From a virus (Duplodnaviria; Caudoviricetes), in IMG/VR virus record IMGVR_UViG_3300044606_000221, positions 1 to 40,537 of that record: DNA of 40,537 bases; one strand, 5' to 3'. Both the position numbers and the translations under genes were made by a program. Within the stretch, counting starts at the first letter, position 1. The number at the start of each line of letters is the position of its first letter. This document shows, piece by piece, positions 1-40,537 of this stretch. The notes beneath the pieces are model-generated. The model had not been told where the DNA came from, did not search any database, and saw only the letters and a list, made by a program, of their open reading frames with translations.

Positions 1-316
1 TGCGGTCCGACAACGGGTAGTAGGCCCGGATCAGCCGCTCGTAGTCGTCGAGAAATCCCTCGAGCGATGGGTACGAACGGAACCCCAGCACAAGATCCTG
101 ACGAACGCCGCCAGATTCCTCCCACGTCTTGGCGTCGAAACATGCCCCGCCACGTGCGCGCCAGGATCGAGTGCATTTGATTCCGACCAAGTTGTTGTGG
201 GTCATCATCGGCCTCGACCGGAACCAGCCCGTCTCGTGGGCCATCTGGACCGTTGCGCCAAGCGCGTTCACCTGTTTGCGCTCGGCAAGCACACGATAAA
301 GATCTTTGACATCCAT
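1..316 (-). CDS. Endolysin, GH73 glucosaminidase/FlgJ-like (3' part runs off the window start)
   Basis: Absent from the ORF track; manual translation from ATG 316: MDVKDLYRVLAERKQVNALGATVQMAHETGWF...NNLVGIK...KTWEE...FRSYPSLEGFLDDYERLI. The QxxxETGW, NNLxGIK and FRxYxS motifs are typical of GH73. Confidence 0.85.
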   Translation of the reverse strand, partial: MDVKDLYRVLAERKQVNALGATVQMAHETGWFRSRPMMTHNNLVGIKCTRSWRARGGACFDAKTWEESGGVRQDLVLGFRSYPSLEGFLDDYERLIRAYYPLSDR

Positions 317-320
317 GGCA

Positions 321-650
321 TCACACCATCCCCTTGAAATCCGAGTCCGTGCCCGCATACCACGGGTAGGCCGCAAAGTGAAACAACGCCACGGCAGCAT
401 AGGTCCACGGCAGAAACGGAATCAGGCCGAGCTCCACGAGGAACCCGGCCTGACAGATGAAGCGGATTTTCCCTCCAGACACGTCCGGCCATCGCCACGT
501 CCAGCGCGGGACCGGGACCGGGCCGAGCCGCCCCCACGAGAACTCGAAGCGGATGCGGCTCCCACAGAGGAGGGCCGCGACAAAATGTGCCGCCTCGTGT
601 ACCAGAGGAGGCAGGAGCGCCCATGCCAGCATCAGGATGTCGATGTCCAT
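321..650 (-). CDS. Small membrane protein, hypothetical
   Basis: GGAGGTGA RBS before ATG 650 (MDIDILMLAWALLPPLVHEAAH...); hydrophobic segments; HExxH-like HEAAH. Confidence 0.6.
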   Translation of the reverse strand: MDIDILMLAWALLPPLVHEAAHFVAALLCGSRIRFEFSWGRLGPVPVPRWTWRWPDVSGGKIRFICQAGFLVELGLIPFLPWTYAAVALFHFAAYPWYAGTDSDFKGMV

Positions 651-1117
651 GTGATCACCTCCAGATCTTCCGCGCTCGTTGCGGCGTCGATGTCTTTCAT
701 GAGGATTCGATACCGTGCGTCGAGAGCGGCGGCGGCATCGAAGCACGCGATGAATCCAGCCTTCGCGGTCGCGACAGGGACGGCGGGAAGAAGCTCGTCA
801 TCGATGGTATAGAGTGGCAGTGTCGCCTGGTTTGCGGCTTCGGCCTTCTGAAGAGCCACGGCGAACCGTCCGATGGACTCTTCACGGATGGAGAAGAACT
901 TTCCGGGATAGTCTTCAGGAAACGCCTCGATGCCCGGCGCGAGCGCGGCGGCGTATGCGTCCGTGATTTCTGCCTTCTTCCACGCCTTCCGCTCATCCAG
1001 CGTCAGTTCCGGCGCTCTCGGAGGAAGAAAAGCCTCGGGATGTTCCGCCGCGAAGGTCGCGAACTCCGCCGGGGTGTACGTTACGCCGTTGAAAACGATA
1101 GTTTCGATCATGTTCAT
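632..1117 (-). CDS. Hypothetical protein, probable tail fibre assembly/chaperone type
   Basis: 161-aa ORF with GGAGG RBS; C-terminal IDAATSAEDLEVITW resembles tail-fibre-associated protein ends; lies after the receptor-binding genes. Confidence 0.55.
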   Translation of the reverse strand: MNMIETIVFNGVTYTPAEFATFAAEHPEAFLPPRAPELTLDERKAWKKAEITDAYAAALAPGIEAFPEDYPGKFFSIREESIGRFAVALQKAEAANQATLPLYTIDDELLPAVPVATAKAGFIACFDAAAALDARYRILMKDIDAATSAEDLEVITWTSTS

Positions 1118-1122
1118 ACCTC

Positions 1123-1848
1123 CTACACTCTGAATCCCCGCGTGAGGGTGGCGGGGAAGGTGGAAAGGATGGCCGCGATTGGTTGACGAGATGTGAGAAG
1201 CGTTCCTACGGACGGCTTAACGATGCTTTGTCCTTCGAGATTCGGTCCGTTCGCCGTGAGTTGAGCAACTTCTGCCGCGCTCAGAACACGCGAGTAATAA
1301 CGTACGTCCTTGATGTTGCCTTTCCAGAACAATAATCCCGTGGCACTTGCGCCCAGAGAGAACGCCGTACTAGGGGTTCCCGGCACCGTGTTCGTTTTCG
1401 TCGCGACGAGGCTCCCATTCCTGTAGTATTTGCCGGTTGTCGCACCTCTGTCGTGTGTGGCGAGAATGTGCGTGAATACAGTATTCGGGAATTTCTCTTC
1501 GGTGTACTCAGACTCCACCTGTATGTAATGCACGTCGTTCGAGTTGTCCATGGCGATAAAAAGAGTCCCAGGGGTTGTTACAGAACGAAAACCCCAGCCG
1601 TTGCTTGTGGAGCTGCACAGCACAGTTGAAACGCTGGTGGCGAAGGGCTTCACCCACATTGACAGTGTCCATGCAGTTGTACTACGGCTGTGGGTTGCAG
1701 AAAGGTATTGGTTCGTGCCATTGAACGCGGCACCGTCAGCTGAGAATGTTACTCCGTTGTTGTTTGTGAGGTGTACGCTCCCGACAACATCATTGGCGTT
1801 TGCGGTGAGCGGCCACCTGTTGACGAGGCCGTTCGTGATGTCTTCCAT
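1123..1848 (-). CDS. LamG/concanavalin-A-like lectin-fold protein, putative receptor-binding protein
   Basis: GLVNRWPL, AAFNGTNQYL, WTLSMWVK, YYRNG, WKGNIKDVRYYSRVLSAAEV: classic LamG-like jelly-roll pattern. Confidence 0.85.
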   Translation of the reverse strand: MEDITNGLVNRWPLTANANDVVGSVHLTNNNGVTFSADGAAFNGTNQYLSATHSRSTTAWTLSMWVKPFATSVSTVLCSSTSNGWGFRSVTTPGTLFIAMDNSNDVHYIQVESEYTEEKFPNTVFTHILATHDRGATTGKYYRNGSLVATKTNTVPGTPSTAFSLGASATGLLFWKGNIKDVRYYSRVLSAAEVAQLTANGPNLEGQSIVKPSVGTLLTSRQPIAAILSTFPATLTRGFRV

Positions 1849-1851
1849 GGG

Positions 1852-2259
1852 TTAGGCGACCTTCCTTGCAACGAGAGTAAGAGCCTTTAACGTCACCGTC
1901 TGCCCAGTTCCGTTGTTATAAACTGCCAGTTTTCCGTAAGGGCAGTTCACGGAATCAAACAGGCAGGAGAGACGCTGCACTTCGGTGACTGCTGCAACTT
2001 TGACGCTGCATAAAAGAATGTTGTGCCCCTGATCGTAGATGTCGAAGTTGCCACCACTGGCAGCAGCCGGGAGCATGTATACGTCAATGGTCTTGTCTGC
2101 TTCTGGAGCTGTGTCAAACTGGAACTCAACCTGAATCATGCCACCGATGCACTTTCTGAAATCTACCTCCGTGGAAAGCGTTGCGGCGGTGTTGTTGGTG
2201 AGGGTGGTGTCGGTGGCAATCAGGATCACCGTGCTTTCGATAAGCTTACTCATCTTCAT
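1852..2259 (-). CDS. Hypothetical virion/tail-associated beta-rich protein
   Basis: 135-aa ORF with AAGGAGG RBS, tightly packed in the tail module. Confidence 0.6.
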   Translation of the reverse strand: MKMSKLIESTVILIATDTTLTNNTAATLSTEVDFRKCIGGMIQVEFQFDTAPEADKTIDVYMLPAAASGGNFDIYDQGHNILLCSVKVAAVTEVQRLSCLFDSVNCPYGKLAVYNNGTGQTVTLKALTLVARKVA

Positions 2260-2265
2260 TCCTCC

Positions 2266-3261
2266 TTAGTTCGCAATATCGAGCTGCCAGACCGGCAGTT
2301 CGAGAGTTGTTCCCGCCTCCGTGCGTCCCTCAATGCGGAACGAAACGGAGCCGGGAGCATCGGGATACGAAACCCCCAGCAGAAAAACGCCGGACGCGAC
2401 AATCTCTGTGCACGTCTCGTTTTTCTCGCTCCCCGCCCACACGGAACACCGCACCGTAGCACCTCCCGTTCCCGAGAGCACCGCGGAGCCGGAGAGGAGC
2501 ACCATGCACCCCCCGTCCGCGCCTTCTCCGCCGAGCATGGTGCCGGATCCGAGTTCCCCCCATGTGCTTCCGCTGACGGTCCCGCCGACGCCGAGTGCCA
2601 CCGGCAGCGGCGCAAGGGAATCCGCCGGCGGGGCGAGGAGTTTCACCCGCGTGATGCGTGCCGTACCCGCTCCGTAGGTCCGGGCGGAGACAGTGAGCGT
2701 CCACACGGCCCCGTCCGAAAGAGCGGCACCGTCGAGGGTGAACACATCCACGGCGCCGACGGTGTACGCCGGTCCCTCCTCCGTGACCGTGCTCGTACCG
2801 TCCGAGAGCGTTACGCGCACCCTTCCCGTCCCGCCGGCGGTCACGTCACGCTCGACGAGAAGCTCCATCACCGCAGACCTCCACGCCGAGCGAGCGATGA
2901 ACGCCCCCTCGTAGAGGTCCTCATATCCCTCCGCTTCGTCGGTCTCCATGACCTGCATCGTGTGGAAGAGCGTGAGCATGGAGGCTCCGCTCCCCCCTGC
3001 AGACGGCGGAAGCCATCCGCTCGCGAGCTTCCCGCTCGGTCCGGCGATGGGCATCGTGTCCGGAGCTGGCGTCACACTCGACGGCAGCCACGAAGTTGCG
3101 AGCTTTCCGTCCGCTCCCGAGACCGGAATCGCCGTCGCCGTGGGAGTCGCTGAGGTGGAGGCGCCGTTGATTCTGTCCACATACACATCTCCCCACTTCT
3201 TCGCGGGCTTCCCGAGCCCACCTTCCCCGTCGGCACGCGGAACAATGTTGCGCGTCGCCAT
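2266..3261 (-). CDS. Tail fibre-like protein
   Basis: Start MATRNIVPRADGEGGLG at ATG 3261 after AGGAGG; two copies of a PxxxxGKLxxxWLP motif; Gly/Thr-rich beta-type C-terminus. Confidence 0.65.
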   Translation of the reverse strand: MATRNIVPRADGEGGLGKPAKKWGDVYVDRINGASTSATPTATAIPVSGADGKLATSWLPSSVTPAPDTMPIAGPSGKLASGWLPPSAGGSGASMLTLFHTMQVMETDEAEGYEDLYEGAFIARSAWRSAVMELLVERDVTAGGTGRVRVTLSDGTSTVTEEGPAYTVGAVDVFTLDGAALSDGAVWTLTVSARTYGAGTARITRVKLLAPPADSLAPLPVALGVGGTVSGSTWGELGSGTMLGGEGADGGCMVLLSGSAVLSGTGGATVRCSVWAGSEKNETCTEIVASGVFLLGVSYPDAPGSVSFRIEGRTEAGTTLELPVWQLDIAN

Positions 3262-3286
3262 GTATGTGCTCCCTCCTTTCCTGCCG

Positions 3287-4393
3287 CTACAGTCGCGGCA
3301 TGATGTCGAGGTCCTCGTCCACGGTCCACTCATTCGAGTATCCCGGCACCAGGTTCGGCATCAGGCTCTCGCTGTCCGCGTCGAGCTCGAAAAACCCCTC
3401 CGAGACGGCGGTGATCCTGGTCCAGTTCGCCTCGTCCTCCCCGGGGGAAACACCCGGAACGCTCGTCCCCGTGCACCGGTAGGTATGGCCATCGAGGTAC
3501 GCCACCGCCTGCGGATACACATACGTCTCCGCAGGATTCCAGGGAGGAGCCGACGCTCCGTAGGCCGCAGCCGCCGATGCCGCCGCCGCTACGGCATACT
3601 CCTCCGCCGCATCCTCCGCCGATGCCGCCGCAACTTCCGATGCGGCCGCTCTTTCCGCGCTCAAGGACGCCGCCGCTTCCGATGCGGCCGCTCTTTCCGC
3701 GCTCAAGGACGCCGCCGCTTCCGACGCCTCCGCGGCCTCCTTGAGCAGGTTCACATCACTTATGGTTGTCGCCCGCAAAAGCGTCATCTCTGCGAGGGCA
3801 ACCCCGCGCAGCGCTCCCACGTCGGAGACGGCCTGATCCCTGGATGCCTCCACCGTCGTGACGGCCGTGTCCCGCGCCTCGCCGATCTCACCCAGGGCCG
3901 TGTCCCGCGCCTCCGCCAGTTCATTCCGGATCCCCGCCAGATCCGCCGCGACGGCGTCCAGGCGGTTCTCCGAGTTCCGCAGGAAATCGAGAACCGCATC
4001 AGCATTGATGTCCGTGTCCGCCACGCCCAGCTTCACCGCACGGGAGACCGCCTCCGCCAACTGCTGCGTCTGCATGACAATCCGATCCAGCGCCCGTTCC
4101 ACTTCCTCGGGATTCCACGGCCCCTGGTGGACGAGGTCAAGAGGCTGTACCACCGGCATGGCACGGATGAGTGTCACCTTCCACCCTGTCGGGAGAGGAT
4201 CCCCCACGACGGGATACAGCACCTTTCCGCCGCCGATGGAATAGTTGCTCTCCACAGGCTCCGTCACTCCTTCGGGAGAGGTAACATAGATCTCTACGTC
4301 CTCCGCATCCAGCACGGCGAAGGCGATCTCCCAGTTTCGCGCGACGCCGTTCGCCTCATAAACAACCTTCGTTCCCTGGGACATCACCGTCAT
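3287..4393 (-). CDS. Tail fibre protein (T7 gp17-like N-terminal anchor, Ala-rich coiled coil, C-terminal CBM-like module)
   Basis: N-terminus VYEANGVARNWEIAF...VTLIR...ERALDRIVMQTQQL is typical of podovirus fibre anchors; AAASE repeats; PWNPAETYVYPQAVAYLDGHTYRC...NWTRI resembles CBM5/12. Confidence 0.8.
   Translation of the reverse strand: MTVMSQGTKVVYEANGVARNWEIAFAVLDAEDVEIYVTSPEGVTEPVESNYSIGGGKVLYPVVGDPLPTGWKVTLIRAMPVVQPLDLVHQGPWNPEEVERALDRIVMQTQQLAEAVSRAVKLGVADTDINADAVLDFLRNSENRLDAVAADLAGIRNELAEARDTALGEIGEARDTAVTTVEASRDQAVSDVGALRGVALAEMTLLRATTISDVNLLKEAAEASEAAASLSAERAAASEAAASLSAERAAASEVAAASAEDAAEEYAVAAAASAAAAYGASAPPWNPAETYVYPQAVAYLDGHTYRCTGTSVPGVSPGEDEANWTRITAVSEGFFELDADSESLMPNLVPGYSNEWTVDEDLDIMPRL
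3634..3724. repeat. 42-bp tandem repeat (two full copies plus 7 bp) in the tail fibre
   Basis: cttccgatgcggccgctctttccgcgctcaaggacgccgccg at 3634-3675 and 3676-3717. Confidence 0.95.
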
Positions 4394-4418
4394 GTCTTTC
4401 ACCCCCTTCCCCGCGCAT

Positions 4419-4441
4419 AAAAAAAGCCGCCCGAAGGCGGC
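4419..4441 (-). terminator. Rho-independent terminator
   Basis: Minus strand GCCGCC-TTCG-GGCGGC-TTTTTTT, just after the 2199-aa gene. Confidence 0.85.
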
Positions 4442-4443
4442 AC

Positions 4444-7400
4444 CTACGGCGCGACGAGCGCCTTTCTCCTTCTCCGTTCCCTCTTCACCCATCCGAGCAG
4501 TGCCGTCGGGTCCCCGGATTGTGCGGCCAAAATCATGCGCTTGATGGCCACCACAGGAATATTTCCACCGAGCACCAACGTGTAGGCCTCGAGAAGAGCG
4601 AGCCCCGAATCGACGTAGTCCCCGCTCATGAACTCCGTCATGACCCGCGCCACGGCGTTCGCCACCGAATCGATCGGCGTTCCTCCCGGCCTCCCGATGG
4701 ACATGGATGCGAAGAGAGAACTCCCGATGATCGGAATGTTCGACACGAGCTGCCCACCCAGACGACGAACCACCTCTCTGCCATCCTCCGGCGGTTCTCC
4801 GTTCGACAGAAGATCCATGAGGATCACGCCGACGACGAGTCCCATGCTTCCGTAGAGCCCCTTCCTAAGCCGCCCGTGCCTGAAGTCGCCCACGATGTCA
4901 TGCACGGCGACACCCCAGATCTTATTCGCCTGGTTTCCGAACACCGTGAGCAGATTCAGCGTCTCGTTCCTGGCCATAAAGCGCGCCAGCTCCTTCGGAG
5001 ACGCAGCCTGCTGTGTGTTGAGCGTCACTCGCTGCGCCCGGTAGCGCGCCTCCTCCGAGGAGGCGCCACGGGCCAGTTCCGCCCTGTAAACCGCGTTCCA
5101 GCCAATGACCCTCGTGATGCCATCCAGAACGGCGAGCGGAACGAACCCGGCGAGTGCAGCCCGCTGCGCAGCGGTCGGTTTCCACGTTCGCTTCAGCTCC
5201 TCCAGCGTTCGGTCCAGCGCGGCCCGCTTAACCTGAGGATCCATTTCCCAGACCCGCCGCATCGTCTTCACGGGATGTGCCAGGAATTCTCCGACGGAAG
5301 CGACGAGGTGCGCCGCTCCGGCATCTCGGAGGTAGTAGATCAAAGCCTGGGGTTGCTTGATAGCCGTGGCGAAATTGTAGGCCAGGGCAGCCACGGCCAG
5401 GTTCGATCTCAGCCGCCGGGCCATCTGGTCTATTGTCTTGAATCCCTTGTAAAACTCCGGATCGGCAATGCGGTTTACGTACTCCTGAACCGCCTCCGCA
5501 GCGTCCCGGCCGAACTTCGCTTCCACCGAGGTTCGGAGACTCGGCATTCCCGGCTCGTCCCTCTCAGCAAAGACGGCGTGCAGTTCCTTCGTCAGCTTCC
5601 TGAAAGCAATGAAGTGTTCCTGCTCCCCCACGGCCCTTCTCCATGTGTAGAGCAGTCCCAGAGTTATCGGCTGTTGGAAGTCCTCGGGGACGTTCTTCCG
5701 CTCGCGGGACCACCCCCTTTCCACGTACTGGCGCTGCAGACCATTCACCCGGAGGGCCTCCCGTCGCGCTCCCTCCAGCCCTTCGTCGAGAGTTTCCCCA
5801 CGCCTGTTCGTCCAGGCTGTCCGGTACATGCGGATGTAGGCCTGCTGTGGAATGAACCCGAGATTGTCGGCGTCGAGCAACGCCTCCTCAAGGCGTTTCC
5901 TGTTTCGTTCGAACTCTTCGATGACTGACACCGCAAAGGCCTTCTCATCCACCGAGAGCACCGATGCCACCCTGGCGGCCAGTTCTTCGGAAACCCCGTT
6001 TCCGTATCTGAGCGCCGCCCGGTTTAGAGGATTGAACCACCCCGCGTAGATATGCAGACATTGATCCAGCGTCAGAGGTTCGACAACGCGCCGTTCCGGG
6101 TCGAACATACCTGCGTCTCCAATGCGCACTTCCGCGAGTTTCTTCTCCGTGATGCCGTACAGCTCCATGCGCTCCCGCATCCAATCCGCCCTTGCCTCCT
6201 CGGCGCGGAGTCGTCCGTCTTCTGCGGCATCCACGTTCTCGACGAAAAGCCTGTGCCAGGCCCCCCGAAAATCCACCGCACCATCAAGCCAGTCGAAGAG
6301 GCGAGAGGGGTTCAGGGTTTCCGCCCGGATTTTGTTGAGCCTCGAATCGGGATTCTTCCCGTCGGGAATCGTTCCGGGAGAAACAAGACGCCATCCCGGC
6401 TCCTTCTCCGTTCTTCCCCCCAAGGCGGCAAGAAGTTCCTCCCGCATAGTGTCGATCCGTTCCCGATCCGCAGCCTCTTTTGCCCGGTACTCTTCCACGC
6501 CCTCCGCCCGAATCTCCATGATCCGCTCGTGCAGCTGTCGCAATTCGTCGATACTCATGTCACTCAGAGAAACCCGGTCGAGCGAGGCAAGATCCTCCTC
6601 ATGCACCGTTTCCACCGCCTCCGGGTTCTCCGCAAGAAAAACCTCCATCTCCCTCCGGATTCGAAGGGTCTCCTCCCTGCGCTGCTTCAGGTCGTATCCG
6701 CGCAGGGTCTCCAGAATCTCCATTTTTCTGGGCCAGCTCACACCGCCCCGGGTGGACATCTCGATCTCCTTCACGAGCGTCCGGACTTCCTTCCGTTCCG
6801 CCTCGTGCAGCCGCCGCAGTCGCCGCAGCTCCGCCATGCGGATACGCTCCCGGAGCACTCCTGCGACGATGCCGCCGGCGCGTCCCGCGAAGAACGCCGT
6901 CCTGGAGTATTTCTGCGCCGCCTTCATCACCGCAGCGAGAGCATCGCTCTCCGTGACGAGCTGTCCGACCTTCGTCCGTCCCGTCACCTCGTCGATCACG
7001 TCACGCACGTTCGCACGGATCCACCTGGCCGCCGACTCCCTCGTCTTCCAAACCAGATCGCGCCAGGCAACCTCCCGCGTCTTTCCGTCCGTCGCTCCGG
7101 CGTCCTCCGTCGCTCCGGCGTCCTCCGTCGCTCCGGCAAAACCCTCCAGCGCTTCCCGAATCAGTCCGGACTCCCGATAGAGCCCCCACAGACGCACCCG
7201 AAACTCCTCAGTCGCCGCCGGATCGCCACGGTCCCTCGCCTCCTCGAAAGCCGTCTGCAGGGTTTTCCGTTCTTCCCGTACCGCCCTTTCCCTGGATTTA
7301 AGGTATGTCTTCGCCCCGGACGTTCCCATGCGCTCAACGATCCATGGCAAAGTCTCTCCCGTCACCTCAAGGACGGGCGGAAGAGGCTGCGGACGAACGG

Positions 7401-10400
7401 GAGCGTTCTTCAGCCTGAGCGCGAGTGCCTCGTCTCCCATGCCGAGAACCTGTGCCACCTTGTCCAGACTGGTTCCGGTCTTTCTGAAGATCATGGGCAT
7501 GCGCCGCTTGATCTCCCGCGCCGTCTCGCGTCCCACCAGTTCCGCGAGATCCTCGAAGCGGAGTCCTCCCTCGGCGACGATTTCCGAGACGAGCTTCCGG
7601 AAATCCGCGTAGGCGTTGCCCGCCTCGTCCGCCTCGTGTTGTCGTACAAGCCACTCATCGACGGCATCCACGCCCTCCCGCGTTCCCTCGAACCATGCGG
7701 GATCGAAGAGCGACTCCTCGTCCCCCTCCGCAGCCAGATCCGCCGCACGCTCCACCTCCCTGCCTCGCCGTTCCGCCTCTGCCTCTTCCGGTGCTGGAGG
7801 AAGATCCTCGAATCTCGCGGACGTGTCCTCCTCGGCCGTTTCCTCCGCCTCCGGAGGCTCTCCGCGGGCCGCCTGGTCGAATGCCTCGCGCTCGAAACGC
7901 TCCTCCGGCGTGGCGAGCATCCTGTCGAACACCCCACGGACCTCCGGCGACACCTCCACATTCAGGGCCGACACACTCCGGTACAGTGCCGTCAGCCACT
8001 GCCGGAACTTCTCGAAGACGTCCCGCAATCCCGAGCTGGGCGCCCTTCCGGTCATAAGGTACGCCTCGAATCCGCGAGCAAACCGCTCATGCTGTTCCCT
8101 TGTGAGCGCCCCGTCGCTCTCAAGCCATTCGAGGACGGTCGTCCAGTCCCTCCTCGCCTGCTCCGACAATTTCCCAGCCTGTTCCAGGTCGCGAAGGAAA
8201 AGGTGTCCCGTTTCGTGCAGCAGCGTGGACCGGTCTGCCCCCTCGAAAAGGCGGATCACCGTCCGCCCCCGCTCGAACTCGATAGCCCCCCTGGGCGGTC
8301 CGGAATCCGTGCCGTGATAGAAACCCGGATGCTGCTGCCGAAGCTTGACAAGATCGGCTTCGGTCTTTACACTCAGGCTAAGAAAGCTCTCTAGGCGCGA
8401 ACCCCCGGTGAACCCGATGCCGGCTCGGTCAAGCCAAAGGGAGCTTTTATCTATGTTGATGTACCGTAAATTACCCTTCTCGATCTGCCTGATAAACCAC
8501 TGATTGTCCGCCCCTCCAGAAGTTCCCTTCCCGTAGGCACTTGAAAGCTTGTTCACGAAATACCCACCAATGTGTAACTTCACATCAAGGTGCAGGGCTG
8601 CGACGATTGTCGCTCCATCCTTGTCCAGCAATTCGAGCATGGCGACAAGGCCACGGTATTTCCCTGAGGCGTCCGACTCGAAGATTGCGATAGGGTCAGC
8701 AAGTGCCTCTGGGATCTGCTTGATAAGATCCGGACCGATCCCCGGATGATCCTGCAGAATCTTCACGATTTTTCCGGCCCGTATCACAACCGGCAGAACC
8801 TTCGCTCCGATCAGATGAAACGCAAGCGGCGTTGTCATCACAGGGACCTCATCGCGAGGAGAAATTCCACCGCTCAACACCTGATCGACCGTATTGCTCC
8901 ACGCCGCTGCATCCTGCTGCAGTTTGGCGTCCGCATTCCGCTGATAGAACGTCTCCGCCTTCCGAGGTTTGAACCTCCGCGAGGGAGGGACGACGTTGCC
9001 CTCCATGTCGCGGACGACGGGACCGGAGAGCTTCCGGTTGTTCCTCGTATCCTTGTAGACGTAGGACTCCCCGTCGTCATAACCCAGCTCCGCGATGGAG
9101 TTGCCGTCCCACCAGAGATCCTTCAGGGGAACCCTCGTCTCGATAATGCGGAACCCGCCACGAATCCAGGCACCCGCCAGCTCGGCATAGGCCCGGGATG
9201 GCGTCACCCAATCGCCGTTTCGGAAGCTGCCTTCCTTGACTCCCTTCGGCACGGCACGGTAGACGGTCAGAGCCGTCAGCCCGTCTCCCTTCGCCTCGTC
9301 CTGCCGTAGTGCGGCCAGAACGGCCCGAAAGGCTTCCTGCTCTTCGCTGCCGCTCATATACCACTCTGGATGAGACCAGTAGTCGTCGGGAACGGGGCTG
9401 GATTCCCGGATTCCGGCAAGGCAGTAATCTTCCCTGTTGGGCGCTCGGTGTTGCATCCGGTAATCCTCGTCCGAGCCGTACCCCGCCACCCTTGCCGCCT
9501 CATCGACGATGGCCTGGGCTGCATCCATGTCCCCGGCCTCGACGGCGGCGAAATAGCGTTTGTCAAGGGCCTTGGCATCGTTTTGGGATCCTTCTCCGGT
9601 GTCGATTTTTTCCAGAGCGGTCTGCTGACGGTAGACAAACTGCTCCACGTCGAAGGCAGGATCTTCAGCCCCCTCACGTCGAATTTCCAACCCCTGGCGC
9701 TCATACCACTCCTTCGCGGAAACCCCTTCCTCGCGGGCCACCACCGTAGCTCTGGCAGCGAGCAGCGCCGCGAAGCCTCCGGCCTCCTCCTCGGACACCC
9801 CCGCTCTGATGGCGGATTCCCGCGCCGCCTCGAAGATCTCCGCAGCCTCCTTTCGCGCCTGTTCGGCCTTCCCCGAATCCGGCATCTCCTTCCGGTGGAG
9901 CATCACGTCCATGCCGACACCGAAGAGGGCTCCGACGAACGATGCGGGAAGCCCCTCCCGCCACGCGATCTCCGTCAAATTCATCTCGTCCCAAGGAGTT
10001 CCCTCGCCAAACCGCTGCGAAATGATCCCCTGAAGCGTCTCCTGACCCCCCTCGGAAATCGCCCCGGCAAGAGCACCACGAAGAGCTTGTGTCACGCCCT
10101 CCGAGACTCCGAGGTGGCCCAACAGCTTCCCCACAGCTTCGTTGTCGCCGAAGAACCCGAGTTTGTCCGTCAGGAAATTCAGCGGCATGTTCAGCCAGAA
10201 CGTGGAAGAGGCCGACGAGGACGCAAGCCGCTCGTCTCCGGTCCTTTCCAGAACCTGAAAATAGACACTTCCTCCCTCGGAGAGCGCCTCAAGAGCTGCG
10301 GAAACCGTCGTTCCAGCATACCGCGCCAGCGCGTGTACCGCGCTTCCGGACAGAAGAGCGCCACCGGCGCCGAGACTTCGGGCGATGAACGCCCCCGGCA

Positions 10401-11043
10401 GCAGAAAAAGCGTGGTCGAACCGAGCCCTTCGAAGACCGCGTCGGCGAATCCGTTCTCCGAAACCTCGCCCCGAAGGGACGCCGCGGCATCCTCGATGCG
10501 TCCCGCCGCATCCTTGGCAGCTCTCCAGTCCGTCAGCCACGCGACCCCCTTCCCCAGAGAGGATGCAGTGTTCAGAAACCCGACTGTCATGCCGCCGACC
10601 ATCCTCGAGAGCGCATCCTCTCCGGCGGCATTGAACCTCTCCGCCCATTCGGGGAGACGCTCCGGGCTTGGATCGTTCCGACGCAGCGCCGGAACGATGT
10701 CCTGCCGCTGCACGACCCCTGCCCCTGGGAAAATCTCCTCCACGACGGGCTCGATGCGTCCTTTCACCTCGAAACGCTTCGAAAGCCTCTCCACCGGGAC
10801 ACCGTATGCGCCGGAATACGCCTCGAAGGCGTTCGACAGCAGTGCGTCTCCGTAGCGGGCAGTCGTCTCCTCCGTCCTGCCGAGACGCTCCCCGATCTCC
10901 CTCATGGAGTACCCCTCGGCAAGAGCGCGCTCCACCCTTGCGTCGAGACGCTCCTCTATCGCCGCGTCGTCGTATCCCGCGTCCCGTGCGGCCCTGATGC
11001 GATCCGCATAGGCGGGGAACCGGAGCGTAAGCAGATCTTCCAT
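4444..11043 (-). CDS. Large internal virion (ejection) polyvalent protein with ADP-ribosyltransferase-like, MuF-C/BECR-like and zincin metallopeptidase domains
   Basis: 2199 aa at the podovirus ejection-protein position; YRAVP..GDWVTPS..YA..ELGYD; TP..L..HPG..QIPEALADPIAIFES..SAYGK; LLHETGH...HERFARGFEAYLMTG. Confidence 0.8.
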   Translation of the reverse strand: MEDLLTLRFPAYADRIRAARDAGYDDAAIEERLDARVERALAEGYSMREIGERLGRTEETTARYGDALLSNAFEAYSGAYGVPVERLSKRFEVKGRIEPVVEEIFPGAGVVQRQDIVPALRRNDPSPERLPEWAERFNAAGEDALSRMVGGMTVGFLNTASSLGKGVAWLTDWRAAKDAAGRIEDAAASLRGEVSENGFADAVFEGLGSTTLFLLPGAFIARSLGAGGALLSGSAVHALARYAGTTVSAALEALSEGGSVYFQVLERTGDERLASSSASSTFWLNMPLNFLTDKLGFFGDNEAVGKLLGHLGVSEGVTQALRGALAGAISEGGQETLQGIISQRFGEGTPWDEMNLTEIAWREGLPASFVGALFGVGMDVMLHRKEMPDSGKAEQARKEAAEIFEAARESAIRAGVSEEEAGGFAALLAARATVVAREEGVSAKEWYERQGLEIRREGAEDPAFDVEQFVYRQQTALEKIDTGEGSQNDAKALDKRYFAAVEAGDMDAAQAIVDEAARVAGYGSDEDYRMQHRAPNREDYCLAGIRESSPVPDDYWSHPEWYMSGSEEQEAFRAVLAALRQDEAKGDGLTALTVYRAVPKGVKEGSFRNGDWVTPSRAYAELAGAWIRGGFRIIETRVPLKDLWWDGNSIAELGYDDGESYVYKDTRNNRKLSGPVVRDMEGNVVPPSRRFKPRKAETFYQRNADAKLQQDAAAWSNTVDQVLSGGISPRDEVPVMTTPLAFHLIGAKVLPVVIRAGKIVKILQDHPGIGPDLIKQIPEALADPIAIFESDASGKYRGLVAMLELLDKDGATIVAALHLDVKLHIGGYFVNKLSSAYGKGTSGGADNQWFIRQIEKGNLRYINIDKSSLWLDRAGIGFTGGSRLESFLSLSVKTEADLVKLRQQHPGFYHGTDSGPPRGAIEFERGRTVIRLFEGADRSTLLHETGHLFLRDLEQAGKLSEQARRDWTTVLEWLESDGALTREQHERFARGFEAYLMTGRAPSSGLRDVFEKFRQWLTALYRSVSALNVEVSPEVRGVFDRMLATPEERFEREAFDQAARGEPPEAEETAEEDTSARFEDLPPAPEEAEAERRGREVERAADLAAEGDEESLFDPAWFEGTREGVDAVDEWLVRQHEADEAGNAYADFRKLVSEIVAEGGLRFEDLAELVGRETAREIKRRMPMIFRKTGTSLDKVAQVLGMGDEALALRLKNAPVRPQPLPPVLEVTGETLPWIVERMGTSGAKTYLKSRERAVREERKTLQTAFEEARDRGDPAATEEFRVRLWGLYRESGLIREALEGFAGATEDAGATEDAGATDGKTREVAWRDLVWKTRESAARWIRANVRDVIDEVTGRTKVGQLVTESDALAAVMKAAQKYSRTAFFAGRAGGIVAGVLRERIRMAELRRLRRLHEAERKEVRTLVKEIEMSTRGGVSWPRKMEILETLRGYDLKQRREETLRIRREMEVFLAENPEAVETVHEEDLASLDRVSLSDMSIDELRQLHERIMEIRAEGVEEYRAKEAADRERIDTMREELLAALGGRTEKEPGWRLVSPGTIPDGKNPDSRLNKIRAETLNPSRLFDWLDGAVDFRGAWHRLFVENVDAAEDGRLRAEEARADWMRERMELYGITEKKLAEVRIGDAGMFDPERRVVEPLTLDQCLHIYAGWFNPLNRAALRYGNGVSEELAARVASVLSVDEKAFAVSVIEEFERNRKRLEEALLDADNLGFIPQQAYIRMYRTAWTNRRGETLDEGLEGARREALRVNGLQRQYVERGWSRERKNVPEDFQQPITLGLLYTWRRAVGEQEHFIAFRKLTKELHAVFAERDEPGMPSLRTSVEAKFGRDAAEAVQEYVNRIADPEFYKGFKTIDQMARRLRSNLAVAALAYNFATAIKQPQALIYYLRDAGAAHLVASVGEFLAHPVKTMRRVWEMDPQVKRAALDRTLEELKRTWKPTAAQRAALAGFVPLAVLDGITRVIGWNAVYRAELARGASSEEARYRAQRVTLNTQQAASPKELARFMARNETLNLLTVFGNQANKIWGVAVHDIVGDFRHGRLRKGLYGSMGLVVGVILMDLLSNGEPPEDGREVVRRLGGQLVSNIPIIGSSLFASMSIGRPGGTPIDSVANAVARVMTEFMSGDYVDSGLALLEAYTLVLGGNIPVVAIKRMILAAQSGDPTALLGWVKRERRRRKALVAP
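7088..7137. repeat. 18-bp tandem repeat (about 2.8 copies) encoding GATEDA
   Basis: tccgtcgctccggcgtcc x2 followed by tccgtcgctccggc. Confidence 0.95.
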
Positions 11044-11052
11044 GTCACATCC

Positions 11053-12621
11053 TCATTCCCTGAAAAGAATGCCGTCGAGCGGCTCCGGCGACTCCGCCTC
11101 CGGAGCCTTCCCGTTCTCAAGTGTCGCCTCGCCCTCTTCCCCGATCTCCACATACCCCTTCTTCTCGATCATCCGGAGCATCTTTCCCGCGTCGGTATCG
11201 CGCAATCCCATCCAGCTCGTCGTCGGCGCGCCGCTCTCCTCGATCATCCGCTTCAGAATCCCCCGGGCGAGATCGTCGAACTGTTCCCTCGCGAAGGCAC
11301 CCGACGCGGCGGCCTCGTCGAACTCAGCCAGCGCGTCGAACTGCAAGTCCAGAAGATCCAGCGCTTTCAGCGAACTCCTGAGGTTCGACCGCGCCACGCT
11401 CCGCGCCTTTCCGTCCAGGACGTCCCGTTTCCTCCGGTCCTCCCGCAGCGTTCCGAGCAGCCGCCGCCCCTGTCGTTCGCTGAGAAGTCCGTCCGCAACA
11501 GCATCCGTCACGGTCACCTCATCAGTCCTTCCCGAAAGGATTCCCGCGTACAGTCTCTCGTAGGCCGCTTCCGCCTCCGTCCGCGACGTCCCGAACTGCT
11601 CCAGCTTCATGAAATCCCGCTCCTCCGGAGTCGCCTTCTTCCACCGCGTGCGGAAAGCACGGTTCTCCGCCCGTTCCGCCATGGCGATACGGCGTTCCAC
11701 CATACCCTCGAAGCGGTTCGTCCAGGTGAGTGCCCTGTCCGGATCCAGAAGCCCCTTGTCCCGCAGCGTGAGCAACTGCGCTGCGGAGACACTTTTCCCC
11801 TGCATATAGGCCGTGGAGAGGGCCTCCTCAGTTTCGCGGTAGCGCTCCTCCAAGGCGCGCCGTTCCTCCTCCCTCGCGTTGGAGAGCTCGCTCCTATGGT
11901 GCGACTCCAGCCGTTTCCTCGTCTCCTCGTCGAGATCCGGATACCGTTCCGGATCGAAGGTCCACGCCTTCGGCGAGGCCGCGATGTCCGCCAGCGCGTC
12001 GTTGAACGAGATGGACCGCATCGCCCCGGAAAGGTACTTCTGCCTCGTCGTCTCATCGAGCCAGGACGCCCCGGACACCAGCGCCGCTACCCCAGCCCGG
12101 TCCCTGTTCGTCACGAGTTTTCCGTAGGCATCCTCGAAAACGGCGTTCCTGTGGTTCGTCTGTTTCGCCAGGAAGAGCTCCTGCAGGTTCCCCTCCTCGG
12201 AAACCCCCTTCAGTTCCAGATACTGCGAGAGCCTCTCCGCGACCCGAGAATTCCCGATCCTGCCGAGTATCTCCCCAGCGAATTTCTCGTAGTTTCCGCG
12301 CACCCTGGGAAAAATTCCCTCGTAGTCCGGATTCTGCGACTCTTCCAGATAGGAAGTCCGCCACCATGCATCCACATCGGCCTTCGCCTTTGCGAACTCC
12401 ACGGCATCGACCTCGTCCCTCCGCTCCATGGCGACGGAAAAGAGCCTCTCTCCGGAGCGCGACACGACCGCACCGAGACGTGCCGCCGCACGCGCGATCT
12501 CCTCCTGCCCGGCCTCGGCGAGTTGTCCGCCGAATGCCCCCGGCGGCACGTGCTCCGGCATCCTCACCGAAGGAAGCTGTCTCGGTTCCACCCGAACCTG
12601 ATACCGCGGCACTCTCGGCAT
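11053..12621 (-). CDS. Internal virion/ejection protein
   Basis: 522 aa, helical, MPRVPRY start; lies between the gp14-like gene and the giant ejection protein. Confidence 0.7.
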   Translation of the reverse strand: MPRVPRYQVRVEPRQLPSVRMPEHVPPGAFGGQLAEAGQEEIARAAARLGAVVSRSGERLFSVAMERRDEVDAVEFAKAKADVDAWWRTSYLEESQNPDYEGIFPRVRGNYEKFAGEILGRIGNSRVAERLSQYLELKGVSEEGNLQELFLAKQTNHRNAVFEDAYGKLVTNRDRAGVAALVSGASWLDETTRQKYLSGAMRSISFNDALADIAASPKAWTFDPERYPDLDEETRKRLESHHRSELSNAREEERRALEERYRETEEALSTAYMQGKSVSAAQLLTLRDKGLLDPDRALTWTNRFEGMVERRIAMAERAENRAFRTRWKKATPEERDFMKLEQFGTSRTEAEAAYERLYAGILSGRTDEVTVTDAVADGLLSERQGRRLLGTLREDRRKRDVLDGKARSVARSNLRSSLKALDLLDLQFDALAEFDEAAASGAFAREQFDDLARGILKRMIEESGAPTTSWMGLRDTDAGKMLRMIEKKGYVEIGEEGEATLENGKAPEAESPEPLDGILFRE

Positions 12622-12635
12622 GTCCTCACCTCACG

Positions 12636-12667
12636 AAAAAAGCCGCCCCCACTGAACAGGAGCGGCT
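12636..12667 (-). terminator. Rho-independent terminator
   Basis: Minus strand AGCCGCTCC...GGGGCGGC followed by TTTTTT. Confidence 0.7.
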
Positions 12668-12677
12668 CATATTCATA

Positions 12678-13358
12678 TCACCACGCATTTCTGCGGCCCC
12701 ACCACGAACTCCATCGGTCGGCGTAGCCGATTCTTTTCCCGCTGTAGGTTCCGACACCGGCTCCTGCAGCACCTCCTCCCTTCCACTGCATCCACTGAGA
12801 CGCCACCGACGAGGCCCCGGCGAGCAGCGACGCCGTGGAGTTCAACCGGCCCGTATAGAGCGCGTTCTCCGCGCCGAGCTCCCCGAGCGCGCGGTCATTC
12901 TTCGCCTCGAAGAGCGCCAGACGCTTCCGCCCTTCGAGTCCTGCCGCCTCCGCTTGGAATCCCCACTTCTCCGCCATCGTGTTGAAGCGGCTCATGGCCG
13001 CGTCCTGTTCCACCAGCATCGCCGAATCCGCCACGAGAGACAGCGGCGACCCCACGGAGATATCCACCCCGGAAGCGGCCCCCGCCGCGCGCTGCGCCCC
13101 CTTGAAGGCCCTTCCCTCCATCCGCAGCCGTTCCTCCTCTATTTTCCCGCGCGCCCCCGCCGTCTCCGCCTGTTGCAACGCAACCTTCCTGTTCTGCTCG
13201 ATGAGTTCGGCCTGATACTCCGCCTGGCGGGCCGCGGCCTCGGACTGAACACGGATCGCGTTCGCCTGCGCTCTCGCGGCAGCCATGGCCGCATTAGCCT
13301 GCATGGCACTGCCCACCGCGGACATCGCCACACCCAGGAACTCAAGCCCCGTGCACAT
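12678..13358 (-). CDS. Internal virion protein (T7 gp14-like)
   Basis: MC start, Ala/Gln-rich helices, QRAAGAASGVDISVGSPL motif typical of this family. Confidence 0.75.
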   Translation of the reverse strand: MCTGLEFLGVAMSAVGSAMQANAAMAAARAQANAIRVQSEAAARQAEYQAELIEQNRKVALQQAETAGARGKIEEERLRMEGRAFKGAQRAAGAASGVDISVGSPLSLVADSAMLVEQDAAMSRFNTMAEKWGFQAEAAGLEGRKRLALFEAKNDRALGELGAENALYTGRLNSTASLLAGASSVASQWMQWKGGGAAGAGVGTYSGKRIGYADRWSSWWGRRNAW

Positions 13359-13878
13359 CCGACACCCCCACCCCTCTGTTTCGCCTCATTTCAATCCTGC
13401 AGAAGGGCAATCCCTCGGCGCCGTAAGGGCGTGCGGGATGCACCTCAAATCCGACCCTCTCGCACCAGGACAGACTGACGACATTCCGGGCGTCCACCCA
13501 ATTCTCCAGGATCTCGAACCGCCGTCGCATGAGCCCGACGACCCTCCCGCCGTAGCGGAGGAACGGCACCCGCACTCGGAGAAACTCCTCCGTCGCCAGA
13601 AGCCACGGAATCCCCTTCCGGTCCGAGAGCAGCGACACCGGAGCGCATCCGAACACCACCACGGGACACTCCCGAAGCGCCACCACGTACAGCATGGAAC
13701 TCGTTCTTACGGAAACGTCCAGTGCCTGCAGCGGCGTCATGTGGTGCGACGCCCACACCTCCCTTCGGTCCTCCCCGCGCATCCTCTCCGCAACGAAGGA
13801 AACATCCCCCTCGCGCAACCTGCGGAGAGAGACATCCCCCCTGGCGGCGAGCACGTCCTCAGCCACCGGCGACCACAT
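13342..13878 (-). CDS. GNAT-fold virion-associated protein (T7 gp13-like)
   Basis: MRGEDRREVWA, GIPWLLAT, LENWVDARNVVSLSWCERVGF; directly follows the tail nozzle gene. Confidence 0.75.
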   Translation of the reverse strand: MWSPVAEDVLAARGDVSLRRLREGDVSFVAERMRGEDRREVWASHHMTPLQALDVSVRTSSMLYVVALRECPVVVFGCAPVSLLSDRKGIPWLLATEEFLRVRVPFLRYGGRVVGLMRRRFEILENWVDARNVVSLSWCERVGFEVHPARPYGAEGLPFCRIEMRRNRGVGVSDVHGA

Positions 13879-16321
13879 TCGGAATCACCGCCAGAACCGA
13901 CAGGGGAAGCGGATCCCGCATCCGGATGAACACCCGGCCCCTTGAATCGAATCCACCCTGCAACTGCACATCCTTGTCTCCGGAAAAGAGGCGCACCGGA
14001 GCACCCCAAGGCTCGTCCGTCCGAAACTTCACCTCGTCCAGCCGCTCCGCATCGGGACCGACCCAAAACCCACGTGTGCGATCCACCCGAACCGTCACCG
14101 ACGGAATAGCCTTCTTTCGCCCGAGCAGCGTCCCGTCTCCCTGCACATCGATGTCGAGCGTTTCCAGGTCGCATTCGTAAGGAAGCCCCACATGCACCGT
14201 CGAATAGACGCCCGGAAGCGTCAGCGCTCCTCCGGCCACAACCTGTTTCGGAAGTACATGCCCGTCGGCGAGAATCGCCACCGCCTCCCCGTTCAGGTGC
14301 GACAGCCCCGTCACCGTCGCCGATGCAGAGCCCGTCTTCGTCACGGCGCAGTCCATGAAGACTCCGGACACCGGATCGTCCTGGGGAAGCCGCGTCGCGA
14401 GACGCTCCACGAACCGCTTCGTAACGCCCCCGACGGTACGGCGAACGATCAGCCACAACTCGTCCTCGACTTCTCCGGGCACGGAACAGAGCGACTCCAC
14501 CGCCCCCCGCGTCTCGTGGCGGTGCCAGGCGACCACGTCGTGCTCCCTCATGTACGTGAGCCCGACCAGGGACCCGTCCGAGAGCGCGCACCAGACCACC
14601 GACCACGGAGCTTGCTGATATGCCATGTCTACAACCCTCTTCCCCCGGAAAAGGTGCTCCGCGAGCACCGTCAGGTCCGTTCCCGAGTACCCGTCGCTCT
14701 CCAGGGAATAGGCGAGGTTCCGGACGACGCCCCGCCTGTCCGCGTAGAGAATCTCGTTCCCCACCACCAGAGGATCCACCTCGGAGGATCCCCGGTATCC
14801 CTCCGCCGTGCCCATGATCGACGAGGGAGTGACGATGCCGTCCACTCCGCCCAGTTTCCATTCGCTTCCGACCGTGAGCACCATGAGTTCCTTCAGGCTC
14901 AGGAGATGCCGCACCGCGTTCACCTGCCGCGACGAGAGTGATACCGAAATGGCATCGTCATCCGCCGTCGGGAGGGATGTTCCGAAATTCCGGTAATCCG
15001 CAGGTCGGGAAAGCCACACCATGTCCGGCCTCGACTTCGTTCCTCCGAAGGCAAGGCGGTCCTGATAGAACGCCACAGCCCTCGGGAAACCGCGGACGAA
15101 AGAGAATGCCCCCTCGGCCCAGTCCGTCGTTCCCTCGGAAAGAGGCGGAAGCGTGCGCTTCACCTGTGCCGTTACACTCGTCGGAGAAGAAACGCTCCAG
15201 ATCTCCACGATACCGTCGTATTGCCCGCCGAAATCCTCCAGCTTCACGAACCCGAAGTCCATGGACCCCTCCGGAAGTGCCTGGCTGAAGGAAGAGGCGA
15301 CGAAGCGCACCCAGGACGGCTCGTCCAGCTCACCCGAGTCGCTGTAGTTCTTGTTCGCCGATGACGTGTAGGAACGGTGCGTGATCCACACTCCCGAATC
15401 CGGATCCTTCACCTGCACGCTTACGTTCCCGTTCCAGAAGCCACCCGTTTCAAAGCGCCAGCCGTTGTAACACAGAATCTCGTACGTAGTCCCGACCATG
15501 GCTCCCATGTTGATGAACCAGTTCCCATGCGGCGACGAGGGCCACCCCGGCGGAACCAGATCCTCATCATCCGGATCCTGGTCCCGCCAACACACGTACA
15601 GATTCGGAGTCGCCCCCAACGTGTACCGCACCACCTCATTCCGCCGATACCCGAAATTCTGCTGTCTGTTCGGATCGAAAACCGTCGATGAAGTGACCGG
15701 AGCCGTCTGCTTCGACGTGGGAGGAACGAAGGACGACAGCCGGAACAGAGCGGACTCATGATCCGACGAGAACATCGCCGCCGATGCCGTGAGCGTCACC
15801 AGTCCCGTCGTTCCACTTGCCGTGATGCGCGTAGCCGAGGTGTTCGTCTCCAGAAACGGTCCGTTCCGCATCTCGAACGCCGTGAGCGACCAGTTCGCAT
15901 CACCCCTGCGCGTCAGCGTCATGACGGTGTTGAAGTCCTTGCCACAGAGCCACACCATGTCCCCCGACTGCGCGTAGGTGAGGCGACCGAGTTCCTCCGC
16001 GCTCCACGGAGAAGCAAGCTCGTAGGGGACGCCGCCCGAGAACACCGGCGCTCCGTTCTTGAAAAACCGGACGTAATAGTCGCCGAATTCGAGAACATAG
16101 TTGTCCTCGGCGCTGAAGGAAAAAGGAATCAGGCGCACCCGCCCGGAATTTTTCGTCGTCGTCACGTACCGTGTCCCCGGACGGTTTGACGCACCGCCGT
16201 GGGGATGCACAATGAAGTTCTTCAACGTGCGACATCCCACGGCGTACTTCGCCAGATCCGTCCTCGCGTACAGCGCCGGGGAAAGCTCCCCCGCCGCGAA
16301 GCTCGCCTGAAGAGGCCTCAT
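13859..16321 (-). CDS. Tail tubular protein B (nozzle)
   Basis: QASFAAGELSPALYARTDLAKY...GG..NRPGT; FPRAVAFYQDRL; VVAWHRH; VHVGLPY. Confidence 0.92.
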   Translation of the reverse strand: MRPLQASFAAGELSPALYARTDLAKYAVGCRTLKNFIVHPHGGASNRPGTRYVTTTKNSGRVRLIPFSFSAEDNYVLEFGDYYVRFFKNGAPVFSGGVPYELASPWSAEELGRLTYAQSGDMVWLCGKDFNTVMTLTRRGDANWSLTAFEMRNGPFLETNTSATRITASGTTGLVTLTASAAMFSSDHESALFRLSSFVPPTSKQTAPVTSSTVFDPNRQQNFGYRRNEVVRYTLGATPNLYVCWRDQDPDDEDLVPPGWPSSPHGNWFINMGAMVGTTYEILCYNGWRFETGGFWNGNVSVQVKDPDSGVWITHRSYTSSANKNYSDSGELDEPSWVRFVASSFSQALPEGSMDFGFVKLEDFGGQYDGIVEIWSVSSPTSVTAQVKRTLPPLSEGTTDWAEGAFSFVRGFPRAVAFYQDRLAFGGTKSRPDMVWLSRPADYRNFGTSLPTADDDAISVSLSSRQVNAVRHLLSLKELMVLTVGSEWKLGGVDGIVTPSSIMGTAEGYRGSSEVDPLVVGNEILYADRRGVVRNLAYSLESDGYSGTDLTVLAEHLFRGKRVVDMAYQQAPWSVVWCALSDGSLVGLTYMREHDVVAWHRHETRGAVESLCSVPGEVEDELWLIVRRTVGGVTKRFVERLATRLPQDDPVSGVFMDCAVTKTGSASATVTGLSHLNGEAVAILADGHVLPKQVVAGGALTLPGVYSTVHVGLPYECDLETLDIDVQGDGTLLGRKKAIPSVTVRVDRTRGFWVGPDAERLDEVKFRTDEPWGAPVRLFSGDKDVQLQGGFDSRGRVFIRMRDPLPLSVLAVIPNVVAGG

Positions 16322-16322
16322 T

Positions 16323-16925
16323 TCACCGCACCTCCACGTACCTCCGGGACTGCGTCACCTCCCGGACACCCTCCGACGCCGCCACGGTCCCAGCGCGCCG
16401 TGCAAGCAGCTCCGCCTTGCGGTAACAGTACTCCGCGACCCTTTCCTGACCGATGAGCGAATAGGCCAGGTCCGCCGCAAGGCGCGTCGCGAGCAATTCC
16501 ACGAAAAGCGCGTCGAACTTCGTCACGTCCTCAATGCGCGCCGTGTACTCCAACCACGCCTCCGGAAGATCCGCCAAAACCCGCAGACCACAGGTGGACC
16601 GAACACCATCCGACGAGACAATCTCGAAACGCTCCCGTTCCACCTTCCCGAGCGCCGCCCCCGAAAAGAGTCTCCTGGCGAAAAGACAGTCCCCGGGGTA
16701 CTGGTACACGTGAAGCCACCCCGGACGGCTTTCGCCTGCGACTTCCGTCAGCGCAGCACAGCGCGCCGCGAAGTTCCAGGGGAACTCACGGAGCAATGCA
16801 TCCCGCGTCGGAGCAAACGCGAGGGAGAGCGCCCGCGCCGCCTGGGACTGCTCGTCCAGGCTCGACACGGGCGCCACATTGATCAGAAGAAGTGCCTTGT
16901 TCGCTATCTGCGTTTCCGACACCAC
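16323..16925 (-). CDS. Tail tubular protein A (adaptor)
   Basis: SETQIANKAL, RDALLREFPWNFA, YQYPGDCL, FDALFVELLATRLA. Confidence 0.9.
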   Translation of the reverse strand: MVSETQIANKALLLINVAPVSSLDEQSQAARALSLAFAPTRDALLREFPWNFAARCAALTEVAGESRPGWLHVYQYPGDCLFARRLFSGAALGKVERERFEIVSSDGVRSTCGLRVLADLPEAWLEYTARIEDVTKFDALFVELLATRLAADLAYSLIGQERVAEYCYRKAELLARRAGTVAASEGVREVTQSRRYVEVR

Positions 16926-16927
16926 GG

Positions 16928-17110
16928 CTACTCCTCCCTCCGCCGCGCCTCCCTCCGCCCGGAAGCATCCGCCGCGGATTTTTTCTCTCCGGCAAGAGGC
17001 GAACAGTGCCGAGGCACCCGCTCCCCCTCGCCGAAGGAAACAATCTCCCCGGCTCGAAGATACCGCCCGGAGAAATCAACGCAATCCCTAAGGACCAGAT
17101 GGTCCGTCAT
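16928..17110 (-). CDS. Small hypothetical protein
   Basis: 60 aa from ATG 17110 (MTDHLVLRDC...) after an AAGGGGTGG RBS; fills the gap between cement and adaptor genes. Confidence 0.55.
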   Translation of the reverse strand: MTDHLVLRDCVDFSGRYLRAGEIVSFGEGERVPRHCSPLAGEKKSAADASGRREARRREE

Positions 17111-17123
17111 CGGAAACCACCCC

Positions 17124-17522
17124 TTAGCCGTTCGTCTGGGCGTCCGGCGTGAGAAACGCGGTGAACTTACCGGCCGTGAGCGGACCTGTCCCCACCGTGA
17201 AGAAAGCACGAAGATAGCGCTTCACGCCCTGGGGAACGCGGACCCTCACCGGCGTGGCTCCCTTGACGAGCACCGCCTTTCCGACTTCCCCCGACGCGTG
17301 GAGCGTCGTCTTCGTCCCGAAGGCTTCCGCGTCGCTCGTCTCCAGAGAGAACACCACCGTCGCAGCGCCGGACGCCGCTGCCGCCTCGGCCACGTTCACC
17401 ACGAAAAAGAGTTCGTTTCCGTAGGCATCGCCTCCCTTTACCAGATCCACCACGTCAGTGGAGGGCGCCGAGGCCGTCACCGCCTGCTCCCTGCAGAAAA
17501 GATTCAACTTGTCGAGAACCAT
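17124..17522 (-). CDS. Capsid cement/decoration protein (BPP-1 Bbp16-like)
   Basis: MVLDKLNLF..QAVTASAPSTDVVDL...RYLRAFFTVGTGPLTAGKFTAFL; follows the major capsid gene. Confidence 0.85.
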   Translation of the reverse strand: MVLDKLNLFCREQAVTASAPSTDVVDLVKGGDAYGNELFFVVNVAEAAAASGAATVVFSLETSDAEAFGTKTTLHASGEVGKAVLVKGATPVRVRVPQGVKRYLRAFFTVGTGPLTAGKFTAFLTPDAQTNG

Positions 17523-17544
17523 CGTTTTCCTCCTTCCGTTCCCA

Positions 17545-18531
17545 TTACGCGAAGGGAACCGCCGCTTCAGTGTTCAGAATCGCGTCGCAACGCCGGACGG
17601 GCATACCGTCAAAAGCGAGGACCTGCTTGCCGGCCACGTTGTCCCAAGTCAGATTCACGTTGTTCTTCGCCAGAATCTGCTTCCGCAATGCAGACCGCAC
17701 CGTCTTGTTGCAGTACCACACCGCGCGCCCCATGCCCATGCTCGGAGGAACCTCGCCGGCGTCGATCATCAGATTGATCAGATTGGCCGCGGAACTCCCG
17801 GCCAGGTCCGAAACATCGATGTTCGCAATCCGAACGACGTAGCGCCAATCCCGGACAGTGAGCCCGCATTTCCACTGGTAGTGGCTCCGGAACCCCTGAT
17901 ACAGACCGCCGTTCCCGTCCTCAAGCGTTACCTCGCCGAGATCCTCCTGCAGGAGCCCCGCCTTGGATCCCTTCGGATAGATTCCGTGGACCGTATTTTC
18001 CCCCCACACCACAAGCCAGATCGACGTGTTGTCGTCACCCCGTCCGCCTCCGTCGATCACGTTCGCCCCAGACGGCACGCTCGGATCACTGAAACGGGGA
18101 GCCAGCCCGACGAACTGTTCCGGCTTCGTCTTCTCCCCGTAGAACACCGTCCTCGCCATCTCCTGGTTCATCGCCTCCACGAAGGCCCTGTCCTCGGAAA
18201 GGCGAAACTCAGCCGTGTTCCCGTTCAGTATCGCCAGATCCTTGTCCACCTCCGCGTAGGCCTCCAGCATCCCCGTCGTGTCCGTCACCTGGACAGTCTG
18301 ACTCTTGCTTTTGGGAACACCGTAGTTCAGCAGCCTCCAGGCCACGGCGGGGAGCCCCGTCCGGACCGTGGTCTTGTGCCCCGTGGGAAGATTGCCCTCC
18401 ACCCAGGGCATGTCCGTGAGAATCTCGTTCGTGGCTTGCAACATCTCCACAATGGCCGAAATCTTCCCGGACGGATCCGTCCGGCGGGCCACATCCATCA
18501 ACGTGGGATTCAAGTTCGCAAGCGTCGCCAT
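17545..18531 (-). CDS. Major capsid protein (BPP-1 Bbp17-like)
   Basis: PTLMDVARRTDP, TGHKTTVRTGLP, TSIWLVVWG, GLTVRDWRYVVRIANID, GMPVRRCDAILNTE. Confidence 0.95.
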   Translation of the reverse strand: MATLANLNPTLMDVARRTDPSGKISAIVEMLQATNEILTDMPWVEGNLPTGHKTTVRTGLPAVAWRLLNYGVPKSKSQTVQVTDTTGMLEAYAEVDKDLAILNGNTAEFRLSEDRAFVEAMNQEMARTVFYGEKTKPEQFVGLAPRFSDPSVPSGANVIDGGGRGDDNTSIWLVVWGENTVHGIYPKGSKAGLLQEDLGEVTLEDGNGGLYQGFRSHYQWKCGLTVRDWRYVVRIANIDVSDLAGSSAANLINLMIDAGEVPPSMGMGRAVWYCNKTVRSALRKQILAKNNVNLTWDNVAGKQVLAFDGMPVRRCDAILNTEAAVPFA

Positions 18532-18549
18532 CGTTCACACTCCTTTCCG

Positions 18550-19182
18550 TCATCTTCCGCGCTTCGCGGAAGGATACATGGCACCAAGAATCTCCTCCTT
18601 CGTCGGTTCGGACCCGACGGACCCGCCCAGAGGCGGCCGGTCCTCTCCGAGAGCCCTCCCAACCCTGACGAGAAAGCGCAGCACCTCGGGATGATTCCCC
18701 AGACGGTCGTCCACGAGGATCTTCTTCAATCCCGGCGTCCCGAGCCTCTCCACGATCCCCATGGCGATGCCGCGGTTCTCGTCCAGCCTCGCCCCTCCGA
18801 TCTCCCTGTCCTTCCTCACCTCCTCGGTCCACGCCGCCACCTGTTCCTCGTGCCGCTGCACCACCGCCGTCATGGCGGCCTGCTCTTTCCTCACGAGAAG
18901 ATCCACCAGTTTCTGCGCGTTCGTCTGGGAAAGATTCAGTTCCCTCGCCACGCCGCAAAACTCCTCGGCTGCCGTCTCGTCGTATGCGAACCCTTCCGGG
19001 ATCTTGAACGGCTCATAGGCCTCCGGCGCGCCTCCCTCCGGAGGCTTGTTCTCCCCGGGAAGTTCAGACGGAGGCATCCCCTCCGGAGGAGTTCCTCCGC
19101 CGCCGGAGGGCGGATCCCCAGCGGGAGAATCACCCACCGGAGGATCTGCGAAAATCTGGAGATCGAACGTCTTCCCATTCAT
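18550..19182 (-). CDS. Capsid scaffolding protein
   Basis: Pro/Gly/Glu-rich N-terminus, APEAYEPF..PEG, LGNHPEVLRFL..G..LGED; directly upstream of the capsid gene; N-terminal FDLQIFA motif. Confidence 0.8.
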   Translation of the reverse strand: MNGKTFDLQIFADPPVGDSPAGDPPSGGGGTPPEGMPPSELPGENKPPEGGAPEAYEPFKIPEGFAYDETAAEEFCGVARELNLSQTNAQKLVDLLVRKEQAAMTAVVQRHEEQVAAWTEEVRKDREIGGARLDENRGIAMGIVERLGTPGLKKILVDDRLGNHPEVLRFLVRVGRALGEDRPPLGGSVGSEPTKEEILGAMYPSAKRGR

Positions 19183-19183
19183 G

Positions 19184-19480
19184 TCAGCAACTCACCCCCT
19201 CATCCCTCTCTGCCTCATCCATCATCTGCCGGAACCGTTCCGGACACAGAGAAAGCAGATCATTCAGAACCCACAGCCCCATGTTCCTCTCCCCCTCGCG
19301 AAAAGCCGTTCCCGCAGCATCACCGACGAAAGACAGCCGGAATATCCCGGCACGGCCCAGAAGACGCCACAGAAAACGGCGACCCTCAGGGGTCGCCGCA
19401 ACACGACGCAGATCATCCATATCACGTTCCACCCGGCGCATGTTCCGCTCCGTTACTTCTCCAACCTCTTCAGAGGGCAC
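19184..19480 (-). CDS. Bbp19-like small head-module protein
   Basis: DLRRVAATPEGRRFLWRLL...AFREGERNMGL. Confidence 0.8.
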   Translation of the reverse strand: MPSEEVGEVTERNMRRVERDMDDLRRVAATPEGRRFLWRLLGRAGIFRLSFVGDAAGTAFREGERNMGLWVLNDLLSLCPERFRQMMDEAERDEGVSC

Positions 19481-21154
19481 CTACGCACCACCTCCCATCC
19501 CCAAAGAACCCATCAGCATGGAAAGAGCATTGTTGCCTCCCGTGTCAGCCTCGGAAAGAACCTTCGCACCCTGGGCAGCCTGCGCCGCCATCTGCGCCGC
19601 CTGGGCGGCCTGCTCCTTCCTCGCTCGCGCCTCCCGGATCTCCGCAACCTCGTCGTCAGACACCACCATCCCGGGCGGCGTCCCCAGCGCCGCAGCATAC
19701 TCGTCAATGGTCTGGTCCCAGTCAATCTTGTCTACCGCAGCGGGATTCACAGCCGCCAGGCTCCCCGTGAAGGCTACGAGCTGTTCGATTCCCGTCACGG
19801 CAACCATGCGCTGTGCCTGGGCCAGCATGGAAACGTACTCCACCTGAAGATCCATTCCCGCCAGTTCCTCCGGAGGAGGCGGAACCAGGCCGGACCGGAG
19901 CATGATACTGAACGTCCTGTCGATGAGCGGATCCAGCAGCTCACCCTCAAGCCGCTCCAACACCGGACCGAGCATCACGAGCTTTTCCTCGTGCCGTTCC
20001 ACCACTTCTCGTGCGGTCATATCCCTTCGCCCGGCTTGGTCCATCGAAGTGAGCATCAGGAAGAGGTCGTTGAAGAACGTCCTCCCGATGCTGTCCTTCA
20101 CCGACCGGATCTTGTACTCCACTGCCTGCAGGTCCGGCGAGATCTGGTAAAGAGGTGTCACCGCCTCCCGCTCCGATCCGTCCACGAAGGTGATTCCTCC
20201 TGGAAGAATGTTCACCCCGTCCCGCCGGAAGTTCCAGGGCACCCGAAGAGGCGGATCCACCACCTTCGCCAGGGCCATGAGGGAATCCTCCTGGAGTTTC
20301 TGGAGCATCTTCGAGTCCCCCAGAGCAGTCCACCCCGGACCACGTCCATAGACACAGTTCGGCCGTACCTCCCATCTCGGCGCCATGACCGGCAATTCCT
20401 CGAACCCAGAGGCCCGGAGAAACCTTCCTTCCGTCGCAGCCTCCTCGAAGTGAACACTCCGGTAACGCATCCCCCTCGGCCCGGGAAGCCCTTCAATGCG
20501 CTCGTCGTTCGGCTCGATCACGTGGAGGATCCGGAACCACGCCTCCGTGGAGCCGTTCAGAAACGCCGCTCTCACCGAATCCGACACCGCATCCATCCCG
20601 AACTCGGCCACCATCTGGGCTGCCGTCATCCATCCCTCCCGGACGAACACCTCCGTCCGCAAGTCCGGTCCCAGCGCGAGCAGATATTCCCCGGCGGAGA
20701 ACGTCCGGCACCGGATCACGTCCCGGTAGTCCGGAAGCACCATCATGGCCCCCGTCCCAAAAGCGCCGACCTCCCCGTAGAGCATGTGCAGTGCGTTGTA
20801 CGTATTCGACCGTGCGAAGACCGTCTCCATCCTGCGCTGCACCTCGGCAAGCCAGAACTTCACCGGCGGATACTCCGACAGCCCGGAATCCGGAACCTCC
20901 AGACGGAACCACGGCCGCGACGGAGACGTGAGCCCGCTCTGCATTCCCGCTGCAAGTACCCGCAGAGCCCTCTCAGGCTCCCCGTCGATGATCCTTTCAT
21001 CTCCGCGTTTGCCCCGGTTTGGGCGCTCATCGGAAAAAACCCCGCTCCCCGGCGAAATGTGGTCCGCGATCTCCTTCCAGATGGGAATCCACGTGGCACG
21101 TTCCGTCTTTAGCGCCGCAATCCGGCGGCGCAGTTCATCCAACGGCGGCGCCAT
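19481..21154 (-). CDS. Portal (head-to-tail connector) protein
   Basis: LAAGMQSGLTSPSRPWF, YGRGPG..ALGD, MTAREV.ERHEEKL..LGPVLERL; start set at ATG 21154 after a GGAGG RBS. Confidence 0.95.
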   Translation of the reverse strand: MAPPLDELRRRIAALKTERATWIPIWKEIADHISPGSGVFSDERPNRGKRGDERIIDGEPERALRVLAAGMQSGLTSPSRPWFRLEVPDSGLSEYPPVKFWLAEVQRRMETVFARSNTYNALHMLYGEVGAFGTGAMMVLPDYRDVIRCRTFSAGEYLLALGPDLRTEVFVREGWMTAAQMVAEFGMDAVSDSVRAAFLNGSTEAWFRILHVIEPNDERIEGLPGPRGMRYRSVHFEEAATEGRFLRASGFEELPVMAPRWEVRPNCVYGRGPGWTALGDSKMLQKLQEDSLMALAKVVDPPLRVPWNFRRDGVNILPGGITFVDGSEREAVTPLYQISPDLQAVEYKIRSVKDSIGRTFFNDLFLMLTSMDQAGRRDMTAREVVERHEEKLVMLGPVLERLEGELLDPLIDRTFSIMLRSGLVPPPPEELAGMDLQVEYVSMLAQAQRMVAVTGIEQLVAFTGSLAAVNPAAVDKIDWDQTIDEYAAALGTPPGMVVSDDEVAEIREARARKEQAAQAAQMAAQAAQGAKVLSEADTGGNNALSMLMGSLGMGGGA

Positions 21155-21179
21155 TTCCCTGCCTCCTCTCCTTCCGTCC

Positions 21180-21434
21180 TCACTGACCAAGAAGAGCCTT
21201 TCCAGATCCAGAATTCCCGGAGACCCCCTTCGAGAGAGCCCCTCCCGGGAGCGTGTAGATAGTCCCGTATCTGGAAAGCGCCGCTTTCTGGCGCTTCAGC
21301 TCCCGCTGCCGTGCGCGGCCGATCTCCTCCGATGCCGAATAATCCACCACCTCCGGCGCCGGCGGAGGTGCGGCGGGCGGATCGGGAGCCTTCGGCATCT
21401 CCACTTCCGGAATGGATGGCGTGGACAAACACAT
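21180..21434 (-). CDS. Small Pro-rich structural/assembly protein
   Basis: MC start, Pro-rich, ends in KALLGQ, the usual pattern for the gene preceding the portal in this group. Confidence 0.7.
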   Translation of the reverse strand: MCLSTPSIPEVEMPKAPDPPAAPPPAPEVVDYSASEEIGRARQRELKRQKAALSRYGTIYTLPGGALSKGVSGNSGSGKALLGQ

Positions 21435-21439
21435 TCGAG

Positions 21440-22837
21440 TCACCCCCTTCTCGCAAGCACGTCATACGTCCGCCCGGAGGAAAATTCCGGCCGCTGTCTT
21501 TCATCCCGCCTCACCACCGGAGCCGCGAAGGTCAATGCCAGCGCGTCCGCCAGATCCGGCGACGCCAGCCCACGCTTCTTCATGTCCTCCTTCCGCTCCA
21601 ACTGAATCCGCCCCCTCACCGTGAATCCGTACTCCGGACCCGCGAGATCGTCCTTCAGATCCTCCTCCGGAGGAAGAGCACCCCCTGATTCCAGCCATTC
21701 CTTCATCTTGCACCACATCTCCGCACGAATATTCTCGTACCGGTCCACGTTCACCGCACGCCCGCCGAAATTCACGGGGATAGGCCTCCGCCCCATCTGA
21801 CGCAACCGATCGATCACCCCCGTACCCCATCCAACATCGACAAAGACCGCATCCGCTCGATAACGGTCCTCGAACTCCGCCACCAACCCCGCGAGTGTCA
21901 TGTTGTCGATGTTCAGCCAGACCCCGAGCAACGCCGAACGCAGACCCTGGCGGAGAAAGACCGCCGAACGATCGTCCCCCTCCCACGCCACGTCCACACC
22001 GAGAACCACAGGGGCAAAGGAATACTGCTCCTCCCGGAGATGCTTCCCGAACGCCGCTTCGATGAGCGAAAGAGGAATGAGCTGCACCACAGACGCGGAC
22101 GGAAAATCCCCGGCAACGCGGACCCGGAAGATATCGCTCTCCCGCCCGTACTTTTCCTCCATCTTCCGAACCCACTCCTTCGACACGAGCGGCGAGTCCT
22201 CCGCAGAGAAATGCAGCCGCACCCAAAGATCCCTGTCCCGATAGAACGCACGGTGGAAGTATCCCGTCACACGCGTCGGATTCGCCGCCATCACGACGCG
22301 CGCGCCGGGCGTCGAAAGCGCCCCTTCCGCGACCTCGAAGATCTGCTCCGGAATCCCCGAGGCCTCGTCGATGAGAAAGAGCAGATTCCTCGCGTGAAAT
22401 CCCTGGAGCGCCTCGGGACGCTCCTTTGTGGAGGTGCGCCGCACCCCATACGACGAAGATCCGACCACCCGGACATACTCCGAGGACACCTCCAAATTCT
22501 CCCTGTACCAGACATGAAGCCTCCCGTGCCACTTCCCGATCTCCGGCCACAGAATGTCCTTCAACTGATGTTCCGTCGGCGCCGTGCACGGCACACGTGC
22601 GTCCGGATGCGTACAAAGGAACCAGAGGAGAAGCCACGCCAGCGCCGTCGATTTCCCTGTCCCGTGCCCGGACCTCACCGCCACGTGGGCGCCAGGTTTC
22701 GAAATCGCGTCGAGGAGTTGTGCCTGCTGTTCCGTAGGCTCCACGGAGACAGCCTCACGAACGAACGCCACAGGCGAGACCCGATGCCGGCGGAGCACCT
22801 CCTTCGTCTTCGCCACCCAGTCAGGAATCGTTTCCAT
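21440..22837 (-). CDS. terL: Terminase large subunit
   Basis: Walker A VRSGHGTGKS, Walker B LIDEASG, NPT coupling motif, nuclease GVDVA..GDD and SPDLADALALTF. Confidence 0.96.
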   Translation of the reverse strand: METIPDWVAKTKEVLRRHRVSPVAFVREAVSVEPTEQQAQLLDAISKPGAHVAVRSGHGTGKSTALAWLLLWFLCTHPDARVPCTAPTEHQLKDILWPEIGKWHGRLHVWYRENLEVSSEYVRVVGSSSYGVRRTSTKERPEALQGFHARNLLFLIDEASGIPEQIFEVAEGALSTPGARVVMAANPTRVTGYFHRAFYRDRDLWVRLHFSAEDSPLVSKEWVRKMEEKYGRESDIFRVRVAGDFPSASVVQLIPLSLIEAAFGKHLREEQYSFAPVVLGVDVAWEGDDRSAVFLRQGLRSALLGVWLNIDNMTLAGLVAEFEDRYRADAVFVDVGWGTGVIDRLRQMGRRPIPVNFGGRAVNVDRYENIRAEMWCKMKEWLESGGALPPEEDLKDDLAGPEYGFTVRGRIQLERKEDMKKRGLASPDLADALALTFAAPVVRRDERQRPEFSSGRTYDVLARRG

Positions 22838-23354
22838 CGTTGCCGTCCTCGAGGATATCCGCGAGACCGAACCGCACCGTCAGAGTCGCGGTGTCTTTCC
22901 ACATGGACAGGTGTCGCCCGAGCAATTCCAACGCTTTCGTCTTGTCCCACCGGCGCACTTTCTTCGTGTACCCCACGAGGCAGCGCTCCTTGCCGGATCC
23001 CGCATACTCCTCGAGGATCTCGATACTTGCGAGAGCCGCAGCAGTGTCGTCATCCAGCTCGTGCGGAGCCTTCAGGCTCCCGTCCTCACGAAACAGCCTC
23101 CTCGCGTCGGAGAAGGCCACCCGTGCAAGCTCGCGGACCACCATATCCTGGGTGACTTCCACCCGTTGCGCCCGTTCCTCCTGTCCCCTTTGGATCGCCG
23201 ATGCAACCTGAGTTTTCCGTAGTAACTGCAATCCGATAGAATCGGCGGTCTTCATGCTATATCCCGCCCTGATGGCCGCCTGAGTGGCGTTCAGATCGAC
23301 GAGATACTCCGCCACGAATCGTTCCTGCTTCGGCGTGAGTTTGCGAACTTTCAT
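22821..23354 (-). CDS. terS: Terminase small subunit
   Basis: LTPKQERFVAEYLVDLNATQAAIRAGYS...KALELLGRHL; GGAGGTGA RBS before ATG 23354. Confidence 0.95.
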   Translation of the reverse strand: MKVRKLTPKQERFVAEYLVDLNATQAAIRAGYSMKTADSIGLQLLRKTQVASAIQRGQEERAQRVEVTQDMVVRELARVAFSDARRLFREDGSLKAPHELDDDTAAALASIEILEEYAGSGKERCLVGYTKKVRRWDKTKALELLGRHLSMWKDTATLTVRFGLADILEDGNDGNDS

Positions 23355-23380
23355 GGCGGTCACCTCCCCATCCCCAAAAC

Positions 23381-23411
23381 AAAAAATGCCCCACCGTTTC
23401 CGGTAGGGGCA
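23381..23411 (-). terminator. Rho-independent terminator directly upstream of terS
   Basis: Minus strand TGCCCCTACCG-GAAA-CGGTGGGGCA-TTTTTT. Confidence 0.85.
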
Positions 23412-23848
23412 CATCTAGGCAGCACAAAAATATGACATCGAAAAAACTCGCACTTTAACGGTGACGAGCTTTTCGATATTTAATAGGGAAGAAGGGGCTA
23501 CCCCCTACTTCAGAGAAAAACCCTAGTTTGCCCGAAAAATCCGGGTCTAGAATAATCCCCTGCCTTTTCCAGTAGCCCCTGCCTTATCTCGTCTTGTGAG
23601 ACGAGGCCACCTCGATACTAGGCTCGCTGTGGCGTTGAGTCCCTCTCACGTCCAATCAGCTTCATCTCGAAACTTCAAGGCTTAGTGAAGGGTGCTCATC
23701 TTTGGCATTCTCTTCTCTGGAACTGTCCCTTAAGAAAAGGAGTCACCCACCTAGTCGAGTGAGTAGAGTCGGGGAGCTAACATAACTGCGGTCAAGATCT
23801 GTACTAGCATCTCTACCAAAGTAATCACTCCCCCTTCTTAAGAGATTT
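23381..23848 (-). ncRNA. Putative structured non-coding RNA (~470 nt), family not recognised
   Basis: No ORF of 60 aa or more in the interval; own extended -10 promoter; several stems whose G-U pairs work only on the minus strand; closes with terminator(s). Confidence 0.65.
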
Positions 23849-23853
23849 GTCTA

Positions 23854-23862
23854 ATTATACCA
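23854..23862 (-). promoter_or_regulatory. Extended -10 promoter (TGGTATAAT) for the non-coding cassette
   Basis: Perfect TGnTATAAT on the minus strand; predicted start around 23847, just before the first hairpin. Confidence 0.75.
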
Positions 23863-23927
23863 ACAACCCACACAAAAGGCCATGTCTCGATAAGAAAACC
23901 AGCGCTACGACTTTCGTCCACGGTAAC

Positions 23928-23972
23928 ACCATAGCACGTTTTTTTCTGGGAATCATTCCCAAAAATGATTCC
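23928..23972 (-). promoter_or_regulatory. Putative late promoter with activator-binding palindromes
   Basis: TG-C-TATGGT (23936-23928), with GGGAATCATTCCC (23948-23960) and the GGAATCATT/AATGATTCC inverted repeat in the -35 region, immediately after the RinA/ArpU-like gene. Confidence 0.5.
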
Positions 23973-23977
23973 GGATT

Positions 23978-24391
23978 TTACAGCCCCCACTCCTCCGCCA
24001 CTCTTCCGGCGATCCCATCAAGGCTCCGATAGAGTTCACTCTTCGAGCAGTCAAGCACCGGCCCGAGCTCCCACCACGGCGAGCCCTTCCAGCAGTGCAT
24101 CTCGACCAAAAAGCGATCCCGATCCGAAAGCCCAGAGAAAACCCGCTCCATCCGCTCTATATTCCTCGCGAGCCGGCGGTACTCCGGGTCCGCCTCCTTC
24201 CTCTCCAGGAGCCGTTCCTGCATGTATTTCGGAAGCCCTCCTCGAACTGGTCCCGTCTCCGAAGCCCCGCCGGCGGTCACGATCCCCTCGATCCACCGAT
24301 CCAGAGTGTTCCTCGTCTTCACCCACTCGGGGTATTCCTGGAGAAGTGTCATCGCCAGTTGCAGCGCACGGCGGCGCACCTTCACACTCAT
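23978..24391 (-). CDS. RinA/ArpU-like late transcriptional regulator (C-terminal sigma70 region-4-like HTH)
   Basis: From ATG 24391 (MSVKVRRRAL...); C-terminus LSDRDRFLVEMHCWKGSPWWELGPVLDCSKSELYR; last early gene before the packaging genes. Confidence 0.75.
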   Translation of the reverse strand: MSVKVRRRALQLAMTLLQEYPEWVKTRNTLDRWIEGIVTAGGASETGPVRGGLPKYMQERLLERKEADPEYRRLARNIERMERVFSGLSDRDRFLVEMHCWKGSPWWELGPVLDCSKSELYRSLDGIAGRVAEEWGL

Positions 24392-24774
24392 AACGGCAAC
24401 CTTCCTTGCACACGCTCTCTCGTTTCGCGAACCAGAACCAACAGCCCCTCTCTCTCCTTTCTGAGTGCCTTCCTGCGCGAATCCAAAAAACAATCCTTCA
24501 GTTCCCTTTCGATTGCCGCGCAGTTTCTCTGCACTCGCTGGTACTCCGGGTGACATTCCTTGAGCATGATGATCTTCTCCGCCTGCGGAAGCGATACGCC
24601 ACCCTGGACGCGATCGGAATACGGGTCTTTGAACGACGACACCTCGAAGATGGAATCCATGACGCGAAGTAGGCGTTTCCACGCCGGATAGAGTTCAAGT
24701 TTCCTCTCGGCGGCGGTTATTTCGTCCGGTGCATAGGGCGAAAGGATCTCCATTATCGCGTCGTTTTTACGCAT
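24388..24774 (-). CDS. Paralogue of the downstream regulator, lacking the C-terminal HTH
   Basis: Shares L..YP.W, V.GG and KE..PEY.R..RN...ER with 23978-24391. Confidence 0.65.
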   Translation of the reverse strand: MRKNDAIMEILSPYAPDEITAAERKLELYPAWKRLLRVMDSIFEVSSFKDPYSDRVQGGVSLPQAEKIIMLKECHPEYQRVQRNCAAIERELKDCFLDSRRKALRKEREGLLVLVRETRERVQGRLPL

Positions 24775-24789
24775 TCCCTACCCCCCCGC

Positions 24790-25125
24790 CTACCCGGCTT
24801 TGAACGAGGCGCAGACGACCGCCCCTTCTTTGAATCCCGGCGCCGCTATCCCGATCAGTTCAACCTTCACATTCTCCAGGTCGCAGCACCATTCGTCGGC
24901 GCCGTCATTCCACCCGCTGTCGCCCCACATCCTCAAACGATCGTTCCATCTCGCACGTCCGTTCGGATGGATCCTTCTCGCTGACTCTTCATCCATAGCC
25001 ACGACGACGGCGGAATCGTAGTAGTCGTAGCCGCCGTTCACGGTCTGCGAAATCCGGTAGATTCTTGGGTACGACACGATCGTTGCCTCCTGGATCTTCA
25101 TCACGATCTCCTCCCGGCTCATCAC
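24790..25125 (-). CDS. Hypothetical phage protein
   Basis: 111 aa, YDYYDSAVVVA..EE.AR.IHP...VELIG.A; overlaps the upstream stop codon. Confidence 0.7.
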   Translation of the reverse strand: MMSREEIVMKIQEATIVSYPRIYRISQTVNGGYDYYDSAVVVAMDEESARRIHPNGRARWNDRLRMWGDSGWNDGADEWCCDLENVKVELIGIAAPGFKEGAVVCASFKAG

Positions 25126-25652
25126 GCTTCCCCCCTCTTCCGAATCACGGCCGCCGCGTAGAATGCGATCAGCCCGGCGTCGCTCCTACCGTGATGCGGC
25201 GTTCTCGCCCCGTCCGGAACCAGTTCGAGATCCGGGAGCAACTGCTTCGCTCTCATGAGAGACCGCTCCTTCGTATCGCCGCAGACCGTTCCGCTTCCGA
25301 AGACGTACCGCTGCCACGCCCGAGGAGGCACCGTCTGGTACTCGATCCGCAGGCCCGCGAGAATCCCTTTCCAGATTCCGTAGTTCTCGCCGAGCGAAAA
25401 CGCGCTCTTCGCTCCCTGAACGTGCCCGCCCTTCGCCATGTACTGCTGCCGCTCGATCACGGCGAAGGAATCCCCGAGTCCGCGCAGCTCCGCCGCGGCG
25501 GTTTCAGGCTCCCCGCTCCAATCGAAGACGCGGACGACTCCCTTCGTCCGCGGTTCCAGGACGACGACGGCTCCCGTCGCCCCGGGATCGATCCCTATCG
25601 CGTATACCCTTTGAGTCTGGAGCGGCTGTTCACGCATCTTATCCCTGCTCAT
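25122..25652 (-). CDS. RuvC-like Holliday junction resolvase
   Basis: IGIDPGATGA, VIE, GENYG.W.GIL, VPP..WQ, GRSDA.LIA; ATGA overlap with the helicase stop. Confidence 0.85.
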   Translation of the reverse strand: MSRDKMREQPLQTQRVYAIGIDPGATGAVVVLEPRTKGVVRVFDWSGEPETAAAELRGLGDSFAVIERQQYMAKGGHVQGAKSAFSLGENYGIWKGILAGLRIEYQTVPPRAWQRYVFGSGTVCGDTKERSLMRAKQLLPDLELVPDGARTPHHGRSDAGLIAFYAAAVIRKRGEA

Positions 25653-27772
25653 ACCGCGACCAACGATTCCTTGAATTCCCGGATCAGCTTCGACGCCTGC
25701 ATCTTCGTCAGCAGCTCCGGCGCGGCGACGCCGTTCTTCCGGAGAAACCACTTCTGCTTCTCCGTCGCCGGTTCGCCCAACCGCTGGTCTATCAGCTTCG
25801 ATGCCTCGCCGGCCGTGATGTCCGGATCGTATTCGATTCCGGCCCGCCTCAGGAAATCGATCTGCTTTTCCGTCGCCCGGTTCTTCCTCCAGGGGGCCGC
25901 CTTCTTCGAAAGGGATGACCTCCCGTACTGCCGACAATAGTCCTCGCACACGCCCATCGCGTACCCGAGCGGAATCGGCTCCTCCGAAAGCGGGGTCGTC
26001 TCTCCCTCCGGATGGAAGACCAACGGAACGTATCCGTCGCTCGATTTCTTCGCGAAGACGAACGATCCGTCGCCGATCGCGAGCCTGAAGTGCTCTCCGA
26101 TCGCGGCCCACACGAACTTGCTTCGCTCGAACAGGTCGAACTCAGCGGACACCGCATGGAGCTTCGTCGACCGGTCGATCTGCTGCTCTTCGTGCTCCAC
26201 CCTGTCGTACGCCTCACCGAGCGTCTCCCCATTCTTCGGAACGATCCGGGGATCTCCCGCCAGAGTCGCCAAATTGCAGAGTTTATGTCGTCCGGCCGTA
26301 TCGACGAAGTCGATGACGACGCAATCCTGCTTCATCGGAGCCGTTCGCAGTCCCCGCCCGACCATCTGCGTGTACAGGACCGCGCTCTTCGTGGGCCGCG
26401 CGAGCATGATCGCCGACGTATTCGGCGCGTCCCACCCTTCCGTCAGGACATTGCAGTTTGTCACGACGTTCAGCGGTCCCGAATCGAACTCCGACAGGAT
26501 CCTCGAGCGATCGTCTCTGTCCATGTCGCCGTACACCGCTTCCGCTCCGATCCCCTCCGACCGGAAGGCATCCGCCATATCCCGCGAATGCTTCACGTCG
26601 CAGCAAAAGACCACCGCCTTCCGGCCCTTCGCGTGCTCCAGATACCCTTTCGCGACGAGTTCGTTGCGCGCCGGGATGTTGATGATGTCCGACAGTTCGT
26701 TCAGCGCGAAATCTCCTGCCCGCGTATGCACCGAAGAAAGATCCGACTTCGTCGAAACCGATATCCCCCTCGCGTCGCACAGATACCCCGCCCGGATCAT
26801 CGTCGTGATGGATCGTTCGTACACGACCTCCTCGAATACCGCGGAAAGCCCGACCCCGTCGCCCCGGTATCCCGTCGCCGTCACACCAACGAGAAGCTTC
26901 TCCGGATCGCCGGACATGAACCCGAGTTCCGACATAAGCCGGTAATAACTCTCCGCCGTCGCGTGATGACAGTTATGGACTAGAATTCCGTCGGCGAAGT
27001 AGTTGTTATTTCCTTCAACTTCGAGGTTATAGACGAAATCGTTTCCGAAGTTTTCTCCACGATCTCCTTGTTCGAAAACCTCAATACGGTCCACCCGAAG
27101 GAATTCAAAAAGGTTTCGATTTTCTTTCCGCACAGGTGACATGTGTACGACGTGATCGCCTGCACCGATATTTCGGCATGCAACGTACTCGCTCCTTTCG
27201 TAAACGAATATCGGATGCTCTTCAGTGCATACGAGATGCGTTCCGTCGGAAAGGGTCACTTTTACGAGGGGGCGCATCGGCTGCTTAAAAACGCGCACCA
27301 CCTTCCTTTTTTCAAGCGTTTGTTCCTTGTGATCGAAAGAAAAGACTTCGTCTCCCACATCGATCGCTTCTATAGGCATGTCATCGACGAGCGTGCCGGC
27401 AGGGAAACACTCGTCGACGACCATCAGCTTGAAGTCCCTGTCCTTGAGCGCCCGCATCCGCCGTTCCGTCGCGGCCGTCTGAACCGAAGCCACGCACACC
27501 CGGGACGTCAAACCGTCCATCCGCTCCGCCTGAAGAATCCCAACGTCGGCTTCCGGCCAGACCATCCGGATCTTCGTCCTCGCCTGATTCAGCAACTCCT
27601 CCCGATGCGCGAGAACGATCGTCGGGACGTCCATCTCCCTGGCGAGCATTCCGAAGACGAGCGTTTTTCCCGCACCTGTCGGAAGCACCTCCAACTGCCG
27701 CGTGACGCCCCGTTTGCGCGCTTCGAGAACCGCCTTCACCGCCTCTTTCTGGTACGGTCTCGGCTCTATCAT
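25649..27772 (-). CDS. Superfamily 2 DExH helicase containing an intein
   Basis: PTGAGKT, AHREEL, DE-[intein]-CHH, TAT, LTEGWD, QMVGRGLR; C-terminal ATEKQ repeats. Confidence 0.93.
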   Translation of the reverse strand: MIEPRPYQKEAVKAVLEARKRGVTRQLEVLPTGAGKTLVFGMLAREMDVPTIVLAHREELLNQARTKIRMVWPEADVGILQAERMDGLTSRVCVASVQTAATERRMRALKDRDFKLMVVDECFPAGTLVDDMPIEAIDVGDEVFSFDHKEQTLEKRKVVRVFKQPMRPLVKVTLSDGTHLVCTEEHPIFVYERSEYVACRNIGAGDHVVHMSPVRKENRNLFEFLRVDRIEVFEQGDRGENFGNDFVYNLEVEGNNNYFADGILVHNCHHATAESYYRLMSELGFMSGDPEKLLVGVTATGYRGDGVGLSAVFEEVVYERSITTMIRAGYLCDARGISVSTKSDLSSVHTRAGDFALNELSDIINIPARNELVAKGYLEHAKGRKAVVFCCDVKHSRDMADAFRSEGIGAEAVYGDMDRDDRSRILSEFDSGPLNVVTNCNVLTEGWDAPNTSAIMLARPTKSAVLYTQMVGRGLRTAPMKQDCVVIDFVDTAGRHKLCNLATLAGDPRIVPKNGETLGEAYDRVEHEEQQIDRSTKLHAVSAEFDLFERSKFVWAAIGEHFRLAIGDGSFVFAKKSSDGYVPLVFHPEGETTPLSEEPIPLGYAMGVCEDYCRQYGRSSLSKKAAPWRKNRATEKQIDFLRRAGIEYDPDITAGEASKLIDQRLGEPATEKQKWFLRKNGVAAPELLTKMQASKLIREFKESLVAV
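26972..27409 (-). mobile_element. Mini-intein (146 aa) inserted in the DECH box
   Basis: Starts CFPAGT, block B TEEHP, block F VYNLEVEGNNNYFADG, ends VHN followed by a +1 Cys. Confidence 0.93.
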
Positions 27773-28152
27773 CTTTTCGAAGACCTCCTGTCACGTTCTC
27801 CGTTTCCGACACCGGAGCCCCAGAAGCCGCTCGGCGTCTCGACGCACAATCCGGAGGGCCCTTCCCCGTCCACCCAGATCGGCGACCATTTTTCACAGAA
27901 GACGCACCCGTGGCATCGCCCGTCCTCAAGCAGCGCCGGACAGGCGATTCGGATTTTCCTGACCGCCCGCCGGAAGGATTCGTCCTTGTGCGTTCCCGCG
28001 GCGAGAGCCAGCATCACCGGCCTGTACCGCTTCATATCCTCGACGAGGGAGACGGCCTCTTCCGGAGGCGTCGCCTTCACCTTTCCGTCCGCTCTAAGCG
28101 AAAGCGTTACCTTCCGCTCCCAAAGGACGCGTACCAGTTCATGGCATTTCAT
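27769..28152 (-). CDS. Hypothetical protein
   Basis: 127-aa ORF coupled to the helicase by an overlapping stop/start; Cys cluster. Confidence 0.6.
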   Translation of the reverse strand: MKCHELVRVLWERKVTLSLRADGKVKATPPEEAVSLVEDMKRYRPVMLALAAGTHKDESFRRAVRKIRIACPALLEDGRCHGCVFCEKWSPIWVDGEGPSGLCVETPSGFWGSGVGNGERDRRSSKR

Positions 28153-28194
28153 TCGGAGGGCCTCATGCGAACATCCTCATGCATCGCAGCTTCC

Positions 28195-30498
28195 TCACTC
28201 GTCCTGAATCGCGGCCCGCTCGTCGGGATCGTCGTCGAAATTGATCAGGATGGCTTTTTCTTCATCTGCGGGTAGTGCGTGCTCTGCGGGGAGTGTCCCC
28301 CCCGGCTCTATATCAGATATATAATTAATTCCCTTATACGTTCTTTGTATTTCCGAATTATTTTTTTCTGTATAGACCCCGGTAGAGCAACTACCCGCAG
28401 AGCACGCACTACCCGCAGGTAGTACCGAACATAAAGACCATCTCTGCATCTTTTTGTGAGTATCCGGTATAGCGGCTTTTAATTGCACCAACCCTTGCGG
28501 CGTATCGAATATCTGGTCTTTTCTTCTTCGAAGCGCAAGACCTAGCCTTTTCGAAAATCCTCGGTCTTTGGGGTCTCCGAGTGATTCGGGAACGGTAATT
28601 ATTTTTCGCGGTCTCCAAAATTCGCCGCCTTCGTGTTGATTTTCGGTTAAATCACCGCAAGCCCGCTTCACAAGCTGGCTCACAGTGAATGGAGGCGTAG
28701 AGCGTTCAGAAAACTCTAGATTGTTATTTTTTCGCTTTGCTAAAAAATTACTACCCGTAGGGGTATTGTCTTTACTTGAAAATTGGTACCCCATATCGGT
28801 ATTTTCTTCCTCCAGAAATCCCTCGAAAATGTCTCCTATGAATTCGCTCCACTGGGCGGGTTCGTCGTCCGACTGCTCGTAGAGGTCTTCGAGGTTCTTC
28901 AAGAACTGCGTGCATCCGCAGAATTCCAGAATGCCGCCCACCACCTTCGACCACTTCTCGTAGCTGCCCAGAGGACGCCCGCTCCACTCCGGCTTCCCCG
29001 CCAGAAACCACGCCCTCGCCATCGTCAGCAGCGCAGCGACGATCTCGGCACGGTGCTCGAAAGCCCATCCGGGCAGCTCGCGTTTGAAGCCCCTCGGATC
29101 GCGCGTCCACGGCCTGGCCATGTTCGCGTTCAGCCGAATCCAGTACGACCGTCTCGGGATGTCTCCGCCCAGACGGATGTTGTTCCCCGTCGCGATCCAC
29201 ATCGCCCGTGCGTAGAGCCGCAAAGTCTCCGACCTTCCGAGAAGCCTGTCCGACCACTCCGAGGATGTGAGTACCGCCGCGAGCTGCGGAGAGGAAAGAG
29301 TCTTCTCCACGTTGTCTATGATCACCACGGGGCGATCCGCAAGCAGCGTCGAAGTGATCTGCTTCCGCCACTCCTCGTCGTCGCGCACCTCCGTCGATAC
29401 CGGCAGCTCGCGCCCAGTCGCCACGATGGAGACAAGCTGCGCCAGCTTTCCTTTTCCGGTTCCCTGCGTCGGGGCGTCGATCAGCGCCATCGGCGCCAGC
29501 CCGACGTACTCCTTCACAACCGCCGTCAGCAGCATCCCGATCGAGTTGTCCCGGGAACAGTCGTCCTGCAGCGGAAAGTCGGAAAGAATGTCGATGACAA
29601 ACCTCGCAGCGTCCTGACCGTCCTGCCTTGTCGGATGCGTTTTGATCGACGGCACCGGCCCGCTCGGGACGAAATACAGTCCGCTCGCCCGGTCGTATCC
29701 GGGAGTATCAAGTATCGTCCCATCCTCCCGAAGCACCGGGATTTCGACGACCCCATGAAGAGGCGGGAACGGCCATCGTCCCCTGTTCACCACAGCGCGC
29801 GCCAGATCGGCGGGCGGAAATACGCCCGTTACCATTTCACCGGTGGTCCGCACGAAATTCGCCGCCCGCGTCAATATGGTCGGAATGGCCTCGCTGGTCA
29901 GTGTGTCGATCTTCGGATTGCCTTTCGAATCCTCCGTGATCCGGACAAGGCGATCTCCCCGAACGTACACCAGCGGGTTCTCCTTCCCAGCCGCCATGAC
30001 CGCGTCGAGGCATTCGTCCTCCACGTCGCGCAACTGCCTGTCTCCAAGTTCTATAGTGGGTAATCCCGTGTCCTGAGAGATCGCGAAGATGTCTTCCTCG
30101 ATCTCCTCCCGCGACCTCTTCGCCTTCTTTTTCCGCTGCGAAGCGTCGTAGTTTCCATGCGGGTCGACCTTTTCCCGCAGCTCCTTCCATCCGTACGCCT
30201 GACAGCTGTTGTGGAAGCACTTGAACCCCAGCGCCCCGCTCGATTGCTGGATGATCATGGAATCCGGAGCCTTGTGCGCCCCGTCGAAAGGGCACTCCGA
30301 AAGCTCGTAGATCAATGCGCCGTTCCACGTTTTTTCACGAACCACCTCTATCCCGGGAAGGTGCTCCTGAATCCACCGGGGTACGTCGAGTGCGTCCCCC
30401 TTTCGCGGCCTTCCTATCGGGCGCGGCTCCTCCTCCTGATACAGTTCCGCGAGAGAATAGACCGCGTCCGCGGAGACGATGCTTGAAGCCGCCATCAT
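28195..30498 (-). CDS. Primase-associated Zn-finger plus P-loop helicase protein
   Basis: CPF..H...FKCFHNSC Zn motif; APTQGTGKGKL Walker A; IIDNV Walker B; ATGNN. Confidence 0.8.
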   Translation of the reverse strand: MMAASSIVSADAVYSLAELYQEEEPRPIGRPRKGDALDVPRWIQEHLPGIEVVREKTWNGALIYELSECPFDGAHKAPDSMIIQQSSGALGFKCFHNSCQAYGWKELREKVDPHGNYDASQRKKKAKRSREEIEEDIFAISQDTGLPTIELGDRQLRDVEDECLDAVMAAGKENPLVYVRGDRLVRITEDSKGNPKIDTLTSEAIPTILTRAANFVRTTGEMVTGVFPPADLARAVVNRGRWPFPPLHGVVEIPVLREDGTILDTPGYDRASGLYFVPSGPVPSIKTHPTRQDGQDAARFVIDILSDFPLQDDCSRDNSIGMLLTAVVKEYVGLAPMALIDAPTQGTGKGKLAQLVSIVATGRELPVSTEVRDDEEWRKQITSTLLADRPVVIIDNVEKTLSSPQLAAVLTSSEWSDRLLGRSETLRLYARAMWIATGNNIRLGGDIPRRSYWIRLNANMARPWTRDPRGFKRELPGWAFEHRAEIVAALLTMARAWFLAGKPEWSGRPLGSYEKWSKVVGGILEFCGCTQFLKNLEDLYEQSDDEPAQWSEFIGDIFEGFLEEENTDMGYQFSSKDNTPTGSNFLAKRKNNNLEFSERSTPPFTVSQLVKRACGDLTENQHEGGEFWRPRKIITVPESLGDPKDRGFSKRLGLALRRRKDQIFDTPQGLVQLKAAIPDTHKKMQRWSLCSVLPAGSACSAGSCSTGVYTEKNNSEIQRTYKGINYISDIEPGGTLPAEHALPADEEKAILINFDDDPDERAAIQDE
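28266..28418. repeat. Perfect 25-bp inverted repeat flanking an AT-rich core; candidate replication origin
   Basis: ctgcgggtagtgcgtgctctgcggg (28266-28290) is the exact reverse complement of cccgcagagcacgcactacccgcag (28394-28418). Confidence 0.85.
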
Positions 30499-31187
30499 GA
30501 AACCCCTTTTACCAGAACGGCCCGCCTGTGCGGTCGCTCCCCCGTGTCGTCGCCCTTCCGGACCATCGTCCCGTACACCTTAGAAATTCTCGACGCATTG
30601 AAAACGGACGTGTCGACTTTGACCGCATCGTCGTCGAAGAGCGCCGCCAGAACATGCAGCACACGCTTCACCGCGGTCGTCGACCGGTCGTCGTTCGGGA
30701 GGTCGATCTTGTAAAGAAGGTGGTATCCGTTCCCGGACATCCCAACGAGGGGCACCGTCCATCCGCGCTCCCGGAAGAGAAACCCTGCGGCCCGAAGAGC
30801 GCACTCCTTCGCCCTGGCGACTTCGTCGTCCGTCGAAGACACCCCCGTCGGCCGGTTCGCGCAGTCGATGTCCACAAGAAGCAACTTTCGCCGGATGATC
30901 TCCTTGTCGCTCGTCGTGGACTGGCGTTTGCTCACGCGCTCCCGCATCTTGTTCTTCGCCCTGTGGAGGCAGTCCGGATGCACAGGATTCAGCGTCCAGT
31001 AGATGCCCTGCGTCGTCGTGTTGCGGTCCCAGTGCGCGGCCGCTTCCGCAAGAGCATCGAAATTGTCGTAGTACCCGCTGTGGATGTACCCGTTCTGCAT
31101 GATCACCCGCAGCTCCGTCACCTGCCCCTCGTCGAAGAGGGCTTCGGCGGAGGCTTTTACGTGCGATCTCACCTCTTCGACAGTCAT
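30495..31187 (-). CDS. AEP-family primase-polymerase domain protein
   Basis: From ATG 31187; YWTLNP, LLVDID, SGNGYH, VDTSVFNASRISKVYGT. Confidence 0.82.
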   Translation of the reverse strand: MTVEEVRSHVKASAEALFDEGQVTELRVIMQNGYIHSGYYDNFDALAEAAAHWDRNTTTQGIYWTLNPVHPDCLHRAKNKMRERVSKRQSTTSDKEIIRRKLLLVDIDCANRPTGVSSTDDEVARAKECALRAAGFLFRERGWTVPLVGMSGNGYHLLYKIDLPNDDRSTTAVKRVLHVLAALFDDDAVKVDTSVFNASRISKVYGTMVRKGDDTGERPHRRAVLVKGVS

Positions 31188-31192
31188 CTCGG

Positions 31193-31402
31193 TCACCCCT
31201 TCGGCTTGAAGCAGTACACCTTGATCGAATCCGAACCCTCCTTCGGAGTAATACCCGCCGGATTGAAGGTGCGCTTCAACAGAATGAACGGCCCTTTGTC
31301 GTCGGTGAAAACGGCGCCGACGCTCTCGTATCTGCCCTTCGTCTGGCCGTCCTTCTCGTACTCGCCGGTCTTCACGCAGAGGTCGTATTTCTTGCTGGCC
31401 AT
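31193..31402 (-). CDS. Small putative ssDNA-binding protein
   Basis: KYDLCVKTGEYEKDGQTKGRY..VG..F pattern; located in the replication module. Confidence 0.55.
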   Translation of the reverse strand: MASKKYDLCVKTGEYEKDGQTKGRYESVGAVFTDDKGPFILLKRTFNPAGITPKEGSDSIKVYCFKPKG

Positions 31403-31524
31403 TGGTTCGCCTCAGTCGTCGGGGAAGATGAGTTGTGATTTGCAATGTGCTCCATCGTCAACATCCTTTCTGCAGCGCGAGGAGAGCTTCCGCCCTCCTC
31501 GCTTTCGAAACATTTCGGAGCGGA

Positions 31525-32793
31525 TCACACCGCCTCCGCATCTTTCACCGCGCCGTCCTCGATCACAACGCCGACCCGGCCGGATTCGTCCACGCGCTCG
31601 ATCCAAATCTGCATGTCGTGCTCCTTCGCCAGGCGCTCCACTTCGGCCATCGACGCGGAGTCGAGCAGCGAGCCGTCCGAAACCCTGATCACCCGAATTT
31701 CGGGGTTCAACGCCGCGGCGATCGCGATGGAAATTCGCATTTGCTCCGCAGCCGAGCACTGGAGGAACGGCACCCCTTTGAACGTCACGCCTTCCGCATC
31801 GAACGCCAGACCCTCGACGGGGAACTTCGCCCTCTTGAAAGCCTCTTCCTTCGCCCGGTCGAGATCGTCGATCTTCCCGGTCAGAGCCTCCGATTCCTTC
31901 CGCTTCGCAGCGACGGCCGCACTCGTCTCCCTGTGCTCCTTCGCGGCCCTCACGGCGGCGTTGGTGGTCTCCATGTCCTGAATCCTCTTCGACAGATTTT
32001 CCGTATCGGGAGCGACGAAGGCGGCCACAGCTTCGGCCTGCGCCTTACCCCGCGCGGCGAGATCGGTCAGCTCGGTCTCTTTCGAAGCCAGTTCGGCACG
32101 CAGACGTTCTATGTCCGCCTTCAGCGAGGCGGCCCGCTTCCGCATATCTTCGAGCTGCCTTCGCTCCGCGTCCTGAAACGCTTGTATCTCGTTCGCCTTC
32201 TTCAGATCCGCAAGAAGGACCGACAGATTCTCCTCCTCTTCCGGAATACCGGGCACGGGCGCCTTCATCGAAGAGAGTTTCGCCTCCAGACGCTTCAGCT
32301 CGCGGTTCACCTCGGTACGTTCGTCGTAGGCGTCCTGACGCAGCGAGTCGATCTTCTCTGGGTCGATATCCAGCCGGACAAGGTCCGTCAGCGCCTTCCG
32401 CTGATCCTTCGCAGGCATGCGGGAAAAAGCGAGAGGGTCGAAGGAGAGGGAGCCGACCAGCGTATCCAGCAGCGCCTGCGGCGAAGAGAACTTCTTCCCG
32501 TCGGCCCCTTCGACCGTCAGCGTCGTCCCTCCCGAGGATGTCCATTTTCGCGTGACGACGATCTCTCCGAGATCCAACCGGACCACGGCGTCCTTTTCGC
32601 CGTCCTTCACCGGACGCGTCGTCGCGCTGGACTTCGCAGCGTTGCCGCCTCCGAGAGCAAGCCATATCGCGTCAAGCACGCTGCTCTTCCCGGCGCCGTT
32701 CCTGCCGGAAACCACCACCACACCGTCGCCCGGAGTAATTTCAACGGCGGAGAGCCGTTTGAACCTCTCCGCCCGGAACTCGACTATCTTCAT
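31525..32793 (-). CDS. SMC/Rad50-like ATPase
   Basis: FKRL, GRNGAGKSSVLDAI, long coiled coil, SAAEQ signature, DGSLLD. Confidence 0.88.
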   Translation of the reverse strand: MKIVEFRAERFKRLSAVEITPGDGVVVVSGRNGAGKSSVLDAIWLALGGGNAAKSSATTRPVKDGEKDAVVRLDLGEIVVTRKWTSSGGTTLTVEGADGKKFSSPQALLDTLVGSLSFDPLAFSRMPAKDQRKALTDLVRLDIDPEKIDSLRQDAYDERTEVNRELKRLEAKLSSMKAPVPGIPEEEENLSVLLADLKKANEIQAFQDAERRQLEDMRKRAASLKADIERLRAELASKETELTDLAARGKAQAEAVAAFVAPDTENLSKRIQDMETTNAAVRAAKEHRETSAAVAAKRKESEALTGKIDDLDRAKEEAFKRAKFPVEGLAFDAEGVTFKGVPFLQCSAAEQMRISIAIAAALNPEIRVIRVSDGSLLDSASMAEVERLAKEHDMQIWIERVDESGRVGVVIEDGAVKDAEAV

Positions 32794-32806
32794 ATTCCCG
32801 CCCTCC

Positions 32807-33856
32807 TCAGAACGTCACGTCAGCAGTATCGTGTTTCTCGCGCGTCTCGTGATTTTCGTGCTTCTCTTCCGAAGCCGAAACCGGAGCGTCGAAGTCGAAG
32901 TCGGCTCCTCCGAAATCGGGCTCCTGCGGCGCGCTCGCCTGTGTTTTCGCCGCTTCTTCCTCGGCCCGCCGTTCCAGATCCTTGTTCAGCGCCTCGATAT
33001 CGCGCATCGTCCAGTCGACCGATCCGCGCCCCTCCGTGATCTTCTTGATCGCGTTAATAGCGTGGTTTTTATTCCCGAGCAGCTTCAGGTACCTGTTCCA
33101 AAGCGCTCCCTTCGTCTGCATCGAGGGAATCGCGTCCGATTCCTCCTCTCTCTCCGCTTCCGACTCGTCGAACTCCGCGTCGACGACTTCTGGGTTGGGC
33201 GAAGGTTCAGGAGCAGGCGAAGGCACAGTCGTCGCCTGCTCCGCCAATAGTTCGGTCGCCAGAGAGGAACTCGTCTCCTGACGCACATCGCGCGGATCGA
33301 CGTCGATCACCTCGTCCGTCGTCTGAAGCCCGCACACCAAGTCATAGGCGTACAGCCGGGCGAAAAAGGCAGCGGCGCGATACCTAAGCATGATGTCTGG
33401 CATTGTCTTCCACTTCGAACCGTTGCGGCCATACCACCCTTCCGCCTTCGCCATTGCGATATCCACCCGCGGACCCTCTACCCGCTCGCCGGTGCACTTC
33501 AGTGTGGTCCACACCGCGCATCCCCGCCCGTCGCCCGTGCCGTTGATCTCGAAGTGCAGGGGCTCGAACTTGCCGGACTGGTCGATCATGGCGATGAGGA
33601 AGGGCGAAGCCCACGAAGGGCGGCCCTGGATGACGTGCAGATTTTGCATGACCATGAAGGGTGAAATCCCGATCCGGTTTGACAGCTCCATGGCCACGAT
33701 CACGTTGGGAATATTTTTCTCCCCCTGGTACTGGACCGGGACCATCGAGCTGGATGCCATGACCTTGGCCACCTGGATGGCCTTCCCGAGATCTCCGCCC
33801 ACCTGGAAGATGGAAATATCCCTGGGCTCAGTCGTCGCAATCGCGTTCTGTTCCAT
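32807..33856 (-). CDS. RecT-like single-strand annealing protein
   Basis: SSMVP..YQG, SPFMVMQNLHVIQGRPSW, SKWKTMPDIMLRYRAAAFFARLY; acidic tail; adjacent to the exonuclease. Confidence 0.82.
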   Translation of the reverse strand: MEQNAIATTEPRDISIFQVGGDLGKAIQVAKVMASSSMVPVQYQGEKNIPNVIVAMELSNRIGISPFMVMQNLHVIQGRPSWASPFLIAMIDQSGKFEPLHFEINGTGDGRGCAVWTTLKCTGERVEGPRVDIAMAKAEGWYGRNGSKWKTMPDIMLRYRAAAFFARLYAYDLVCGLQTTDEVIDVDPRDVRQETSSSLATELLAEQATTVPSPAPEPSPNPEVVDAEFDESEAEREEESDAIPSMQTKGALWNRYLKLLGNKNHAINAIKKITEGRGSVDWTMRDIEALNKDLERRAEEEAAKTQASAPQEPDFGGADFDFDAPVSASEEKHENHETREKHDTADVTF

Positions 33857-33869
33857 TCCTATCCCTCCC

Positions 33870-34682
33870 TTACGCCGCCCACCGGGGTGGCATCAGCTTC
33901 TGAATCTCCACCGGGTACGCGGGCCAGACCCCGGAGTCCATGCACTCCTTGTAGACGCAAAGGTTGCGGAAATACTCCTCGCGGCCGGCGTTCAACATTT
34001 CGATAGAGGCCTCGTAGACAGCCACAGCATACGGAGCCTCCTTCTCCACAGCGATGAAGAGGAACGCGTGCGGAGCATGCCCAAAGGCGGAAGTGCACCC
34101 GTCCCAGTAGTACGCGGACTGGACGTAATACCGGAAATTCCAGGCGGACCGCTCGAAGGCGGCGGGCCGCGCGTCCTCTGTGGATTTCAGGTCCACGACC
34201 ACATACCGCCCGTCCGTCAGATCCTTGACGAAATCCGGGCGGCACTTCGACAAAACACCATCGACCACGGAGGATTCCCAGTAGATCGACTGCTCCGCTT
34301 TGCCTCTCGTGACCAGCGACCGGGCCAGCGGGTGAGCCGCCACCGCCTCCGCCATACCCCGAACCGTTTCCATCACGTCGGGTTTGAGGATTTCCTTCCC
34401 GTTCGCCTCGTACTCGAATTCCGCCCATGCCTCTTTTCCGGCCTTCGTGCGCCGGTCGATCCCCTCCGGGGCGACGCAGTACCGGGCCTCGAATTCCCCC
34501 GGCTCCAAGACGGCGGTGTGAAAGGCCGAACCCAAGAGCATTGCCGGGTTCGGCTCATGCGGAGCCGCCTTGTACGCCATGTAATGCGCCGGACTGCGGG
34601 CGATCTGGTCGAGGTCAGATTTGCTTACACCAGGCCCTTCGTGGTACTCACGATTCGTGAGGTTCTCTATCCTTGCCATCAT
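33870..34682 (-). CDS. RecE-like PD-(D/E)XK exonuclease
   Basis: EYH..PGVSKSDL, GSAFHTAVLEP, KCRPD, VDLKST, Y.VQSAYY. Confidence 0.9.
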   Translation of the reverse strand: MMARIENLTNREYHEGPGVSKSDLDQIARSPAHYMAYKAAPHEPNPAMLLGSAFHTAVLEPGEFEARYCVAPEGIDRRTKAGKEAWAEFEYEANGKEILKPDVMETVRGMAEAVAAHPLARSLVTRGKAEQSIYWESSVVDGVLSKCRPDFVKDLTDGRYVVVDLKSTEDARPAAFERSAWNFRYYVQSAYYWDGCTSAFGHAPHAFLFIAVEKEAPYAVAVYEASIEMLNAGREEYFRNLCVYKECMDSGVWPAYPVEIQKLMPPRWAA

Positions 34683-34744
34683 TTCCGCCCCTTTCGTGCT
34701 ACAATAGGGGCCGGAGGCTGCCACCTCCGGCACTTTTGCCCTTG

Positions 34745-34768
34745 CCCGGCCTCGAGGCCGGGTTTTTT
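34745..34768 (+). terminator. Terminator-like hairpin on the plus (antisense) strand
   Basis: CCCGGCC-TCGA-GGCCGGG-TTTTTT. Confidence 0.6.
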
Positions 34769-34930
34769 CATTCCTCCGCCGACACTCCGAGCTGATACCC
34801 CCGCTTGTATGCGCAAAAAAGCCCGTTCACCTCTCCATTCTGGTAGAAACAATCTTTCCCCCACAGCGCTTCCATCTCTCTGTCTTTGCGCCCGTAGGGG
34901 AAGTCCTGTTCGAACTGCTCCATCAGCTCT

Positions 34931-35212
34931 CTAATTGTCATTTCCTGTCACCTCTCCGAGCCTCGTCGCCAGCTCCACCGAAATGACACTTCGGAGATTC
35001 GTCCGCTCCCACTCGTCCCCGTCGCACGCCTTTTCAATCATGAGGGTCGCAATTCTTCCGCGATCCCGCCGGGCGAGGGAGAAGATGGAGAACTCCTCCG
35101 GCCTGTACGGCCCGGACACGCCCCCGGCCCTCGCGACTGCGGACACTTCCGGAGAAGGGGTCACGGGGAAGATCCTGTTCCAGATACGACGAACCGCCGC
35201 AAGCAAATTCAT
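34931..35212 (-). CDS. Hypothetical early protein
   Basis: MNLLAAVRRIW... from ATG 35212 after AAGGAGG. Confidence 0.6.
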   Translation of the reverse strand: MNLLAAVRRIWNRIFPVTPSPEVSAVARAGGVSGPYRPEEFSIFSLARRDRGRIATLMIEKACDGDEWERTNLRSVISVELATRLGEVTGNDN

Positions 35213-35352
35213 GCCACATCCTCCTTTTTTTCGTTCGCCGGGGCCGCGTATTCCCCGCGCCGGAAGATAAAATCCACCAAAGGCTTCAGCGTCGTGTACT
35301 TGTATGCGTCGAACCACGCCTGGACATCGTCTCCAAAATCAGGTTCTTTCAT
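35209..35352 (-). CDS. Small hypothetical early protein (47 aa)
   Basis: Manual translation MKEPDFGDDVQAWFDAYKYTTLKPLVDFIFRRGEY...; purine-rich RBS; ATGA overlap with the next gene. Confidence 0.55.
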   Translation of the reverse strand: MKEPDFGDDVQAWFDAYKYTTLKPLVDFIFRRGEYAAPANEKKEDVA

Positions 35353-35374
35353 TTCCCTCACCCCCATCCTTCCC

Positions 35375-35521
35375 TCACCCGACCAGCCGCCTCACCAGGT
35401 TGTGAAGCTCCACCCCCTCCGGCGTGTCAGGTACGCCGTCGGCGAGATCCGCCGCTGCCGGAAGCACCTTTTCCGGGCGGTCCAGAAAAAGGTGCAACGC
35501 CCCCAACGCTCCAAAATTCAC
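35375..35521 (-). CDS. Small hypothetical early protein (48 aa)
   Basis: GTG start overlapping the cro stop (GTGA); MNFGALGALHLFLDRPEKVLP... Confidence 0.4.
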   Translation of the reverse strand: MNFGALGALHLFLDRPEKVLPAAADLADGVPDTPEGVELHNLVRRLVG

Positions 35522-35811
35522 GCCACAGACCGCTTGCGCTTGTCGCGCTTCACCGGCTCCGTTCCCGCCTTCCGCTTCCTGTCCCCCGGGCGGCTTTCCC
35601 GGGGGAGGGTAGGGTTTGCATCGGTTTCATTCCCTACGAGTTCGTCGATGCTCACTTTGAGCACCTTCGCAAGACTCCGCAATGCTTCCACATCGGGAGA
35701 TCGTTGACCCGTTTCCCACCGAGTGATTGTCCCCCTTGTAGTGCCCATTTTGGAAGCAAGCTCCACCGTAGTCAGACCGCGATTTTTTCTGATTTCTCGC
35801 AATTTTTCCAT
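35518..35811 (-). CDS. cro: Cro-like XRE HTH regulator
   Basis: LREIRKNRGLTTVELASKMGTTRGTITRWETGQRSPD; divergent from the repressor. Confidence 0.88.
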   Translation of the reverse strand: MEKLREIRKNRGLTTVELASKMGTTRGTITRWETGQRSPDVEALRSLAKVLKVSIDELVGNETDANPTLPRESRPGDRKRKAGTEPVKRDKRKRSVA

Positions 35812-35837
35812 TTCGTCACCCCCCTTCTGAGAGGCAT

Positions 35838-35944
35838 TTTACGCTTCCAATTCGGAAGCGTAAATAGGACCTTAGGCCCATTTTTCCAATATGGAAGCAA
35901 CTTATTTCCATATTGGGGTCTTTACTTCTGCTTCCGATATGGAA
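35838..35944. promoter_or_regulatory. Genetic switch operators (TTCC-N5-GGAA)
   Basis: tttacgcttcc-aattc-ggaagcgtaaa (35838-35864), ttcc-aatat-ggaa (35884-35896), degenerate ttcc-atatt-gggg (35906-35918), ttcc-gatat-ggaa (35932-35944). Confidence 0.8.
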
Positions 35945-35970
35945 CAATTGAGTACGCGGGAGGGATGGAG

Positions 35971-36732
35971 ATGGAGCAGATTGGCTCGCGTATCGCAACA
36001 GCACGCGCACTTGCTGGGCTAACTCAGACAGAATTGGCAACATTGCTGGGAGTCACCAGGGGAACCATTACAAGATGGGAAAAGGGATCTCGAAATCCGA
36101 GCGATGAAGATAAGCATCGCATCGCCAAAGCCCTCAACACCACCGTGGCCTACCTCATGGGTGAGACGAACGAACCGGTGCCGAAAAAAGTCAGCGATGG
36201 TCACGAACAGAAATTAATGACAGACGAGCATGAGAGTGGTAAACAAGCAGAAATGGTTCCGAAAAAGATTCCCGGAGGGCTCTGGCAGATGGGGAATATT
36301 TATCTCGTACCAAGACTGAGCCCGGAATATTCGCCACATTGCGGCGGAACAGGAATCGCCTTCGACGTAAGCGCTCAGACGGAAGAAGGGGAATACGAGC
36401 CCATCGCCGCACCAATCCTCGGCCCCATTGACCCGATGAATCCGCCTCGGGCCTTCAGAGTTGATGGCACCTCGGTCACGGACTATGGGATTCCACCTGA
36501 TTCATGGATCATCGTGAATCCTGCCATAGAACCTGTCACTGGAAATCTCGCACTCGTTGAAATCGGAGGAAGCCCGGTCATCAAGAAAATCTATATTCGA
36601 CCTGACGGCATTGCGCTCCGCTCTTCAAACGGAGAGGAGTATTTCGTGGATCGCGAATCAATGGAAGTGGGCTTCGTGCGGATATGCGGGAAAATCGTTC
36701 GTGCAGACATGGAGTTGAATCACAGGCCGTGA
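35971..36732 (+). CDS. cI: CI-like repressor (XRE HTH plus S24 peptidase domain)
   Basis: IATARALAGLTQTELA...TITRWEKG; C-terminal RVDGTSV..IKKI..ICGKIV; GGGAGG RBS before ATG 35971 (35965 is an alternative start). Confidence 0.9.
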   Translation: MEQIGSRIATARALAGLTQTELATLLGVTRGTITRWEKGSRNPSDEDKHRIAKALNTTVAYLMGETNEPVPKKVSDGHEQKLMTDEHESGKQAEMVPKKIPGGLWQMGNIYLVPRLSPEYSPHCGGTGIAFDVSAQTEEGEYEPIAAPILGPIDPMNPPRAFRVDGTSVTDYGIPPDSWIIVNPAIEPVTGNLALVEIGGSPVIKKIYIRPDGIALRSSNGEEYFVDRESMEVGFVRICGKIVRADMELNHRP

Positions 36733-36768
36733 GGAAAGACATACGGCACACAAGAGAAGGGGCTGAAA

Positions 36769-38082
36769 ATGCTAACTCTTCGACACCGCGTGAAGAAACG
36801 TTTATGGCTTGCATTCGTATTCCTGCCGGTGTTTTTCCTGCAATACGAAACGTGCTATGCCACGTCACCAGCGGACATTTTCAAGAAATGCTCGAAGTCG
36901 ATCGTTACAGTGCTGGCTCTCGATGACAAAAGAGTAATTTGCAGCCAGGCTTCCGGCTTCTTCTTCGACGAATCAGGCGCTGTCCTCACAAATTTTCACG
37001 TAATAGACGGGTACCCAAATCTGGTGATTAAACTCAGCGACGGCACGTCGCACAATGTGACAAAGATCTTGGCCCAACATCCGGACCTTGACCTTGCAAT
37101 AGTAGCGACGGCCACTCCGAAAGAAAAATCGATTCCCCTGGCCATTGCCGATCATTTACCCGACATCGGAAGCAATGTCAGCGTTATAGGAACCCCGAGA
37201 GGTTTTTCTCTGACTCTGTCCACAGGGATTCTGTCGGGAAAGAGAAAAATCGACAACTTCGACTTCATCCAAACGACAGCTCCTGTTTCTCCAGGATCAA
37301 GTGGAAGCCCTGTTTTCGATGAAAACGGAAAAATCCTCGGCATGATAGCCTTCAACATAAAAGAAAGCCAAAATCTCAACTTAGCAATATGCTACAATGA
37401 AATCAGAAATGCAATACACAATCGTCCTTTCATACGAGATACCCTGGACAGATACGGACCTATCCCAAGTGGATACGAAATTGCGCGTCCTGGGGATACT
37501 ATTTTTTCGGAAGACAGAACCAAAACCGAGCCAGCCTTCTGCCTCGACGAACCCATAAACAGCACAATGCCCGGAGCATACGGAATCCATTTCAATTTCT
37601 CCATAGATCCCGGCGTTCTGCGGTACGTCCATGAGAACGACACCTTTGTTGTTTTCGCGTCATCCTCAGCAAAAGCAACCTTCATGGGCGGAAGCGTCAT
37701 CTCTGAAAACGATACCGTAGGAATTTTTTTCCGAAAGAGTGACATTGAAAAGCTCAGCTGGTTCGTTGACAACACCGAATGGAACGGTGGAATCCAGACA
37801 GTATGGACCCGTGACTTAAAACCGGAGGAGTATGGAAAAATCAGAAAATGTATCGTGCCCATAAAAGGAACGAAAACCACCATATTCTCAATAAAATATG
37901 ACGGATATAAATTCGGCACAATTGACTTTTCAAAAGAAATAAGAACAGGAGAATCGCTAGAGGCAAAAAATATATCTATTTTAACAGAAGCAAAGACAGA
38001 TATAGCAGCAAAGATTGACAATAAAACAATAGATATTATTCAAGTATTCGAGGATGGGATTATATACAAATGGACACAATAA
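36769..38082 (+). CDS. Secreted trypsin-like (S1C/HtrA-type) serine protease with an unrecognised C-terminal domain
   Basis: N-terminal signal or anchor; catalytic triad contexts TNFHVI, DLAIV, GSSGSP; AT-rich relative to the genome. Confidence 0.85.
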   Translation: MLTLRHRVKKRLWLAFVFLPVFFLQYETCYATSPADIFKKCSKSIVTVLALDDKRVICSQASGFFFDESGAVLTNFHVIDGYPNLVIKLSDGTSHNVTKILAQHPDLDLAIVATATPKEKSIPLAIADHLPDIGSNVSVIGTPRGFSLTLSTGILSGKRKIDNFDFIQTTAPVSPGSSGSPVFDENGKILGMIAFNIKESQNLNLAICYNEIRNAIHNRPFIRDTLDRYGPIPSGYEIARPGDTIFSEDRTKTEPAFCLDEPINSTMPGAYGIHFNFSIDPGVLRYVHENDTFVVFASSSAKATFMGGSVISENDTVGIFFRKSDIEKLSWFVDNTEWNGGIQTVWTRDLKPEEYGKIRKCIVPIKGTKTTIFSIKYDGYKFGTIDFSKEIRTGESLEAKNISILTEAKTDIAAKIDNKTIDIIQVFEDGIIYKWTQ

Positions 38083-38330
38083 CGACCAAGCAACGCAGGC
38101 TCCGCATAGCAATATTTTCCCTCACCTTCCTCCTGGTCTTTCTAGGTGGAGCCGCTTGTGCTTATCTCGGTGGATATCTTCTTTTCTATGAAGATTTCAG
38201 CGGGATTCGTCCTCGAAAACCTTTCACACCCAACGAATTCGAACTGAGGCGATACCGGAGTGAAATAGAAGAATACATCACGGACTTTGAGCCTTCCTAT
38301 GAGGGATGGAAACTAGAGGGTGCATCATGA
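38070..38330 (+). CDS. Small membrane protein whose 3' end contains the CRISPR-like repeat
   Basis: 86 aa, one TM segment; overlaps the protease stop and the integrase start (ATGA); FEPSYEGWK is the translated repeat. Confidence 0.6.
   Translation: MDTITTKQRRLRIAIFSLTFLLVFLGGAACAYLGGYLLFYEDFSGIRPRKPFTPNEFELRRYRSEIEEYITDFEPSYEGWKLEGAS
38284..38313 (+). CRISPR. Solitary CRISPR direct repeat (type I-B-like 30-mer), no array
   Basis: ACTTTGAGCCTTCCTATGAGGGATGGAAAC fits the GTTTTGAGCCT-CCTAT-AGG-AT-GAAAC repeat family as recalled, with a small CCT-ATG-AGG hairpin and a GAAAC end. Confidence 0.8.
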
Positions 38331-39928
38331 TTCCCGCATATTCCTACGCGAGAGATTCGTCTCAAATGCAGGCGGACAAAGGGCTTTCCATCCCCGCACA
38401 GATCAACGAAATCCGGAGGTACGCGAAGGCGAACGGCTACGAAATTCTCGAGCAGTTCGTGGATGACGCGTACTCAGGTACAACGGACGAGAGGCCTGCC
38501 TTTCAGCGCATGCTCTCGCTCGTCCGTTCCAGGCAATGCCCCGCCAAGGCCATCATCACCTGGAAAAGCGACCGGATCGCCAGATCTGTCGAACAGGCCT
38601 CCGCATTTCGTGGGCTCCTCCGTCGCCAAGGAATCGATCTCGTCACCGTGGCGGAGCCGATGGTCGAAGGTCCGGTGGGAGCCATCGTGAATGCCATACT
38701 GGATTCGGTGAACGAGTTCTATTCGCTGCGGCTCGCCGAGGATTCCCTCCGCGGCGCGAAGGAATCCGCCTCGCGTGGATTCGCCCAGGGCGGAACTCCG
38801 CCTTTCGGCATGAAGAAGATCCCCGTTGAGAACGACAAAGGGGTTGTCCAGATGAAGTACGCGCCGGATCCGGAGACGGCGCCTGTTGTCAGCCGGATCT
38901 ACGCGGAATATGCAAAGGGGACCTCGATGATGGACGTTGCGAACGCCCTCAACGCCGACGGCGTGCCAACCCCGCGCGGCGGCAGATGGAATAGCACGCA
39001 AATTCACAACATCCTAGCCAAGCACCAGCTCGTCTATCTCGGGCACCTCGTCTACAACCGCACCCGTCTTCCCAAGAGAGGCGGAACCAGCATCCATAAG
39101 AGCAAAGAACAGTGGGTGGTTTCCGAGAATGCGCACGAACCGATCATCACGAAAGAGATGGCTGATGCGGCAAACAGAGTTCGCTCCGAACGTCCGAAAT
39201 ACTGGAACATCAATGCCAATTGCAGAAAAAGCGAGCCACTGCTCCTGCGTGGGCTGGTTATGTGTGGAATTTGCGGTGCCCCCTACTACTCGTCCTGGGG
39301 CGGAAAGAGCAACCAGGAGCCGATACGGTACTACAGTTGCGGCGGCGGGAAATTGGCACGGCTAAAGGGGCGGGGAGATCCGAAGTGTCGCAACACCTGG
39401 ATTCGTGCGAAAGAACTGGACCGGGTCATCCTGGAAGCGGCGGAGAAAAAGGTAATCCGTCCGGACTTCTGGGAAAAGCTCGCCGCAGTGCTCGACACCG
39501 AACGGGGCACTCTTGCCGAAGGGCAGCACCACCGGGCCGGAAAGATCCGAAAAGAACTGGTTGTCCTGCGGGAACGACGTTCCCGCATCATCGACGCCAT
39601 CGCGGACGGTGTCATCCGCTCGATCGACGCCAAGGCGAAGATGGACTCGTTGAATGCCGCAATTTCTGAATACGAAACAGCCCTTGAGGATCTCATGATG
39701 CCCGTGTCCTCACAGCGGAGCGAAGACCTGAAAAGAATTCTGGACCTCTCCGACGCGATCCAGGATCCCGGCGTCCTTCAGGCAATCTGCCTCACCATGA
39801 TCAGGCAGGTGATGATATTCCCGGATCGAGTCGAACTGGACTACAAGGTGCTCTTCAAACCGGAAACCTTGAAAGTGCCTCGCTCGCAAGGGAAAAGAGG
39901 CGGCTCAAGAATTTGCGGGAACGTATAA
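38327..39928 (+). CDS. int: Large serine recombinase (phage integrase)
   Basis: YARDSS catalytic Ser, SG...RP.F, DRIAR; recombinase domain PPFG; Zn ribbon CGICG/YYSC/C; coiled coil. An in-frame ATG at 38306 is an alternative start. Confidence 0.96.
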   Translation: MIPAYSYARDSSQMQADKGLSIPAQINEIRRYAKANGYEILEQFVDDAYSGTTDERPAFQRMLSLVRSRQCPAKAIITWKSDRIARSVEQASAFRGLLRRQGIDLVTVAEPMVEGPVGAIVNAILDSVNEFYSLRLAEDSLRGAKESASRGFAQGGTPPFGMKKIPVENDKGVVQMKYAPDPETAPVVSRIYAEYAKGTSMMDVANALNADGVPTPRGGRWNSTQIHNILAKHQLVYLGHLVYNRTRLPKRGGTSIHKSKEQWVVSENAHEPIITKEMADAANRVRSERPKYWNINANCRKSEPLLLRGLVMCGICGAPYYSSWGGKSNQEPIRYYSCGGGKLARLKGRGDPKCRNTWIRAKELDRVILEAAEKKVIRPDFWEKLAAVLDTERGTLAEGQHHRAGKIRKELVVLRERRSRIIDAIADGVIRSIDAKAKMDSLNAAISEYETALEDLMMPVSSQRSEDLKRILDLSDAIQDPGVLQAICLTMIRQVMIFPDRVELDYKVLFKPETLKVPRSQGKRGGSRICGNV

Positions 39929-39963
39929 GCATGTCGGGTCACATGTTTATATGTTCCCGCAAA
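39912..39963. other. Putative attP site
   Basis: 23-bp arms tttgcgggaacgtataagcatgt / acatgtttatatgttcccgcaaa (21/23 inverted match) around cgggtc, central GG at 39937-39938; overlaps the int stop codon. Confidence 0.8.
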
Positions 39964-40007
39964 GATACAGACTACGCAGTTTTTTGAGGCGGTCTTTTTG
40001 GGAATGA

Positions 40008-40034
40008 AACAGGGAGGGGCAAGCCCTCCCTGTT
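40008..40034. terminator. Hairpin terminator between the convergent int and lysis transcripts
   Basis: aacagggaggg-gcaag-ccctccctgtt, 11-bp stem. Confidence 0.7.
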
Positions 40035-40040
40035 CGCTCC

Positions 40041-40175
40041 TTATCCAGTTTTCCCCACCTTCTCCTTTAGCCCTTTGAACCACTCCACCACCTTCGCCCG
40101 CATCTTCTTGTCCACGAGGCATACGAACACGGCGAAACATGCGACAGCCAGAAGCCCACCCAGAATGTTGCTCAT
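40041..40175 (-). CDS. Small membrane protein (44 aa), last gene of the lysis/late operon
   Basis: Manual translation MSNILGGLLAVACFAVFVCLVDKKMRAKVVEWFKGLKEKVGKTG; GGAGGTGA RBS. Confidence 0.7.
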   Translation of the reverse strand: MSNILGGLLAVACFAVFVCLVDKKMRAKVVEWFKGLKEKVGKTG

Positions 40176-40179
40176 CCCG

Positions 40180-40537
40180 TCACCTCCCGATTGCAATGCC
40201 TAGCCCCAAGGCTCCCACCACGTACAGCCATGTACGGCTCCGTTCGGCAGTCACCTCTTTCCACGCGAGCCGTTCCGCGTTCAACTCGTCCCGTAGCGTC
40301 TTCATCTCGGTGTCTATCTCAGCACGAAACGACGCCACTTCCGCCTGCATCGATGCCACTGTCCGCTCCCAGAGCTCCGCCTCCTGCCGGTAACTCTGGA
40401 GCATGGCCAGCATATCGCGCCCGTCGGTGACGGTGCCCCAGTACCCCGGTTCAGTCGCTGTCCAGCCCGCAGGAACGTACATCCAGGCTGCGCCAGCGGG
40501 CGAGCTCAAAATTAAGGCCGTCGGCAACAGCATCAGC
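40180..40537 (-). CDS. Lysis-module exported coiled-coil protein with a C-terminal TM segment (possibly spanin-like); start probably outside the window
   Basis: Signal-peptide-like ..ALILSSPAGAA, coiled coil, C-terminal WLYVVGALGLGIAIGR. Confidence 0.55.
   Translation of the reverse strand, partial: LMLLPTALILSSPAGAAWMYVPAGWTATEPGYWGTVTDGRDMLAMLQSYRQEAELWERTVASMQAEVASFRAEIDTEMKTLRDELNAERLAWKEVTAERSRTWLYVVGALGLGIAIGR

Follow-up and report, generated by a model that had tools for sequence, protein, structure and literature searches.

A lone CRISPR repeat before a phage integrase gene as a probable scar of recombination with a host array

Why should a temperate phage carry a single CRISPR repeat directly in front of its integrase gene? 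The window analysed here, a complete virus record of 40,537 nt, encodes cro/cI, a trypsin-like protease, a small open reading frame (ORF) and a large serine integrase (Int). An earlier note, made from the letters of this DNA, had reported one repeat just before the integrase gene and had proposed that it was wired into the integrase leader, where host CRISPR proteins would act on it. The features of the run are listed here.

35965..36732, + strand: cI-like repressor (HTH_3 and S24; Pfam)
36769..38082, + strand: trypsin-like protease, upstream in the same gene run (Pfam)
38070..38330, + strand: truncated small gene of 86 aa, comprising 72 family residues and 14 read through the repeat
38284..38313, + strand: solitary CRISPR repeat-like 30-mer (Rfam, mismatch search, array comparison, sister allele)
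38327..39928, + strand: large serine integrase (Resolvase, Recombinase and Zn ribbon; Pfam)

Elsewhere in the window, the helicase gene (25649-27772) contains an intein-like segment.

The repeat and the small gene that holds it

The repeat was confirmed at 38284-38313 on the plus strand, with 13 nt (38314-38326) between its 3′ end and the integrase ATG at 38327. Its 3′ 21 nt occur only once in the window at up to three mismatches and were not recovered in 100 shuffles. The Rfam match, to CRISPR-DR2 (RF01315), scores 29.1 bits with an E value of 0.0054, which is under the gathering score of 37. A search against real repeats found a close match in Synergistota arrays: 9 of 251 genomes hold arrays within three mismatches of the segment 38286-38313, the nearest repeats (in genomes G014, G127 and G238) differ from it at 2 of 28 positions, and the 3′ 22 nt are identical to the array repeats of a Synergistales genome. 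The assignment to 30-nt type I-B-associated repeats, as proposed in the note, is borne out by the G127/G238 repeat, identical at 26/28 positions, and by the G127 arrays, which adjoin I-B cas genes. The sense orientation holds as well, as the spacers of the G127 array, read the same way, map to protospacers that share a 5′ motif. The exact 28-mer occurs neither in the viral contigs nor in the JGI metagenomes, and no exact donor repeat was found in the Synergistota genomes. Only these 28 nt are demonstrably foreign; 38284-38285 are common to a repeat-free sister allele described below.

No second repeat was found at spacer distance in the window, as a viral mini-array would require, and a degenerate upstream candidate at that distance (5/8 handle letters, by eye) was rejected. 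No cas family matched any of the 22 ORFs compared with Pfam or the 12 compared with PHROGs, of 225 mechanical ORFs. The absence of a neighbouring repeat and of a cas gene, the latter for the scanned ORFs, therefore stands, and the locus shares with solitary repeat units (SRUs) a single repeat, no nearby second copy and no cas gene in those ORFs. It differs from them in that its position is not intergenic. The repeat does not occupy a free leader, but lies within the 3′-terminal part of ORF 38070-38330; the stop codon of this ORF overlaps the integrase ATG. According to passages of PMC10651486, SRUFinder treats such intragenic matches as probable false positives.

The low Rfam score might be taken to signal a chance likeness, and the data, which are contigs only with no raw reads, could in principle contain an assembly chimera formed through a host spacer-repeat-spacer path. 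Either explanation is very improbable in our judgement. Contigs of X1 and X5, two runs from two studies, bridge both repeat junctions with 0 differences, which argues against an assembly artefact; the window's own assembly has the same junctions, depth is flat across the element, and the identity of the 3′ 22 nt to real array repeats speaks against chance. Contigs of 7 of the 12 listed runs entered this comparison (X2-X4, X10 and X12 were left out): that of X8 bridges the left repeat edge only, those of X7 do not cover the element, and that of X9 departs from the window at 38098.

The small gene belongs to a conserved family. A search with the ORF recovered no protein of near length other than itself, and none among longer ones; a full library scan then found the family, and the ESM Atlas gave unnamed clusters only. 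Its four relatives, 102-120 aa in length, align to the first 72 residues and then carry ~41 more, compared with 14 in the window, where the copy diverges from all of them at the repeat. Some 41 terminal codons of the gene are missing in the window. Of the remaining two read-through frames, one stops earlier and the other runs into int. None of three genomic homologues of the small gene has a repeat beside it.

The attachment site and the integrase relatives

A repeat that adjoins an integrase gene could serve integration into the CRISPR arrays of the host, as an attachment site or as a stretch of homology. Such a role has been proposed for SRUs in passages of PMC8616872, and a repeat-integrating phage is described in part of bioRxiv 2020.10.09.333658. 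In the present phage, the following features locate the site.

39912..39963, + strand: attP, a 52-nt imperfect inverted repeat over the int end, its 23-nt arms 91% complementary
39937..39987, + strand: replacement 3′ end of the host hydro-lyase gene (12/16 residues identical)

In a contig of X5, the window sequence is joined at 39937 to foreign DNA, and of the eight genomes in the G127 family only G238 contains this foreign half exactly. An 11-nt core (39937-39947) is common to attP and the host attB, which forms the 3′ terminus of a gene for a putative hydro-lyase (locus L058, G238:C53). The phage restores the last 16 residues of this target; the serine-integrase attP/attB pair is new, its core known. 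Since the crossover falls near 39937, downstream of int, and attB lies in the putative hydro-lyase gene, the repeat is not the attachment site. Among the loose ends listed, none at the repeat leads into an array. Integration into arrays by way of the repeat, largely refuted for the integrase, is accordingly a far-fetched account of its presence.

Both alleles of the locus use this site. The X6 int contig continues into DNA that matches G238 downstream of the target gene at 29/30 letters, which places the repeat-free phage in the same attB, and the X5 junction has the same right-end variants as the X1 contig, which bears the repeat; the repeat-bearing allele therefore integrates too. The first int codons (38331-38343) resemble an attP arm (39909-39921) over 13 nt with 92% complementarity, possibly as an Int-binding half-site for autoregulation.

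Conservation of the repeat before related integrases, a check that the earlier note had named, was not observed. Homologues of the integrase (27-42% identity; 9 of 251 Synergistota genomes) align from the start at 38327, and a scan of 171-1500 nt upstream of int found repeat-like sequence in 0 of 9 loci, the best upstream match having 7-10 mismatches in the repeat's 3′ 22 nt. The viral contigs yielded no integrase relatives, and among annotated phages neither the region nor a G127 array was matched. The repeat is also absent from the sister allele, whose integrase is about 97-98% identical and which sits at the same attB, and in the window the repeat truncates a conserved gene. These comparisons speak against the claim that evolution wired the repeat into the integrase leader.

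The repeat-free allele and the origin of the repeat

The sister phage is represented in X6 and X11, both of one study, and its int differs from that of the window at 13/582 and 27/824 nt, respectively. A contig of X6 equals the window over 38190-38285 (96 nt, 0 differences) and then continues with other letters, which keep the frame of ORF 38070 and fit the C-terminal part of the family (read by eye). Contigs of X6 and X11 carry 23 and 162 other letters before they rejoin the window, precisely at 38314. Pieced together from these separate short contigs, with no contig spanning the whole, the repeat-free allele has at least ~140 nt where the window has the 28 nt of the repeat, a lower bound taken from the 162-letter loose end; the replaced DNA includes the small-gene tail and the DNA before the int ribosome-binding site (RBS). 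The right junction (38313/38314) is the exact 3′ end of the repeat and has no foreign spacer letters, and the left junction falls 2 nt inside a typical GT-starting repeat. A TGA before 38314 in the sister allele had been read as the small-gene stop, a reading that was dropped. The loose end of X6/X11 also has a −10-like hexamer across the junction before 38314, and the repeat patch may have removed an int promoter. In the mosaic relatives X1 and X5, the cro/cI segment (window 35672-36152) and the right end (beyond 40237) are swapped, and the protease-small gene-repeat-int block is identical.

An exact repeat end that is joined at once to ancestral phage DNA looks like a repeat-spacer boundary, and the boundary is joined exactly to DNA present in the repeat-free allele. 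We therefore favor, as probable if by no means certain on comparisons of sequence, a reading in which the repeat did not evolve as an integrase switch but is a scar, left behind when the phage recombined with the CRISPR array of a host. The following features bear on it.

32807..33856, − strand: RecT-like ssDNA annealing protein, candidate recombination agent (E 1.5e-79)
33870..34733, − strand: RecE/exonuclease VIII-like nuclease, candidate recombination partner (E 1.2e-95)
38247..38285, + strand: candidate upstream protospacer A (CTG 37 nt and TGA 36 nt before 38284)
38314..38349, + strand: candidate downstream protospacer B (sister homology resumes exactly at 38314)
5853..5888, − strand: protospacer of a G127 type I-B array spacer (34/36), 5′ flank TTG

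RecE/RecT-type pairs recombine short homologies, and type I systems read a repeat end in the PAM position as self. In the proposed sequence of events, a host would have held a spacer starting at 38314 beside a repeat, and the attack guided by this spacer would have cost the phage its PAM-side DNA. The RecE and RecT proteins of the phage would have used that spacer, perhaps together with a second one ending near 38283, to anneal the broken genome to the array, and the repeat would have been copied into the phage. The 5′ flank of the protospacer would then have become a repeat end, in which case it would be read as self and targeting by that spacer would end. Because the stop of the read-through frame overlaps the int ATG, int would stay translated, and any cutting of the int message by Cas6 would be a by-product of the event, not its origin. 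Recombination between spacers and phage DNA by phage recombinases is described in part of bioRxiv 2020.10.09.333658. Several points weigh against such a scar: the left junction, 2 nt inside the repeat, is not expected from a clean two-spacer exchange; the TGA that flanks side B does not fit the nearest system, that of G127; and matching spacers and an exact donor repeat were not found in the arrays and genomes searched.

The host genome, G238, has I-G, I-E and III-A loci, with cas6 in the III-A locus and several cas1 loci, and gave no match to Cas8b. G127, a relative in the host family, carries a full I-B set (cas6, cas8b, cas7, cas5, cas3, cas4 and cas1b) beside arrays of the same repeat, and the 34/36 match of its spacer indicates that a CRISPR family of the G127 type targets the phage or a close relative. 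For the PAM, 650 spacers were compared with 188 loci and the window, which gave 8 matches at up to 7 mismatches. The four matches at up to 3 mismatches have the 5′ flanks CTG, CTA, TTG and TTG; the four weaker ones have CTC, CAA, GCA and CGG. On side A, the CTG 37 nt upstream falls within the range of spacer lengths (35-39 nt; n=142 spacers) and is the flank at a perfect G127 protospacer; the chance of such a flank is 9.5% for YTG and 31% for YTN. Candidate B, in ancestral phage DNA, holds the int RBS (38315-38322) and start codon, and the sister allele has TGA before it, unlike the four good G127 flanks. Among 13 repeats with this 3′ end, the rows in supplementary file 2 of Vink et al. (PMC8482600) give TCA, TTA, TTG, TTn and TnA motifs, with TnA for 4/13 and TTA for a repeat among the closest, and there is no TGA row among them. 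The sister TGA would fit the TnA listed for related repeats, which makes the PAM evidence mixed.

None of the 650 spacers matches the repeat flanks, and spacer B was found in 0 of 268 genomes and in neither the viral nor the metagenome scans, a search in which few host strains were sampled. The longest run for B, in 409,629 bases of host loci, is 10 nt and falls largely within IS3 coding sequence. The int leader also shows a likeness to the array of G074; as this lies in the coding sequence of an IS3 transposase, it was set aside as probably due to chance. Relatives of the capsid and RecT genes (82 loci) gave no added protospacer and no solitary repeat.

The CRISPR loci showed further features. 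The G074 array (L062, 170 repeats) contains three IS3-type insertions, two of which split repeats. In the G127 I-B locus (L060, G127:C2), cas8b, cas7, cas5 and cas3 are on the strand opposite cas6, cas4 and cas1; the match to cas8b is interrupted by one stop. Long inserts in a G127 array (L059, ~3396-3639 and ~4561-4790) match a multi-copy G238 element. A mobile element in G238:C38 (L057/L063, ~4800-32200), matched by several G127 spacers, carries a two-repeat mini-array and also, ~1.6 kb beyond a tyrosine integrase, a solitary degenerate repeat. Two other viral contigs, L001 (1753-1782) and L002 (minus strand), hold solitary repeats of the family found in the window, and the full repeat of L002 overlaps the start of a replication-type gene.

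A different enzymology could produce similar junctions. Cas1-Cas2 may have joined a phage DNA end at 38314 to the spacer-side edge of a repeat, either at a half-site or with the whole genome as a giant spacer, and imprecise release near the 5′ end of the repeat would have followed. This course gives one exact and one inexact junction, as observed, and needs no PAM, which fits the failure of the side-B flank; the host, moreover, has several cas1 loci. The integration of long DNA ends in cells is, however, extrapolation, and the product and that of spacer recombination look alike by sequence alone. We give this route little weight.

The events may also have run in the opposite order. Two 5-nt blocks of the repeat recur in the sister letters just before 38314, a likeness that an anchored null reached in 61, 183 and 358 of 4,000 trials under three scorings (1.5-9%; observed scores by hand) and that arose in 156 of 80,614 cases under a criterion chosen after seeing the data. 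It could reflect chance, extra pairing that aided the event, or a decayed ancestral repeat, and the last of these allows the opposite order. In that history, which would favor the earlier note, the repeat was an ancestral cis-regulator of the int leader, at which Cas6 and Cascade would cut and mask the int message and so tune integration; a later deletion in the window lineage, with its end point 2 nt into the repeat, would have removed the gene tail, and in the sister lineage the repeat would have decayed. This history would account for a left junction that is imprecise and for sister letters that partly resemble the repeat, the handle and RBS geometry fits, and the allele is identical across two studies in phages with different cI and right ends. 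The cost is two small deletions and several substitutions within ~30 nt, beside 96 nt with 0 differences, when int is only 2-3% diverged. With no repeat before any of the 9 homologues and a repeat-free phage in the same site, we consider an ancestral regulator unlikely.

Possible roles of the repeat and comparison with known systems

Whatever its origin, the repeat may yield an RNA.

38306..38313, + strand: predicted 8-nt 5′ handle if Cas6 cuts (sequence geometry)

As geometry, the cleavage that had been predicted is reproduced: Cas6, cutting 8 nt from the 3′ end, would place the new 5′ end at 38306, and the ~36 nt that follow the handle would span the RBS and start codon. The handle also contains an in-frame upstream ATG for int, probably unused. 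The repeat and that of G127 have the same weak predicted hairpin, with unremarkable folding z-scores. If such a cleaved RNA is formed, it might reduce Int levels, titrate Cas proteins or serve as a guide against sister phages that lack the repeat.

The second of these roles is that of an RNA anti-CRISPR (Racr): the lysogeny transcript, cut by Cas6, would release a handle RNA that soaks up Cas5 and Cas7, and selection could have kept it whatever the origin of the insert. The single viral repeat, its intact 3′ handle, the hairpin shared with G127 and the targeting of the phage by a related I-B system all accord with this role, and Racr activity is dose-dependent according to passages of PMC10651486. 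The tested Racrs in those passages were, however, chosen with a promoter within 250 bp, and a weak consensus scan over 35700-38500 (2 found, 3.1 expected) gave no promoter-like site on the plus strand; the repeat is, moreover, inside an ORF and absent from the sister phage. A selected Racr is, on balance, a rather improbable explanation. An escape scar could also have been turned into both switch and weapon. Cas6 would cut at 38306, and Cascade on the handle and the int RBS and start would lower Int while host CRISPR is active; the same RNA would guide Cascade against repeat-free competitors for attB, with the carrier protected by its repeat end. This extension is speculative, and we think it doubtful.

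The passages cited here on single phage repeats address their role, not their source. Here a close sister allele lets the states preceding and following the event be compared base by base. The two phages share a host site, and the pair is suited to tests of the end of targeting, of integrase cost or tuning, and of a guide or decoy role. The case also cautions against reading every lone repeat beside an integrase as a regulator or as a Racr. In the literature, covered as titles and the starts of abstracts with limited subscription coverage, we found no repeat in an integrase leader and no repeat patch as a product of phage escape.

Like the SRUs and Racrs in passages of Camara-Wilpert et al. 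2023 (PMC10651486; also Faure et al. 2019, as cited), the phage has one host-type viral repeat with an intact handle and no cas gene found. Unlike them, its repeat is intragenic, has no promoter of its own that we found and replaced coding DNA, and inhibition is only conjectural here. Viral mini-arrays against related viruses (in part of PMC11656645) and Cracr regulatory RNAs (in part of bioRxiv 2024.10.29.618823) offer another parallel, in that the repeat and the spacer-length DNA behind it, which matches a sister phage, could serve as a guide; in the window there is no second repeat, and the guide would consist of int-leader DNA of the phage itself, with no long match in the host loci examined. 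The spacer-protospacer recombination of Varble et al. 2019, as described in part of bioRxiv 2020.10.09.333658, similarly involves a repeat joined exactly to phage DNA and a phage-encoded short-homology recombinase pair. The outcome there is transduction of a CRISPR element, whereas here, with the spacer not found, a single repeat beside a deletion is fixed in an integration-competent phage. Finally, Streptococcus phage AP1.1, in the same partial account, is temperate, integrates into CRISPR repeats and can gain repeat DNA near its integration functions; in the window phage, by contrast, attP is separate from the repeat and attB lies in a metabolic gene.
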